Positions 1 to 64,000 are shown, numbered from the stretch's first letter. The stretch is 64,000 nucleotides of DNA from Candidatus Poribacteria bacterium (GCA_965242965.1 OZ251518.1:4896001-4960000); one strand, 5' to 3'. Program-made: numbers and translations. Notes: generated from the sequence alone by a model not told the origin.

Positions 1-74
1 GACGGGGCAGGGGGCTGAACCCCTCTGCCCTCATCTTTCAACTGTGCGGCTATGCGGCTTGCCTGCATCTGTCC

Positions 75-209
75 TTATCTCTCTTTAGGCTTCGGAGCCT
101 TTTTGGGAGGTTCAGGGACAGGGACAGGCTTAGGAATTCGGCTCCCTTGCATTTCCCACCAGCGTTCTCGTTTCCGCGTTTCCGCGGGTTTTTTCTTGTT
201 AGTTTTCAT
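75..209 (-). CDS. Small Lys/Pro-rich hypothetical protein (44 aa)
   Basis: Manual translation MKTNKKKPAETRKRERWWEMQGSRIPKPVPVPEPPKKAPKPKER*; GAGG upstream of the ATG. A further ORF starts at 68 and runs off the window edge. Confidence 0.35.
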   Translation of the reverse strand: MKTNKKKPAETRKRERWWEMQGSRIPKPVPVPEPPKKAPKPKER

Positions 210-259
210 AATCACGCCTCATTTCATACCTTGTTTAAGACAACAAATAAAAGGAGCGG

Positions 260-1080
260 GTTTCCTAAATCGCTCAACGTCGCGGGGACAGGCCCCGCCG
301 CGCTACGATGAAAAAAACGCCGCCCCTTCACGTAGGGCGAGGGCCTGTCCCTCGCCATCCGTTTGGCTGTCAGAGCGCATCACCTCTTTAGGGCAGGAGC
401 ACCTGCTCCTGACCCGTTCGGGAGCAGGCGATTCCGAACTACAGAGCTGGGCCCAATGCCTTCCGGTAGGCGAGATCTCCCGGTCTCGATGTTCCCGTAG
501 CGCGGGGGCCTGTCCCCCGCGATCGCCATCGTCAAGAGCGGCGTTTTTAGGTCCGTTAGGACCTTAATGTCTATAGTAACACGTGTCGTCCCGTTTTCAA
601 GGTCCTTTAGAACCTTAATAAAAAAACACGCGGCCTGTCCAAATCTATTAAGGACCTAAAGGACCTTAGAGCTCTTCGCGAGCGCGCGTGCTATAGACAT
701 TAAGGTCCTACGGACCTAAGAGAACGCGCGCCGTTTTTTTTCGTTCTCCCCACTCTGTAGTTTGTGATCGACTGATCACAAACGGGTCAGGATCAGGCGA
801 TCCTGAACTACAGGGGTGAGGAGGTCTGCCAGCAAAACGATGGCGAGGGAAACCCGCTCGGATGCGCGTGTGGCATCCGAGGGCCCTCGCCCTACGATGA
901 AGGGGAGACGGCCTTGCTACCGTAGCGCGGGGGCCTGTCCCCCGCGATCGGTGGGTAGACCGGAGCATGGCGAGGGCCTGTCCCTCGCCCTACGATGAAG
1001 GCGAACCTTCTGCCGCGACCCCGGGCGGCGCGCCGCCCTATTGCATCGAGACCAGGAGGTCTCTCCTACCGGGAAGCCAT
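260..1080. repeat. Cluster of GTAG-hairpin REP-like repeats plus ATAGACAT-AGGTCC/GGACCT palindromes
   Basis: Copies of GTAGGGCGAGGGCCTGTCCCTCGCC, GTAGCGCGGGGGCCTGTCCCCCGCG, GTAGG(A/C)GAGA(C/T)CTCC(C/T)GGTCTCG and CTATAGACATTAAGGTCCTACGGACCTAA. Confidence 0.9.
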
Positions 1081-1096
1081 CGAAAACGAATGCCCG

Positions 1097-2149
1097 CTAA
1101 TCCTCTTTGATTTTCCCCCATGTCGTCGTCAATGAATGCACCGAAGGTGAAACACTGCGCGCCGTTGGATTGAACCAATCGGGCCAAATGTTATCGCCAT
1201 CGTGCGTCAGTTGCGTTGGAGGACCACCCTTCATGTCGGTTTTAAAGAGTTGCGCCGGCAGACCTGGCTTGTCAAGCCGAGCACTATAAATGAGTTCGGT
1301 GCCGTCTGGAGACCAGGTGGGGTGATAGGGCCCTTTCTCCTCCTCTCGACTCAGCTGCTGAAGGCCGGTGCCATCGCTGTTGACGAGGTGGAGCGTTGAT
1401 TCCCGATAGAAAAGAAACCCCTGGGCATTGAACTCCGCCCCATGGAGTTGCGCAAAGGCGATTTTGTCACCCTGTGGTGCCCAAGTCGGCGCACCAACCC
1501 ACGGTATCTCTTCGGAGAGCAGCGTCTCTTGATCGCGTGTCTGCAGGTTAAAAATCCCAAGCGCGGTGTCTTCAGGGCCAACCCCTGCAAAGACGATTTC
1601 ACGGCCATTCGGGGACCAGCGCGGATCGAAACCATCCGTTATTTTCTCCTCAGCGTTCCCATCCGGCGTTGCAAAGTAGATAGTCTTGGCGACATGCGGT
1701 GGATGGAGACCGAGGGGTTTTCCGCTTTCATAAGCAATGCTTTTGCCATCGGGAGACCAGGTAGGTCGTCTCCTATATGCTTTGCTTTTGAACACTTTCC
1801 GGACGTTTGTCCCATCGGCATTCATCAGATACAGGTCAAAAAGACCCCCCTCTCGATCGGAGCTAAAAACAATCTGCGTGCCATCGGGAGACCAGGCCGG
1901 GTCATAATCCTTTGCGTGGTGCTTTGTCAAGTTGAGCTGCGCGCTTCCATCGGGATTCATGACATAGATTTCGGCATTGCCATCGCGCTTTGACACAAAC
2001 ACGACTTTCGCTGTCGCCGGGGTTTGTGCCATCGCGGTTTCAATGCTATGACAGAATAGGAAGAGTGAGCCACTGAGGTAACTGAAGATGAGCACCTTGA
2101 TGAGAATCCCCTCGGCGCGGGGCGGGAGAGAGAAGCGTTTCAGAATCAT
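1097..2149 (-). CDS. Secreted TolB-like PD40 beta-propeller protein
   Basis: N-terminal hydrophobic segment, repeated P-x-WSPDG motifs, C-terminal LTTTWGKIK tail. Confidence 0.85.
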   Translation of the reverse strand: MILKRFSLPPRAEGILIKVLIFSYLSGSLFLFCHSIETAMAQTPATAKVVFVSKRDGNAEIYVMNPDGSAQLNLTKHHAKDYDPAWSPDGTQIVFSSDREGGLFDLYLMNADGTNVRKVFKSKAYRRRPTWSPDGKSIAYESGKPLGLHPPHVAKTIYFATPDGNAEEKITDGFDPRWSPNGREIVFAGVGPEDTALGIFNLQTRDQETLLSEEIPWVGAPTWAPQGDKIAFAQLHGAEFNAQGFLFYRESTLHLVNSDGTGLQQLSREEEKGPYHPTWSPDGTELIYSARLDKPGLPAQLFKTDMKGGPPTQLTHDGDNIWPDWFNPTARSVSPSVHSLTTTWGKIKED

Positions 2150-2303
2150 GAGATTACCTCACATATATGCGTCTTAATGATAAAAATAGTCCGTCCACGC
2201 AAGAAGCGCGTAAGACGAATGAAAAAAAGTGATGGTGATGTCTAACATTGCGTTTGCCATCGTGATTTATTTTCGCATTTTTTGTGTTTTTTGTCAAGGG
2301 GAA

Positions 2304-2935
2304 ATGAGCAGGAGCAGGATATGAGCAGGATTTACAAGATTGAGCAAGATTGAGCAGGATTTACAAGATTAGCAAGATTTCGCAAGAGGAATCCGTAGCG
2401 CGGGGGCCTGTCCCCCGCGATCGTTCGATCCGCGCGAAAAACGCACGCCAACCAACCGTTTTCCCGATCGAGGCGTGGCGAGGGAAACCCTCTCGCATGC
2501 GCGTGTGGCATGCGAGGGCCCAAGCCCTACGGTAAACGGCACGTTTTTTCCCCGTAGCGCGGGGGCCTGTCCCCCGCGATCGTTCACGTACCCAGTGACT
2601 GTAGTTCGGGATCGCCTGATCTCGAACGAGTCAAGCGCGCGGCCGCCTCCGTTTCACCGTAGCGCGGGGGCCTGTCCCCCGCGATCGTTCACGTAAAAAA
2701 TCTCTTCAGGTCCTGTCCTACTTGAGGAGACTGTAGTTCGGGCTCGCCTGATCCCGAACGGCGCAAGAGCAGGTGCTCTTGCCCTACAGAGGGGATGCGC
2801 GCACGCATGCCCCAGAGCACGGCGAGGGACAGGCACTCGCCCTACGGTAGAAGGAACGTTCAATGCACGGCGAGGGACAGGCCCTCGCCCTACGGGGAAC
2901 TGCATCGAGACCAGGAGGTCTCTCCTACCGGGGGA
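2304..2935. repeat. REP-like repeat cluster with GAGCAGGATTTACAAGATT ladder repeats
   Basis: Three GTAGCGCGGGGGCCTGTCCCCCGCG copies plus other GTAG hairpin families. Confidence 0.9.
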
Positions 2936-2945
2936 AGGGAGACAA

Positions 2946-4307
2946 TCATATCGTTTCCTCCTCTTCCTCATGCATAATCTCCTGCAGGCCCGTTGCGATG
3001 CGGAACGCAATAAGACAGATACCGATCGATATGGCGAACAGCCACCGATACCCAATATGCGGTGCGAGGATGCCGCCGATGAGCGGCGCGAAACTCACAG
3101 GCAGCAGCAACGTATTCATAAACCCAATGTAACTCGGACGGTGGCGCGGTGGCGCGATGTTCAGCATATATGACATGAACCCTACCATCATGCCGTTCCC
3201 TAAAACCCCACCTACCGTGAAAATCAGGAAAAAGGCAGGCAGTCGCAAAGAGACAGAAACAAGTCCTGATGAAAAGGCTAACGTCGGCGGGATTAACATC
3301 AGGCCGGCGGTGATAATGAGGAGCCACCGCACGCCATATTTCTCGCCGATGTGTCCCCACAGGGTATTGGAAACGACACCGCTCAATGCAGAGCACACGA
3401 TGAAAAGGCCGATACTTGCCTCGGAGACACCGAGTTCGTTCAGCGCGTAAGGGATGTAGAAAGGCGATGCCATCCCCGAAAAATGCGCGCCGACGCGGAA
3501 AAAGATGAATCGACGGTAATTTTTGTCAGTGCGCAGGAAATGCGGGCCTTGCTTTAGATGCTGTGATAAGGGCTGCCGTGTCGAGTGGACAGGATGAATC
3601 GGTTCGCGCACACCGAGGAAACTAATAAACGAGAGGAACGCGGCACCTACCGAACAAATAAATAGAAAGGCGTAGTTGTAGGGGAACCCGAGGTCTGTGT
3701 CAACGCGGCATACCGTGCCGATGAAATACATCGTCACCGTTTTGAACCCTCGCGTAATCGCCCCTTCGATACCGGTAAATTCTGCCTCATTTCCGAGCAC
3801 GGCGCGCACCAGAAACCCTACCCAGATAGCGAAAAATCCGCCGTAGAGCTGACGCAGGCTAAAGAATCGGGCACGTCGCTGCGGTTCTATCGCTTTAGAG
3901 ACAATGTCCATGTAAGGCAGCGTTGAAACGCCCATCGCGGACGAGGAGAGGAAATAGAATCCCAAAAAGCAGGCGGCGAGGAGCATCGGGTTCTGTTCAC
4001 CGATGGTGACGGTGCAGAAGAATACGGCGAGCCATGCTAGCACGCGCACGCTCATCCCGAGCGCATAGAACGGCATCTTGCGCGGCCGATGTTCCAGCAC
4101 ATTGGACATGAGCAGCTGCGGCCACATCCAACCCGCTGTCATCATCGAACCTGTCAACCCGACGAGCAGCGGCGAGCCGCTCAATTTATCAATGAAAGCA
4201 GGAAGCACCGTTGATGCATCCGCGAAGGCGAGATTGATTCGCATGAAGGTGCCTTGCAGCAACGCGAATCGGAAATTTCGCCGGGAGTTCCCTATTTGTT
4301 CCGGCAT
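2946..4307 (-). CDS. MFS transporter
   Basis: About 12 hydrophobic helices and a GHIGEKYGVR motif-A-like loop. Start moved to MPEQIG because the longer ORF runs through repeat DNA. Confidence 0.85.
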   Translation of the reverse strand: MPEQIGNSRRNFRFALLQGTFMRINLAFADASTVLPAFIDKLSGSPLLVGLTGSMMTAGWMWPQLLMSNVLEHRPRKMPFYALGMSVRVLAWLAVFFCTVTIGEQNPMLLAACFLGFYFLSSSAMGVSTLPYMDIVSKAIEPQRRARFFSLRQLYGGFFAIWVGFLVRAVLGNEAEFTGIEGAITRGFKTVTMYFIGTVCRVDTDLGFPYNYAFLFICSVGAAFLSFISFLGVREPIHPVHSTRQPLSQHLKQGPHFLRTDKNYRRFIFFRVGAHFSGMASPFYIPYALNELGVSEASIGLFIVCSALSGVVSNTLWGHIGEKYGVRWLLIITAGLMLIPPTLAFSSGLVSVSLRLPAFFLIFTVGGVLGNGMMVGFMSYMLNIAPPRHRPSYIGFMNTLLLPVSFAPLIGGILAPHIGYRWLFAISIGICLIAFRIATGLQEIMHEEEEETI

Positions 4308-4348
4308 GTTTTTTTCTTCTTTCCTATTCCTAGAGGTGTTATCTTCAG

Positions 4349-4601
4349 GGTGTTTCATAACTCCGTTTCGGTATTTATCCCGATTATGGGCGAATACCGA
4401 GCAAGCGATGTCCCCGTAGGCGAGACCTCCCGGTCTCGATGCCCCTCCTACCGCGAAGGCATCGGGCCCACCTCTGTAGTTCGGGAGCACCCGCTCCCGA
4501 ACGGGTCAGAATTAGGCCCGCCTGCCCGAGAGAATAAGCCCACCGCTGCATCGAGACTAGGAGGTCTCTCCTACCGGGAAACCGTCGATTTATGAAACAC
4601 C
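4349..4601. mobile_element. MITE-like element (12-bp terminal inverted repeat GGTGTTTCATAA) carrying REP hairpins
   Basis: GGTGTTTCATAA at 4349-4360 and TTATGAAACACC at 4590-4601; the same end recurs near 41624, 43907 and 59447. Confidence 0.5.
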
Positions 4602-4812
4602 TTCTGTTATCTCTTGCATTTGACACAATTTCGGCGATTCGGTTTAATTGATTTTTCTGGACAAACGACAGAAATTGTGCTAAATTGATATTTGCGTTTA
4701 ATGTTGAGCGAGTTGTCTCTACATTGAGAAGTCGTAGCCCGGGCTCACCCGAGCCCGAATTGTTTGGAATCGCTAATCTCAAACGACACATTTGGCATAA
4801 AAGGAAAAAACT

Positions 4813-5766
4813 ATGGAACCTCTTCGGATTGGATTTCTCGGTGCCGGCGGTTTCGCACGGCACACCATTTATCCGGCGTTGCATCTCGCACCCGTCGCAT
4901 TGCAAGCTGTCTGCGATGCCGATGAAGGACGCGCAAAAGATGCCGCTGGCAAATTCGGCACAGGACGATACTACACGGACCGGCACGAAATGTTTGAAAA
5001 GGAAGAACTGGAGGCAGTCATCATCTGCATGGGCCCCGACCCGAGGCAGTCGCTTGTGCTTGAGACGCTCGCCGCGGGGTATCATGTCTTCGTCCCGAAG
5101 CCGCCCGCGCCATCGCTAGCGGAAACGCTTGACTTGGCGGAAGCCTCGGAAAAGCACGGCAAGACGCTGATGGTGAACTTCCAGCGGCGGTTTAGCCGCG
5201 GCGTGCGCGGCGCGAAGGAGATTATGCAGACAGAAGCCTTCGGGCAACTCACGCAACTTTTCTGCTCGTTTTGCAGCGGTGCATACCCAACGGTGAAAAG
5301 TTATCTGCTGGATTTCGCCATCCATCACTTCGATCTGGCGCGTCATATCGCCGGTGCGGATGCGAAAGAAATCGCTGTCTTCCACAACGAAGTCGATGGA
5401 CAAGGCGCGTTCGCCGTTGCGTTGGAATATACCAACGGCGCAGTGGGCAACTTACAATTAACGAGTCAACGCCTCTGGCAACGCAACTATGATTACATCG
5501 AAATCACCGGCCAGCACGAGTATATCGTGTTAGACGGCTTGTGGGGCGTTCAGCACTTCACGCAATCCGGCAACACGTTCACCTCGAATTTCTCCGATGA
5601 ACGGAACGGTGAATTAACCGGGGATGGCATCAGTCTCACCGAGTTTGTCAACGCCATTCGTGAAGACAGGGAGCCAATCTCCAGCATTCACGATTGCGTC
5701 GGTTCCATGCGGTTGTATGATGCCGTTCTGCAACGTAAGAAAGGCGTTATTTCGCTCATTGATTAA
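4813..5766 (+). CDS. Gfo/Idh/MocA family oxidoreductase
   Basis: IGFLGAGGFA Rossmann motif, HVFVPKP (EKP variant), LLDFAIHHFD. Confidence 0.9.
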   Translation: MEPLRIGFLGAGGFARHTIYPALHLAPVALQAVCDADEGRAKDAAGKFGTGRYYTDRHEMFEKEELEAVIICMGPDPRQSLVLETLAAGYHVFVPKPPAPSLAETLDLAEASEKHGKTLMVNFQRRFSRGVRGAKEIMQTEAFGQLTQLFCSFCSGAYPTVKSYLLDFAIHHFDLARHIAGADAKEIAVFHNEVDGQGAFAVALEYTNGAVGNLQLTSQRLWQRNYDYIEITGQHEYIVLDGLWGVQHFTQSGNTFTSNFSDERNGELTGDGISLTEFVNAIREDREPISSIHDCVGSMRLYDAVLQRKKGVISLID

Positions 5767-7297
5767 TTGCTTCTAGCACCTCAAGACACGTTTTCCCGTT
5801 CACCAATTGGTGGTAGAATTGGGCGGCGCGCCTGCTAAAATCTCGGTTCTGACTGAGTCGCACCTCTTCCGAACTACCGGGAGGTGTCCACAACGTCGCA
5901 TCCGAGAAAATGGCGGCGAGCCGTCTTTCTACCTCTGCGAGTTCCGTGCCGAACGCGCCGTTCAAAACGTTTTGTATCGTCAAGTCCGGGTCGCGAATTT
6001 CATAAGTCTCTCCTCTATCTGTCACGCCACTGTAGAGCGAAGCCGTGGCACCTGTGCTCTCGTGCGGTGTCAAGAACCGCAAAACCGTCGCGAACGAATA
6101 GGCAAAATCGGTTTTGAACTGTTCTGTCGCCGAGGCGTAGTTTGGCGATATGACGATATCGGCGGCGCGTTCGCGGAGTTTTACTGTCTCAATGATGTTA
6201 ATCCGCGCCGTGTCGTCCTTGACGCGGCGGATGCGTTCAATAAACTCGCGCGTATACGCCGCCGCGCTCTGTTCTGCAATCGGGATGTCTGCCTCCACAA
6301 TCTCGGCATAGCCAGCCATCAGCCGTTCTAAATGCGGCGCGAAGGTCGGGTGCAAAGCCGCTTCGTTAACAAATTCAATGCCGGCAAGCATCCCTTTGTG
6401 CGTAATCCCCGGCACATGCACCGAATTGACTAACAGCAGTTTCCAATCGTGGTGCGGCTCAATGCTTTCTGGCGTGACGATAACGCCAAAATCTTCAAGC
6501 GCGCTGAAAGGGACTCTGAGCACATCTCCCGGGTCTTCGACAATAAGCGGTTTCGCAGGCATTTTCTCGGCATACGTGATGAGTTCGTCTGGGATACCTA
6601 TGCGGTCGCGTGCTTCTGTCTGAATCTCCTCAGGCACGGCGTAAACCTGCGGCACCAGCCTGTCCCCCATTTCATTGAGGAAGCCGACGTTGGTTTCCAG
6701 CCAGCCTGCATACGCGTTATTTCGTCTCGGATACTCGGTGCGCAGCATGTTGCGAATCACATCGCCGTTACTTCGGAGATTATCGGTATTGATAACAGCG
6801 AGCGTTGCATCCGCGCCGTGGTGCGAAAAATAGCGATAGAGCGTCTCGTCGAGGACATCCATCGCCAATTCACCTTTGGCAATCCCGGCTTCAGTTACGC
6901 CGATGAGAACCAGATCCAGCGGGTTTCGGGTTTGTGCATAAAACCGTTCACGGCCCGCCTCAGTGGCAAGCGTCGTCGCGCCGACAACGCTTGAAACCCG
7001 TCGGATGTCATGAATTCCCTCTACATCAAACGTGACGACGTGATATACGCCGTTTTGTCGGTTAAACGCGTCTGCTTTTTCCGTGCCGCGCGGTTGTCCG
7101 ACAAAAATGCCGCCGTCGTAGAGATGCCGTTCGTTGAGAATGTGAACGAATTCGTGAGTGAGGGCGCGCTGCAGTCCCCCCGCGCCGATAGCGAGAATTT
7201 TTGCGTCTGATAAGCGTTTCTGGTGCAAGGCTGTTTTCTCCGTAGAACCGATATTGACGTTGTCAATATCTACGTTCTTGGCAAATATGGCAAACAT
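5756..7297 (-). CDS. Mannitol/altronate (polyol long-chain) dehydrogenase-like protein; start uncertain
   Basis: LAIGAGGLQRAL, VTEAGI, NTDNLRSNG, MGDRLVP and KLLLVNSVH resemble the mannitol dehydrogenase/UxaB family motifs. Confidence 0.65.
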   Translation of the reverse strand: MFAIFAKNVDIDNVNIGSTEKTALHQKRLSDAKILAIGAGGLQRALTHEFVHILNERHLYDGGIFVGQPRGTEKADAFNRQNGVYHVVTFDVEGIHDIRRVSSVVGATTLATEAGRERFYAQTRNPLDLVLIGVTEAGIAKGELAMDVLDETLYRYFSHHGADATLAVINTDNLRSNGDVIRNMLRTEYPRRNNAYAGWLETNVGFLNEMGDRLVPQVYAVPEEIQTEARDRIGIPDELITYAEKMPAKPLIVEDPGDVLRVPFSALEDFGVIVTPESIEPHHDWKLLLVNSVHVPGITHKGMLAGIEFVNEAALHPTFAPHLERLMAGYAEIVEADIPIAEQSAAAYTREFIERIRRVKDDTARINIIETVKLRERAADIVISPNYASATEQFKTDFAYSFATVLRFLTPHESTGATASLYSGVTDRGETYEIRDPDLTIQNVLNGAFGTELAEVERRLAAIFSDATLWTPPGSSEEVRLSQNRDFSRRAAQFYHQLVNGKTCLEVLEAINQ

Positions 7298-7338
7298 GGC
7301 AAATATAATTAGGGGGCAAATATGAACGACATCCACCC

Positions 7339-8553
7339 TTACAATTTCGTCTCTGATCCGGAAGTTGGAGATGAATCGGCTAAAATTTTGGCATAGAGTG
7401 CCAAATAGGCATCGGCGATGTGTTTCCAATCGTAAGGTTTCACCCGTTCGATGCTTGCCTTCCCCATCGCAATGCGCTGTTCACCTGCGTTGATGAGTTT
7501 GACGAGGCACCGCGCGAGTCCATCTACGTCGCCCGGGTTGAACACCTCGCCGTTAACGCCTGCTGCGACGAGTTCGTCTATCCCCTGCACGCGGCTGGCG
7601 ACAATCGGCAACCCTGTCCCCATCGCCTCTAGCACGACGAGCGGCATCCCCTCCGCCAGCGATGGCAAAATGAAAATATCGGCGCGCCGATATTTCGCCG
7701 GCAATTCGGCATACGGGACCGAACCTGCAAAGTGGATATGCGATGCGACACCGAGGCTTTCTGCCAGTTGCAGCAGTTCGTCCCGGTAGGGCCCATCGCC
7801 GACGATTTCAATCTCGAAATTTGTCTCTGTCTTTGCCAGAATGTGCGGCAGCGCGCGGATTAAAAACTGAACCCCTTTGCGCGGGATAAGCCTGCCAATC
7901 GTGAGAATCCGCACGGTTTCCGGATGCGCTTCTCGCTGTGCTGGTTCAAAACGCGCGAGATCCAACCCATCAGGGATGACGTTGATGTTCACGTTCGCGT
8001 CCGTTTCCTGAGCGAGTTCGCGCAAGCCATCGCTACAGGCTACCAGCATTGAGGCGTTCCCCCAGATTGCCCGGATGACAGGTTTGAGCAGCAGGTATAA
8101 CCAACGATAATAGCCCGGGTCTGGGTTCGGGCGCGGCACATCGCGCCCGCCTAAAAACACGACATACGGCACTTTTTGGAACTTCTTCAGGAGATAAGCA
8201 CCGCCGCCCGCGGGAATACCGAAGAAGACCTGGGTGATATCCGGCTGAAATTTCTTCGCGAACTTCAACCCGTAAACGCTTGAACTGATGGCATACGTCA
8301 ACATTTCGTGGACGGCGCAGACATCAGGATTTTTCCGCAGCGCGGGCACGCGATGGACGTGAAATCCTTCTACCTCTTGGACAGTTTCCGCTGCTGTTGA
8401 ATGTTCGCGAGGGACAGGCCGCGCCTTGAACTGCGAGGTAATAAGATGCACCTCGTGCCCGGCCGCGGCAAAGTGTTTGCCTAAAAAATAACTTACCCAA
8501 CCGCCGCCACCGCCAATCGGCGGGAATTCGTGATTGAACATCAGAATCTTCAT
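7339..8553 (-). CDS. GT4 family glycosyltransferase
   Basis: EFPPIGGGG N-terminus, GRLIPRKG, EGMPLVVLEAMG (E-x7-E). Confidence 0.92.
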   Translation of the reverse strand: MKILMFNHEFPPIGGGGGWVSYFLGKHFAAAGHEVHLITSQFKARPVPREHSTAAETVQEVEGFHVHRVPALRKNPDVCAVHEMLTYAISSSVYGLKFAKKFQPDITQVFFGIPAGGGAYLLKKFQKVPYVVFLGGRDVPRPNPDPGYYRWLYLLLKPVIRAIWGNASMLVACSDGLRELAQETDANVNINVIPDGLDLARFEPAQREAHPETVRILTIGRLIPRKGVQFLIRALPHILAKTETNFEIEIVGDGPYRDELLQLAESLGVASHIHFAGSVPYAELPAKYRRADIFILPSLAEGMPLVVLEAMGTGLPIVASRVQGIDELVAAGVNGEVFNPGDVDGLARCLVKLINAGEQRIAMGKASIERVKPYDWKHIADAYLALYAKILADSSPTSGSETKL

Positions 8554-8559
8554 GTGAAG

Positions 8560-9453
8560 TTATCCGCCTGCGAAGGCAACGGCAAATTTGATGATTGCCG
8601 CGGCAATGTTGATACCGGTGACACTCTCTAGTTCCTCAAATCCCGGCGATGGGTTTACCTCTAGGATAACAGGACCGGCTGCCGTTTGGAGCATGTCTAC
8701 ACCGGCGATATCCAATTCTAGTGCGGCCGTTGCTTCAATAGCAAGAGATTTTTCGTTATCGGAGAGGGTGACCGCTTCGCCGGATGCGCCTCGGTGGATA
8801 TTCGCGCGGAATTCGCCGCCCGGGGCGCGTCTCTGCATCCCCGTGATAACTTCACCGCCGACAACGAGGATACGGATATCAATCCCCGTGGTGTTCTCAC
8901 CGATAAACGGTTGAATAACGTAATCTTGATGGAGTTCACACAATGCATCCACTGCCGAGGTGAGGGAAGTCGGCGTATCCAGCAACATTACGCCTCTGCC
9001 GTGTGTGCCGTAAAACGGCTTCAAAATAAACGGGTAGTCTCCGAGTTCAGCGGCAGCCGCTTCCAAAAACGCTGCTGAACCGACGGTGAGACTCGGCGGC
9101 ACAGGCAATCCGTGTTGCGCGAGGATGCGTAAGGAACGGAATTTGTGGCGCGCGTTATCTATCGCCTGCGCGCGATTCATCACCGGGATGCCTAGCCATT
9201 CAAAGTGTGCAATGACTTCTTGTCCGTATGCCGCCGTTGCGCCGCTAATGCGTGGAATGACGACATCAATATCTTCTACCGACGCGCCTTCATAAGTTAC
9301 ACGATTACCCGAGTCGCCCTCAATGGAGAGAATGGAGAGATAAAATCCAAACGCATCCAGGATGTGGGCGGTGTGTCCAGCATTTTCGGCGGCTTCGCGG
9401 AGGCTTCGAGTGGAATGGTTTTGGGCACCCCGGGAGATAATAGCGATTTTCAT
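8560..9453 (-). CDS. rimK: RimK-family ATP-grasp alpha-L-glutamate ligase
   Basis: DVVIPRI, KPFYGTHGRGV, DIRILVVGG, FRANIHRG, LEVNPSPG; GAGG RBS before ATG 9453. Confidence 0.8.
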   Translation of the reverse strand: MKIAIISRGAQNHSTRSLREAAENAGHTAHILDAFGFYLSILSIEGDSGNRVTYEGASVEDIDVVIPRISGATAAYGQEVIAHFEWLGIPVMNRAQAIDNARHKFRSLRILAQHGLPVPPSLTVGSAAFLEAAAAELGDYPFILKPFYGTHGRGVMLLDTPTSLTSAVDALCELHQDYVIQPFIGENTTGIDIRILVVGGEVITGMQRRAPGGEFRANIHRGASGEAVTLSDNEKSLAIEATAALELDIAGVDMLQTAAGPVILEVNPSPGFEELESVTGINIAAAIIKFAVAFAGG

Positions 9454-9479
9454 AGTTCCTCGCAGTTCGGGCACTAATG

Positions 9480-10889
9480 CTATCCCAATGCGGTTTTAAG
9501 CTGTTCCACGGCTTCTATCGCGTCCTCAAGTTCTTTTTTCGGGATGTTTGCGATAGTTGCATGGCTAAGTGGGTTTAGGAGATGTCTCCGATACAGTTCA
9601 AGTTCGGTGATGAGTGGTGCATCTAAATGGGAAGTGCCATCCTGCGGATGGGCTATCGGTTCCCAGAAATCCTGACTGGCCAATTTATTCGGTTCGCTGC
9701 GATACCTAACCGGAAGACGCTTTTCATTGCAGAATTTCTTGATTACCTCCTCAAAAGCGGAGCGCAGGTAGATGGCACACGCTTTGTGGTCGTTGGCAGT
9801 AAGAAATTCCCGCGCTTTGTCGAGATACGCTTTACCTTCCACATAGACAGGGATTTCGGCTTCATCGGATTTCGAGAAATAGAATTCGGCGTATTTCCAT
9901 TCTTTCTCGGATGTCCGTTGCTTGACTACCTCATACCACACCTTATCGTAAGTGGTCAGAAAAATTTGGTGATTTGGGAAGTCTGTCGCCAGAATGTCAA
10001 GCACTGGCAGGCGATTCGACATATCCAACCCGATAAGCACGTCATCTAGCGCGAGCACTTTTAAGTCGCTTTCTGGCTGAAGCAGGAGCGCGGCGAAATA
10101 GATGGCGAGGGAAATCGCCGACAACTTCGCTTCATTGAGGAAGCGGTGGTGTGCTGAGATTTGCTTATCCAAGAATTCAACCGTTAAGAGGATGCGCTGG
10201 TTATCCAGCGTCTTGGTTTCGCGGTTGTAAGTGATATCTTCACACGTGAGGTTGAGGGTGACATCGTATCTGAATTTGCGGAGGATTTCGGCTGCGAGTG
10301 TTTGCAGTTCTGCTATCTTACCAGCGAGCCCGGTGTTGAAAGTTTCTATCTGGCCTTCCAACGCTGCAATTTGGCTTGTTGCGTTTCGGCGAGGATACTG
10401 TTCCCGTTGGAGGTTTGTCCATTCCCTACCAAGACTTTCCTTTGTCACGCGGTTGATGGTGTTAGCAAGAAGATTCTCTACCAACAACTTGAAAACATTC
10501 ACATGTTCTGCTTCGCGATGAACATAATGCGTTTCCAAAAGTGCTTTATAGTCAAGGAAGCCTTTGGATTTGGAAGCCTCACTCATCAGCAGATCGTTGG
10601 TTTCCGTAACAGTCCGCGACCATTCGTAGGTGCTCTGCTTTGAGCCCGCATTTGCCCGGAGGTGGAGTTTGATGTATCCATCATCTTCAAGGAAGATGTT
10701 CTGATGTGCTGCAAATCGGTGTTTGCCCTCACTAGATTCTAGGAACAACTTCAATGCCAGATACAGTGACGATTTGCCGCTGCCATTTTCGCCGTAAACG
10801 AGCAAGTTTTTTCCAGCCTTATGTAGGTTGATGTGATAGTCCCCATAAAAGGCTCTGAAGTTCCTGAGTTCAATGCCGGTAATTCTCAT
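9480..10889 (-). CDS. ABC/SMC-type ATPase with probable C-terminal HEPN domain (RloC/AAA_13-like)
   Basis: Walker A GENGSGKS, short coiled coil, Walker B LALDD, C-terminal RRHLLNPLSH; start overlaps the upstream stop (ATGA). Confidence 0.8.
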   Translation of the reverse strand: MRITGIELRNFRAFYGDYHINLHKAGKNLLVYGENGSGKSSLYLALKLFLESSEGKHRFAAHQNIFLEDDGYIKLHLRANAGSKQSTYEWSRTVTETNDLLMSEASKSKGFLDYKALLETHYVHREAEHVNVFKLLVENLLANTINRVTKESLGREWTNLQREQYPRRNATSQIAALEGQIETFNTGLAGKIAELQTLAAEILRKFRYDVTLNLTCEDITYNRETKTLDNQRILLTVEFLDKQISAHHRFLNEAKLSAISLAIYFAALLLQPESDLKVLALDDVLIGLDMSNRLPVLDILATDFPNHQIFLTTYDKVWYEVVKQRTSEKEWKYAEFYFSKSDEAEIPVYVEGKAYLDKAREFLTANDHKACAIYLRSAFEEVIKKFCNEKRLPVRYRSEPNKLASQDFWEPIAHPQDGTSHLDAPLITELELYRRHLLNPLSHATIANIPKKELEDAIEAVEQLKTALG

Positions 10890-12826
10890 AGTTTTTTGCC
10901 CTCAATGATACGGATGGGCTCTAAACTATCCAAGAAGAAACTGTTCCTCCGGATTGGATGATGCCTTTCTGAAAGATGCTCAAAGATTTCGCGGAAAGCA
11001 GGCACCTTATCATCGCCCGGAATCTCTTCAAGATCTGGAAGACGCTCTTCAAACAGAGGTTGAAAGAAGTGCTTATCTCCCTGATGGAGTTCATCGGGCA
11101 GATAGAGCTCATAAACCAGCCCATCAAGGATATGTCCGAAATACGCTACCATCACGTAGTCGCGGGCGTTCGCCAGATCAGAACCGTCTGTCGTCGGCTG
11201 CTTCTTAAGATAGAGGACGTATTCAACCAACTTGTGGAGGAGTGCCTTTTGCGCGGCATCCATATCAGGAATCGGAATTTGCGCGATGGACCGGGGAGAA
11301 AATGTTAAAAATGAGTCCTTCCGTGTCTGCGGTGTCGTGCGCGCGTGAAACCAGGAAACAGCTTTCGTGTTCAGCACACCGAAGAGCCACAGTTCCTGTG
11401 TTGGAAGAACATACGCGGGGCTGCCCACATAGTAGCCTTCGTCGTCAAAATCAAACGCCGTTTCGGTCGAGAAATTCGGATAGAGACCTTTCGGTTGTTC
11501 AAACCGCGATGCATCCTTGGGCGCGGTTTGGAGTTCATACCATTCCTGCCGCCCGGCCCTTTTGCACAATGCCTCTCTATATTTCGCCAAGTGCTTCTTG
11601 ATTGCCGGATACGCGTTAATCTCCGTTCCGCGTGAGGTAAAGATGAGCCACTTGTCCTCCGGTTTCACTCGCCAGCGTTTGAGTTCCTGCACGCCCAGAA
11701 ACGGCTTCAGAATCTCAACCGACGCGGGATGTGCTGCAATCAGCGCATCCCGGGTTGCCGCGTCTACGACAAAGGCTTCGTTCAATCCTGTCGTAATGCC
11801 ACGAGAGGAACGACCCTGGAGATATTCACCTAAAGGGTTGCCTGCACTACGGAACTTCTCTAGTAGTTGCCATACCACAGGAGTGTTCCGCGATTCGCCA
11901 TCGGCAGTCAAAACTTTCTGCGTCGTTGTGAAATTGTTTACCGGGTATTGCATCAACATTGCAACAATGTCTTTCGGCACCTTGAAACCGTTCCTCTTCT
12001 CAAACATTGAAACGCTTCTATAGGTGTTATGAAAAGCGGCGGTAATATCCATGCCCAAACTCTTGGCGGCTGTCAAGTCTGTTCTGGCTTTATCCCACTC
12101 CTGCAGGCTTAACCAGGCCTCACCACGATTGTAAAAGGCAGGGGCAAACTCCGGTTTTAGTTTTATCGCCATCGTCCAGTCTTCAATAGCGCGCGGCGAA
12201 ACTTCTGTCTTCACGTGGGCCATACCACGATTGTAATAGGCCTCGGCATACCACGGTTTGAGATGAATTGCATCAGAGTAGGCTTCAACCGCCTCGTTCA
12301 ATTGCCCGAATGTCATCAGAACATTGCCGCGTTGTAACGCTGATTCGGCGTGTAATTCTTTTTCGGACATCTCGGATAGCGGATTCGCCCGAGATTGCAT
12401 TCCGGTAACCGTGCTTAGGAGGTGTTCCACTACATTTTGCCACCCACGACTTTCAGGTTTCCACGCGCGAACCGGTTTGCCTTTGTCAGGGAGAACAGGG
12501 AAGTCACTGAGGGGATGATGGATCCAGTCACATTCTTCAAGGATAATAGGAATGACGCGCAGATTCGCTTTTAATGCCGCCGCCAACTCCTTGTTGCAAC
12601 TTTCCGAAGCAAGACTAGCAGGGGAGGTGAGGTAGAGCAAAATGTCCGACCCAGCGAGATTACCGAAAACAACGTCGCGCCAGGTGTTACCCGGGACGGT
12701 TTCAGTATCGTGCCAGACGCTTATCAAGCCCTCACGCTGTAGGCTAGCGAGGTGCGTTATCAATTCGTCCTTCGCCTCTGTATCCTTATGCGAGTAGGTA
12801 ATGAAGACATTTACCGGTTTGCTCAC
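10886..12826 (-). CDS. TIR domain + TPR repeats + TaqI-C/Eco57I-like DNA target-recognition domain
   Basis: VFITYSHKD...SESCNKEL (TIR); AYYNRG and AFYNRG TPRs; RGITTGLNEAF, WYELQ and GVLNT plus an IIEGK tail typical of type IIG R-M C-termini. No MTase motifs seen. Confidence 0.85.
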   Translation of the reverse strand: MSKPVNVFITYSHKDTEAKDELITHLASLQREGLISVWHDTETVPGNTWRDVVFGNLAGSDILLYLTSPASLASESCNKELAAALKANLRVIPIILEECDWIHHPLSDFPVLPDKGKPVRAWKPESRGWQNVVEHLLSTVTGMQSRANPLSEMSEKELHAESALQRGNVLMTFGQLNEAVEAYSDAIHLKPWYAEAYYNRGMAHVKTEVSPRAIEDWTMAIKLKPEFAPAFYNRGEAWLSLQEWDKARTDLTAAKSLGMDITAAFHNTYRSVSMFEKRNGFKVPKDIVAMLMQYPVNNFTTTQKVLTADGESRNTPVVWQLLEKFRSAGNPLGEYLQGRSSRGITTGLNEAFVVDAATRDALIAAHPASVEILKPFLGVQELKRWRVKPEDKWLIFTSRGTEINAYPAIKKHLAKYREALCKRAGRQEWYELQTAPKDASRFEQPKGLYPNFSTETAFDFDDEGYYVGSPAYVLPTQELWLFGVLNTKAVSWFHARTTPQTRKDSFLTFSPRSIAQIPIPDMDAAQKALLHKLVEYVLYLKKQPTTDGSDLANARDYVMVAYFGHILDGLVYELYLPDELHQGDKHFFQPLFEERLPDLEEIPGDDKVPAFREIFEHLSERHHPIRRNSFFLDSLEPIRIIEGKKL

Positions 12827-12866
12827 GACTTTTCCTCCGTTTGAGTGCTAATTTCGCTTTGGAGAC

Positions 12867-12895
12867 ATAATAACCTATTCGCGCATAAATGGCAA
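12867..12895 (-). promoter_or_regulatory. sigma70-type promoter of the TIR gene
   Basis: TTGCCA-17 nt-TATTAT on the minus strand. Confidence 0.55.
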
Positions 12896-12926
12896 CAAAA
12901 ATTCACGAAGGCGATAAACATTCGGA

Positions 12927-13724
12927 TTAAACTGCAGCAACCTGATACATCTCCCGCATCACTCTCAGGATGTCGCGTGGTTCACCGAGTTCATCAGTGA
13001 GATAGCGTTTTTCCGCCTGCGTTCTGATGTCTTCGGGAATGCCGTGCAGTGCCTCGGCGATGGGGCCTGCAATAGCGGCAAGCGTATCCGAATCTCCACC
13101 GAGAGAAACGGCATTACGCACCGCATCCTCAAAACTCACGGCTTCCAACGCGCACGTAATTGCTGGCGGGACCGAGCCCTGGCACGTCACGTCAAACTTG
13201 TACCAAGGTCTAATTTCGTCCACCGTCTGGGACAAGTCGTAGTTATATGTGGAGGTGATAGCCTCGCGGATGCTATTGACATTTTCGCCCTGATAGGCGA
13301 GCCAAATCGCATGAGTCGTCGCTCGCGCGCCTTTCATGCCTTCCCGGTGATTGTGCGTGATGGCCGTCACTTTGTCAGAAGCGGCAAGTGCAGCGTCCAG
13401 ATCATCGCGGTTGAGGAACGCCGCCGGTGAAACGCGCATGGCAGCACCGTTTCCGAAACTGTCATAAGGTTCGGGCACATCACGGTAAATCCACTCTCCA
13501 AACATGCCGCCGTAGCCGCCCCGCGGATAACGGCGACACCACTCCTGCATCGTCACCGCGGGCGGGAGGCCGTGGAGCAGAGTATCCGCCACCGCCGCCG
13601 TGCAAATCGAGTCGTCCGTAAAACGGCAGTATGTGCCGAAGAAAGGGAAATCCTTGGTTTTGATTTGATACTTGCGCCTCTCATACATTGAGCCGACAAT
13701 GTCGCCGATAATCGCGCCTATCAT
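12927..13724 (-). CDS. ADP-ribosylglycohydrolase (DraG/ARH family)
   Basis: GAIIGDIVGS, FTDDS, SFGNGAAMR, GGDSDT metal-binding motifs. Confidence 0.92.
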   Translation of the reverse strand: MIGAIIGDIVGSMYERRKYQIKTKDFPFFGTYCRFTDDSICTAAVADTLLHGLPPAVTMQEWCRRYPRGGYGGMFGEWIYRDVPEPYDSFGNGAAMRVSPAAFLNRDDLDAALAASDKVTAITHNHREGMKGARATTHAIWLAYQGENVNSIREAITSTYNYDLSQTVDEIRPWYKFDVTCQGSVPPAITCALEAVSFEDAVRNAVSLGGDSDTLAAIAGPIAEALHGIPEDIRTQAEKRYLTDELGEPRDILRVMREMYQVAAV

Positions 13725-13820
13725 GTTTCCTCCTTAAAGACAAAAAACGTTTGGGATTTCGTAAACGCGGTTTGCATCCGCGCATCCGCGTCTACGGGGT
13801 TCCTCCTGCACAAGTCAGGA

Positions 13821-15512
13821 TTAGCCCTCGGGGTAAACCCAGATCTTGAGTGCCTTCTCGGCGAGCTCTTTCGCTCGTTCTCGGATGGCCTCTTCATCCC
13901 ATTTCTCTGCTTGGGCAAGGCTACGATTCAAGCGCAACGGGCTATCGCGAAATCCGCCTTCCATGTCTTGCTTCTCGCTGAAGGAGCGATTACTCAACTC
14001 CGGGTTATACCCTGTGAGCGTGAGATTGCCGAGAGTGTGGAGATATGTCTCGTGCGTTTCTTGGAAGTTCTCGCCGAGTTCACGCTGCCACTCTTCAGTC
14101 AGCGTTTGCGGCACGACATGCTCAATTGAGTACTCCGAAACGTCTACCGGTTCTTTACGGCCGTAGTTTTCCAATTTGCGCAGCAAATACGCACACCTTC
14201 GAGAATCATAAACGTTTCTAACCATCAATTCCCGTCGGAACTCGGAGTCGTTTGGATAACGTCTACGTTCATTGGTGGACCGCAAAAAGGCAGCCTTCAC
14301 ACTTTGAAGGTAATTGCTTTTGTCAACTTCCTTCATCAGTGCGGCGAAGATCATATGCAAACTGTTCGTTGGAATACCACAGATAGCCTGTCGGAAGACG
14401 TAACTCTCCACTAGCCGAAGAATTTCGATGTGTTCGGCTGTTCCGATCTGGCCTTGAGCATAATCGTCGTAGACTCCAAGCAAGAACGGGATAGGAGAAC
14501 CCCGCAGGCCAAGCTCGATGATATCCTGATAACGGGCTCGGAGTTCTGGTTCTTCTTCTTTCAATAGCACTATGTTAGCATAATGCTGCGAATGACGAGC
14601 GATTTCCGCAACAATGGGCTCCAACGCATCCGGTGCCTCTTTGCCTGCCACGTGCGCTTTGAAAGTTTCATAAATGCTACGGTTGATGAGGCTAATTTGA
14701 CCTGTTTTTAACCTCAGGTAGTATTGTATGAACCAGTCAAATTCCCTGCTGTCAGATGCTTCCTTGCTGTCAGATGCACCGACAAAACGTTGCTCCATAG
14801 GAAACCAATATTCCTCATAAAGCCGCTTCTGGAACTCAATAACTTGTCCCATCAGCACGTAGTTGCGAATGCGATCGCTTTGCGAGAGGACGAGTCCCGC
14901 CGTATTGAGACTATCAAAAATCAGTTGCGGATTATCGTGGTTCGGGTCCAACGCGATATCAACAACCATTAACTTTTTAATGCCGGTGAATACCACACCC
15001 AGATCTACCCTTCTAAGCTTGGCTTCAAAAAAGGCGTAGTTTTCCACCAAGCGATGTGAAGCATCCGCGGGTTCTTTACGCTCCAACAACTGGAACAGCG
15101 TCTCCTTGTCATGACGCGTCAACAGTTGTTTGTAGCGCAGTTCGCCCTCTTCGTCGGCATTAAAAAGATAATAATTTGAGAGTTGTTTGGGACTTATGCC
15201 AATCTCACTCCCCGTTTCTACAATTGCTTCACCGAGAGCCAGAAGCAAAAGAGATAGGGTAGTTAACCGTTGTTGTCCATCAATAACCAGAAATTCTGGC
15301 ACCGTGGAAATGTTCCCAACCCCCGGTTGCATGTAGACGATTGAACCGAGAAAATGAGACGTAATCCCCGGATTTGCGCCGATGCGCATGATGTCATCCC
15401 AAAGTCGTTGACAATGCTTCTTTTCCCAACTATATCTGCGTTGAAAGATGGGGACAAGAAACTGCTTCGGACCTTGGAGGAATGGCAAAAAACTTGTTTC
15501 GTTTGCTTTCAT
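13821..15512 (-). CDS. GmrSD-family modification-dependent restriction endonuclease (DUF262 + DUF1524 HNH)
   Basis: PIFQRRYSW, IDGQQRLTT, IFDSLN; EHVVPQ...LGNLTL...N..LSN. Confidence 0.9.
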   Translation of the reverse strand: MKANETSFLPFLQGPKQFLVPIFQRRYSWEKKHCQRLWDDIMRIGANPGITSHFLGSIVYMQPGVGNISTVPEFLVIDGQQRLTTLSLLLLALGEAIVETGSEIGISPKQLSNYYLFNADEEGELRYKQLLTRHDKETLFQLLERKEPADASHRLVENYAFFEAKLRRVDLGVVFTGIKKLMVVDIALDPNHDNPQLIFDSLNTAGLVLSQSDRIRNYVLMGQVIEFQKRLYEEYWFPMEQRFVGASDSKEASDSREFDWFIQYYLRLKTGQISLINRSIYETFKAHVAGKEAPDALEPIVAEIARHSQHYANIVLLKEEEPELRARYQDIIELGLRGSPIPFLLGVYDDYAQGQIGTAEHIEILRLVESYVFRQAICGIPTNSLHMIFAALMKEVDKSNYLQSVKAAFLRSTNERRRYPNDSEFRRELMVRNVYDSRRCAYLLRKLENYGRKEPVDVSEYSIEHVVPQTLTEEWQRELGENFQETHETYLHTLGNLTLTGYNPELSNRSFSEKQDMEGGFRDSPLRLNRSLAQAEKWDEEAIRERAKELAEKALKIWVYPEG

Positions 15513-15565
15513 AATCCTCCCTCTATTGTTAGGATTTAAAGTTGAAATGTTTTCAACCCGTATAT

Positions 15566-15594
15566 ATTATACGATATTTCTTGCCGAAAGTCAA
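15566..15594 (-). promoter_or_regulatory. sigma70-type promoter of the GmrSD gene
   Basis: TTGACT-17 nt-TATAAT on the minus strand. Confidence 0.7.
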
Positions 15595-15629
15595 ATTTAT
15601 TTTCGCGCGAGTTGGGTTTAGGAACAGTC

Positions 15630-15945
15630 GATGCCTGGCGAGGGACAGGCCCTCGCCCTACGGTGAAACGGAGACGGCCTCACCTACCGTAGCGCGGGGG
15701 CCTGTCCCCCGCGAGCGTTCGACCTGCGCGAAAACCGCTCGCTAGCCAAGGCCGTTTCCCCGTTCCGACCGAGGCACGGCGAGGGACAGGCCCTCGCCCT
15801 ACGGTGAAACGGAGACGGCCTCCCCAACCGTAGCGCGGGGGCCTGTCCCCCGCGATCGCCCGACCTGCGCGAAAACCGCTCGCTAGCCAAGGCTGTTTTC
15901 TCGTTCCGACCGAGGCACGGCGAGGGACAGGCCCTCGCCCTACGA
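15630..15945. repeat. Tandem array (about 143-bp unit) of paired REP-like hairpins
   Basis: Alternating inverted GTAGGGCGAGGG... and GTAGCGCGGGGG... hairpins with repeated linkers. Confidence 0.9.
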
Positions 15946-16068
15946 AAAGAGGGGATGGTAATTGGAAGATAAAACGGGAAGAGGGGAGTGGAAAAAATAA
16001 AAAAGCGTTGCATTTTTAGGCAAATTCGGTTAAACTATAGGAAACAGCACAGAACGATGGAGGACATA

Positions 16069-16845
16069 ATGGAATACTTAGCGTACGGGAAAACCGGTTT
16101 GGAAATATCGCGGCTCTGCTTTGGCGCGGGGCATCTCAATCATACCTGCGACGACTACGCATCCGGCGGCGAGCTCATGCTGAAAGCACTTGACGAAGGC
16201 ATCACCTTCTGGGACACCGCAGAAGGGTATGGCACTCAGCCGCACCTCGGTGAGGCAGTGCGGCAGATTCGCCGGGAAGAAGTTGTCATCCAAACGAAGA
16301 CAGGCGCGAAAGATTACGACGGTGCCGCCCAAAGCATCGCGCGTGCCCTTCGCGAACTGAAAACCGAGTATCTGGATGTCTTGCTGTTGCATGGCATCGC
16401 TACGCCGGCGGATTTGGCATCGCGAGAAGGCGCGCTGGACGCGTTCCGCGACGCAAAAGCGGCTGGCAAAGTCCGTTTCATCGGGTGCTCTACGCATATT
16501 TACACCGGCTCCGTCATGGATGCAGTCATCGCGCATCCGGAGATTGATGTCATCCTCACCACGGCGAATAAAGAGGGACGGATGCTAGAAGGCGGTCCGT
16601 TTGAAAAGCATCTGGAATACATCCAGCGTGCCTACGACGCGGGTAAGGGGATTAGCATTATGAAGGTTATCGTCGCGGGAGATATTCCGGAAGAAGACAT
16701 GCCTGCGTGGATTGAGTGGGGTTTCAACCTTGAGACAGCGCATGCGATTAACCTCGGCATAACCGATTACCCACATATCACGTTGGATGTTGGGCTCGCC
16801 CGCGCGAGTGCGAGGCGGCGTTTGACGCAGCGCAAGGCGGCATAG
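16069..16845 (+). CDS. Aldo/keto reductase
   Basis: GKTGLEISRLCFG, FWDTAEGYG, IQTK, LDVLLLHG; GGAGG RBS. Confidence 0.9.
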   Translation: MEYLAYGKTGLEISRLCFGAGHLNHTCDDYASGGELMLKALDEGITFWDTAEGYGTQPHLGEAVRQIRREEVVIQTKTGAKDYDGAAQSIARALRELKTEYLDVLLLHGIATPADLASREGALDAFRDAKAAGKVRFIGCSTHIYTGSVMDAVIAHPEIDVILTTANKEGRMLEGGPFEKHLEYIQRAYDAGKGISIMKVIVAGDIPEEDMPAWIEWGFNLETAHAINLGITDYPHITLDVGLARASARRRLTQRKAA

Positions 16846-16861
16846 AGGAGGTTCGGGAAAC

Positions 16862-17923
16862 ATGCGCGCAATTATGTGCCGCGAACCGTGGGACTATCGT
16901 CTTGAAGAAGTCCCTACGCCGCAGGCGGGCCCCGGCGAAGTCGTGGTAAAGGTAAACGCCTGCGGCGTTTGCGCCAGCGATATCAAATGTTGGACAGGCG
17001 CGCCGCTTTTCTGGGGCGACGAACATCGGGCACCTTACGTGGAGGCACCCGTTATCGCCGGGCACGAGTTTATCGGTGAAGTCGTTGAACTTGGCGAAGG
17101 CGCGGGCGAAAAGCATAGCATCCGTATTGGCGACACTGCCATCGCGGAGCAAATTGTCCCGTGTTGGGAGTGCCGCTACTGCCGCACCGGGAAGTATTGG
17201 CTGTGCCAGGTCCACAATATTTTCGGCTTTCAACCGGTTGTCAACGGCGGGATGGCGGACTATATGAAGTTTCCCGCGCGTGCTATTGTCCACAAAGTGC
17301 CTTCAGATATGCCGATAGCACACGCGGCGATGATCGAGCCGCTCGCCTGCTCTATCCACGCCGTGCAGCGCGGGGAGATTGAGTTCGGCGATGTCGTCGT
17401 CATCGCTGGGGCCGGCACACTCGGCCTCGGTATGATAGGCGCGGCGAAGTTGAAAAACCCAGGCTTACTCATCGCCATTGATTTGATGCCGAATCGGTTA
17501 GACATCGCCAGAAAGTTGGGCGCAGATTTGACTATCAATCCGACAGAAACGGATGCCGTCCAGCAAGTCTTGGATTTGACAGAAGGCTACGGCTGCGATG
17601 TCTACATTGAGGCGACAGGGCATCCGCAGGCGGTGGAACAAGGGCTCCGCATGATTCGGAAGGCTGGCACTTTCGTAGAATTCAGCGTCATGCGCGAGCC
17701 GGTGACGGTAGACTGGACTATCATCGGCGATACGAAGGAACTGAACATCCACGGGGCGCACCTCGGTCCTTACGCTTATCCGCTTGCGATTGACTACATC
17801 TACCGTGGGGCAATTGATGTGAGTCTTATCGTGACGCATCAATTGCCGTTGGAGGAATACCTCACGGCGTTTGAGATGGTTCGGGAAGGCGCGGATTCGA
17901 TTAAGGTGCAGTTGGTGCCGTAG
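16862..17923 (+). CDS. Zn-dependent MDR alcohol dehydrogenase, erythritol/L-threitol dehydrogenase (EltD)-like
   Basis: CGVCASD, FWGDE insert, GHEF, structural-Zn C-x2-C-x2-C-x7-C, GAGTLG. Confidence 0.85.
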   Translation: MRAIMCREPWDYRLEEVPTPQAGPGEVVVKVNACGVCASDIKCWTGAPLFWGDEHRAPYVEAPVIAGHEFIGEVVELGEGAGEKHSIRIGDTAIAEQIVPCWECRYCRTGKYWLCQVHNIFGFQPVVNGGMADYMKFPARAIVHKVPSDMPIAHAAMIEPLACSIHAVQRGEIEFGDVVVIAGAGTLGLGMIGAAKLKNPGLLIAIDLMPNRLDIARKLGADLTINPTETDAVQQVLDLTEGYGCDVYIEATGHPQAVEQGLRMIRKAGTFVEFSVMREPVTVDWTIIGDTKELNIHGAHLGPYAYPLAIDYIYRGAIDVSLIVTHQLPLEEYLTAFEMVREGADSIKVQLVP

Positions 17924-18115
17924 CAGGATTTTGAGCAGGATTAGGAGCAGGATTTACAAGATTATCACGATTTACCAAGATTAGGGCTCTGATGCACCGG
18001 CACCGTTTTGGCCTGCCACGAGGTATTCGACCTATCAGAATCTATAATCTTGCTAATCTTGCTCAATCTTGAAAATCCTGCTCCTAATCGTGCTAATCTT
18101 GTAAATCCTGCTCTT
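17924..18115. repeat. Inverted pair of AATCTTGTAAATCCTGCTC ladder repeats
   Basis: GAGCAGGATTTACAAGATT on the left and AATCTTGTAAATCCTGCTC on the right, flanking a core of about 60 bp. Confidence 0.75.
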
Positions 18116-18120
18116 TTTTC

Positions 18121-18210
18121 TTGACAAAAATCGTAAAAAATGATAAATTAACGCAACAATGCAATTTTTTTCACAAAAAATTTGACATCCAAACATTTTT
18201 GTGGTATAAT
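18121..18210 (+). promoter_or_regulatory. Tandem sigma70 promoters
   Basis: TTGACA(18121)-17-TAAATT and a perfect TTGACA(18182)-17-TATAAT(18205) with extended -10 TG. Confidence 0.8.
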
Positions 18211-18794
18211 TAATGAAAAGTGGTGATGCGCGCGGAAAAACGCGCCACCACGAAACTGATAATCTGCAAACTTTGCTGAACAAGGAACGATACCGTGAAC
18301 CAGCGAATTGTTTTTTCCATTGCTAACGAGGTCACCGTAGACCTGCTTGGGCACCGAGAGATGCGCGCTTGCCGTGCGTCTATGCCCGTTGTCGCGCTGT
18401 CACGACGCGTTCCCGTTCGGCTTAATGCCCAGAGGGGAGGCTCGCCCCCCCCCGACACCCACAGGCGTTAAGCAAATTTTATTCGCTTGACAGCGGCGAC
18501 GTTCGTCGTCATGTTGTCTTTGACCTCGCACGCATTCTTTGCGTGGCGGGTTATTTTCGTTGCATCGGGAATTCCTTCCTGGTGCATGTTTCCCTATCTG
18601 TTGTTATCTCCCCAGTTTGTCCTATTTCGCTTTTGCGCGCCGTTTTCGCGGCGCAATTGCTGTTGTCTCCTATTTGCAGCGAGGGCGAACAGGGGAATGC
18701 CATTCTGCAAGCACGGTACGTTTACGAAGGCGTGCCGAGAAATCATCTCAACAGGCGCGGGGTTTGCCCTCGCATCTGAGAAGGAAATTGGAAA

Positions 18795-19445
18795 ATGCGT
18801 CAGGTTCTATTAAAAATCATTGTGTTGTTGGGAGTGATCTTCTGCTTGAGTTTGTTCCATCGTGGAACATTCGCCGAGGAGAAAACCGCGCCAGCACCAG
18901 AGGATACAGCACTATCTGGCATTAAGTTCATAGGGGGTGCCTTCGTCAGTAATGTGCGCGATGAATTCTATTTCTCCAAGGAGGGTAAAGTGACGCGCGG
19001 GGCTCCAAATCACTATCCTATTTCGCTTGGATTCTTAGCTCATGTGCCTATTTCACTGCGGGTCCCCTTCAGTGAACCGAAAGGCACGTTCGCCTTGAGT
19101 GGCGGATTTGCCGGGGATTTTTCCACCCGAAACGGGCAGATATCGGCGGCCGGGCAGGTAGCCCTCGGACTGAGTCTCCTTTTTGGTTCCGACGAGCATC
19201 TGTTCGCCATCACTGGAGGATACACCGTTAGACCTGTGGCGCGGCTGAGCGGTTACAAGGTAGGCGACCCCTTTCCGGATCCGGGCTCATCACTGACTCG
19301 ATCTGTCTATAGGCACGGTTTTTTCTTGGCAGTGACATCCAGTTTTGACTTCCAAAATCCGTTCGGATCAAATGAGAAGAAGGAACCCCAACAAGAAACC
19401 GGTACCCAGTCGGGAGACAAATCCAAACCGGATGGCGAATCTTAA
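18795..19445 (+). CDS. Exported protein, probable outer-membrane beta-barrel
   Basis: Signal peptide, alternating amphipathic Gly/aromatic strands, low-complexity tail; AAGGA RBS. Confidence 0.7.
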   Translation: MRQVLLKIIVLLGVIFCLSLFHRGTFAEEKTAPAPEDTALSGIKFIGGAFVSNVRDEFYFSKEGKVTRGAPNHYPISLGFLAHVPISLRVPFSEPKGTFALSGGFAGDFSTRNGQISAAGQVALGLSLLFGSDEHLFAITGGYTVRPVARLSGYKVGDPFPDPGSSLTRSVYRHGFFLAVTSSFDFQNPFGSNEKKEPQQETGTQSGDKSKPDGES

Positions 19446-19553
19446 CCGGAAGATGTTGTCCTAAAGTAACGAAGAAAGGTTTAGTTCAGCAAGGTTGAGA
19501 TAAGCCGAATCCTTCGCGTATCTACAGCACCAAACGGTGCAGGAGGTAAGTCA

Positions 19554-20153
19554 ATGAATGAAAATAGGATAGCGATCATCAATCGCATCCTCAAAAATGA
19601 GGGGCCCGGATGGCACTCAGAAGGCTCGTATCGCGGGATTATGCCGGGCTCTTATCAGGAGTTTCAGCATGCCACCGGGGAAACGGTCCCGCATCAGGAA
19701 CTTCCATCACACGGTGAAACCGTCATCAAGTTTTACGAATGGTACCTTGAGGCGTATCACACGTGGGAGCTCCCCGAATTCCTACAGTATATCCACGCCG
19801 ACTTTGCGACGAACGCCGGTTCCGCTGCCACACGGATAATCCAGCGGATCGTCGGTGCAACTGTTGATGGGATGTGGGGTCCCCAGACGCGGGCTGCAGT
19901 CGCGCGGTTTTTCTCCGAAAACACGGTTGAGACGCAGGGCGTGGGTTTTGATAACGAGCTGATCGACCGCTACGATGCAGAAAAGCGGCAACATTATCGG
20001 CGGCTCGCGCGGAAAAATCCTGAGAAATATAAGCACTATCTTAGAGGATGGCTCAACCGGTGCGACCGCGTGCGCAAGCAGCTCGCAGCATATTATGAGG
20101 ATGAGATCAGTGCTGCCGGGAAAGCCTATGACGATGAGGATGATGCTTCCTAG
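19554..20153 (+). CDS. GH108-family muramidase with peptidoglycan-binding region
   Basis: ILKNEG...YRGI N-terminus, VDGMWGPQT, YLRGWLNR; AGGAGG RBS; no signal peptide. Confidence 0.8.
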   Translation: MNENRIAIINRILKNEGPGWHSEGSYRGIMPGSYQEFQHATGETVPHQELPSHGETVIKFYEWYLEAYHTWELPEFLQYIHADFATNAGSAATRIIQRIVGATVDGMWGPQTRAAVARFFSENTVETQGVGFDNELIDRYDAEKRQHYRRLARKNPEKYKHYLRGWLNRCDRVRKQLAAYYEDEISAAGKAYDDEDDAS

Positions 20154-20455
20154 TGAATTGTTATTCCTTGTCGGGTTCAGGATGTCACCGCCTTGACAGC
20201 GGCGAACGTCCTGCCACTCGCCATCCTGCCTCACTACAATCGGCTCCTTGGTGTGAGGTGCTATCAACCTTGCATCAGTAATTGTAGCAAGGCGTATCGG
20301 TGGATTTTTCAGTACGTTTTCAGAGGTGCGGCAGATGAGCGTCGCCGAACTGTGCCGGCAACGCAACACGCCGCGATACCCCTCATCTGTCCGGTTTTGG
20401 GACAGCGATGTTCCAACATCACCAGCACACCGCATTTTTGACAGAGGAATGGCAC

Positions 20456-21541
20456 ATGTCAAAAAAAGTGTTCAGAATTTTGTCGATTGATGGCGGCGGT
20501 ATTCGCGGCATCATCCCCGCGATGATTCTCGCCGAAATTGAGGCGCGGACTGGGAGGAGAATTTCCCAATTGTTCAATATGATTGTTGGCACCTCAACCG
20601 GGGGCATTCTTGCCTTGGGGCTTACGATGCCAAGGCAAGGTGAGAATCACAACAACATGCCTCGGTATACGGCGGAGGAGTTAGTGGGGTTCTATCAAAC
20701 CCAAGGTAAACAGATCTTCCGTCGCTCGTTTTTGAGGCGTCTTCCATTGATTGGAAAAGTTGCCAGGTGGATGACAGCAAAATACTCGCCCGAGCACATG
20801 CAGCGCATTTTGACGAATCATTTTCAGGAGACCCGCCTGCAAGAGGCGCTGTGTGAAGTTATTATTCCGAGTTACGAACTCGGCGTTGCACGCCCCTGGT
20901 TTTTCAAAAGTGCCTGTGCCCAGAGCGACGAAACTTACGATTTTCTGATGAGAGATGTAGCTCTTGCGACAGCTGCAGCCCCAACCTATTTTCCGCCGCA
21001 CCAGATGTCTGTCATGGTGGAAAATGAAGAAACCGGAATGGGTGAGGAGCACGCCGGTAGATTCGTTGATGGCGGTGTTTACGCAAACCATCCAGCGATG
21101 TGCGCAGTGGCCGAAATCAAAATGAGATATCCTAGTGCGCAGATTTTGCTTGTCTCGTTAGGCACAGGAGAACGCGCCCTTCGGTACGAGAGAAATCGGC
21201 AACGCTGGGGAGTTTCCTTCTGGCTGAAACACATTTTGGATGTGATTTTTGATGGCGCGAGCGATACAGTGAATTATCAATTGGAGCAGTTCATGCCGTT
21301 TTTCAGCGCGTCCACCGACGACGAGGAAACAGGCTATTATCGCTTTCAATTTCAGTTGTCCGAAGGGCACACCAAGATGGACGATGTCAGCGACGACACG
21401 CTAGACAATCTCCAGGGTTTAGCGAATATCCTCATCAGGGAAGAGGAAAACGGGTTAGCTGAGGATTTGCTGCAGAGACTGACAGCAGACCGCCGTGAAG
21501 AGTTTCAACGTCTGTGTGAATTGTTGGCTGCTGATGCCTAA
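20456..21541 (+). CDS. Patatin-like phospholipase
   Basis: DGGGIRG, GTSTGG (catalytic Ser), AAPTYF, DGGV (catalytic Asp). Confidence 0.92.
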   Translation: MSKKVFRILSIDGGGIRGIIPAMILAEIEARTGRRISQLFNMIVGTSTGGILALGLTMPRQGENHNNMPRYTAEELVGFYQTQGKQIFRRSFLRRLPLIGKVARWMTAKYSPEHMQRILTNHFQETRLQEALCEVIIPSYELGVARPWFFKSACAQSDETYDFLMRDVALATAAAPTYFPPHQMSVMVENEETGMGEEHAGRFVDGGVYANHPAMCAVAEIKMRYPSAQILLVSLGTGERALRYERNRQRWGVSFWLKHILDVIFDGASDTVNYQLEQFMPFFSASTDDEETGYYRFQFQLSEGHTKMDDVSDDTLDNLQGLANILIREEENGLAEDLLQRLTADRREEFQRLCELLAADA

Positions 21542-21981
21542 CCGTGACATAAGCGGTTGGGAACTCCACCGCGCCCGCGGTTAGATTCGCCTGCCACGCC
21601 ACTGGAGCGGCAACGTGAAATACGAGGGCGGATAGCGAGAGCAGTCCTAACAATCCGACGGATGAAAAGTTGGATCGAAATCGCAACCAGGGGGTTGCGC
21701 CTACTGGGAAAGAGCGTCTCTCACGACAGGAGACTCCTCATCCTGGGAATCTTGTAAATCTTGTCCATCCTGATTCAGACAGACGAAAACACGGGCGGGC
21801 ACACGAGCCCGCACACAACCTCCGTAGGCGCGGTTTGAAACCGCGCCTACCGGTTGGAAACCGTAGGGCGAGGGCCTGTCCCTCGCCTTGCATCAAAATC
21901 CGAATGAGGGTGGATGTCCATATCCGCCCTCTTCAGTAGGAGGGACCTCCTGGTCCCGATACACAACAAGGAGAAATCCAA

Positions 21982-23637
21982 ATGAAAAAATTGACGGTTT
22001 TAACTTTGATTCTGGTGTTAACTGCCTTGGCGCAGTTAACCGCGCCGCCCGTGCAAGCAGAGGTCTCTATTCCGGATGCCGAGTTAGCCAATGCCATCCG
22101 TGAAGCCCTTGAACTGCCGGCAGATGCGGCCATCACGGCGGAGGCGATGCGCGAGTTAACGCGGTTTTCTGCAGCCTTCACGGAGATAGCAGATTTCACC
22201 GGGCTGGAGCATGCAGTCAACTTGACGTGGCTGAATCTCGGCAACACCGATGTCTCGGATGTCTCTCTGCTGGCAAGCCTCACAAACTTGACGGAGCTGG
22301 CTTTCTGGCAAACCGCCGTCTCGGATGTCTCGGCACTGGCAAACCTGACAAACTTGAAGACGCTGAATCTCGGCATCACCGCCGTCTCGGATATCTCGCC
22401 GCTGGCAAGTCTCACAAACTTGACGGAGCTGAATCTCAGCAGCACCGCCGTCTCGGATATCTCGCCGCTGGCAAGTCTCACAAACTTGGAGTCGCTGGTT
22501 CTCCAGAACACCGCTGTCTCGGATGTCTCGCCGCTGGCAAGTCTCACAAACTTGGAGTCGCTGGTTCTCAGCTACACCGATGTCTCGGATATCTCGCCGC
22601 TGGCAAGCCTCACAAACTTGACGGGGCTGTTTCTCGGCGGCACCGCCGTCTCGGATGTCTCGCCGCTGGCAAGTCTCACAAACTTGACGGAGCTGAATCT
22701 CAGCAGCACCGCCGTCTCGGATATCTCGCCGCTGGCAAGTCTCACAAACTTGACGTGGCTGAATCTCCGCGACACCGATGTCTCGGATATCTCGCCGCTG
22801 GCAAGTCTCACAAACTTGACGGTGCTGTATCTCATCGACACCGCCGTCTCGGATGTGTCGCCTTTGCTAGGGTTGAGTCTGCCCGGAACAGATTGGGACA
22901 GCACTGGGCTGTACCTTTCGGGCTGCCCGCTAAGTTACGCCTCTCTCTACACGCATATTCCTGCGTTGCAGGCGAAGGGGATAGAGGTGGAATTTGACAA
23001 TGTCGCGGATGTGAATGGGGATGGTGTCGTCAACATTCAGGATTTGGTGCTGATTGCCGGTCAGTTCGGGAAAACGGGTGAGCACGTTGCGGATGTGAAC
23101 GGCGATGGTGTTGTTAACATCCTGGATCTGGTGTGGGTTGCGGGTGCGTTTGGGGAAGGTGCGGCTGCACCGTCGGTGCGTGCGGTTTCGCGGGCGCGTT
23201 TGACGGTATCGGATGTAGAGGGATGGTTGATTGAAGCGCGGGGGTTGATTCGTTCGGGTTCGGGGGATGCATCGAGACCGGGGGGTCTCTCCTACGGGCG
23301 CGGGATTGCAGTGTTGGAGCAGCTGCTCGCCAACCTCATTCCAAAGGAGACTGCACTGCTCTCCAATTATCCGAATCCGTTCAATCCAGAGACGTGGATA
23401 CCGTATCAATTGTCAAAACCTGCTGAGATCACGGTGACGATTTATGCGGCGAACGGTGCGGTGGTTCGGACGTTAGACCTCGGGCATCGGCGTGCAGGGA
23501 GTTATGACAGTCGGCATCGTGCGGCGTATTGGGATGGCCGGAATGCACAGGGAGAACCCGTTGCAAGCGGTGTCTATTTCTATACGTTGACCGCGGGCGA
23601 TTTCTCCGCAACGCGGAAGATGGTCATTCGGAAGTAA
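21982..23637 (+). CDS. Secreted internalin-like LRR protein with dockerin-like repeats and FlgD-Ig C-terminal domain
   Basis: Signal peptide, ten 22-aa LRRs, two DVNGDGVVNI repeats, NYPNPFNPETWIPY...WDGRN...SGVYFY tail. Confidence 0.92.
   Translation: MKKLTVLTLILVLTALAQLTAPPVQAEVSIPDAELANAIREALELPADAAITAEAMRELTRFSAAFTEIADFTGLEHAVNLTWLNLGNTDVSDVSLLASLTNLTELAFWQTAVSDVSALANLTNLKTLNLGITAVSDISPLASLTNLTELNLSSTAVSDISPLASLTNLESLVLQNTAVSDVSPLASLTNLESLVLSYTDVSDISPLASLTNLTGLFLGGTAVSDVSPLASLTNLTELNLSSTAVSDISPLASLTNLTWLNLRDTDVSDISPLASLTNLTVLYLIDTAVSDVSPLLGLSLPGTDWDSTGLYLSGCPLSYASLYTHIPALQAKGIEVEFDNVADVNGDGVVNIQDLVLIAGQFGKTGEHVADVNGDGVVNILDLVWVAGAFGEGAAAPSVRAVSRARLTVSDVEGWLIEARGLIRSGSGDASRPGGLSYGRGIAVLEQLLANLIPKETALLSNYPNPFNPETWIPYQLSKPAEITVTIYAANGAVVRTLDLGHRRAGSYDSRHRAAYWDGRNAQGEPVASGVYFYTLTAGDFSATRKMVIRK
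22204..22863 (+). repeat. Ten 66-bp coding tandem repeats (LRR units)
   Basis: Recurring GTCTCGGAT(A/G)TCTCGCCGCTGGCAAG(T/C)CTCACAAACTTG at a 66-nt period. Confidence 0.92.
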
Positions 23638-23639
23638 AA

Positions 23640-24480
23640 AACCGTCTCCGTTCACCGTAGGGCGAGGGCCTGTCCCTCGCCATGCGCCGGTCTGAGCAAC
23701 AAACGTCCGTGGCCTCTTGGGCTTCGGGCGTTTCTCGTTTCGGCGGAGAGATCGCGGGGGACAGGCCCCCGCGCTACGTTCCAAGCAGCGTTTTTCGTTT
23801 GGATCGAACACTCGCGGGGGCCTGTCCCTCGCGCTACAAAAACAGTGGCGTTTCCGCTCGGGGTTTAAGGTCTGTAAGACCTTAATGTCTATAGCACCGC
23901 GCGACACGATGAACCTAAGGGCCTTTAGGTCCTTAATGTGTAGTTGTGCTGTATGTCTCGTTTCATTAAGGTCCTAACTGACCTTGAAAACGGTGGCATG
24001 TCCGTTTTTCTATAGACATGCAGGTCCTAAAGGACCTGAAGAGGCATCCATTGCAAAAAACGCTAGCGGCGCGGGAGATAATCCTGTAAATCGTGTAAAT
24101 CTTGTGAATCCTGCTTCAGACAACCAAAGGCTCGCGGGGGACAGATAATTTGTCTCATCTCTGTAGGTCAAGATCGCCCGCTCTTGACCTGTTCGGGAGC
24201 AGGCACTCCCGAACTACTTAGGTTCATCCTGCTTCAGCCAATTAGCATCGCGGGGGACAGGCCCCCGCGCTACGAACTACGGACGTTTTTCGTTATGGCA
24301 TTAAAGCATTGAGACCGGGAAGAATCTCCTACCGGGGAGACAGAGGCATCGAGACCAGGAGGTCTCTCCTACCGGGATGTATTGATACCGGGAGGGTGCA
24401 CCTACGCGTCTGGGTAGGCGGGACATCCTTGTCCCGATACGAAACACATCGAGACCGGGAGGTCTCTCCTACAAGAGCAC
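23640..24480. repeat. Mixed REP-like repeat cluster
   Basis: At least five GTAG hairpin families plus ATAG palindromes and ladder repeats between convergent genes. Confidence 0.9.
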
Positions 24481-24527
24481 CGGCAAACAGAAGCGAACAA
24501 CTGAATTGCGATGCAGTAAAACGAGGG

Positions 24528-26582
24528 TTACGCTTCAAGCATTTCCGCGAACGCATCCACTTCCGTTGTCGGAACCTGACACGCATAATTCTCACAGACA
24601 TAAGCCGTCGCGCTCGCATCTATCGTCGTCTTGCCTGCAAGAAGCGGTAACGTGGAACTCGCCGTAGACGCAGCCGCGGCAACGATTTTGTTCGGCAGGT
24701 ATCGTTCGTGCAATGCGGCGAGCATCGCATCCGGTGCCTGCCCGACAATCGCAATCTCCTTCGGCGTGGAAAGCAGGAACGCTAATTCACAGAGCAACTG
24801 CCCGGAACCAGAAGGCATCGCCTCCATCTGATGATAGTAGAGTTTCAGCGTTTCCACCGCTTTGTCGTGGAATTCCGGTTTGTCTAGGTGTTTCGCGAGG
24901 CGGAGGAGGCTGTGAATTGCCATAGATGCCCCAGCCGGTGTGGCACCATCGTAAGCAGATTTGGACTGCACGATAAGTGTCTCGTGCGCTTTGCCGGTGA
25001 AGAAGAAACCGCCGCCGGTTTCATCCCCGAACTGCTCAATCATCAGGTGCGCAAGACGTTCCGCCTCGGCGAGCCAGCGCGGCTCAAAACTAGCCTCGTA
25101 AAGGGCAATGAGGCCGGCGATAAAATAGGCGTAATCCTCAAGGTAGGCGTTGAGATGACTCTTGCCGGCGCGGTGCGTGCGTAACAGGAGTCCATCTTCT
25201 TGTGAGAGCGTCGTCAAGACGAATTCGGCGGAGTTTTCGCACGCCGCGAGGTATTCCGGTTTCCCCGTGAGTTGGTAACCCATCGCCATGCCGCGGAGCA
25301 TGAGCCCATTCCAACTCGTCAAGATTTTGTCGTCAAGCCCCGGTTTAATCCGTTTCTCTCTGGCAGCGAAGAGTTTTTGTCTGCCTTCGGCGAGAAGTGC
25401 CTCCAACTCGTTCAATTCCATCTGCAGTTTTCGGGCAAAAATGTCCGATGGGGTTTGGATGTGGAGGATATTTTCGCCTTCAAAGTTGCCTTGCGGCGTG
25501 ATGTCGTAGAACTCACAGAAGATTTTCGCGTTCTCTTCGCCGAGCAGTTCTTCCACTTCAGACGGTTCCCAGACGAAGAACTTGCCTTCTACGCCTTCAC
25601 TATCGGCATCTTGCGTAGAATAGAAGCCGCCGTTATCTGCGTCATACATCTCCCGCAGCACGTAGTCAAGCGTCTCCGTTGCGATGTCGCGATAGAACGG
25701 CTTCTGCGTCGCTTGGAACGCCTCAAAATAGGCGACAACGAGTTGCGCGTTATCGTAAAGCATTTTCTCGAAATGCGGGACGAGCCAGCGCGCATCGGTG
25801 GAATAACGGTGGAAACCGCCGCCAACCTGGTCATACATACCGCCGCGCGCCATCTTTTCCAGCGTGAGTTCAACCATCTCCAACGCTTGGAGGGTGCCGC
25901 TGTGGTGCCAATAGCGAAGAAGGAACGGCAATCCCATGCTCGGCGGAAACTTCGGCGCGGTGCCGAAACCGCCATCGTGCGAATCAAATTGCGAACAGTA
26001 GTGGTGAAAGGCGTTTTCCATCAACTGCTCGGTGAACTCCTGTCCATGCGGGTCCGCGGCACTACTCACGCGCGCAAGGTGCGCCGTAATCTGGTCTGCT
26101 TGTTGTAGCACCTGTGCATGCTGCTCGCGATACGCTTCCGCGACGGCGTGCATCACCTTCGGGAATCCAGGCCTGCCATACCGGTCTGTCGGTGGGTAAT
26201 AGGTGCCGCCGTAGAAAGGTTTGAGGGCCGGCGTGAGGAAGACAGTCATCGGCCAGCCGCCGGTGCGCGTCATGAATTGGACGGCATTCATGTAGATTTC
26301 GTCTAAATCGGGGCGTTCCTCCCTGTCCACCTTGATGTTAACGAAAAGTTCGTTCATGACAGCGGCGATCTCGTCGTTTTCAAAGGATTCGCGTTCCATG
26401 ACGTGGCACCAATGACAGGCGGAGTAGCCGATGCTCAGCAAGATGGGTTTATTCTCGCGTTTGGCGTGCGCCAATGCCTCTTCGCCCCACGGATACCAGT
26501 CGACAGGATTGTGCGCGTGCTGGAGAAGGTAAGGGCTCGTCTCATAGATGAGTCGGTTAGTGTGCTTCGGGGTATCGTTCAT
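24528..26582 (-). CDS. YyaL/SSP411-like thioredoxin-domain protein (DUF255 + six-hairpin domain)
   Basis: [49 protein letters not shown]; start at MNDTPK. Confidence 0.92.
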
Positions 26583-26803
26583 TTGGGTTTTTCTCCAACT
26601 TGTAAGCGCGCTGACGTAGGCGAGACCTCCCGGTCTCGATGAGATAAGGCGGTTTTTCCAACTTGCATGCACGCTGACAACAAGTGCCAGAGTTTTGGAC
26701 AGATTCGGCAGCGTCCTTGACAACTAAAAGCCTGCGATAACTTCATCGCTGCGAAATGACAAGACGCAAGGGAAACGTAATCCTGAAAATCTTGTATGAA
26801 AGA

Positions 26804-26875
26804 TAGCGCTACGGGGATTCGAACCCCGGTTTGGTGGCTGAGAACCACCCGTCCTGACCCCTAGACGATAGCGCC
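26804..26875 (-). tRNA. tRNA-Glu (anticodon CUC), CCA not encoded
   Basis: GGCGCTA/TAGCGCT acceptor stem, GGTGG-TTCTCAG-CCACC anticodon arm, GGTTCGAATCC T arm. Confidence 0.95.
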
Positions 26876-26882
26876 ACAAAAA

Positions 26883-26953
26883 CTGCCCGGGAAGGACTCG
26901 AACCTTCACTACGTGGTCCAGAGCCACGCGTCCTACCATTAGACGACCGGGCA
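26883..26953 (-). tRNA. tRNA-Gln (anticodon CUG), CCA not encoded
   Basis: TGCCCGG/CCGGGCA acceptor stem, CGTGG-CTCTGGA-CCACG anticodon arm, GGTTCGAGTCC T arm. Confidence 0.95.
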
Positions 26954-26970
26954 AATTGCCGTTGATATTA

Positions 26971-26999
26971 ATTATACCTTAATCATTGCCGTTTGTCAA
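26971..26999 (-). promoter_or_regulatory. sigma70 promoter of the tRNA pair
   Basis: Perfect TTGACA-17 nt-TATAAT on the minus strand. Confidence 0.85.
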
Positions 27000-27074
27000 A
27001 TTTTTTTTAATGTTTTTTACCACAATTTTGGAAATTTGTCAATTCTGTGGAGATTTGGGTCTTAAAAAGAGCCT

Positions 27075-27805
27075 TCCCGGTCTCGATGCATCCCCGGTAG
27101 GAGAGACCTCCTGGTCTCGATGTTCCCGTAGGAGAGACCTCCTGGTCTCGATTTTGAGGTATCGGGAAGACATTGACGCATCCGCTGTCATTTGCAAGAG
27201 CGCGGTGACAGGCCCCGCGCTATGGGAAAAAACGGTCCCCTTCACCGTAGGGCGAGGGCCTGTCCCTCGCCATGCACCGATCGCGGGGGACAGGCCCCCG
27301 CGCTACGGTGCGCGAACGTGTTGCGTGATGCTCGCGGGTGAAACCCGCTTGGATGCGCGTGTGGCATCCGAGGAGCCCCGCGCTGCGGTGAAAAAACGCC
27401 GCCCTTTGACGTAGGGCGAGGGCCTGTCCCTCGCCATGCACCGATCGCGGGTGAAACCCTCTCGGATGCGCGTGTGGCATCCGAGGGGCCCCGCGCTACG
27501 GTGAAAAAAACGCCGCCCCTCATCGTAGGGCGAGGGCCTGTCCCTCGCCATGCACCGATCGCGGGGGACAGGCCCCCGCGCTACGGTGCGCGAGCATGTT
27601 GAGTGATGCATAGGGGTGAAACCCGCTTGGATGCGCGTGTGGCATCCGAGGGGCCCCGCGCTGCAGTGAAAAAAACGCCTTCCCTTCACGTAGCGCGAGG
27701 GCCTGTCCCTCGCCATGCAGCGATCGCGGGGGACAGGCCCCCGCGCTACGGTGCGCGAAAGGTGTTGCGCGCAATGGCATCGAGACCAGGAGGTCTCTCC
27801 TACGG
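27075..27805. repeat. BIME/REPIN-like array of paired REP hairpins
   Basis: Repeated GTAGGGCGAGGGCCTGTCCCTCGCC-ATGCACCGAT-CGCGGGGGACAGGCCCCCGCGCTAC doublets and loop-expanded variants. Confidence 0.92.
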
Positions 27806-30800
27806 GGAAGATGCCTCAAACATTAAGCGTTTGAATAGGATGTCTAACACGCAAGCATCCGGGATAACGCTGTTCGTGTTCACATAAACTTTATCCGCAC
27901 CCTCGGTTAGATGATGCTCCTCGATGAAACGGTAATCACGTTCATAATCCAATGAATCCCAACCGGCGGTTTCTCGCCAGATAATGGTAACCTGCTCGTG
28001 GTCGACGATGCCGCGATAGACGAGATAACGTCTGTCACCGTCCGCATAGCAGCACCGGGTTTGGACAGAGATACCTAAAAGATAGTTGAAGGTCTCGGGT
28101 AAATCTACTGCCTGCGTTTGCACGGTTAAGTCGTTGACGATTTTGAGTTGATAACTGAATGGACGCTGAAGCTCCTTTACGTTGAGGAACGTCGGGCTCT
28201 CACGGGTTTCCATGTCGAGCATATAACCGAGCCGAGGTTCGTCAAGGAGCGTCGGCGCGTCGTCCGTTTCGGCGAATTCGATGTTGTTGAGCGCGTCTTC
28301 GTAAGATTCAATGCGCTGGTATTTGATGAGCTGTGAAAGACGACTCTCGCGCGAAACAGGTTTGCCATCTTTCCACTTTTCAGCGTAGATTGCTTTCATG
28401 ACGCGCGGTTTGAGGACGCTCTCAAAGTGGTGTCCCATCTCGACGAGGATGTATTTGCGCTTGCCGCCATCTTGACGGTTAAGGTTGATGGTGGCATGGG
28501 CAGTGGTGCCGGAACCACCAAAGTAGTCTAGGACAACGTCATCTTTTCCAAGTGAACACACGCGGAGGCAATCTTCAAGGAGATAGATGGACTTGGGAAA
28601 TGGGAAGGCAAGCGAATCACCTAACATGTTTGTTAAAAAAACAGTCCCATAGTTTGCCGATGAGTATTTAGCCCCACCTTCGTCGTCATTCTCATTATCC
28701 GAATCATCGTCGGCGGAGTATTCCTTCTTACCCCACCACGTATTCGGCAATATTCCTTCTTCGTTTGGATAATCTTTCACGCGAATCGCAATGGTGCCAT
28801 TTCGAGTGGTTGTAGCGGAGAGTTCTGACAGCATGCCGACTAGGGTTTCGACCCCGTATTTCCATGTCATTTCTTCGCCATCTTTAGGTCTAATTGGATA
28901 GACTGCTGTTTCGCCGGGGAGTGGGGATTCTCTCAGCATCCATTGCCGGGATATGTTATCCCATTCCATGTCGGGAATTCTGACGGTATTATCCTTGACA
29001 AATAGAGGGTAGAACAAACGCGGACGTGCGCCGCGAAGCGCGTTAGGTCCGCCGCCACCTCTAATTGATTTCCACTTGAAACTGCGCCCTTGTTCATCAC
29101 GCTGATTGAAATCCGCAAGTTGCTTTTTAGTCCGTTCAAGACGACCAATTTTGGTGCCTTGGACTACACTGAAAAACATCGCGTACTCGTGGGCTGGAGC
29201 AAAACCTGTTGGCCTTTGACGACCCGCCGGATTGGAACAGACAGTTACAATTCCTAGTTCGTTTTCTTTTCCGAACAGTTGTTGTAAGAGCATCCCAAGG
29301 TTTTTTGCCTCCACGTCATCAATGGCAGCGCAGAAGATGCCGTTGTCTGCCAACAACTCGCGGGAAACGGAAATTCGGTCCGCCATCAACGACATCCACG
29401 ACGAATCCTTATAGTTATTTTTATAGAGGATTGCCGAAGCGTCCGTGTTGTAAGGCGGATCGATGTAGATGGCTTTGAGGGATTCACGGTATCTCGCCGT
29501 GAGGAGGTTTAACGCCTGGAAGTTCTCGCCGTGGATGAGAACGCCATCGGTTTCGGCATCCAGATTGGGCATCCGCGACAAGAGCCGATCTTTGAAGTCC
29601 CTGTCAAAGTGGACGGTATCCAAGACGAGATTCGGGTGTTGTTTGAGGAAATCGACGGTTAGCGGTTCGGAATAGTCTTCGCCGATGAGGTTGCCGTTGA
29701 TTTCGTGGATGCTGAAGAGGGATTGCCACGCTTCGCGTTGCGCGGTATTCTCGGCGATTTCGGGGTAAAATGCCTCTGGCACGCGGTCGAGTGTCATGCA
29801 ATAGTGCGTGGCGAGGACGAACTTCTTTTTGAGCCAGAGGCGTTTCTGGAACTCTTCGATGTGCGCGAGGAAGTTGATGATGTCGGTGGCGATGGCGTGA
29901 ACGGTGCGTGCGGTTTCAAGCATTGAGACCGGGAGGTCTCTCCTACCAGGGGGAGTCGAGACCGGGAGGTCTCTCCTACTGGCAGATGTCGAGACCGGGA
30001 GGTCTCTCCTACTGGGGACATCGCTCTCGACCCCCCCCTTCGCTTACCGTATATTTAGTATTTTCGGCGATGAGGGTGCTGAGCTGCACGACTTCGTTTT
30101 TGAGGTAAAAGTCAAGTTCGCGGGTGAGGAAGCCGCCCAAGTCTTTGTGGATAAAGAAGTCGGCGGTGTTGCCGCGGGTATAGGCGCGCAGGTGCTTTTT
30201 GAGCGTTGTCACGTCGCCGATGCGGTGATTCAACGCGGCTGCGGCGTTGGAAGAAGTTTTGCTAACGCGGGCAATGATGTCTGTCTCGGCAGCGTTGATA
30301 ATTTTATCCTGCTGCTTTGTGCCGGTGTAACGCTGCTTCTCGGCATCGGTGAGGGGCCGGAATTCAAACGGTATGCGGATTTCAGCATCGGTGCAGGCAA
30401 CTTCGTCGGCGATGGGGATGAAGAAGCGTTTGGTGCCTTGGACGTTATCTTTTTCAACGTCGATATCGCGCAGCGCGAAGGTGATGGACATCCCTTGCGA
30501 GGTGAATTGATACGCGGCGAAGTGTTCGCCGCTTTTGACATAATACTGTTCGCGGTTTGCCCAGTGGAGGTAAATTTCTTCGCCGTTATATGGGATGGCG
30601 TATCGTTCGGTTTGCGCGTATCGCCGGCGTGGGATGAAGTCGCAGGTTTCGTAATAGCGCGAGAAAAAGGTGTAGAGATGGTTGAAGATTGCTTCTTCTC
30701 GTTGTGCGCGGGAGCGCGGGGAGCCGTGTTGTGCTTTTGCGGCGAGATAGTCCTGCACCAACGGGGTCTCGCGGAATTTCTCGTTGATGAGATTTCCATC

Positions 30801-31055
30801 TGCGTCCAGCACATCGCCGCCGAGGGTTTTTCGGAGTGTGGTTGCGCGTTCGTCAAGTTCTTGGCGTGCGGCTTCGGCACCGGCGTTCTGGTCAAGTGCG
30901 GCGTTGACGCGCGCTGGGAGTTCGTCGTTGATGAACGTCTCAAACTGCGCGCGTCGGAAGTTGATGATGCGGTATATGCCGAAATCCAGGTCTGCCGCGT
31001 CGGCGCGGAAGAGGGAGTGGAGTAGGGTTTGTAGTTTTTGTTGTGATTCTTGCAT
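27800..31055 (-). pseudogene. mod: Type III R-M methyltransferase (Mod), split by a 1-nt frameshift at a G8 tract (phase-variable OFF state or sequencing error)
   Basis: N-part 30009-31055 (DLDFGIYRI, LHWANREQYY, DFFIHKDL); C-part 27800-29923 (IYIDPPYN, LDYFGGSGTT). Removing one G from the tract (plus-strand C8 at 30031-30038) joins them into a 1084-aa ORF. Confidence 0.8.
29924..30012 (-). repeat. Three 33-bp-period REP copies inside mod
   Basis: GTAGGAGAGACCTCCCGGTCTC three times on the minus strand. Confidence 0.92.
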
Positions 31056-31123
31056 ATCGTGGCTCCTTTTCGGGCGGATAGAGACATCCGCCCGGACAGA
31101 GGAGATATAGACATCGGATGCCC

Positions 31124-32605
31124 TTACGGTTGCAACGCAATGCTGGAAAACCTATAAAAAATGTCCAGAAATCCGATGACCACCGTTGGCACGACGAAGA
31201 CGCTCAGCAGCGCAAAAGTGCCAGTGGAAAACGCGACGCGTTCGGTTTCCGCGTCCTCCGCGCTCTCCAGATACATCGCCTTAACGATGCGAGCGTAGTA
31301 GTAAAGCGATACCACGCTGTTGAGCAAGCCGACAAATGCGAGCCAATACAACCCTTTGTCAATGACAGCGGTGAACAACAGCCACTTGCCGAAAAATCCG
31401 GCGAACGGCGGAATGCCGGTAAGCGAGAAGAGGAAAATCGCCATGGCACCGGCAACGAGCGGCGCGCGCGAGGACAGCCCACGATACCCATCAATCATCT
31501 CACTCCCCACCTCGTTGGCAATCAGCACGACGACGTAGAACGCGCCGAGGTTCATAAAGAGATAGACGACGAGGTAGAAGAGAATCGCACCGATGCCTTC
31601 TGACGTGAGAAGCACGCCGCCCATGAGCAGATAACCGCCGTGCGCGATGCTAGAATATGCGAGTAAGCGTTTGACATTCCGCTGTGGTAGCGCGGCGAGA
31701 TTACCCACGGTCATCGTTAACGCGGAAACGATGGCTAGCATCAGCGTCCAGTCAACGGATTGCATTACCTCTGAACTGCCAAACCCGGAATAGAAGAACC
31801 TGATGAACAGCGCGAATCCTGCCGACTTTGAGGCGACAGATAAGAACGCCGTTATCGGAATCGGCGCGCCTTCGTAAACATCGGGGGACCACATGTGAAA
31901 CGGCACCGAGGCGATTTTATAGCCGACACCCGCCAAAATAAAGGTTATTGAAACCAGCACGGCGAGCGGATATACGTCGCCAGTGTTGAACATCTCGGTG
32001 AGTTTCACGCTAATTTGCCCGAGGTCCCCCGTGCCAGTCATGCCGAACAGCAGGGAGAGCCCGAATAGCATCGTCCCGGAGGCTACCGCGCCGTAGGTAA
32101 TGTATTTGAACGCCGCCTCGCTTGAACGCGGGCTATGCGTCAAAAACCCGGCGAGGATATAGGAGGTAAGACTCACCGTTTCCAACGAGATGAATATCAT
32201 CAACAGGTTCGTTGAGGATGCCATCAGGAACATGCCGAGGGTGACAGCGAGCAGCAGCGCGTAGTATTCGCCTTTCAACCGTGCATCCAACTCTTCGGAA
32301 CGCAGTGAGAAAAGAATCGTCGCCGTCGTTGCTAACAAGAGGATAATCTTGAAGAAAATCGCGAATCTATCCAGCCGAATCATCCCGAGAAACAGCGAGA
32401 TGGATTCGTTATCACCGAGTAAAGCGTGCGTGAAAAGCACCGCGCCGAAGACGCAGGCTACACCTACCAGCGAGAGATACGCAACGGCGATACTCTCCCT
32501 ATTTTTCACCACCAGATCGAGGATAATGACGGCGGCGGCGAACACCACCAGCAGTATCTCCGGCGTAAAATAGAGTAGGCTTTCGATATTTTTTAAGGGT
32601 CCCAC
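31124..32605 (-). CDS. nuoN: NADH-quinone oxidoreductase subunit N
   Basis: EAAFKY, VPFHMWSPDVYEGAP, KRLLAYSSIAHGGY; operon position. Confidence 0.95.
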   Translation of the reverse strand: MGPLKNIESLLYFTPEILLVVFAAAVIILDLVVKNRESIAVAYLSLVGVACVFGAVLFTHALLGDNESISLFLGMIRLDRFAIFFKIILLLATTATILFSLRSEELDARLKGEYYALLLAVTLGMFLMASSTNLLMIFISLETVSLTSYILAGFLTHSPRSSEAAFKYITYGAVASGTMLFGLSLLFGMTGTGDLGQISVKLTEMFNTGDVYPLAVLVSITFILAGVGYKIASVPFHMWSPDVYEGAPIPITAFLSVASKSAGFALFIRFFYSGFGSSEVMQSVDWTLMLAIVSALTMTVGNLAALPQRNVKRLLAYSSIAHGGYLLMGGVLLTSEGIGAILFYLVVYLFMNLGAFYVVVLIANEVGSEMIDGYRGLSSRAPLVAGAMAIFLFSLTGIPPFAGFFGKWLLFTAVIDKGLYWLAFVGLLNSVVSLYYYARIVKAMYLESAEDAETERVAFSTGTFALLSVFVVPTVVIGFLDIFYRFSSIALQP

Positions 32606-32614
32606 ACCGTCCTC

Positions 32615-34138
32615 CTATTGTAGATTCGCCAGCGCGTTCACTGTATCAACCAGTTTCGTCACGGATTCGCTGAACATCTCAATCGCGAAACCGGGCCAGA
32701 TACCGAGGACAATCGTCAAAATGCCGAGCGGCACCAGCGTCAAGATTTCGCGTCCATTAATTTCCGGGAGTGCCTCATATTTGGGGTTGAGTTTCCCTAA
32801 GAAGACGCGCTGGAGCGTCCAGAGGAAATACGCAGCCCCGACAACGATGCCGATTGTCGACAAAATCGTCAACATCTTAAATTTGTCGTAAGCCCCGAGC
32901 AGGGAGAGTGCTTCTCCGACAAACCCGCTGAGCCCCGGCAATCCCAAAGATGCCATAAACGCCAGCGTCGTGATGCCCGTATAGATAGGCATTCTGCTCC
33001 CCAAACCGCCGAAACCGTTAATCTCGCGGTGATGTGCCCTATCGTAAAGCACGCCGACGAGCAGGAAGAGCATCGCGCTGATGACACCGTGGTTAAACAT
33101 CTGCAGAATCGCACCGGTTACCCCAGCTTCGTTCCGGGCAGAGAGTCCCAGGATGACGAAACCCATGTGTCCGATGCTGGAATACGCTACCAATTTCTTA
33201 AAATCAGTTTGCGCGAGCGCGCAGAATGAACCGTAAACGATATTAATGAAACCCAGCAGCGCGAGGCTGTTCCCCCATGGGCCAAGTCCATTGCAGAAAA
33301 AGTCCATGCCTTGTGGGAGCATCGCCATGTTCACCCGCACTAACCCGTAAGTTCCCATTTTGAGCAGGATGCCTGCGAGGATAACGCTAATTGCTGTCGG
33401 TGCTTCGACGTGCGCATCAGGGAGCCACGTGTGGAAGGGGAAAATCGGCACTTTCACGGCGAATCCGATGAAGAAGCCGAGGAATACCCAGATTTGGAAG
33501 TTCAAATCGGCGAGTGCGTGTCCACTCGTGGATGCGAGCACGATAAGCCGCGGAATGTCAAACGTTCTCTCACCCGCGGCCCCGCTGTTGAGGTAGACAG
33601 CTATCATCGCAACCAGCATAAGCACACTGCCGAAGAGCGTATAGAGGAAGAACTTGATAGCGGCGTATTCGCGGCGCGGTCCGCCCCAAACGCCGATGAG
33701 GAAATACATCGGCAGCAGCGTCAGCTCAAAGAAGACATAGAAAAGAAACAGATCCAGCGCGGCGAAAAAGCCGAGCATCCCTGTCTCTAGGAGTAGGAAC
33801 AACGCCATATACGCCTTAAGCCCCTTTTCTATGTTCCGCCACGAGGCGAGCACACAGATGGGGCCGAGGAGCGCAGTCAGGAGCAAGAGTGTGACGCTGA
33901 GCCCGTCAATACCGATGTGGTAACGGATATTGAACGCCGCTATCCATGCGATATCTAATTCATACTGCGTTCCGGCACTGCCCCTATCGTAGGATACGAA
34001 TAGGTAGACAGCGAGCAGGAGCGGCACGCACGTGAAAAACAGCGTGACACGTTTGATTAACTCCTCCGACTCGCGCGGCAGAAGTAAAACGGCAATCATC
34101 CCGAGCAACGGGATAAAAATCATTAGGGACAATAACAT
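32615..34138 (-). CDS. nuoM: NADH-quinone oxidoreductase subunit M
   Basis: KVPIFPFHTWLPDAHVEAP, LKMGTYG, KKLVAYSS. Confidence 0.95.
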   Translation of the reverse strand: MLLSLMIFIPLLGMIAVLLLPRESEELIKRVTLFFTCVPLLLAVYLFVSYDRGSAGTQYELDIAWIAAFNIRYHIGIDGLSVTLLLLTALLGPICVLASWRNIEKGLKAYMALFLLLETGMLGFFAALDLFLFYVFFELTLLPMYFLIGVWGGPRREYAAIKFFLYTLFGSVLMLVAMIAVYLNSGAAGERTFDIPRLIVLASTSGHALADLNFQIWVFLGFFIGFAVKVPIFPFHTWLPDAHVEAPTAISVILAGILLKMGTYGLVRVNMAMLPQGMDFFCNGLGPWGNSLALLGFINIVYGSFCALAQTDFKKLVAYSSIGHMGFVILGLSARNEAGVTGAILQMFNHGVISAMLFLLVGVLYDRAHHREINGFGGLGSRMPIYTGITTLAFMASLGLPGLSGFVGEALSLLGAYDKFKMLTILSTIGIVVGAAYFLWTLQRVFLGKLNPKYEALPEINGREILTLVPLGILTIVLGIWPGFAIEMFSESVTKLVDTVNALANLQ

Positions 34139-34263
34139 CTAGTGGGAATCCTCCTTATCCCATCATCGGGAAATCAGATAGAGTATAGAGAGCAAGGCTC
34201 CAGCAAAAGAACGGTGCGAAAATTTGAATGATTAACGACATCGGAGCCATCCTTACCCGAAAC

Positions 34264-36516
34264 CTATAAAGCCCGGAAAACTAAGATTAACACGACAAGC
34301 CCGGCGAGGACGACGAGCAAATAAGTCTGAATCGCCCCTGTCTGAATTCGGCGAATTCTGCCCCCGATTGCCCATGTAACCTGCGCGACGCGGTTGACAA
34401 GTCCGTCAACCACGCGGCTATCAAAAAATCCGGTGAAAGCGGCGAGTCCATCGCGCGTCACTCGTCCGACTCCGTTGACGATGCCGTCGACAACGCTGCT
34501 ATCAAATTGCGCGAAAAGCCGCGCCTTCCACACCGTGAGTGCTACCAGCACGCCGTTGTAGAACTCGTCAAAGTAGTATTTGTTCCAAAAGAGGTTGTAG
34601 AGCGGCCGGAACCTCGATGCAACTAATTCAGCGGAGAGGGTGCGTTTGTGGTAAAATAGCCACGAAAGCAGTATCCCTAACCCCGCGACAATGATAGAGA
34701 GCACCATTGCTATTGTATGCGCGGGACCGTGCCCGTGATGCCCTGCATCGCCGTGCGTGTCGTGCGCGCCATCTTCCTCAGCAGCAACCGCTTCGGATAC
34801 GCCGAATAGAGAAAACGTGCCTTTGCTATCCGGCGTGTTTTGGAGACGCGCGATGCCATCGTTAGTTGGCAAGCTTTGCAAACCTGCGTGCGCCGGTGCA
34901 TGGACATGCGGCTGTTTCGGCGGCGTAACGTAAGCATCGTTAAACCAAAGCACATTCACAACCGGAAAACTGAGCACTGCTAAGACGAGAAGCGGCACCG
35001 TCATTGACTTCGGAGATTCGTGTGCCATGTCGTGCATCTCTTGATTGCGCGGTTCCCCGAAAAACGTCATCAAAATGAGGCGGAACATATAGAACGCCGT
35101 AACCCCCGCGGCGCAGAGTGCCATGCCGAAGAGGACGTAGTGATGCACGGAGTTCCACTCCATCGCGCGTCCCAGCACGCCGCCTAAAATCGCATCTTTG
35201 CTCCAGAACCCGGAGAAGATGAACGGCACCCCGGAAATGGACAACGTAGCGATGAGCATCGTAGCGAACGTTATCGGCATTTTATGGCGGAGCCCCCCCA
35301 TGTTCCGCATATCCTGGTCTGGGGGAATTTCGGAACCGTGGGCATGAACTAACGCGTGAGAATGTTCTTCTTCGTGTTCGTGTTCTTCGTGTCCATGTGA
35401 GTCATGTTCGTCGTGGCTGTGCGCGTGCATCGCATGAAAGGCGTGAATGACGCTTCCAGAACCGAGGAACAGCAATGCCTTGAAAAACGCGTGCGTGGTG
35501 AGGTGAAAAAGTCCAGCCACATAACTGCCCACGCCAATTCCAAGCATCATATAACCGAGTTGGCTGATTGTGGAATACGCCAGCACCCGCTTAATGTCAA
35601 ACCGGACGATGGCAATCGTCGCCGCCACCAGCGCGGTAATGCCGCCGATATAGGCAATGGCAAGCGACGAGGTTTCCGTCAAAATCGGGAACATCCGCGC
35701 GGTGAGGTAAACGCCAGCGGCTACCATCGTAGCAGCATGGATAAGCGCGCTCACCGGAGTCGGGCCTTCCATTGCATCGGGGAGCCAAGTGTGCAACGGC
35801 ATCTGTGCGGATTTCCCGATAGCACCACAAAAGATGAGGACACCGGCGATGGAGAGCCATACCATGTCACCCGTGTTTAAACCAGCGGCTTGCGCGAAGA
35901 TGCCCTCTTCGCCGTAGAGTGCAAGCGTGTCGAATTTGGTAAAGAGCATCATCATGCCGATGAACATGCCAATATCGCCGACACGCGTCGTCAAAAACGC
36001 TTTTTTACACGCATTCGCCGCGGAATCCTTCTCGAACCAGAAGCCGATGAGCAGATAGGAGCAAAGCCCCACCAACTCCCAGCCGATGTAAATGCCGAGG
36101 AGGTTATCCGAGACAACGAGGAACAACATCGAAAACGAGAAGAGCGAGAGGAAGGCGAAAAACCGCGGATACCTCGGGTCGCCGTGCATGTAGCCCATCG
36201 AGAAAATGTGGACGAGGCTACTTACCAGCGTAACAACAATCAGCATGATGGCCGTGACGCTGTCAAGGTAAAACCCCATAGAAAAACTGACGTTCCCGAT
36301 GGCAATCCACTCGACTGTTTGCGGCGATGGATTCGGAACGACGTGTTGCAAGAGCAGGAGCGAACAGCCGAGCGCGATGAGCATCGCCGCTGTGGACAGA
36401 TAGTCCTGCCTCGGCACGCGCCGTTTCGCCAGTGACATGAGCCCGAAAACGGCGAACGCGGCGAGTGGGCAGAGTAAGATGAAACTGATTAACGGGACAA
36501 CCATGTTTGCTGTCAT
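34264..36516 (-). CDS. nuoL: NADH-quinone oxidoreductase subunit L, with His-rich loops
   Basis: GKSAQMPLHTWLPDAMEGPTPVSALIHAATMV, HAFFKALLFL. Confidence 0.95.
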   Translation of the reverse strand: MTANMVVPLISFILLCPLAAFAVFGLMSLAKRRVPRQDYLSTAAMLIALGCSLLLLQHVVPNPSPQTVEWIAIGNVSFSMGFYLDSVTAIMLIVVTLVSSLVHIFSMGYMHGDPRYPRFFAFLSLFSFSMLFLVVSDNLLGIYIGWELVGLCSYLLIGFWFEKDSAANACKKAFLTTRVGDIGMFIGMMMLFTKFDTLALYGEEGIFAQAAGLNTGDMVWLSIAGVLIFCGAIGKSAQMPLHTWLPDAMEGPTPVSALIHAATMVAAGVYLTARMFPILTETSSLAIAYIGGITALVAATIAIVRFDIKRVLAYSTISQLGYMMLGIGVGSYVAGLFHLTTHAFFKALLFLGSGSVIHAFHAMHAHSHDEHDSHGHEEHEHEEEHSHALVHAHGSEIPPDQDMRNMGGLRHKMPITFATMLIATLSISGVPFIFSGFWSKDAILGGVLGRAMEWNSVHHYVLFGMALCAAGVTAFYMFRLILMTFFGEPRNQEMHDMAHESPKSMTVPLLVLAVLSFPVVNVLWFNDAYVTPPKQPHVHAPAHAGLQSLPTNDGIARLQNTPDSKGTFSLFGVSEAVAAEEDGAHDTHGDAGHHGHGPAHTIAMVLSIIVAGLGILLSWLFYHKRTLSAELVASRFRPLYNLFWNKYYFDEFYNGVLVALTVWKARLFAQFDSSVVDGIVNGVGRVTRDGLAAFTGFFDSRVVDGLVNRVAQVTWAIGGRIRRIQTGAIQTYLLVVLAGLVVLILVFRAL

Positions 36517-36528
36517 ATTTTCTGTATC

Positions 36529-36837
36529 CTATCCTTTTAAGGTATCCACCTCGTTGGGGCGAATGCTACCGAATTCGCGGTAGATGGCGAGGATAATCGC
36601 GAGGAAGACCGCGGCTTCTGCAGCGGCAAGCACGATGCCAAAAATGGCGATTATCTGTCCATCAATGTTTTCCGGCGGCGTGACGAAGCGCGAGAACGCC
36701 GCAAAGTTCAGATTGCACGAATTGAGAATGAGCTCGATGCCCATCAAAATGCTGATGGCGTTCCGGCGCGTCAACACGGCGAAAATGCCGAGCGTGAACA
36801 GAATCGCACTGATGACGAGATAGTTTTGTAAGGACAT
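36529..36837 (-). CDS. nuoK: NADH-quinone oxidoreductase subunit K
   Basis: RRNAISILMGIELILN, AAAEAAV. Confidence 0.95.
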   Translation of the reverse strand: MSLQNYLVISAILFTLGIFAVLTRRNAISILMGIELILNSCNLNFAAFSRFVTPPENIDGQIIAIFGIVLAAAEAAVFLAIILAIYREFGSIRPNEVDTLKG

Positions 36838-36864
36838 ATTTTTTAGAGACTCCGTGAAGCGCGC

Positions 36865-37383
36865 CTAGTCTCGCACCTCTTTTCGTGAGATGAGTGCCGC
36901 GCCAATTAACGCTACCAGCAGTAACACCGAGACTACCTCAAACGGCAACAAGAACTGCCCATTCAAAATCAGCGTCCCGATACGTTCCGTAGTCGGTTGA
37001 AGCTGCTCGCCTTCATCAACGATGTTCTTCCATTGCGGCGTATTGGCGATGGTAGTCAGGAGCAGCATGAGCAGCGCGAGGGAGATCACGCCGCCTAATA
37101 GCAGCTGCCCGCGCTCAATATGGATGCGCATTTCCAACCGGCCGCTCGTCATCATCACGCCGAACAAGATGAGGACAAGAATGCCGCCGACATAGACAAT
37201 CACCTGTGTGGCGGCGAGGAAATCTGCCTGCAGAAAAACGTAAAGTCCGGCGACACCGAAAAGCGTCACCATCAGTGAAAACGCCGCGTGGACGATATTC
37301 CGCACCGTGACAACCACGATACCCGATGTAACCGTCAACAGCGCGAAGCCGTAAAAAATTAACGATTTAAGTGTGAATTCCAT
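36865..37383 (-). CDS. nuoJ: NADH-quinone oxidoreductase subunit J
   Basis: QVIVYVGGILVLILF, LPFEVVSVLLLVALIGA. Confidence 0.95.
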   Translation of the reverse strand: MEFTLKSLIFYGFALLTVTSGIVVVTVRNIVHAAFSLMVTLFGVAGLYVFLQADFLAATQVIVYVGGILVLILFGVMMTSGRLEMRIHIERGQLLLGGVISLALLMLLLTTIANTPQWKNIVDEGEQLQPTTERIGTLILNGQFLLPFEVVSVLLLVALIGAALISRKEVRD

Positions 37384-37386
37384 TTT

Positions 37387-38103
37387 TTACCCTGCTGCTG
37401 CCGGCTCCTCCGCCTCTTCCTCGCCGTACATCTCCTGCTTGGCAAAGGGGAAGATGAGCTCCGTCCGGTCGAACTTGGAATACTCAACGCCTTCCAGCGA
37501 ATCCTTCATCGTGAGGCACTCTGTCGGACATACCTCGGTGCAAAGCCCGCAATACATGCAGATAGACATGTCAATGTCAAACTTGTCAAGGTAGAAAACG
37601 ACTTTGTTTCGGGTGACGATCCGCGAGACTTCGTCGCTTGAAAACGTTTGCGTGCGGGCAGCGTCTTCCGATGCTTCAAGCCGGTCGGCGACAACCTGCG
37701 GCCCTTGGCGCGAGGTGAGGTTCGTAACGGTGAACGATTCGCCCGGCTTCACCTTCTCGCTGCCTTCAATGATGCCGATGATTTCGCGTCCATCTTTGAA
37801 ATGCACGACGTTCATGCTATCCCAAAGCTGCTCGCCTTTCGGCAGTTTTGTGGCGGTAATCGTGATGCAATCGACAGGACAAATCATCTCGCATTTTTTG
37901 CACCCGATGCAATCCTCAACGCGGTTATAGAGCTGCCCGCGATACCCTTTCGGAATCTCTCGGACGTTCCGCTTCTTTTCATAATCGCGTTCATACGGGT
38001 ATTGATGCGTCACTTCCGGCTCGAAGAACTGCCGAATTGTCACCCGCATCCCGACGAGCACCGTCCAAACGCCTCTATAAATGTTTCGTACGTATTTCTG
38101 CAT
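37387..38103 (-). CDS. nuoI: NADH-quinone oxidoreductase subunit I (2x4Fe-4S) with a large internal insertion
   Basis: VTHQYPYE, CIGCKKCEMICP and CMYCGLCTEVCP; start at MQKY after AAGGAGG. Confidence 0.9.
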   Translation of the reverse strand: MQKYVRNIYRGVWTVLVGMRVTIRQFFEPEVTHQYPYERDYEKKRNVREIPKGYRGQLYNRVEDCIGCKKCEMICPVDCITITATKLPKGEQLWDSMNVVHFKDGREIIGIIEGSEKVKPGESFTVTNLTSRQGPQVVADRLEASEDAARTQTFSSDEVSRIVTRNKVVFYLDKFDIDMSICMYCGLCTEVCPTECLTMKDSLEGVEYSKFDRTELIFPFAKQEMYGEEEAEEPAAAG

Positions 38104-38139
38104 GACGAAATCCTCCTTACGATGAAAAAACACTTCCCT

Positions 38140-38462
38140 TTCACGTAGGGCGAGGGCCCTCGGATGCCACACGCGCATCCGAGCGGGTTTCCCTCGCCAT
38201 GCCATCCGCGCATGCGAGCGGGTTTCCCTCGCCATGCGTCTTGCTGTCAAACCGCATCCCCCCTGTAGTTCAGGATCGCCTGAAGCTCTGGCATGTTTGC
38301 CAAGCGATCCTGACCCGTTCGGGTGCAGGCGCACCCGAACTACAGAGAGAGTGCCCTGTAGCTCAGGATCGCCTGATCCTGATCCGTTCGGGTGCAGGCG
38401 CACCCGAACTACAGAGGTGGGCCTGATGGATCTCCGGTAGGAGGGACATCCCTGTCCCGATA
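38140..38462. repeat. REP-like cluster inside the nuo operon (nuoH-nuoI gap)
   Basis: GTAGGGCGAGGG-expanded hairpin, GTAG(T/C)TCAGGATCGCCTGA and GTAGGAGGGACATCCCTGTCCCG copies. Confidence 0.85.
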
Positions 38463-38506
38463 CACATCCCACCGGGCCATCGCCTACTTTCTGAATACCT
38501 CATGTC

Positions 38507-39769
38507 TTACGCAGAGCTTGGCTGCGCCTGCGGTTTCTGCCCTAGGTTTCTACCGATAAACACATACGCTTGGACAAGTCCGATTGAGATAATCGCGATG
38601 CTGATGCCCGTGCTGAGCGGGGTATCCTCTGGAAAGATGAGCCCCCAGATTCCCGTGCCTAGGATGTTAAAGAAGGCGAGAGGAATGAAGTATTTCCAGC
38701 ATAAATTCATCAGCTGATCGACCCGGAGGCGTGGGAGCGTCCAGCGCAGCCACATCATCAAGAAGACTAAGCCCATCGTTTTGATAACAAAACCGGGGAG
38801 CCCACCGAGGATGTCAAACCCGCCGCCGAAGACTGCCAAGTCGGGCAAAATGCCTTCCCAGCCGCCGAGGAAGAGCGTCACGGCAATCGCGCTCACAGCA
38901 AACATATTCGCATACTCGGCGATGAAGAAGAGCGCGAACCGCATGCCGCTATATTCCGTATGAAACCCGGCGACGATTTCCGACTCCGCCTCCGGCAAAT
39001 CAAACGGTGTCCGATTTACCTCGGCGATAGACGAAATGAAGAAGATAAAGAACGCGAAAAACGTAAACGGCGTGCGGAAAATGAGCCAATCCGAGATGCC
39101 CCCGGCTTGGTTCGCCACAATCGCCTCCATGCTCAAACTCTCAACGAGCATCACGACGGTGAGGATAGAGAGCCCGAGCGGGATTTCATAACTCACAATC
39201 TGTGCCGCCGAACGCAGCGAACCTAACAAGGACCACTTGCTATTCGAGGACCAGCCCGCCATAATCACACCCATGACTATCACGGACGAAATCGCCATGA
39301 TATAGAAGATGCCGATGTTAAAATTGCTGACGAGGATGTTCTGTCCGAACGGAATCCCGGCGAATACTGCAAACGAGCACCCGAAAATGACGTAAGGCGC
39401 GAGCAGAAAGAGGAGTCTATCGCCTTGCGGGGGGATGTAATCCTCTTTAAAGAGGAGTTTCACGCCATCTGCAAGCGTCTGCAGCAGTCCCCACGGTCCG
39501 ACCCGCATCGGTCCCGTGCGGTTTTGAAACCGGGCTGCAACTTTCCGTTCGGCGAGCACCAGCACCAGCGGTAGCAGCGGCACCACTGCCACGAAAATGC
39601 CTGCACATCCGAGCATGACAAGCACCATGCCGAGTTCTGCCGGAAGATGTGATGCCACGCTCTCTGGCAGCATCGGCATCAAAACGTCCCGGACGAACTT
39701 TTCCGCCCAATTACCGCTATCACCGGCGGCATCCTGAACAAAGAAACCTTGAGATAAAATGTCTGGCAT
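38507..39769 (-). CDS. nuoH: NADH-quinone oxidoreductase subunit H
   Basis: ERKVAARFQNRTGP, ADGVKLLFKED, RTPFDLPEAESE, LPRLRVDQL; GGAGG RBS. Confidence 0.95.
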   Translation of the reverse strand: MPDILSQGFFVQDAAGDSGNWAEKFVRDVLMPMLPESVASHLPAELGMVLVMLGCAGIFVAVVPLLPLVLVLAERKVAARFQNRTGPMRVGPWGLLQTLADGVKLLFKEDYIPPQGDRLLFLLAPYVIFGCSFAVFAGIPFGQNILVSNFNIGIFYIMAISSVIVMGVIMAGWSSNSKWSLLGSLRSAAQIVSYEIPLGLSILTVVMLVESLSMEAIVANQAGGISDWLIFRTPFTFFAFFIFFISSIAEVNRTPFDLPEAESEIVAGFHTEYSGMRFALFFIAEYANMFAVSAIAVTLFLGGWEGILPDLAVFGGGFDILGGLPGFVIKTMGLVFLMMWLRWTLPRLRVDQLMNLCWKYFIPLAFFNILGTGIWGLIFPEDTPLSTGISIAIISIGLVQAYVFIGRNLGQKPQAQPSSA

Positions 39770-39919
39770 CTGCCCTCCTGTAAACTTACGAAGACGACTC
39801 GGCAACGTTGTCGGCGTGCTTTTAATCTAGCAGGCCTTGTTACCTATTGATTTCAGTTCTCTTCGTTGAACTGATTAGCAACCCAAGCGGAAACCCTACA
39901 GTAATTATGGAAAAAACGT

Positions 39920-40125
39920 CTCCCCTTCACGTAGGGCGAGGGCCTGTCCCTCGCCATGCCACACGCGCATGCGAGCGGGTTCCCCTCGCCATGCGTTTGG
40001 CTATCAAACCTCATCACCCCTGTAGGGCAGGACCGTCTGAAGCTCTGGCATGTTTGCCAAGCGATCCTGACCTGTTCGGGAGCGGGCGCTCCCGAACTAC
40101 AGAGGTGGGCCCGATGCCTGCCGGT
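39920..40125. repeat. REP-like composite element (nuoD-nuoH gap)
   Basis: Same composite as at 325-470 and 41690-41870. Confidence 0.85.
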
Positions 40126-40165
40126 GTTCGCCCGCTTTTCATCGCAAACTTAAACCGCGAAAAGT

Positions 40166-41395
40166 TTACCTGTCTACCTCGCCCATCACGATATCAATAC
40201 TGCCGATGATGGCGATGATGTCCGCCACCATGAGCCCGCGACTCAACTCCTGCAGCGCGCTCAAGGCACTGAAGCACGGCGAGCGTCCTTTAACGCGAAC
40301 CGGCTTCGGTGTGCCATCGCTGATGATGTAGAAACCGAGTTCCCCGCGCGGTGCCTCGCTGCGAAAGTAGACCTCGCCTTTCGGGGGCCGGACCGCTTTT
40401 AGATTCGCCATCACGGGCCCGTTGGGGAGCCCTTCTGCCAGAATCTGCCGCACAATCCGAACAGACTCTTTCATCTCGTCCATCCGAATTTTGTAACGAC
40501 TCCAGCAATCCCCGACAACCGCGCCCAACTCCGGCGTATCCTTCGCTACCGGCACGTCAAAATCAAACCTATCGTAAATGGAGTAAGGTTCATCGCGCCG
40601 TAGATCCCAGTCTACCCCAGAGCCGCGCAGATTCGGTCCGGTGGCACCGTAGCTCAGTGCCATCTCCGCGGACATGACGGCCACCCCGGTAGTCCGTTCA
40701 CTGAAGATGCTGTTTTTCGTGAGGAGTTCGTTGTATTCATCGATGAGGGGCTCGAAATAGTCGAGGAAGCGTTCGATTTCGTCCAAAAAATTCTGTTCAG
40801 TCGCCGAGCCGGGTTCCAGCGGTATGATTTCGGATACGCCGCCGATGCGGATGTAGTTATAGGTAAGCCGCGCGCCGCAGACTTTTTCAAACAGCAGGAG
40901 TAGCCGTTCGCGGTCGCGGAAGGCATAGAGAAACGGCGTGAACGCGCCGATGTCCATCCCGTAAGTGCCGAACGACAGCAGATGGCTGGCGATTCGGTTT
41001 AATTCGCAAATCAGCACTCGCAGGTATTCGGCGCGTTCTGGCACGGCGAACTTCCGTTTTTCGTCCGCCGCCAACAATTTCTCAACGGCGAGGCAGAACC
41101 CCCAATTCTGGTTCATCGCCGCGACGTAGTCCATTCTGTCGGTGAACGGGATGATCTGCGGGTAGGAGAGGTTCTCCGAGTGTTTTTCAAAACAGCGGTG
41201 GAGGTATCCGATGTGCGGAATCGCCTCGCGCACCACTTCGCCTTCGAGTCTGAGCTCTAGCCGTAAAACGCCGTGCGTGCTAGGATGCTGGGGTCCCATG
41301 TTCACTACCATTTCATCGGCGAACGGTTTAAGTTCAATGATTTTGCTTTCTGTATTGGGACTCGCTGCCCCGTTTACCTGTTGTGCGGTTTCCAT
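40166..41395 (-). CDS. nuoD: NADH-quinone oxidoreductase subunit D
   Basis: NMGPQHPSTHGVLRL, GYLHRCFEK, EAPRGELG, DIVMGEVDR. Confidence 0.95.
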   Translation of the reverse strand: METAQQVNGAASPNTESKIIELKPFADEMVVNMGPQHPSTHGVLRLELRLEGEVVREAIPHIGYLHRCFEKHSENLSYPQIIPFTDRMDYVAAMNQNWGFCLAVEKLLAADEKRKFAVPERAEYLRVLICELNRIASHLLSFGTYGMDIGAFTPFLYAFRDRERLLLLFEKVCGARLTYNYIRIGGVSEIIPLEPGSATEQNFLDEIERFLDYFEPLIDEYNELLTKNSIFSERTTGVAVMSAEMALSYGATGPNLRGSGVDWDLRRDEPYSIYDRFDFDVPVAKDTPELGAVVGDCWSRYKIRMDEMKESVRIVRQILAEGLPNGPVMANLKAVRPPKGEVYFRSEAPRGELGFYIISDGTPKPVRVKGRSPCFSALSALQELSRGLMVADIIAIIGSIDIVMGEVDR

Positions 41396-41486
41396 AGTGT
41401 CGCGCTCACGCCGCGGATGGCGTGCTACATCGCTCCTCAATGCGTTAATTGTGTTTCCCGTGCGTATCCATTTCGCTTCTCTTAAT

Positions 41487-41515
41487 ATGATACCATTTTT
41501 ACAGCCAAATGTCAA
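41487..41515 (-). promoter_or_regulatory. sigma70-type promoter upstream of nuoD
   Basis: TTGACA-17 nt-TATCAT on the minus strand. Confidence 0.65.
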
Positions 41516-41619
41516 ATTTTAATAGCAGATTTTTTACGTTTTAAGTGACAACCTCCCATTTCATCAGACAATTCTAAACGTTGTCGCGAAAAAATGCAAG
41601 GATTTTAGAGGCATTTAGT

Positions 41620-41942
41620 TGAGGGTGTTTCATAAATCGCTCAACGTCGCGAGGACAGGCCCCGCGCTACGGTAAAAAAACGCCGCCCCTTCACGTAGGG
41701 CGAGGGCCTGTCCCTCGCCATGCCACACGCGCAGGCGAGCGGGGTTCCCTCGCCATGCGTCTTGCTAGCAAACCGCATCACCCCTGTAGGTCAAGAGCAC
41801 CTGCTCTTGACCCGTTCGGGATCAGGCGATCCCGAACTACAGAGATGGGCCCAATGCCTGCCGGTATTCGCCCGCCCTCCAAGGCAGGATAAATACCGAC
41901 TACCGGGTTCATATCGGGACAAGGATGTCCCTCCTACCGGTG
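41620..41942. repeat. REP-like cluster starting with the GGGTGTTTCATAA end motif
   Basis: Near-copy of 260-470. Confidence 0.85.
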
Positions 41943-41961
41943 CGGGGGAGATGCCCCGCGG

Positions 41962-43149
41962 TTAGCCAGCGGCCGTAGCGAAAGTTTCAGGGTTCTCCGC
42001 CGCCGCTTCATAGTCATCAAGTAGTTCCGTAATGCTCGGATTTTCGCCGCAAAGTGGGCAGTCCGCGTCGCGGTAAATTTTCACCTCACGATACGTCATC
42101 CCGAGTGCTTCATAAAGCACGAGTCGGCCGATGAGCGTTTCACCGATACCGATAATATACTTAATCGCCTCGGTGGCCATCATGACACCGATTACGCCTG
42201 GGAGCACGCCCAGGACACCCGCCTCGCTTCAGCTGGGCACCATGCCTGGGGGCGGCGGTGTCGGATACATGCACCGATAGCAAGGTCCTTCGTTCGGCTT
42301 AAAGAGGGTGACTTGCCCCTCAAATTGGAAGATGCTGCCGTGGACGATGGGCTTATTCATCAGCACGGCGGCATCGTTGACGAGGTAGCGCGTCGCGAAG
42401 TTATCGCAGCCATCGACAATCACATCGTATTCGCCGAAGATTTCCTCAACGTTGTCCGTAGTTAATCGGAGATTGTAAGGCGTGATGTCAACGTCCGGGT
42501 TGAGCGACTTAATCGTGGTGGTCGCGGACTGGACTTTCGGTGTGCCGACGGACTCCGTGCGATGGAGGATCTGGCGTTGCAAATTACTCAACTCCACGAC
42601 ATCTGAATCGATGATGCCGAGGTGTCCTACGCCAGCGGCACCGAGGTAAACGCCGGCGGGTGAACCTAAACCGCCCGCGCCGACGAGTAACACTTTGGCA
42701 TCAAGCAGTTTGGATTGCCCTCTTTCGCCGACTTCCGTGAGCATAAAGTGCCGACTATACCGGTCCAACTGTTCGTTGCTCATCGGCTTGTCTTGTGCTG
42801 TTGGGTATCCAGCGGCAGACCAGTCGCGGTATCCGCCGGCCATGGAGACGGTATCCGTGTATCCCATTTCGCGCAGCGATTTTGCGGCGAGCAGGGAGCG
42901 GAGCCCTGCGGCGCAGTAGACGATAACCTTCTGCTCGCGGTCTGGGATATAATTCTCGACAGAAAATTCGAGCATCCCGCGCGTTACATGAACAGCATCG
43001 GGGATATACCCTGCGCGATATTCGTCTTCGTCGCGGACATCAAGGAGCACGAAGTCGGCATCGTCGGCTTGGCTCGCTTTGACTTCGTCCACGGTAACTT
43101 CGGGGATTTCTGTTTTTGCCGCCTCAACGATTTGTCTATAGGATTTCAT
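41962..43149 (-). CDS. moeB: Rhodanese-MoeB/ThiF (MoeZ-like) adenylyltransferase, probable selenoprotein (in-frame UGA at 42229-42231)
   Basis: Rhodanese VYCAAGLRS; RYSRH, GAGGLGS, SNLQRQ, CYRC, then PPPPGMVPS-UGA-SEAGVLGVLPG continuing in frame to CPLC. Confidence 0.88.
42197..42214 (-). promoter_or_regulatory. Candidate bacterial SECIS hairpin
   Basis: CCUGGG-CGUGCU-CCCAGG; the loop starts 20 nt after the UGA and has G at loop position 2. Confidence 0.6.
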
Positions 43150-43257
43150 AAAATTCTCCTGGCGGGTGGAGATACCACTCCACACGAACGATTTTCACAC
43201 GAGTTGCAGTTAAGTATGTTTCACGATTTTGGGCTTCTTTGACAATTCCTACAAGAA

Positions 43258-43286
43258 ATTATACCATAAATTTGTTATATTGTCAA
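43258..43286 (-). promoter_or_regulatory. sigma70 promoter of moeB
   Basis: TTGACA-17 nt-TATAAT with extended TG. Confidence 0.8.
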
Positions 43287-43304
43287 AACTTTTTTAATTC
43301 TGGC

Positions 43305-43740
43305 CCCTGGAGCAGGATAGGAGCAGGATAGGAGCAGGATTTACAAGATTATCACGATTAGCAAGAGACTGTAGTTCGGGAGCACCTGCTCCCGAACCGG
43401 CGCATGGAGAGGAAAACCCTTTCCTGGCCCGTAGCGCGGGGGCCTGTCCCCCGCGATCGTTCACGTGAAAAAAAACCCTCTTCAGGTCCTTTAGGTCCTG
43501 CATGTCTATAGTATCCCGCCGACCGAAAAAAAGCCCTAAGGTCCTTTAGGTCCTTAATCTGCAGCAGCTGCATCGCCGTAGAAAACATTAAGGTCCTAAA
43601 GGACCTTGCGGACTTGGCGGCCAGCGCGTGCTATAGACATTCAGGTCCTACGGACCTAAAACCGTTACCTGGCCCGTAGCGCGGGGGCCTATCCCCCGCG
43701 ATCGCACGACCTGCGCGAAAAACGCCAGCCAAAACCGTTT
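43305..43740. repeat. Mixed REP-like, ladder and ATAG palindrome cluster
   Basis: Same families as at 548-722 and 2304-2420. Confidence 0.88.
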
Positions 43741-43948
43741 CCCATCCCGCGCCAGCGGGATGAATTCTGGGTGGAAAAAAATTTAACTAGGAAAGAAAAA
43801 AGCAGTGTGATATACTGTTCATGTCAGGAAACTTCATGGGGTGTCTCCTAAAATGTTTTTGGTTCTTCATGCTAGGATACCCCATCTCCTAACGTTTTCC
43901 AACGATTTATGAAACACCCTCAGCCTTAAATACTTGTCAGGAGGAAAA

Positions 43949-44167
43949 ATGGATACGCAACATACCTACACCGCTCATATTGAACACCACGGTGAGTGGT
44001 GGATTGGGTGGATCCTCGAGGTTTCTGGCGTAACGTGCCAAGAACGGACGCGAGAGGAATTGCTGGAATCGCTCAAAATGACGCTGCTTGAAATTTTAGC
44101 GTATGACGAAGAGCAAGCACGTCAACGAGCAATCCACGAATACGAGGAAATCAAGATTGCCGTATGA
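43949..44167 (+). CDS. hicB: HicB-like antitoxin (short form)
   Basis: WWIGWILEVSGVTCQERTREELLESL; AGGAGG RBS; overlaps hicA (ATGA). Confidence 0.85.
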   Translation: MDTQHTYTAHIEHHGEWWIGWILEVSGVTCQERTREELLESLKMTLLEILAYDEEQARQRAIHEYEEIKIAV

Positions 44168-44349
44168 AACGGACCCAATTAATCAGGCATCTCACCCGAC
44201 ACGGATGCAAATTGGTGCGTGAAGGCAGAAGCCACTCGTTGTGGGGCAATCCTGAACTTGGCACTCGTGCCGCAGTCCCTAGGCACCAAGAAATTAATAA
44301 TCATCTGGCCCGGGAAATCTGCAAGGAACTAGAGATTCCCCGGATTTAA
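44164..44349 (+). CDS. hicA: HicA mRNA interferase toxin
   Basis: MKRTQLIRHL..HGC.LVREGRSHS...VPRH.EI...LAREICKEL. Confidence 0.9.
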   Translation: MKRTQLIRHLTRHGCKLVREGRSHSLWGNPELGTRAAVPRHQEINNHLAREICKELEIPRI

Positions 44350-44388
44350 TGGGATTGAGCCCACTATTCTCAATAACGACACCGGTTA

Positions 44389-47300
44389 CTACTGAGAAAG
44401 CGTAACCCGCTCATTCGCGGCAAGATGGAATGTCCCTTCTTGGATGAGGCTGTCCACGAGAGGACGCATCCGCTGCACCAGCATCCTGCCGGTAGATTTG
44501 TAACCGAAGAGTTTCGCCGCTTCGGTGACGAGGGCATCGGGAGGCATGGAGCCCTGTGCCTCAAGCACCTGTTTCATCGCCGCGGCGATTTCTTCATCGC
44601 AGATCCACTCAATATTCAGGTTTTTCCGGCGGCGCACCTGAAGAGCACGCTCCTCGACTGTCCATAAGAAATCCCCTTTACGTTGCACGCGCCGGTTTGC
44701 CATCCGCTTTCGCTGCGCTGTCAAAATGCCCGCCTCAATTGCATCCTTAATTCGCGCGCCTGCCCGCTTGACACCCCACAAGGAACGAATGCGGAAGACC
44801 ACGGCATCAACATGGACAGGGCTTTCAACCTCCACTACCTGCTCAATGGCTAGCGCAAGCTGGCCAGGGGCTTGCTCGGGTAACGTGCCGCGGATCTGGA
44901 TGCCCAAATCGGTGCATTCAACGTAAGCATGCTGTTCGGACGGCGGTGGCGTTGCCGGCTGTGGTGGCGTTGCCGGTGTGCTTTCTTCTTCCGGGGGTTC
45001 ATCAGGAGGAGTTAACACAGGTTCTTCTGCTTTTGGCGGCGGTTCTTTTGGCGTTGCGATTTTGGCGCGTTCAACTGCTGCTAATAGCCGCTGTCCGGTT
45101 TCCGCGCGATGCCGATACCAATCAGTAGACCAGATGCGGTGAATCGTCCACCCTAATCCCTCCAACACCTGCTGTCTCAGCCGGTCCCTATCTCGCGCCA
45201 CGGGCGAACTGTGATACCGCGCGCCATCGCATTCAACGCCGAGAAGATACCGGCCCGGGGATGCAGCATCTGTTACGGCAAGATCGATGCGATAACCTGC
45301 GCATCCTACCTGTTTGCTAACGGTGTAGCCGTGGTTTGTGAGGAACTCATAGACTGCATCCTCAAACGGCGAATCGGTATCGCCGCCTGTCGGCATCGCA
45401 GTTTGCAAGTTCCGATTCTCGGCATAGTCAAGGAAGGTTTTTAGGGCCCGCACGCCGAACGGGGCACTCTCGTCTATGTGCAGCTCTGCCGCGCGGAAAT
45501 TGGAGAAGACGACGCACCGCTCCCTCGCGCGCGTGATGAGAACGTTCAAACGGCGATGCCCACCTTCTTGGTTAAGCGGGCCGAAGTTGCGATGAAGTCG
45601 TCTTGTCCCATCTTTTCCATAACCGATGCTGAGGAAGATGACATCGCGTTCATCTCCCTGAATCGTCTCCAGATTCTTGACGAAGAAATGTTCGTCACGG
45701 GTGCTGGCGAAGAAGGTTTCCATCTCTGGATGCTGACGCAACTGGAGTTCCACTTCGTCAAAGATGGCTTGTTGCTGTTTGCTACTGAAGGTGCCGACAC
45801 CGAGGCTTTTGTCCGGATACTCCTGAAAATGCTGAAAAGCGGCTTGGACGACAGCTGCCGCCTCTTTCCGATTGGCAGCACTGCGTCCCCTGTCGTAAAC
45901 CGCCTCTGGCAGATGGACAAACTTCAGTCCGAGGTGTTTCACATCTTCAAGCGGCGAAGGGAAAATGAGCAGGTTGTTGTCATAGAATTCCTGATTGGAA
46001 ACGGCGATGAGCGACTCGTGTCGGCTGCGATAGTGCCACTTTAACGCCTTCGTCGGAAACGCCATTTTGCAGTGGTGCAGAATGCTCTCCACATCAAGGA
46101 GCGTGGTGGTGCCATCGTCGGTATCCGCTTCGGTATCGTCAACGATGCTGTCAAAGAAACGGGTGGGTGGTAACTGCCGCGTATCGCCGATGACGACGGC
46201 TTGTTTGCCTCGTAAAAGCGCGCCGAGCGCGTCTTCTGGCCGGATCTGACTCGCTTCGTCAAACACGATAACGTCAAAGTTGAGCAAACTCGGGTCGCAG
46301 AATTGCGCAACAGATAGCGGGCTCATCATAAAGCACGGCTTAACTTTCTGGATCAAACCGCCGACGGTAGAAAGCAGTTTTCGGATGGGCATGTGGCCGC
46401 GCTTGCGGTTAAATTGCCCGTGGAGGATGCCGACTTCGGAGTCACGGGATGCACCGTCAATCAGACGCGGGCGGTTTTGATGCAACCGAGCGACAAGCCG
46501 TTGTTGATTCACTTTGAACGACGCATTGTCATGCTCGCGGAAATCTGCAATCTTTTTTTCGTGCAGTTCGCGTGAAAAGCCCTGCAGTGGTAGACGTTCC
46601 ATGAACGCCTCATGGAGGAGAGCATCGGCGAGGTTGCCCTCAAAACAGGCAACTAAATCTGCCGGTTCAAGTGCCGCCATGTGTTCCAAAATCGGTTTCG
46701 CAATCGTCTCTTGGCACGCTTCACGCCGCATCATAAACTGTCCCCAAGCCGTCAATTGCGAACGCGCGTCCCGCCATGAATCAAGCCGCGCGCGGAGTTC
46801 CGCAAAGGAGAGGTTTTCCTCAGACTCTCCGAAGAGGCGTTCGGCATCGGTACCGAGGCGTTGAAAGAGCCGATTGCGCTGCGCCACAAACTCGCTTTCG
46901 GCGGCGGTAATTTGAGCGACGAGCGTCTCAATTTGTTCGCGCGGGATACCTGCGCTAACGATGGCCACGGCATCTACGGCATCTTCTGTCAAAGTGCCAT
47001 CAAGCAGACAGCCGCGGAATTCGACAATCCATTCGGCAAATGCGCGCAGGAAGTCTGCATCGCTGTTTTCACCGAGCCAGTGCTCGCCGAAGAGTGCGCG
47101 CCCGGTTTGTTCGCGTTCCTGCAGTGCTTTTCGGAGATGGATGCAGTGTGCTAATTCGCCGAGTTCACTGATAAGCACCTCTGGTTTTCGGGGTGCGGTT
47201 GCTTTGTAAAAACTTTGGAATTCGCGGTTGATGAACCGGTAGCGGCTGTTCAAAATGCGGAACCAACTTGCCGACAAGACTTTATACTCGTCAAGGAGAT

Positions 47301-49128
47301 TCGCGAAGTCTTGTGTTAAGGCAGTTGACGTAAATTTTGCGTTCGCCGAGGCAAGTGCATTTTGCAAATCCTCAACCTCAGCAATCAAGGCTGCTGCGTC
47401 TGTATTCTGCCTGTCCCACGCCGTATTCAACAGCATGTCGCGTGCGGCGGGGATGGCTCTTTTCATCACGTCTGCGCCTTGCATCGCGCGTGAGAGTGCG
47501 GCGAGGGTATCAGGAAGGTGAAATTTGCATGCCTCAACGCAGGGAATGAACGCCGCTTCTAGCGCATCCAATGCGTTTTTGCACGTCTCAATCAGCGTGC
47601 TGATTTCTCCTTCAACGAGCGGCGTGATGACACCCGGCACACAGCCACGCCACGGATGCTCGGCAATCGGCATGACATGCGGTAGCAGCGCTGCTACATT
47701 CTCAAGTTGCAACTTCGCCGCGTCCCAGTCTCCCCGGTTGCTTTCAGATGGGTTATTGAACCGCGCCGACATCATCTCGCGTCCGGCGTTCTCAAAATGC
47801 CGGCGCGCGTTCTCCCGAATCCCGAATAGCATATAGGGCGATTTCCCTGTCTCGCCGATGGGTTCATGCAAGGCGTTGACATACGCGTTGAGCTCTGCCT
47901 TCTGCGAATCAACATCGGAAAAGAGACTATCCGCTTGATTTAACTGCGGCGGGTGAGCAGAGAAGGTGCGTTCCAACGCTTGCAACACCTCACGTTTATT
48001 GGACTTGTGGCTGTGCAATTCCAAGCAGAAATCGCCGAGTCCCACCCGGTCCAACCGACTTTTCACCACCTCAAGGGCGGCCATTTTTTCACTGACGAAC
48101 AGGACATTTTTGCCAGCGGCGAGCAGTTCGGCGATGATATTGGTAATCGTTTGGGACTTCCCGGTGCCAGGCGGTCCTTCCACTACCAAACTCTTGCCTA
48201 CCTTGATGTCCTCAATGACTGCGATTTGTGACGAGTCCGCGTCCATGACGTGATAGAAAGTCTCGCTAGATTGCTTGTCTACCTCATCGGGTTGAAAGCC
48301 GCCACCTCCGCCTCCCCCGCTCCCGGTTGTCTCGCCAAAAATCCTTCCGAGTAGCGGATGGGTATCCACATTCCACCCCTCGGGCTCTAAATCTTTATAC
48401 ATCACAAATTTGGTGAAACTGAAGAATTCAAGGTAAATGTCCGGCACAACGCGCCAATTTTCCTGTCCGGTGATTGCATCGTTAACAGCCTGAAAATAGG
48501 CATCAATGGCGGCCTTGTCTTCGGGCGTTTCGAGAGGGGGCAATTCCAGGCTCTGCTCCGCCAGTTTTGCCTCCAGCGAGAGATTCGGTGACAGTTCCGC
48601 GCCGCTCCATTTGAGACTGAATCGGGTGCGCACCTTCTGGCGTTCCAATTCGACAGGAATGAGCAGGAGTGGGGCGCGATGCCTACTTTCAGAGCTCGCG
48701 CTTTCTGTCCACTCCAAGAACCCCATGGCGAGATAGAGGACAGAATAGCCTTGCTCCTCAAAGACAGAACGCGCCTGCTGATGGATGTAATACAACCGCT
48801 TCTGAAGTTCGTCTCCCGGCAGAGAGGTTTGCAAATGCCGGTCTGTGTGATGTTCCGCGGGTTCGGTAGCATCATCCACCCACGGCATCGGTGCAGCTTC
48901 ATCGTCTTCAACCTCGGATACCACCGTATTTTCGGAAGGCTTGAATTGCATCGTCCGTTCGCCGAGGACGAGAATGTCAAAAACCTCTTTCGGGATTTCA
49001 TCAATTACCTGAATGCTACGCCGTCGGCTTGGCCGGAAATTGAGGAGACGGTTTCTTCCTGTCAGATCGAGGAGATTCTGCCGCGCGGCTTGCAGCTGCT
49101 CGGCGATATTTCGATTCCGATTTTTCAT
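44389..49128 (-). CDS. DUF4011-SF1 helicase-Vsr-like nuclease-DUF3320 protein (Hhe-type defence helicase)
   Basis: LLDLTGRNRLLNF, GPPGTGKSQT, FDEASQ, HYRSRHESLI, QGDERD, SPFE...IDLAV...ECDG..YHS, RIWSTDW. Confidence 0.9.
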   Translation of the reverse strand: MKNRNRNIAEQLQAARQNLLDLTGRNRLLNFRPSRRRSIQVIDEIPKEVFDILVLGERTMQFKPSENTVVSEVEDDEAAPMPWVDDATEPAEHHTDRHLQTSLPGDELQKRLYYIHQQARSVFEEQGYSVLYLAMGFLEWTESASSESRHRAPLLLIPVELERQKVRTRFSLKWSGAELSPNLSLEAKLAEQSLELPPLETPEDKAAIDAYFQAVNDAITGQENWRVVPDIYLEFFSFTKFVMYKDLEPEGWNVDTHPLLGRIFGETTGSGGGGGGGFQPDEVDKQSSETFYHVMDADSSQIAVIEDIKVGKSLVVEGPPGTGKSQTITNIIAELLAAGKNVLFVSEKMAALEVVKSRLDRVGLGDFCLELHSHKSNKREVLQALERTFSAHPPQLNQADSLFSDVDSQKAELNAYVNALHEPIGETGKSPYMLFGIRENARRHFENAGREMMSARFNNPSESNRGDWDAAKLQLENVAALLPHVMPIAEHPWRGCVPGVITPLVEGEISTLIETCKNALDALEAAFIPCVEACKFHLPDTLAALSRAMQGADVMKRAIPAARDMLLNTAWDRQNTDAAALIAEVEDLQNALASANAKFTSTALTQDFANLLDEYKVLSASWFRILNSRYRFINREFQSFYKATAPRKPEVLISELGELAHCIHLRKALQEREQTGRALFGEHWLGENSDADFLRAFAEWIVEFRGCLLDGTLTEDAVDAVAIVSAGIPREQIETLVAQITAAESEFVAQRNRLFQRLGTDAERLFGESEENLSFAELRARLDSWRDARSQLTAWGQFMMRREACQETIAKPILEHMAALEPADLVACFEGNLADALLHEAFMERLPLQGFSRELHEKKIADFREHDNASFKVNQQRLVARLHQNRPRLIDGASRDSEVGILHGQFNRKRGHMPIRKLLSTVGGLIQKVKPCFMMSPLSVAQFCDPSLLNFDVIVFDEASQIRPEDALGALLRGKQAVVIGDTRQLPPTRFFDSIVDDTEADTDDGTTTLLDVESILHHCKMAFPTKALKWHYRSRHESLIAVSNQEFYDNNLLIFPSPLEDVKHLGLKFVHLPEAVYDRGRSAANRKEAAAVVQAAFQHFQEYPDKSLGVGTFSSKQQQAIFDEVELQLRQHPEMETFFASTRDEHFFVKNLETIQGDERDVIFLSIGYGKDGTRRLHRNFGPLNQEGGHRRLNVLITRARERCVVFSNFRAAELHIDESAPFGVRALKTFLDYAENRNLQTAMPTGGDTDSPFEDAVYEFLTNHGYTVSKQVGCAGYRIDLAVTDAASPGRYLLGVECDGARYHSSPVARDRDRLRQQVLEGLGWTIHRIWSTDWYRHRAETGQRLLAAVERAKIATPKEPPPKAEEPVLTPPDEPPEEESTPATPPQPATPPPSEQHAYVECTDLGIQIRGTLPEQAPGQLALAIEQVVEVESPVHVDAVVFRIRSLWGVKRAGARIKDAIEAGILTAQRKRMANRRVQRKGDFLWTVEERALQVRRRKNLNIEWICDEEIAAAMKQVLEAQGSMPPDALVTEAAKLFGYKSTGRMLVQRMRPLVDSLIQEGTFHLAANERVTLSQ

Positions 49129-49134
49129 GATTTC

Positions 49135-50322
49135 CTACCAATTCGCCTTCCTATCCTGCCACAGATGCGCCTTGACAGCATCCTCGTTGAGCTCAGTGCC
49201 CCAACCGGGACGCGTCGGCGTTTTCATGAAGCCGTCAACGATTTCTGGAGTATGCGTCGTCAAATCGTCTTTCCACGGGACATCGTCAATATCAATCTCC
49301 ATGATTCGCACGTTCGGCAGCACTGCACAGAGACTCGCGCTCATGAAGGAAGAGAGGTGGCTGTAGTAGTTGTGCGGCGCGACATTGAGTTGATACACCT
49401 CCGCCACGTCACCAATTTTCTTCGATTGCGAGAAGCCGTTCCACGGCACGTCTATCATGAAGACATCGGCGGCGCGCGCCTCAAAATAGGGGAGATAATC
49501 GCGCATGTAATAGAGATTCTCGCCGGTGCAGATTTTCGTCGTCGTGGCATCCTTAATCTGACGGATGGCTTCGGGCGAATACATGTCAATCTCTAACCAC
49601 AGCAAATCGAACGGTTCCAACGCCTTAGCGATGCGCATGCACGCCTCCGGCTTAAAGTTGAAGTTGAGATCGAGATTGATGCCGACATCCGGGCCGACTG
49701 CCTCGCGGAATGTGCCGATTAAGGTGACGATATGCCGCAGCAATTCAGAACTCACATTGCCATCGGTAGTGCCCTGTCCGCCGCCGAAACCGCTGAAGTA
49801 GACAGAGCTCGGGTCACCGGGGATGACGATATTCGTTTTGAGCGCAGTGAAGCCTTTCTCAACAACTTCGCGTCCGAGTGCGGCGATGTCGTCCATCGTC
49901 CTTAAAGGCGGCACGCCTAGGAGTTCAAAATTGCGAGCACGCGAGGTACCACAGTGGGACCAGTAGACGCGGACATCGTCACGCGTGGGCCCGCCGAACA
50001 ATTCCACGACAGAAATACCCAACGCTTTCGCTTTGATATCAACGAGGGCACATTCAATTCCAGCGATTGCCTTAGCGGCAATGCCGCCGGGGCTCTGCCG
50101 TGAACCACGAATCATGTCCCAGAACCGCATCTCATACGCGCCCGGGTCTTTCCCAATAAGCAACGGAGCCAGGTCGCGGATGGTGCCAGCCACGCCGTTG
50201 GGACTTCTACCGTCGCTACACTCGCCGTAGCCGGTGATGCCTTCGTCGGTTTCAACCTTGACGAAAATCCAAGGTCTCCAGCCAGCATCGACGATAAAGG
50301 TTTCAATGTTTGTAATTTTCAT
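49135..50322 (-). CDS. Mandelate racemase/muconate lactonizing enolase-superfamily dehydratase
   Basis: VKVETDEGITGYGE, DIKAKALG, TGEN, APHN, PGWG; start at MKITNIETF with AAGGAG. Confidence 0.9.
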   Translation of the reverse strand: MKITNIETFIVDAGWRPWIFVKVETDEGITGYGECSDGRSPNGVAGTIRDLAPLLIGKDPGAYEMRFWDMIRGSRQSPGGIAAKAIAGIECALVDIKAKALGISVVELFGGPTRDDVRVYWSHCGTSRARNFELLGVPPLRTMDDIAALGREVVEKGFTALKTNIVIPGDPSSVYFSGFGGGQGTTDGNVSSELLRHIVTLIGTFREAVGPDVGINLDLNFNFKPEACMRIAKALEPFDLLWLEIDMYSPEAIRQIKDATTTKICTGENLYYMRDYLPYFEARAADVFMIDVPWNGFSQSKKIGDVAEVYQLNVAPHNYYSHLSSFMSASLCAVLPNVRIMEIDIDDVPWKDDLTTHTPEIVDGFMKTPTRPGWGTELNEDAVKAHLWQDRKANW

Positions 50323-50339
50323 CGTTTTCTCCTTATTTT

Positions 50340-50580
50340 CTCCGGTAGGCGGGACATCCCTGTCCCGATGCCGAATTTTTTCCGGTAGGCGGGACATCCC
50401 TGTCCCGATATCCCTCTTCGGTAGGCGGGACATCCCTGTCCCGATACGAAAAATTGAGACCAGGAGGTCGCTCCTACCGAAACCGAATTGCATCGAGACC
50501 GGGAGGGCTCTCCTACCCGAAGAAATCGAGACCGGGAGGTCTCTCCTACGCCGGTAGGCGGGACATCCTTGTCCCGAATC
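50340..50580. repeat. REP-like tandem cluster
   Basis: Four GTAGGCGGGACATCC(C/T)TGTCCCG copies and three GAGACC(A/G)GGAGG.C.CTCCTAC copies. Confidence 0.9.
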
Positions 50581-50593
50581 CGATGCATCGCCG

Positions 50594-51625
50594 CTACAGG
50601 GATACAACTTCTCCACACCGATTTGATTCAAGAAGCGCGTCGCAGATGCGCATCGTGTTAACGGCGACATTCGGCCAATGCTCCTCAAGCTCTCCAGACT
50701 GCACGATGTCCGAAAACCGTTCAATCATCGTGACTTCCTGAATACAGGTGCCGGTTTCATATTTCGTGTTATCCGCGCCATGCACCCAGAATCGCGCCGA
50801 GTCTTCAGATGTGGGCACGGTGAAATCATCGCAGACGATAGATGCGCGCGTGCCTGCAACTTCAAACCATTTGCGGAGAGCGGTATCAAACCCGCAATCC
50901 AGCGTGGCGATGCGTTCATCGTCAAACCAGAGGATTCCGGCGAGGTTGAAATCCACGCCGCCTTTGTAGCGCGCGGTAGCGAAGGCTTTCGTTGGCATCT
51001 GCTCAAAAGCCCAGAGGATGGCACGGATGCAGTAATACCCCAGGTCACCGAGGCTGCCGCCGGCGAGTTCCTTCATCGCCCGGATATTGTCCGTCGGAAT
51101 GGTATCCCAATTGAACGTAAACGCCGCTGTAACTCGGCGCAGTTCGCCCAAAGTGCCATCGGTGAGTTTCTGTTTCATTGCCGCGGTGCGTTCGTGATGC
51201 ACCCACATGACTCCGTCCATGAGTTGCACGCCGTTTTGGCGGCATGCATCCGCCATCGCCATCGCCTCGCTTGCGTTCGCGGCGAGCGGTTTCTCACAAA
51301 GGACATGCTTGCCGTGTTCCGCCGCCTTGATTGTCCATGCCGCGTGGTGTGATGGCGGCAGCGGGATATAAACGGCATCAATTGTTTCATCGGCGAGGAG
51401 CGCGTCGTAAGTGCCGTATGCGTTGGGGACGTTATGTTGTGTCGCCCAGGCACTCGCGCGCGTCTCGTCCCGACTCGCGATTGCAATAAGTTCCGCGTTC
51501 CGGGCGAGATGCATCGCGCGGGCAACCTTCGTGGCAATATTCGCTGTGCTGAGGATGCCCCAGCGGATTTTCGTTTGTAATGTGTTTGTTGATGGGTTTC
51601 GGTACAATGCCGTTCTCCTCTGCAT
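50594..51625 (-). CDS. Gfo/Idh/MocA oxidoreductase (start may be slightly downstream)
   Basis: IRWGILSTANIA, HVLCEKP, GGSLGDLGYY. Confidence 0.9.
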   Translation of the reverse strand: MQRRTALYRNPSTNTLQTKIRWGILSTANIATKVARAMHLARNAELIAIASRDETRASAWATQHNVPNAYGTYDALLADETIDAVYIPLPPSHHAAWTIKAAEHGKHVLCEKPLAANASEAMAMADACRQNGVQLMDGVMWVHHERTAAMKQKLTDGTLGELRRVTAAFTFNWDTIPTDNIRAMKELAGGSLGDLGYYCIRAILWAFEQMPTKAFATARYKGGVDFNLAGILWFDDERIATLDCGFDTALRKWFEVAGTRASIVCDDFTVPTSEDSARFWVHGADNTKYETGTCIQEVTMIERFSDIVQSGELEEHWPNVAVNTMRICDALLESNRCGEVVSL

Positions 51626-51659
51626 ATTTGTTATTGGTTATTGATTTCGGTCCGGCAAC

Positions 51660-52060
51660 GTTACCGTAGCGCGGGGGCCTGTCCCCGGCGAAGTGAAGAA
51701 ACCGTCCCATTACCGTAGCGCGGGGGCCTGTCCCCCGCGAGCGTCCCGTAGGAGAGCCCTCCCGGTCTCGATTTCCCCCGGTAGGAGAGACCTCCCAGTC
51801 TCGATGCAACATTAAGGTCCTACGGACCTTGATAGGGTAAGGCGCGTGTTTCTATAGACATTAAGGTCCTACGGACCTAAAAGAGCGGTTTGATAGACCG
51901 CAGCATGGCGAGGGACAGGCCCTCGCCCTACGGTGAAGGGGACGTTTTGTGAAGAAGATGTCCCGTTACCGTAGGGCGGGGGCCTGTCCCCCGCGATCGT
52001 TGCATGGCGAGGGAAACCCTCTCGCATGCGCGTGTGGCATGCGAGGGCCCAAGCCCTACG
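51660..52060. repeat. Mixed REP-like cluster
   Basis: GTAG hairpin families plus ATAG palindromes. Confidence 0.88.
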
Positions 52061-55000
52061 TGAGGCCCGGCAACTCCCCAACCAACCGCACCGTCTCTTC
52101 ACTAACATGCATCACCTGCCCCACCAACCGAACAATATATTGCACATCTTCCCCATTCGGATCGGAGACAATACCACTCCCGTTCGGATCGGGTTTCACG
52201 CGATACCGATCGATGAGCCACTCTAATGCCGAACGCCTCCCCAAACGATAATCAAATACCTCTGGCGGAATATCCACTACCGTCAAAGATTCATTGTAGC
52301 GGAGCTGCGTTTTGTCTTTGGATAACTCCATCTTCTCCACACGCCAATTGAGCGGCGGGGTTTCGATGAGGTTTGGCATCACGTCAAGTGTTTCATAGTT
52401 GACATGCAAGTCCGCCAAAGCGCGCCCGATGTTCACAAATCCCCAGAAATCCGGGGCGAAGGGGAGATGCGGCAAGTCGTGCTTGAGGTTCACCTGATAT
52501 GTCTCGCGGTATTCGGGATGATGCAAAAGCGCGTAATTGTAGTGGAAAATGTCCCATTTGGTGATGGTTTCATCCTCGTAATGCATTCGGAAATGGGACA
52601 ATGCCCAGTCGGTGATGTTCTCTCTGCGGTTCGTGCCATCCTCATCGTAGGTGTAGAAGGGGAAGCACTGAGAATCACCCGTTAAATGGAGATTTGGAAT
52701 CACGTCAGTCATTAGCACGTGAAAAGGCGAATTTGAACTCGGCGCGCAAACGCAAATTGCCCGATTCTCCTGTTCGATTTCCGGTGTAGGGAAGATCGAA
52801 GGAAACCCGGCAATCCTATCCGTGAGCACTCTGTCAAAGAACAAATGCGTTTTCGTGAACGGCCGGTAAAGCGACGTGCGCATCTTGCTTTCGGCGAATT
52901 CGGTGCCTCGGCCGCGCGCCAACTTCACTTTTAAGTCGCGACTCCATTTGATATCGCGAGTATGTTGCGCCGCAAATGCATCCACGGTGATGCCCGACTG
53001 TTTTTGGGTTTCTTGCCATTCAAGCACGCAGAGGTTATAGGCACGGATCGTCCGTTGCATGTTTTCTTCAAGGGCTCTGGGCTGAAAGTTGTAAACCCAC
53101 GCATCGCGGTTGGTTGAAACACCAAGGACGTAGGTTTTAAAAAGCGTGCCGGCTCCCTCGTTTTTCGCGGCTTTAGCGGCTTTCGTGCCCATCGGGATGA
53201 ACGTGTTAAAGTCGGCGCGAAATCCCTCGGTGAGCCACATCTGTCGCGCATTCGGCTGAAGTTCGCGCCACTTGACATTGCCGACGTGAGTCGTCTTTTC
53301 CAAAAATTGGAACGTGTCGGATTTGGAGAGCTCCGCGGTTGCATCGTGATAGAGGAGACGCGCCTTGCCTTCGCGGTTTTCGCCCGTTTTCACGAGGAGA
53401 TTGATGCTTACACCCACCTTAATTCCGAAGACGTTAGAATCCCCCGGATGCCGCTTGCGTTCAATATTGCCACCGAGATCGAGCAGATAGAGCGTGTCAA
53501 ATTCCTCGGCGAGGCATTGCCGCAGACCATCAAACTGCTTCGCGTCAATGAAACTATTATTCGTTATCACCGCAATGATACCTGCCTCGCCAATTTTATC
53601 GGATGCCCACCGGAGGGATTTCACGTATGGATCGTAAACTTTATTATTCAGTTGCGCCGTGGAGGCGGCGACATAGGTGGCACGCACACGGTTGTCGACA
53701 GCCTCATGCGGCCGATTCTTGTTATTATCGTTTTCGTTCTGCTGACTCGCGTTATAGGGTGGATTCCCGATGACGACGAACATCGGTGTCTCCTTCTGCT
53801 CTTGAACGCGCATCGTGTTTTCCAGCGTGAAATAGGCGAATTCGCCGGTTTGATTTGGCGCGTCCATCAACCCGAAGGTATCGAACGTATCCACGAAGCA
53901 GATGTGCTTGAACGGCTCGTATCTCCCCATCTTTTCGTAATAGGCGTGTTCGATGTTCATCGTGGCGATGTAATACGGCAACAACATTACTTCGTTGCAA
54001 TGCAACTCGCCTTTGTATTTCTTATCCAGCGCGATGCCAGGGATGTCTTGCATCAAGCGGACGATGAAGTTGCCGGTGCCGACGAAGGGGTCGATGATAT
54101 GCACCCCTGTATCGGCCAGGGATTTGCCGAAATGGGTTTTCAGGAGGTGCTGGACGCTGTTCACCATGAAATCAACGATGGGCTGCGGCGTATAAACGAC
54201 CCCGTGTCTATCGGCATCCTTGACAGAGAAGTCCTGAAAGAAGCGTTGATAGAGGGTATTGAGAAAATCCTGTTTCTGCGAGAAATCGGACAAGGTGCTG
54301 GCGGTTTTCTCGATCGCCGTGTAAAACGGGTTGAGTTCTTTGAAGAACTGAGCCCGGTCGAAGGCGTAGCGAGTGAGAACATCGATGACGTTCTCAATTT
54401 CGCGGGCGATGATATTGCGCCGGGTGAAATCGCGGTTGTTGAAAACGGTGGCGAAGATGCGTTCCGTCATGAGGTGTTGCGTGAGCATCCGTTCCACCTC
54501 TGTCTCGGCGAGATTTGGGTTAATTGCCGCTTGGCATTGCTGATGGAAGTGCGCGAACGCCTCGCGGAATTCGGGGGTATTCTGGCGTTCAGTTTGGATG
54601 AGCGTCTCCAATTTCGCGCCGAGTTGGGGGATGGTATCTTGGAACGTATTGACAGCGGCATCCCACTCGGCGAGATTTTCCTCGGTGTAGGTGAAGAAGG
54701 TTTCAAGGAGTTGGATGAGATTGCGCGGCTCGGTGATGTCCACATCCAAGATAAGCGCGCCGTTTTGATAGAGGATGGCGCGGTGCGGGGTTTGGAAGAT
54801 GATGTTTTTCGCAGGATAGCCCGTGGCAAATTTCTGTTGCGCTTCGGCGGGGAGATCATCGAGGAGATCTTTCGCTTCCCAATGGCCGAAGATGAGTCCG
54901 AAGTCGGTGACGATTTCGCCATCGATGCGGATGTGGTTTCCGTTAGGTGTGGTGCGGGTTTTCTCACATATCAGCGTGAGATTGCGTTGTCCGCAGTAGT

Positions 55001-55124
55001 ATTGCAAGAGCGTTTGGAAGGCGACGCGGACGGCACCTTCATGTTGCGCGCCGAGTTTCGTGAACTGCTTGAGTTCGGCGTAGTAGTTTTTTATGGGTTT
55101 GTGCGTGGTTTTGATGTTGAGCAT
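52056..55124 (-). CDS. Single-chain type IIG R-M enzyme (PD-(D/E)xK-like N-terminus, N6-adenine MTase, type ISP-like specificity domain; no helicase)
   Basis: RIDG...WEAKD; VVYTP, DPFVGTG, IGNPPY; GVSTNRDAWVY, YRPF, RSALEWLIDRY. Confidence 0.88.
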   Translation of the reverse strand: MLNIKTTHKPIKNYYAELKQFTKLGAQHEGAVRVAFQTLLQYYCGQRNLTLICEKTRTTPNGNHIRIDGEIVTDFGLIFGHWEAKDLLDDLPAEAQQKFATGYPAKNIIFQTPHRAILYQNGALILDVDITEPRNLIQLLETFFTYTEENLAEWDAAVNTFQDTIPQLGAKLETLIQTERQNTPEFREAFAHFHQQCQAAINPNLAETEVERMLTQHLMTERIFATVFNNRDFTRRNIIAREIENVIDVLTRYAFDRAQFFKELNPFYTAIEKTASTLSDFSQKQDFLNTLYQRFFQDFSVKDADRHGVVYTPQPIVDFMVNSVQHLLKTHFGKSLADTGVHIIDPFVGTGNFIVRLMQDIPGIALDKKYKGELHCNEVMLLPYYIATMNIEHAYYEKMGRYEPFKHICFVDTFDTFGLMDAPNQTGEFAYFTLENTMRVQEQKETPMFVVIGNPPYNASQQNENDNNKNRPHEAVDNRVRATYVAASTAQLNNKVYDPYVKSLRWASDKIGEAGIIAVITNNSFIDAKQFDGLRQCLAEEFDTLYLLDLGGNIERKRHPGDSNVFGIKVGVSINLLVKTGENREGKARLLYHDATAELSKSDTFQFLEKTTHVGNVKWRELQPNARQMWLTEGFRADFNTFIPMGTKAAKAAKNEGAGTLFKTYVLGVSTNRDAWVYNFQPRALEENMQRTIRAYNLCVLEWQETQKQSGITVDAFAAQHTRDIKWSRDLKVKLARGRGTEFAESKMRTSLYRPFTKTHLFFDRVLTDRIAGFPSIFPTPEIEQENRAICVCAPSSNSPFHVLMTDVIPNLHLTGDSQCFPFYTYDEDGTNRRENITDWALSHFRMHYEDETITKWDIFHYNYALLHHPEYRETYQVNLKHDLPHLPFAPDFWGFVNIGRALADLHVNYETLDVMPNLIETPPLNWRVEKMELSKDKTQLRYNESLTVVDIPPEVFDYRLGRRSALEWLIDRYRVKPDPNGSGIVSDPNGEDVQYIVRLVGQVMHVSEETVRLVGELPGLT

Positions 55125-55199
55125 CGTTTTTCCTCCGTGTTTTGATTGGGTTATGAGTATTTTAACGTAAATCAGGATAAATTGCAAGGGAAAAACGGG

Positions 55200-55720
55200 G
55201 CCTGAAACGATCGCGGGGGACAGGCCCCCGCGCTACGGTAGCCGGAACGGCTCCCTTTACCGTAGGGCGAGGGCCTGTCCCTCGCCATGCACCGGTCCAC
55301 CGGACGATCGCGGGGGCCTGTCCCCCGCACTACGGTAGATGAGGCGGCCGCGCTTTTGATCCGTTCGGGATCAGGCGATCCCGAACTACAGTCTCTGGAG
55401 CACGCGAACGATCGCGGGGGACAGGCCCCCGCCCTACGGTATCCAAAACGCCTCCCCTTTACCGTAGGGCGAGGGCCTGTCCCTCGCCATGCGGCGATCG
55501 CGGGGAACAGCCCCCGCGCTATGGAGCCTGAAACGATCGCGGGGGACAGGCCCCCGCGCTACGGGGCCCAGCACGGCTCCTTTTTACGTAGGGCGAGGGC
55601 CTGTCCCTCGCCATGCTGCGTTAATCGAGCGATCGCGGGGGACAGGCCCCCGCGCTACGGTATCCAGAACGATCTCTCTTACCGTGCGGCAGCAATCGAG
55701 ACCAGGAGGTCTCTCCTACT
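55200..55720. repeat. REP-like doublet array
   Basis: Repeated CGATCGCGGGGGACAGGCCCCCGCGCTACG and GTAGGGCGAGGGCCTGTCCCTCGCC. Confidence 0.9.
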
Positions 55721-55728
55721 GATTGGCT

Positions 55729-56859
55729 CTACGCCTCACCCGCCTCTCTCCGCCACCGTTCAAGCGGATGTTCGCGCGAGGTTAACGGTAAGTCCACCCG
55801 CGCTTTCCGCCGATGCGATTCCCACGTTGCGTGAATCATCTCAAGACAATCCCGTCCATCGCTGCCGCTTGCGAACGGCTCCCGGTCTGCCTCAATGGCT
55901 TCAATCAGATCGCGGAGCATGAGCCGTTGCAATAACAGCCGGATGGATGCCTTATCTCGCTGCACGCCGTGCTCGTCCAAATCTTCAGCGGATAGATGCA
56001 CCGGTTCCCACGCATCCGCCGGTGTCTTATGTTGTCCGCGATGGATAAACATCGTTGTGCCGACGCTCTCTCTGACAGCGATGCGTCCTTCAGCGCCGAT
56101 AATATCAATACCGTAGCCGTCGTCGTTCGTCTGCGGTTGCGCGAGGAACTGCACATCGGCGTGGATGCCGTTCTTGAACCGAAAGGCAGCGTGTCCGCGT
56201 TCGCCAAGCACGAGCCCTGCATCCCTGTCGTGCGGATGCACCTCTTGGGTATGTTTGATGTCCGCAACGGTTGACTCGCGGCCGTCCATCTGAACGAGGT
56301 GCGCGTGCGCCCATTCCACATCGCCGCCGAAAAGCCGCACCCAATCGTAGAGATGCGTGCCCATCTCCATCAGCGAATTGCCTGCCTTCCGGCCGCCTTT
56401 GTCTGTCGCTTTCAGCAGAACCACGTCGCCGATTTCGCCGCTGTCGATCAGCGACAAGACATGCCGGTTGTAGGGACTGGCGCGTTTGATGTGGTTAATA
56501 GCAAACTTGACATGGTGTTTGGCGCAGGTTGCAACCATCTCGTCTGCCTCAACGAGGTCCAACGCAATCGGCTTTTCGCAGAAGACGTGGATGCCTCGCT
56601 GTGCCGCCGCAATCGTCGGCGCGTAGTGCATCGGTGCCTGCGTCGGAACGATGACAATGTCCGGGTGTTGTGCATCAAGCATTTTCTCGTAGTCGTCATA
56701 GATGGCTTTCACCCCGAATCGTTCTCCCCACGCCGCCGCGCGCTCAGGTTCAATCTCTGCCCCAGCGACGAGTTCACAATTTTCTTCCAACGCCACTGCC
56801 TCGGCATGCGCTCTTCCCATGCCGCCGAGGCCAATGATTGCAATACGGTAGTTTTTCAT
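55729..56859 (-). CDS. Gfo/Idh/MocA oxidoreductase
   Basis: IIGLGGMG, HVFCEKP, MEMGTHLYD; AGGAGG RBS. Confidence 0.9.
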   Translation of the reverse strand: MKNYRIAIIGLGGMGRAHAEAVALEENCELVAGAEIEPERAAAWGERFGVKAIYDDYEKMLDAQHPDIVIVPTQAPMHYAPTIAAAQRGIHVFCEKPIALDLVEADEMVATCAKHHVKFAINHIKRASPYNRHVLSLIDSGEIGDVVLLKATDKGGRKAGNSLMEMGTHLYDWVRLFGGDVEWAHAHLVQMDGRESTVADIKHTQEVHPHDRDAGLVLGERGHAAFRFKNGIHADVQFLAQPQTNDDGYGIDIIGAEGRIAVRESVGTTMFIHRGQHKTPADAWEPVHLSAEDLDEHGVQRDKASIRLLLQRLMLRDLIEAIEADREPFASGSDGRDCLEMIHATWESHRRKARVDLPLTSREHPLERWRREAGEA

Positions 56860-56959
56860 GCGTGCCTCCTAATGCTTACATTACCCCTAGACGCGGTTTG
56901 AAAGCGCGCTTTGTAGAGGAAACCTCCCTGTCTTGATACCGCGTTCGTTCTGTATCTGA

Positions 56960-58069
56960 TCACTGAACCAGTGCCGCCCGTGCAATCCCGCGGCCGCGTT
57001 CTGTCAAAGCCAACTGGCCGTTTTCCCGTGATACACAACGATTCTCTAAAGCGTATCTCACGATTTGGGCGGCGAACGGCGGCTCCCACCGCAGATGTTC
57101 CTGAAGATGAGATACCTGTGACTCTTGTTCGGCTTCTGGCAAACCTTCGTGATTTAGGAGATGGATGACGAGCATCGTCTGTGCAAACTCCAACTTCTGG
57201 CGATGTCGGCGGCGCGCGATGGCGATCATCCCGCGCCTGGGCACAACCAAAAAGGTGATGCCGAACATAATGAGCGTCGTCGTCGCAATCGCGCCGGCAA
57301 TGGAGACATCGAAGAGGCGCGCGAGCCAGTAGCCGCTGACAGCGTTCACACTGCCGAGGATGGCACTCAAGATGAGCATCCGAGCAAGGCTGTCTGTGAT
57401 CAGATATGCCGTAGCCGGCGGCCCGACAATCAACGCAACGACAAGAATTGAACCAACCGCATCAAACGCACCCACCGTCGTGATGGATACCAACGTCATC
57501 AACCCGTAGTGAATGAGCGCGGGCGCGAAGCCGAGAGCGGCTGCCAAACTTTCATCGAACGAGGCGATTTTCAGTTCCTTGTAAAAAAGTAAGATAAAGG
57601 TGAAGTTCAGCACCAAAATCGTGCCCATGACATACAGGGAGACGGGGCCCAGATTGACTCCAAACATCTCCCATTGATTTAAATGCGCATACGCAAGTTC
57701 GCCGAGTAGCACGGCATCCATGTCAAGGTGAACGTTGCCTGCGAACCGTGAAATCAGGATAACGCCGATGCTGAAAAGCGCGGGGAACGTTAACCCTATC
57801 GCCGCATCCTCTTTCACCAAGTTCGTCCGTTGGAGCAGTTCCACGAGGACAACGGTGAGGACACCCGTGCCAGCCGCCGCCAGAATAAGGAGTGGGGACG
57901 AAAGGCTCTCTGTCAGAAAGAAGGCGAGCACGATGCCGGGGAGGATTGCGTGGCTAATCGCATCGCTCATCAACGTCATCCTGCGGAGGACGAGGAATAC
58001 ACCGGGCAAAGCGCAAGCCACCGCTACCACAATGGCAATAAGTTGGGTTTCAAGTTGATGGATTGCCAT
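56960..58069 (-). CDS. Mn/Zn ABC transporter permease (MntD/TroD-like)
   Basis: SDAISHAILPG, HLDMDAVLLGE, AFDAVGSILV; C-terminal soluble domain. Confidence 0.9.
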   Translation of the reverse strand: MAIHQLETQLIAIVVAVACALPGVFLVLRRMTLMSDAISHAILPGIVLAFFLTESLSSPLLILAAAGTGVLTVVLVELLQRTNLVKEDAAIGLTFPALFSIGVILISRFAGNVHLDMDAVLLGELAYAHLNQWEMFGVNLGPVSLYVMGTILVLNFTFILLFYKELKIASFDESLAAALGFAPALIHYGLMTLVSITTVGAFDAVGSILVVALIVGPPATAYLITDSLARMLILSAILGSVNAVSGYWLARLFDVSIAGAIATTTLIMFGITFLVVPRRGMIAIARRRHRQKLEFAQTMLVIHLLNHEGLPEAEQESQVSHLQEHLRWEPPFAAQIVRYALENRCVSRENGQLALTERGRGIARAALVQ

Positions 58070-58179
58070 AATTTCGTATTTCCTAGCGGTGGTTTGGCTG
58101 CCTCTTGGCAGGATAGCATTGTCTTATCAGGCCGTCTTGACGTTGTCAAGACTTGCAATTCTGGGCTATTTTTAGCGAT

Positions 58180-58415
58180 TTTGACCCGTTCGGGAGCGGG
58201 TGCTCCCGAACTACAGAGGTGGGCCCGGTGCCTCCCGGTAGGAGGGACATCCTTGTCCCGATACGGTGTGCATCGAGACCGGGAGGTCTCTCCTACCCGA
58301 AGAAATCAAGACAGGTAGGAGGGACATCCTTGTCCCGATAAAAACAGAAACAAATGCATCGAGACCAGGAGGGCTCTCCTACGGGGCTGCATCGAGACCA
58401 GGAGGGCTCTCCTAC
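58180..58415. repeat. REP-like cluster inside the metal ABC operon
   Basis: GTAGGAGGGACATCCTTGTCCCG and GAGACC.GGAGG.CTCTCCTAC copies. Confidence 0.88.
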
Positions 58416-58430
58416 ATCTGTCCATTGTCC

Positions 58431-59360
58431 TTACACTTCTAAATCGCCTTCACGCTGTGGATTTTCCAAGAGTCTGTTAGCCGGTAGTTTGATGCTCTCT
58501 TTATTTCGCCGCTGCCGCGCCCAATGCCACACCAATCCTCGGTTCGGAGCCAGCGCGAAGGAAAATCCGACGAAGACCGTGGCACACATCACAATTGTCG
58601 GCCCAGTCGGGAGGCGCGAGGCACTGCTACTGATAATCGTCCCGCTCACGCCAGCGATTGCACCGAAGAACGCGGCGAGAAGCACCATGTGCCCGAGCCT
58701 GTCTGTCCACTGTCGCGCCGCAACCGCGGGAGCGACTAACATCGCGCTCATCAACACCGCGCCGACGGCTTGTAAACCGAGGACGATTGCAACAGTTAAG
58801 AGACTCGTCAGTAGAATATCAAGCGAGCGGACCGGCAGTCCTATTGATGTCGCGAATCCCTCATCAAAAACGAGCAGTTTCAACTCTTTCCAAAAAAGTG
58901 ACACGATGAGGAGCGCGATGCCGCCGAGGATGCCCATCGTCAGCACATCGCGTTCCAACAGCGAAGCGGCTTGCCCGAAGAGGAACGTATCCAACCCCGC
59001 CTGATTTGCATTGCCACTCCGCTGGATGAGCGTGTGCAGGACAAGCCCAAATCCGAAGAAGGTAGAGAGCACGAGGCTCAGCGCGCTGTCGTATTTGATA
59101 CGGGTGAGTTTGACGATGCTGAGAATTAGCAGCGTGCCAACCCACCCGGCAATAGCGGCACCAAGGACTAGAATCAGCGGCGTTTTGGTGCCGGTGAGCA
59201 GAAACGCGATAGCGATGCCCGGCAGTGCGGCGTGCGAGATGGCATCGCCGAGGAGGCTTTGCCGCCGCAAAACCGCATAAGTGCCGAGCGCGCCGCTGAT
59301 GAGCCCGATGAGTGCCGAACCGAGGCCGACAACTATGAGTGTGTAATTAAGCGTGTGCAT
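58431..59360 (-). CDS. Mn/Zn ABC transporter permease (MntC/TroC-like)
   Basis: LLGDAISHAALPG, FLFGQAA, LPTGP. Confidence 0.9.
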   Translation of the reverse strand: MHTLNYTLIVVGLGSALIGLISGALGTYAVLRRQSLLGDAISHAALPGIAIAFLLTGTKTPLILVLGAAIAGWVGTLLILSIVKLTRIKYDSALSLVLSTFFGFGLVLHTLIQRSGNANQAGLDTFLFGQAASLLERDVLTMGILGGIALLIVSLFWKELKLLVFDEGFATSIGLPVRSLDILLTSLLTVAIVLGLQAVGAVLMSAMLVAPAVAARQWTDRLGHMVLLAAFFGAIAGVSGTIISSSASRLPTGPTIVMCATVFVGFSFALAPNRGLVWHWARQRRNKESIKLPANRLLENPQREGDLEV

Positions 59361-59549
59361 CGTATCCTAATCCTGCCTGTGGCAACCTTCGTCCGGATAT
59401 GAACTTACAATTAGCCGCTGCTTGCCGTTGTGCTCTATAATTGCGGGTGTTTCATAACTCCGTTGTAGTTCGGGATCGCCCGATCCCGAACGGGTCAGGA
59501 TCAGGCGATCCTGACCTACATAGGTGAGCTAGAAATCTTCAAATCCTGC

Positions 59550-60296
59550 TTAATTTTTCATGAAGGCGACGCGGCCGCCATACGTCTGGCGTAAATTGTC
59601 TTGGGTGAACGTCTCTCCAACCGGTCCGCTCGCAATGCGGCGAATGTTTAACAGCATTACCCAATCAAAATAGTCTGTGACGGTCTGCAAAGCGTGATGC
59701 ACGACGACGACTGTTTTTCCTTTGGCTCGGAGCTCCTGCAGCAGTGCGATGATTGCGCGCTCTGTCGTTGCGTCAACTCCCTGAAAAGGTTCATCCATCA
59801 GATAGACAGTGGCATCTTGGACTAGCGCGCGGGCGAGAAAGACGCGCTGCTGTTGTCCGCCGGAGAGTTGACTAATTTGCCTATCGGCATACGCCTGCAT
59901 CCCCACTTTCTCCAATGCGTTCGTCGCGAGCTCACGTTCCGCCTTCCCCGGTCGGCGGAACCAGCCCAAACTGCCGTAACGTCCCATCATCACGACATCA
60001 AGGACATTGGTGGGAAAATCCCAGTCCACGCTACCGCGCTGCGGCACGTAGCCGACAATTCGCCGTTGCACGGGATACGGTTTATCGTAAATTAAGACGC
60101 GCCCGGCGGCGGGCCGGACAAGCCCCAAAATCGCCTTAATCAACGTCGTCTTGCCCGCACCGTTCGGTCCGACGATGGCTAGAAGCACACCCGGCGGCAC
60201 ATCCAAATCGATGTCCCACAAGACTGGTTTCTCCTGATATGCAACGGTGAGGTCTGTGACTTCGATAGCTTTCGTTTCGTTCATTTCATTTGTCAT
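59550..60296 (-). CDS. Mn/Zn ABC transporter ATPase (MntB/TroB-like)
   Basis: [20 protein letters not shown]. Confidence 0.93.
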
Positions 60297-60374
60297 GGAG
60301 GCTTCACGTCTTGATATGCGCGGGTGTGTAATCCTGCGAAATCTTGCCCATCCTATAAATCTTGGAAATCCTGC

Positions 60375-61322
60375 TTAAGGTTGTGCTGCTGTCAACGCCG
60401 CGACAATCGTATCAATATTGTGCCGCACCATGCCGATATAAGTGCCTTCAGGAGTCCCATCGGAGCCCATTGCATCCGAGAAGAGTTGCCCGCCGATTTT
60501 GATGTTAAACCCTTTTGACTGGACAGCGGCTTTCACCGCCTCAATGCTCCGTGAAGAGACAGACGACTCAACAAAAATGGCGGGGATGCGGCGTTCGGCG
60601 ATAAAAGTAGCTAATTCTTGAACGTCTGCGATGCCTGCTTCTGTCGCTGTGCTAATGCCTTGTAGCCCGCGCACCTCAAATCCGTAAGCCTTGCCGAAGT
60701 AATTAAAGGCATCGTGCGCCGTGACAAGCACGCGATGTTCCGATGGCACTTTTTCCGCCTGTGTATTGACATATCGGTGCAGTTCTGCGAGTTCGGCGAG
60801 GTAGCGTTCGGCGTTCGTTTGGTAGTCCACCTGATGCCCCGGGTCACTTTCAGTAAGAGTGTCACGCACCTTTTCCACGGCTTTCATCCACAGCGTCACG
60901 TCAAACCATAAGTGCGGGTCATGTTGTCCCTCGAATTCGGGCGGTGTAAGGAGATGCGCCTTGTCCACATCATCAGTTACAGCGACGGTTTTCGTATTCC
61001 CTGTCATTTTGGCGAGGATTTCGCCCATTTTGGACTCAAGGTGCAACCCGTTATAGAAGATGAGTTTCGCCGATGTCAAGCGCGCCACGTCACCCGCTGT
61101 GGCTTTGTAAAGGTGCGGATCTACCCCGGGTCCCATCAGTCCTATCACCTCTACATGCGCGCCGCCAACATTCCTGACGATGTCGGTAATCATCCCGATA
61201 GTCGTGACGACGGTGAGTTTGCCTGTCGTTGCGGCATCGGGCTGTCTCTTTCCATCACAGCCGATGCCTGTCAGTAATAGGGCAATCAAGCAGTGCGCTA
61301 AAAAGGTGTTTATTCTTTGCAT
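60375..61322 (-). CDS. Mn/Zn ABC substrate-binding lipoprotein (MntA/TroA-like)
   Basis: Lipobox-like GIGC, DPHLY, DPHLW, AHDAFNY, FSDAMG. Confidence 0.93.
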   Translation of the reverse strand: MQRINTFLAHCLIALLLTGIGCDGKRQPDAATTGKLTVVTTIGMITDIVRNVGGAHVEVIGLMGPGVDPHLYKATAGDVARLTSAKLIFYNGLHLESKMGEILAKMTGNTKTVAVTDDVDKAHLLTPPEFEGQHDPHLWFDVTLWMKAVEKVRDTLTESDPGHQVDYQTNAERYLAELAELHRYVNTQAEKVPSEHRVLVTAHDAFNYFGKAYGFEVRGLQGISTATEAGIADVQELATFIAERRIPAIFVESSVSSRSIEAVKAAVQSKGFNIKIGGQLFSDAMGSDGTPEGTYIGMVRHNIDTIVAALTAAQP

Positions 61323-61344
61323 CGCCTTTGTTCCTTTTCATTAT

Positions 61345-61510
61345 TCAGTAGGCGGGACATCCCTGTCCCGAATCCGATCGCTATTCAGTAGGCGGGACAT
61401 CCCTGTCCCGAATCCGAAGCATCGAGACCAGGAGGTCTCTCCTACTGGGGAAGTCGAGCCCCGAGGTCTCTCCTATCAGAGCATCGAGATCGGGAGGGCT
61501 CTCCTACCAG
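61345..61510. repeat. REP-like cluster
   Basis: Two GTAGGCGGGACATCCCTGTCCCG copies and three GAGACC-type copies. Confidence 0.85.
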
Positions 61511-61526
61511 GGAGTTTCTCCTACTA

Positions 61527-62741
61527 TTAAAAGAAAAAGTGTTCTAAAAGTTCCCCGACGAGGTATCCTACGCCTGCAACGCCGAGGCCAACGACAAACA
61601 TGTCAATTCCACTCCGAATGAGGCTTCGTCCGGTGAATAGGCTTCGCGCTGCACCGACAGCAAAGTGCGAAATCATTGCAAATGCGAATGCCATCCAGAT
61701 GGCAAACGGCCCGTCGTCAAACAGGAAGGGTGCGGCTGGAATAAAAGCACCGATGGCGGTTGCCAAGCCGGTAATCCAACCTTCTCGGAGCGGCGTGGTG
61801 TGCGTTTCGCCGATTTTGAGTTCCGCCTGTATCTTTTCTTCGAGTGCCCGGTCCGGATCTTGCATAATTTCTTGTGCGAGTGCGCGGGCTTGTTCTTTCG
61901 GGACGCCGCGCGCCTCATAAATCAGCGCGAGTTCGGTCTCCTCAATATCCGGCATGAGGCGGATTTCCTCTCTCTCCACGGCAATTTCGTGCTCGTAGAC
62001 TTCCTGTTCACTTTTCGCGGCGAGGTAGCCGGAGGCACCCATCGAAAGCGCGTCGGCGACGGTGCCAACGATGCCAGTCGTGAGAATGATAGAGACATCC
62101 GGTGTCGCGGCGATGACACCGGCGACGAGCCCGAAGTTCGCCGTGAGTCCATCGTTGAACCCATAGACAATGTTTCCTACCATGCCGCCTGACTCGGTTT
62201 TGTGCCACGGTTCATCGCTAGTGCCGGTGAGTTCCTGCAGGCTTTCGGTGTGCATGGCGGATTCTTTCGCTAAATCAAGTGCCATCTCTTTCGCGTCCGC
62301 GCGCGTGCTGTTTTTATGGAGGGTGAGGTAATCCTTGACTTCATTCGCCTCCTCGTTCAGCATTTGCGAGAGGAAGAAACCGCTGCCGAACCGGCGCGAA
62401 CACCACGCCATCAGCCGCGCCTTCGCTGTCGGGCGCGGCAGTTTATATTTCACGTTATTGGCGGCAAGCAGTACCTGCCATCGGTTGACGTGCTCGGCTT
62501 CGACTGCTGTCAATTCGCTTAATATTTTCTTCCGATTCACATCCGGTTCAAGTTCCTCGAAAACCTCGTAAAGGAATCGGGCATCTACCTCGTCCTGCAA
62601 GTGTGCTTTCCACGTTTTGAGCGTTTTGCTATCCGGTTTTTCGTATTCGCGCGAAGCGTTCAATTGAGGGTTCTGGTTGATTGACGAACTATTCCCAGAG
62701 CCGCCTGCGCCGTTGTCGGGTGCCGCGTTCTTGGTTGACAT
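61527..62741 (-). CDS. VIT1/CCC1 family Fe/Mn transporter with N-terminal ferritin-like domain
   Basis: YGFNDGL, SMGASGYL, E-x2-H motifs in the N-terminal region; start at MSTKN after GAGGAG. Confidence 0.88.
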   Translation of the reverse strand: MSTKNAAPDNGAGGSGNSSSINQNPQLNASREYEKPDSKTLKTWKAHLQDEVDARFLYEVFEELEPDVNRKKILSELTAVEAEHVNRWQVLLAANNVKYKLPRPTAKARLMAWCSRRFGSGFFLSQMLNEEANEVKDYLTLHKNSTRADAKEMALDLAKESAMHTESLQELTGTSDEPWHKTESGGMVGNIVYGFNDGLTANFGLVAGVIAATPDVSIILTTGIVGTVADALSMGASGYLAAKSEQEVYEHEIAVEREEIRLMPDIEETELALIYEARGVPKEQARALAQEIMQDPDRALEEKIQAELKIGETHTTPLREGWITGLATAIGAFIPAAPFLFDDGPFAIWMAFAFAMISHFAVGAARSLFTGRSLIRSGIDMFVVGLGVAGVGYLVGELLEHFFF

Positions 62742-62745
62742 ATTT

Positions 62746-63423
62746 TTAATTCTCCTCTTGCACGTCGGCGACGAAAATGTGCTTCGCGACCTCCCTGCCG
62801 ATGACAGCAGGATGTCCCGCGATGTCAATGGTAAAGGGCCCCTCAAACGGCGCGACATCAAGCACCCGGATAGCGGTGCCCGGGTAAAGGTTCAGTTCAC
62901 CGAGGTATTGGAGCAGTGCCGAGTCGCTATCGCTGACTTCGGCAACAACGCACGCTTGCCCCTTACGAAGCGTTGTCATCGGTATATACGCGGTTTGCGT
63001 GACAACGCCGTTCTTATCAGGGATAGGCGAACCGTGCGGGTCCGCCGTTGGATAGCCGAGAACAGCATCGATGCGTTCTTCGACATCTTCGGAGATGACA
63101 TGCTCCAGTTTCTCGGCTTCTTCGTGCACGTTCTCCCACGGCACGCCGAGTGCCTTGAATAGATAGAGCTCCAGCAAGCGATGATGCCGGATGATTTCCA
63201 GCGCGACCACCTTGCCTGCCTCGGTTAGCGTAATTTCCTGATACCGTTCTTGGCATACCAGTTTCATTGCTTTCAACTTTTTTAGCATGCCGGTGGCGGA
63301 CGCGGGCTTAACGTTGAGCGTCTCGGCTAAAAGGCCGGTTGACACCTTACTGCCCTTTTCTTGTAGTTTGTAGATGGACTTGAGATAGTCCTCAGCCGCT
63401 TGTGTTAACATCATTTTTTCCAC
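62746..63423 (-). CDS. mntR: DtxR/MntR-family metal-dependent repressor with FeoA domain
   Basis: EDYLKSIY, IIRHHRLLELYL, EAEKLEH, DPHGSPIP. Confidence 0.9.
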   Translation of the reverse strand: MEKMMLTQAAEDYLKSIYKLQEKGSKVSTGLLAETLNVKPASATGMLKKLKAMKLVCQERYQEITLTEAGKVVALEIIRHHRLLELYLFKALGVPWENVHEEAEKLEHVISEDVEERIDAVLGYPTADPHGSPIPDKNGVVTQTAYIPMTTLRKGQACVVAEVSDSDSALLQYLGELNLYPGTAIRVLDVAPFEGPFTIDIAGHPAVIGREVAKHIFVADVQEEN

Positions 63424-63488
63424 ATTTGCGTCTGTGTCCCCAAAATTTAGGTAACCGATGCCAAAATTGTTAGGAACATTTAGAAATT

Positions 63489-63535
63489 AATTTAGGTATG
63501 ACTAAATTATATATTATATCCACCTAAATTGTCAA
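63489..63535 (-). promoter_or_regulatory. Promoter with overlapping DtxR/MntR-type operator
   Basis: Palindrome AATTTAG-GTATGA-CTAAATT (63489-63508) overlapping the -10 of TTGACA-18-TATAAT (minus strand). Confidence 0.7.
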
Positions 63536-63549
63536 GAAAAAAATTTAAC

Positions 63550-63578
63550 TTGACTTTTTAGTTTTTATAGGGTATAAT
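63550..63578 (+). promoter_or_regulatory. Divergent sigma70 promoter
   Basis: TTGACT-17 nt-TATAAT. Confidence 0.7.
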
Positions 63579-63631
63579 AAATAGAGTGTTTTTAACGTGA
63601 TGGATTGACTTTTTTACACGAAAGGAATTTT

Positions 63632-64000
63632 GTGAGAGACTATAACGATAGAAAACCGAGAGTCTACCTTGAAACGACAGTCATTAGTTATTTGGTGGCA
63701 CTGCTGAGTGCCAATCCGCGAATAGCGGGATGGCAGCAGGAAACCCGGCGGTTCTGGCGAGAATACGCCCATAGATTGGAGTTTGTCGTTTCAGAAACTG
63801 TTATTGGCGAAGTGAGTAGAGGCGATACAACCGAAGCAGGGAAGCGGCTTGCGGCGTTAGCGGGCTTACCGGCATTAAAAAAATCATCGGAGGCTTTTCA
63901 GTTGAGTCAGAAATTGCGCGATGCAAGAGCTGTTCCACCCAATTTAGTGGCAGACGCAGACCATATCGCCATTGCCACTGTCCACGGCATTGAATATCTG
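63632..64000 (+). CDS. PIN-domain (VapC-like) protein, truncated by the window end
   Basis: Manual translation from GTG: ...VYLETTVISYL...VSETVIGEVSRGD...DADHIAIATVHGIEYL; AAGGA RBS. Confidence 0.85.
   Translation, partial: MRDYNDRKPRVYLETTVISYLVALLSANPRIAGWQQETRRFWREYAHRLEFVVSETVIGEVSRGDTTEAGKRLAALAGLPALKKSSEAFQLSQKLRDARAVPPNLVADADHIAIATVHGIEYL

What the first reader, a model, noticed from the sequence alone, without database searches (positions are those of the whole stretch)
9480..12826. Candidate new defence module: TIR-TPR fused to an R-M DNA target-recognition domain, coupled to an ABC-ATPase-HEPN
Seen: a 646-aa protein with an N-terminal TIR domain retaining a Glu in the usual catalytic position (SESCNKEL), about three TPRs, and then the C-terminal specificity half of an Eco57I/TaqI-C-type type IIG enzyme. 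It has no methylase (GxG, NPPY) or nuclease motifs. It has its own promoter-like sequence and overlaps (ATGA) an ATPase ending in a HEPN-like RRHLLNPLSH. Established: bacterial TIRs act as NADases or signal makers in Thoeris, CBASS and short-pAgo systems; PrrC and RloC are ABC-ATPase-HEPN anticodon nucleases, and PrrC is tied to an R-M system. Inference: the nuclease-methylase of a type IIG/ATPase-HEPN locus was replaced by TIR-TPR, giving a sensor of specific DNA or of anti-restriction DNA mimics that triggers NAD+ depletion and/or RNA cleavage. I do not recognise this architecture from described systems. Alternative: a one-off recombination scar.
Basis: partly seen in the sequence, partly recalled or inferred. 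Interest (0 to 1): 0.8.

Follow-up and report, generated by a model that had tools for sequence, protein, structure and literature searches.

The report
Restriction-derived TIR suicide defence module
A sponge-symbiont bacterium carries a conserved gene pair in which the DNA-reading end of a restriction enzyme has lost its enzyme half, gained an NAD-destroying TIR head, and kept the ATPase partner that such restriction enzymes have elsewhere; it is probably an untested anti-phage suicide switch.

Summary
Gene A (10886..12826, minus strand, 646 aa) is TIR + about 3 TPRs + a TaqI_C-type target-recognition domain (TRD), with no methylase or nuclease. It overlaps gene B (9480..10889, 469 aa) by ATGA. 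B is an ABC ATPase with a helical, weakly DUF4145/HEPN-like end.

It is not a one-off. Of 73 related loci with the TRD, 67 have B directly downstream, and B occurs in 88 of 176 genomes of the phylum. dN/dS of the TRD part is 0.08-0.31 in 33 pairs.

New here:
- B belongs to a large family whose usual upstream, translationally coupled partner in metagenomes is a complete Eco57I-type type IIG enzyme.
- These partners share with A a C-terminal tail of about 80 aa that uncoupled type IIG enzymes lack.
- In sponge symbionts the nuclease-methylase half has been replaced by TPRs with swappable heads: TIR, FRG, HNH-like or none.

Function is inferred: a PrrC-like, restriction-derived abortive-infection module.

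I found no paper describing it. This scan had already noted the cassette in two other genomes. I class it as a new variant of a known kind, interest 0.65.

The parts
12867..12895 (-). promoter-like site TTGCCA-17-TATTAT upstream of gene A
   Evidence: 10 of 12 matches, the best hit in 9300-13900. It lies in the 100-nt gap between the upstream gene's stop and A's start. This is a consensus match only.
12834..12838 (-). Shine-Dalgarno GGAGG, 7 nt before the GTG start of A
   Evidence: Read directly from the sequence. Homologues start MSKP..., which matches this start.
10886..12826 (-). gene A: TIR-TPR-TRD-tail protein, 646 aa
12392..12826 (-). A residues 1-145: TIR domain with invariant Glu80 (CNKEL)
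   Evidence: Pfam TIR_2 4.3e-15. PADLOC ThsB 1.2e-25. PDB hits to TLR2/15 and Cat1 TIR domains. E80 invariant in 20 of 20.
12059..12364 (-). A residues 155-256: about three TPRs
   Evidence: Pfam TPR_11, TPR_1 and TPR_2. Six paired helices at 155-256 with pLDDT 81-94 in the model. Homologues carry very different TPR numbers, with total lengths of 645-1119 aa.
11144..11929 (-). A residues 300-561: type IIG / TaqI_C-type target-recognition domain, no methylase
   Evidence: Pfam TaqI_C 8.4e-10. PADLOC type IIG C-terminal parts 8.4e-20. M.BseCI TRD 2.5e-9. dN/dS 0.167 against the same-genus copy.
10889..11143 (-). A residues 562-646: C-terminal tail found only in TRD proteins that are coupled to a B-type ATPase (candidate docking element)
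   Evidence: using a 344-position TRD+tail profile. In 11 type IIG enzymes not coupled to B (12 matched domains) the match ends at position 262 or earlier. In 28 of 30 B-coupled enzymes it reaches position 325 or later. The tail is strongly conserved; dN/dS 0.15.
9480..10889 (-). gene B: ABC ATPase with HEPN-like end, 469 aa, start overlapping A's stop (ATGA)
9885..10889 (-). B residues 1-335: ABC/SMC-head-type ATPase
   Evidence: Pfam AAA_23, SMC_N and AAA_15. Foldseek top hits are Smc1 and Rad50 heads at E about 1e-10. Invariant features: Walker A; LALDD (D282, D283, no Glu); 'TTYD' where the H-loop His is expected.
9483..9857 (-). B residues 345-469: all-helical HEPN-like (DUF4145-like) domain with invariant R376, E380, R434, N439, H443
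   Evidence: Model helices at 355-468. DUF4145 hit in 25 of 26 members, all below the cut-off, and PF05168 HEPN in 6 of 26. R-x3-E and N-P-x2-H are invariant even in homologues of 27-47% identity.
12927..13724 (-). neighbour: ADP-ribosylglycohydrolase, present only in this genus's version of the locus
   Evidence: Pfam 2.8e-35. 90% identical in the same-genus genome G066. Absent from all 78 other loci.
13821..15512 (-). neighbour: GmrSD-type type IV restriction enzyme
   Evidence: Pfam GmrSD_N and GmrSD_C. PADLOC Orf5 1.1e-170.

Best explanation
A and B form a two-protein abortive-infection (suicide defence) module that descends from a two-gene restriction system. In many environmental bacteria, an Eco57I-type type IIG restriction-methylation enzyme is translationally coupled to a B-type ABC ATPase with a HEPN-like end. 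That enzyme carries a special C-terminal tail of about 80 aa. In sponge symbionts the nuclease-methylase half was exchanged for TPRs carrying a swappable toxic head, which is a TIR here. The TRD, the tail and B were kept. Proposed working (inferred, not shown): the tail docks B, and the complex is silent. A phage-derived trigger acts on the retained TRD/TPR surface. I favour a protein aimed at restriction enzymes, which would make the TRD a bait, as with PrrC and the Stp peptide; foreign DNA is the alternative. The trigger lets the ATPase heads engage. Engagement pairs the HEPN-like domains (RNA cleavage) and clusters the TIR domains (NAD+ breakdown through Glu80), stopping the infected cell. 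Shown here: domain content, gene coupling, conservation, purifying selection, head swapping, descent from type IIG + ATPase pairs, and the tail's link to B. Inferred: physical binding, the trigger, both enzyme activities and phage protection.
For: Domains. Coupling: B follows the TRD gene in 67 of 73 loci and in 0 of 5 TIR-TPR loci that lack the TRD. 53 of 61 called B ORFs overlap A by 4 or 7 bases. Selection: dN/dS of linker+TRD+tail is 0.08-0.31 in 33 disjoint pairs; for the window against G066 it is TRD 0.17, tail 0.15, TIR 0.37, ATPase 0.13, B end 0.36. Patchy, multi-copy, often decayed distribution typical of defence genes: B in 88 of 176 phylum genomes and 7 of 31 genera, 1-5 matches per genome, many fragments. 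Head swapping on a constant core: TIR 41, FRG 10, HNH-like 4, none 18 of 73, with at least 17 changes on the TRD+tail tree. Parent system: 39 of 41 metagenome loci have an abutting upstream ORF, 28 match the TRD+tail profile, and 7 of 7 tested are full type IIG enzymes. Tail only in B-coupled proteins. Mobility: a headless TRD+tail protein with B on a conjugative Nostoc plasmid. Catalytic-type residues are invariant: TIR E80; B's R376, E380, N439, H443. Published principle: ABC-ATPase-HEPN proteins in R-M operons act as a PrrC-like second line of defence (PMC3710099, passages read).
Against: There is no experiment of any kind. The HEPN assignment is sub-threshold (DUF4145 at 15 bits against a cut-off of 23.1), and the motif spacing is not Rx4-6H. 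A profile search of the PDB with B's end found nothing meaningful. B lacks the Walker B glutamate and the H-loop histidine, so it may hydrolyse ATP poorly. The window's own locus has no type IIG enzyme beside it. A's TRD does not track the TRD of the neighbouring type IIG enzyme where one exists: 25-30% identity to the neighbour, against 35-41% to one other type. This argues against shared DNA specificity. The TRD part of the A model is poor (pLDDT 30-40), so DNA binding could not be judged. Most flanking genes in other genomes are housekeeping genes, not defence islands. Several copies in other genomes are broken.
Confidence: 0.55

Rival explanations
1. Direct DNA sensor. The orphan TRD still reads a DNA sequence or structure, and the Rad50/SMC-like ATPase monitors DNA, as RloC does. 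Binding to invading DNA switches on the TIR and HEPN domains. No phage protein is involved.
For: The TRD is homologous to DNA-contacting TRDs of M.BseCI and type IIG enzymes and is under purifying selection. B's fold matches DNA-clamping Smc and Rad50 heads. RloC's ATPase is DNA-dependent (abstract of PMC3458546, seen in the listing).
Against: Without a methylase there is no evident way to spare the host's own 5.7-Mb genome from a short recognition site; this is inference. The TRD is constant at 45-60% identity across the family, whereas the TRDs of the neighbouring restriction enzymes vary widely.
Confidence: 0.2
2. Accessory or regulator of a restriction enzyme rather than a suicide system. 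A·B assists or controls a type IIG enzyme encoded elsewhere, and the TIR acts only as an assembly scaffold.
For: 17 of 73 loci have an Eco57I-type type IIG gene upstream on the same strand. The parent family is physically coupled to such enzymes. The own genome has at least four type IIG genes.
Against: The window and its whole clade lack the neighbouring enzyme. The heads are toxic-type domains (TIR with an intact Glu, HNH-like, FRG) that swap, as effectors do. Neighbouring enzymes lack the coupling tail.
Confidence: 0.08
3. Host-interaction factor. Sponge symbionts are rich in eukaryote-like repeat proteins, so a TIR-TPR protein could interfere with the sponge's TIR-based signalling.
For: The family is almost confined to sponge-associated Poribacteria, Latescibacterota and Gemmatimonadota MAGs. 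DNA holders of the stretch include runs labelled sponge metagenome. TIR and TPR are both 'eukaryote-like' domains; that label is my recollection.
Against: The N-terminus has no hydrophobic signal-like stretch. The protein is fused to a restriction-enzyme TRD and translationally coupled to an ABC ATPase of R-M descent. The TIR is replaced by an HNH-like or FRG head, or by nothing, in close relatives. The core also occurs on a Nostoc plasmid.
Confidence: 0.05
4. Functionless remnant of a broken restriction system.
For: Several relatives are fragmented or lack B.
Against: dN/dS is 0.08-0.31 in 33 pairs. Catalytic-type residues are invariant. The ATGA overlap is kept. There are hundreds of intact copies.
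Confidence: 0.03

Closest known systems
PrrC (with the type Ic R-M enzyme EcoprrI) and RloC anticodon nucleases
   Same: An N-terminal ABC ATPase is followed by a C-terminal helical HEPN-type domain. The gene is genetically and, in the parent family, translationally tied to an R-M enzyme. Conserved R-x3-E and a downstream His resemble the Arg-Glu-His triad that I recall for PrrC; that comparison was not tested here. The published logic is that of a latent suicide RNase backing up restriction (PMC3710099).
   Different: The partner is a type IIG enzyme or its orphan TRD, not a type I enzyme. Pfam AAA_13 scores 16.3 bits against a cut-off of 36. The C-terminal domain looks more like DUF4145. The partner protein itself carries a second effector, the TIR.
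Type IIG R-M enzymes of the Eco57I/MmeI kind
   Same: Residues of about 300-561 of A are homologous to their TRD. B-coupled members share the extra tail as well.
   Different: A has no methylase and no nuclease domain, so it can neither modify nor restrict DNA.
Thoeris ThsB and other bacterial TIR defence proteins (SPARTA, CBASS TIR effectors, Cat1)
   Same: A TIR_2-type domain with the conserved catalytic-position glutamate.
   Different: No ThsA (SIR2 or Macro-SLOG) gene, Argonaute or cyclase is adjacent. The TIR is fused to TPRs and a TRD.
PARIS (AriA ABC ATPase + AriB TOPRIM), a sensor of the anti-restriction protein Ocr
   Same: An ABC ATPase of the AAA_15/OLD-related kind is paired with a toxic effector. 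In my favoured model it likewise senses anti-restriction factors; that is inference.
   Different: Only the first 80 residues of B match AriA (4.9e-9). There is no TOPRIM partner.
DndH-type proteins with a TRD plus an inactive methylase (PMC10853773, passages read)
   Same: They are a precedent for a restriction-type TRD recruited into a defence protein that does not methylate.
   Different: DndH keeps an inactive methylase and a REase and works with a HerA/FtsK ATPase. It has no TIR, TPR or ABC-HEPN part.

Membership tests
Type IIG restriction-modification enzyme | gamma-class N6-adenine methyltransferase domain (Eco57I/N6_Mtase; NPPY and AdoMet motifs) | tested here: not met
   No Pfam methylase hit. 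No [NDS]PP[YFWH] or GxG-type motif.
Type IIG restriction-modification enzyme | N-terminal nuclease domain | tested here: not met
   The N-terminus is a TIR domain.
Type IIG restriction-modification enzyme | C-terminal TaqI_C-type target-recognition domain | tested here: met
   TaqI_C 39.4 bits against a cut-off of 26.5. PADLOC type IIG models 8.4e-20. M.BseCI TRD 2.5e-9.
Thoeris | TIR protein (ThsB) | tested here: met
   PADLOC ThsB 1.2e-25 over residues 6-143.
Thoeris | adjacent ThsA effector (SIR2 or Macro with SLOG) | tested here: not met
   The neighbours are an ABC ATPase, ADP-ribosylglycohydrolase, GmrSD, RimK and a glycosyltransferase.
PrrC/RloC (Pfam AAA_13) | match to the family model above its cut-off | tested here: not met
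   AAA_13 E 0.0042, 16.3 bits against a cut-off of 36, P-loop region only. A feature search of the B end gave AAA_13-bearing clusters at 0.82-0.84, which is a lead only.
PrrC/RloC (Pfam AAA_13) | ABC ATPase N-domain plus a C-terminal nuclease domain with conserved Arg, Glu and His | tested here: inconclusive
   The ABC fold is confirmed. R376, E380 and H443 are invariant. I made no alignment to PrrC itself, and the PrrC triad is recalled.
PrrC/RloC (Pfam AAA_13) | linkage to an R-M enzyme (PrrC) | tested here: met
   Met for the family: 28 of 41 metagenome loci. The window's own partner is only the orphan TRD.
HEPN superfamily (DUF4145 branch) | match to a HEPN-clan model above its cut-off | tested here: not met
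   DUF4145 scores 15 bits against a cut-off of 23.1 for the window's protein. Weak hits occur in 25 of 26 members (best E 0.0013), and PF05168 in 6 of 26.
HEPN superfamily (DUF4145 branch) | Rx4-6H motif | tested here: not met
   The invariant motif is R434-x4-N439-x3-H443, with 8 residues between R and H.
HEPN superfamily (DUF4145 branch) | all-alpha helical bundle | tested here: inconclusive
   The model shows helices only at 355-468, but pLDDT is 44-85. I could not run a fold search on the domain alone.
TIR NADase | conserved catalytic-position glutamate | tested here: met
   E80 is invariant in 20 of 20 and aligned to the ..C..EL glutamate of solved TIR domains.
TIR NADase | NAD+ cleavage | not testable with these tools
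   This needs an enzyme assay.
PARIS | AriA-type ATPase with an AriB TOPRIM partner | tested here: not met
   The AriA match covers residues 1-80 only. There is no TOPRIM gene nearby.

The most novel reading that the evidence does not exclude
TRD + tail + ABC ATPase is a portable sensing platform that evolution has moved from restriction to suicide immunity. The DNA-reading end of a type IIG enzyme serves as an integrated bait for phage anti-restriction factors, or as a DNA sensor, and can drive interchangeable killers (TIR, HNH, FRG, HEPN). This would be the bacterial counterpart of plant TIR receptors with integrated decoys. It would also mean that the much larger parent family, type IIG enzyme + ATPase with at least 865 ATPase clusters at E<=1e-30, is an unrecognised two-layer restriction-plus-abortive-infection system.
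Probability: 0.3. Interest if true: 0.85.

Novelty: new variant of a known kind. Interest (0 to 1): 0.65.

Why it matters
If it works as proposed, it shows step by step how a restriction enzyme can be rebuilt into an abortive-infection receptor. It keeps its recognition domain and ATPase partner and swaps its catalytic half for a toxic head. It also exposes a large, unnamed partnership between type IIG enzymes and a dedicated ABC ATPase with a HEPN-like end, joined by a recognisable tail of about 80 aa. Annotation pipelines call these proteins only 'AAA family ATPase', 'TaqI-like C-terminal specificity domain-containing protein' or 'tetratricopeptide repeat protein'. Both systems can be tested directly by expression in E. 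coli. They would add to the few known cases (PrrC, PARIS) in which bacteria guard their restriction systems.

Tried and rejected
- Complex prediction of A(150-646) with B: no verdict (score 0.00, controls not run). This says nothing either way.
- Structure of A: mean pLDDT 62, and the TRD at 338-473 scores 30-40. I ran no fold search on it, and DNA-binding geometry could not be judged.
- Fold search with the whole B model: only ABC/SMC heads came up, and the C-terminal domain could not be searched on its own.
- PDB profile search with B's C-terminal domain: only two weak, partial matches to SAVED-domain proteins (E 0.036 and 0.29). I judged them meaningless.
- PDB profile search with full-length A: swamped by TPR proteins. 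I repeated it with the parts alone.
- ESM Atlas on B 345-469: AAA_13-bearing clusters at 0.82-0.84, below the level at which shuffled proteins also score. It is a lead only.
- RNA evidence: no RNA holder is listed. I did not lay reads.
- Viral contigs: 1 confirmed relative among the candidate stretches, so the family is not notably phage-borne in that collection.
- MADS MAD3 (best PADLOC hit for B, 5.7e-11): from the abstract, MAD3-MAD4 is an OLD-like ATPase-nuclease pair. The similarity is to the generic ATPase only, so I rejected it as the family.
- ADP-ribosylglycohydrolase and GmrSD as parts of the system: rejected as general components (0 of 78 other loci). The first is kept in this genus.
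- Shared specificity between A's TRD and the neighbouring type IIG enzyme: rejected.
- Literature: searches found no description of TIR-TPR-TRD with an ABC-HEPN ATPase, nor of a type IIG enzyme with this ATPase. The 2020 NAR classification of ABC ATPases is not held. Supplements, for instance those of PMC3710099, are closed and may list this family.


Full report
**1. What is at the coordinates**

Two overlapping minus-strand ORFs fill 9480-12826: gene A (10886..12826, 646 aa, GTG start) and gene B (9480..10889, 469 aa).

- A has a TIR_2 domain at residues 7-106 (E 4.3e-15). It has three TPR units over about 160-256 and a TaqI_C specificity domain at 382-519 (E 8.4e-10, above Pfam's cut-off).
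- PADLOC sees a ThsB-type TIR (1.2e-25). It matches only the C-terminal 150-260 residues of several type IIG enzyme models (best 8.4e-20).
- In the PDB, residues 272-646 match the TRD of M.BseCI (E 2.5e-9).
- The TIR aligns with solved TIR domains so that Glu80 of SESCNKEL falls on the conserved ..C..EL glutamate.
- A has no methylase model hit and no NPPY or GxG-type motif.
- A's stop overlaps B's start as ATGA.
- A GGAGG precedes the GTG start, and the best promoter-like site of the region (10 of 12 matches) lies in the 100-nt gap upstream. The number of such sites in the region is not above chance.
- B is an ABC ATPase (AAA_23, SMC_N, AAA_15). Its model (mean pLDDT 69.9) matches Smc1 and Rad50 heads.

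**2. It is a conserved family under selection, not a scar**

- A protein search gave 1232 hits at E<=0.001 among 8000 scored. All but one of the 120 listed carry TIR_2, TPRs and TaqI_C, at 645-1119 aa. The only names given are 'tetratricopeptide repeat protein [Candidatus Poribacteria bacterium]'.
- A scan of one genome per species found 479 confirmed relatives. The best 80 gave 78 loci. Almost all are Poribacteria MAGs, plus two Latescibacterota and one Gemmatimonadetes MAG.
- Of the 73 loci that contain the TRD part, 67 have a B homologue (47-76% identity) immediately downstream. None of the 5 TIR-TPR loci without a TRD has one.
- Of the 61 B ORFs that I could call, 53 overlap the upstream gene by 4 or 7 bases.
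- B occurs in 88 of 176 genomes of the phylum (71 of 133 high-quality genomes, 7 of 31 genera). There are one to five matches per genome and many fragments.
- The own genome has a single full copy of A.
- Nei-Gojobori dN/dS of linker+TRD+tail is 0.08-0.31 in 33 disjoint pairs.
- For the window against the same-genus genome G066, dN/dS is 0.17 (TRD), 0.15 (tail), 0.37 (TIR), 0.20 (TPR), 0.13 (ATPase) and 0.36 (B end).
- Kin are not independent, and dS reaches 1-1.5 in some pairs.

**3. Conserved residues**

- In A, E80 and many TRD and tail positions are invariant in 20 of 20 homologues.
- In B (30 homologues) the following are invariant:
  - the Walker A motif;
  - LALDD (D282, D283, with no Walker B glutamate);
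  - an LNEAKLSA signature-like motif;
  - 'TTYD' where the H-loop histidine is expected;
  - D367, R376, E380, R434, N439 and H443 in the C-terminal domain.
- R-x3-E and N-P-x2-H stay invariant in remote homologues of 27-47% identity.
- The C-terminal domain gives weak DUF4145 hits (HEPN clan) in 25 of 26 members (best E 0.0013, all below the cut-off). It gives PF05168 HEPN hits in 6 of 26.
- The motif is R-x4-N-x3-H, not Rx4-6H.
- A 606-aa variant carries a second, above-threshold DUF4145 behind this domain.

I therefore call B's end HEPN-like. This is likely but not proven.

**4. The constant core is TPR + TRD + tail with B; the head varies**

- A profile of this window's TIR finds it in 40 of 75 A-type ORFs.
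- The other heads are FRG (Pfam E 1e-13 to 1e-17), an HNH_5-like head (E 3e-5, below the cut-off), a divergent TIR_2, or no head at all.
- On a tree of TRD+tail (73 rows, quick search, SH-aLRT support only) the heads change at least 17 times.
- The window and G066, both with TIR heads, sit in a clade whose 21 other members carry FRG, HNH-like or no head.
- Headless calls depend on my simple ORF calling and could include frameshifted genes.

**5. Where it comes from**

- A profile of 30 B sequences finds 3541 cluster representatives at E<=0.001 and 865 at E<=1e-30 among 1.84 billion. The best 150 all align full-length.
- The few names given include 'AAA family ATPase [Tenacibaculum ascidiaceicola]' and a Sulfuricurvum hypothetical protein.
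- I scanned metagenome contigs with 16 remote homologues and obtained 80 loci.
  - 41 of them hold B with at least 3 kb of upstream sequence.
  - 39 of those 41 have an abutting same-strand upstream ORF, mostly with a 4-base overlap.
  - 28 of those 39 match a profile of A's residues 300-646.
  - 7 of 7 that I put through Pfam are complete Eco57I-methylase + TaqI_C type IIG enzymes of 948-1398 aa.
  - The other 11 abutting ORFs did not match my profile, and I did not characterise them.
- The parent of the window's module is therefore a type IIG enzyme translationally coupled to a B-type ATPase.

**6. A tail that goes with B**

The TRD+tail profile has 344 positions.

- I tested 11 type IIG enzymes that are not directly coupled to B. 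Seven lie upstream of A in Poribacteria loci and four are in the window's own genome. Their 12 matched domains all end at position 262 or earlier, which is about residue 560 of A.
- Of 30 B-coupled type IIG ORFs of at least 900 aa, 28 match to position 325 or beyond.
- The last 80 residues or so of A (562-646) are thus specific to B-coupled proteins. They are my candidate for the docking element; this is inference.
- A Nostoc cf. commune conjugative plasmid carries a headless 338-aa TRD+tail protein (E 4e-100 to the profile). It overlaps a 477-aa B homologue (E 7e-187) by ATGA. The two are annotated only as 'TaqI-like C-terminal specificity domain-containing protein' and 'AAA family ATPase'.

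**7. Surroundings**

- In 17 of 73 loci an Eco57I-type type IIG gene lies upstream on the same strand. Sometimes an extra FRG-TPR or DUF2971-TPR gene lies between it and A.
- This label is scattered over one clade of the tree (11 changes) and is absent from the window's clade.
- A's TRD is no closer to its neighbour's TRD (25-30% identity) than to others.
- Other recurrent neighbours are housekeeping genes.
- In the window, the upstream genes are an ADP-ribosylglycohydrolase and a GmrSD enzyme. The downstream genes are RimK and a glycosyltransferase.
- G066 keeps the whole order.
- In 27 RimK loci from other genera of the family, B is never beside RimK. GmrSD abuts RimK in 5 of them. The glycohydrolase-A-B block therefore looks like an insertion peculiar to this genus.
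- G+C falls to 0.475-0.517 over 9-13 kb, against about 0.55 nearby.

**8. How it most likely works**

The following is shown here:

- a TIR with its catalytic-position Glu;
- an orphan TRD under selection;
- a B-linked tail;
- a tightly coupled ABC ATPase with a HEPN-like end;
- interchangeable toxic heads;
- descent from restriction enzyme + ATPase pairs.

The published frame is that ABC-ATPase-HEPN proteins in R-M operons act as latent suicide RNases backing up restriction, as PrrC does with EcoprrI (PMC3710099, passages read).

The following is inferred:

- The tail docks B and the complex is silent.
- A trigger acts on the TRD/TPR surface and lets the ATPase heads engage.
- Engagement pairs the HEPN-like domains and clusters the TIR domains. 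NAD+ is then depleted and RNA is cut.

I favour a phage protein aimed at restriction enzymes as the trigger, because a TRD without a methylase has no evident way to spare host DNA. Direct DNA sensing remains a serious rival. My confidence in the overall reading is about 0.55.

**9. Known or new**

- It is not Thoeris, because there is no ThsA.
- It is not a type IIG enzyme, because it has no methylase or nuclease.
- It is not a member of the PrrC/RloC model family: AAA_13 scores 16.3 bits against a cut-off of 36.
- PADLOC-DB 2.0 has no system model for it.
- Eight literature searches found no description of this architecture or of the type IIG + ATPase pairing.
- The 2020 classification of ABC ATPases is not held.
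- Two earlier notes of this scan describe the same cassette in other genomes.

I rate it a new variant of a known kind, namely R-M-linked ABC-HEPN abortive infection combined with a TIR effector. No experiment exists for it yet.

Noticed in passing
window 12927-13724 (-): An ADP-ribosylglycohydrolase gene lies 100 nt upstream of the TIR gene on the same strand. It is 90% identical in the same-genus genome, more conserved than A (79%) or B (74%), and it appears to have entered with A-B between GmrSD and RimK in this genus only. It could trim ADP-ribose products of the TIR domain, or it could be unrelated.
   Followed up: partly
window 13821-15512 (-): A GmrSD-type type IV restriction enzyme (PADLOC Orf5 1.1e-170). 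In 5 of 27 related genomes from other genera it abuts RimK directly, so this site is a small variable defence spot.
   Followed up: partly
L075:2651-5464, L063:4400-6457: In loci with an upstream type IIG gene, an extra gene encoding DUF2971-TPR or FRG-TPR, without a TRD, sits between the restriction gene and A. These may be further TPR-bearing effectors of the same island.
   Followed up: no
L183 (Nostoc cf. commune SO-36 plasmid pANSO36B, NZ_AP025734.1, 195530-197976): A minimal headless TRD+tail protein (338 aa) with a B homologue (477 aa) on a conjugative cyanobacterial plasmid. It is very close to the Poribacteria core (E 4e-100 and 7e-187).
   Followed up: partly
P0216 and many hits (590-700 aa): Many B-family ATPases are 120-230 aa longer at the C-terminus. 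In P0216 the extension is a second DUF4145 (HEPN) domain scoring above threshold. In the others, Pfam finds nothing.
   Followed up: partly
window 10886-12826 against L101 (G066): Synonymous divergence differs about four-fold along gene A: dS is 0.26-0.36 in TIR/TPR against 1.04 in the TRD. The TIR head also sits on a TRD clade that otherwise carries FRG, HNH-like or no heads. Both point to recombination that swapped the head.
   Followed up: partly
own genome G000:C1:1999432-2001123 (L002): A TIR-TPR paralogue without a TRD (48% identical over residues 1-238, 615-aa open frame) lies elsewhere in the genome. Five similar TIR-TPR-only loci in other genomes have no B beside them.
   Followed up: no
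L014, L017, L037, L039, L054, L055, L058, L061 and many rows: B, and sometimes A, is truncated or split in a sizeable minority of genomes. The module is often lost by decay, as defence genes commonly are.
   Followed up: no
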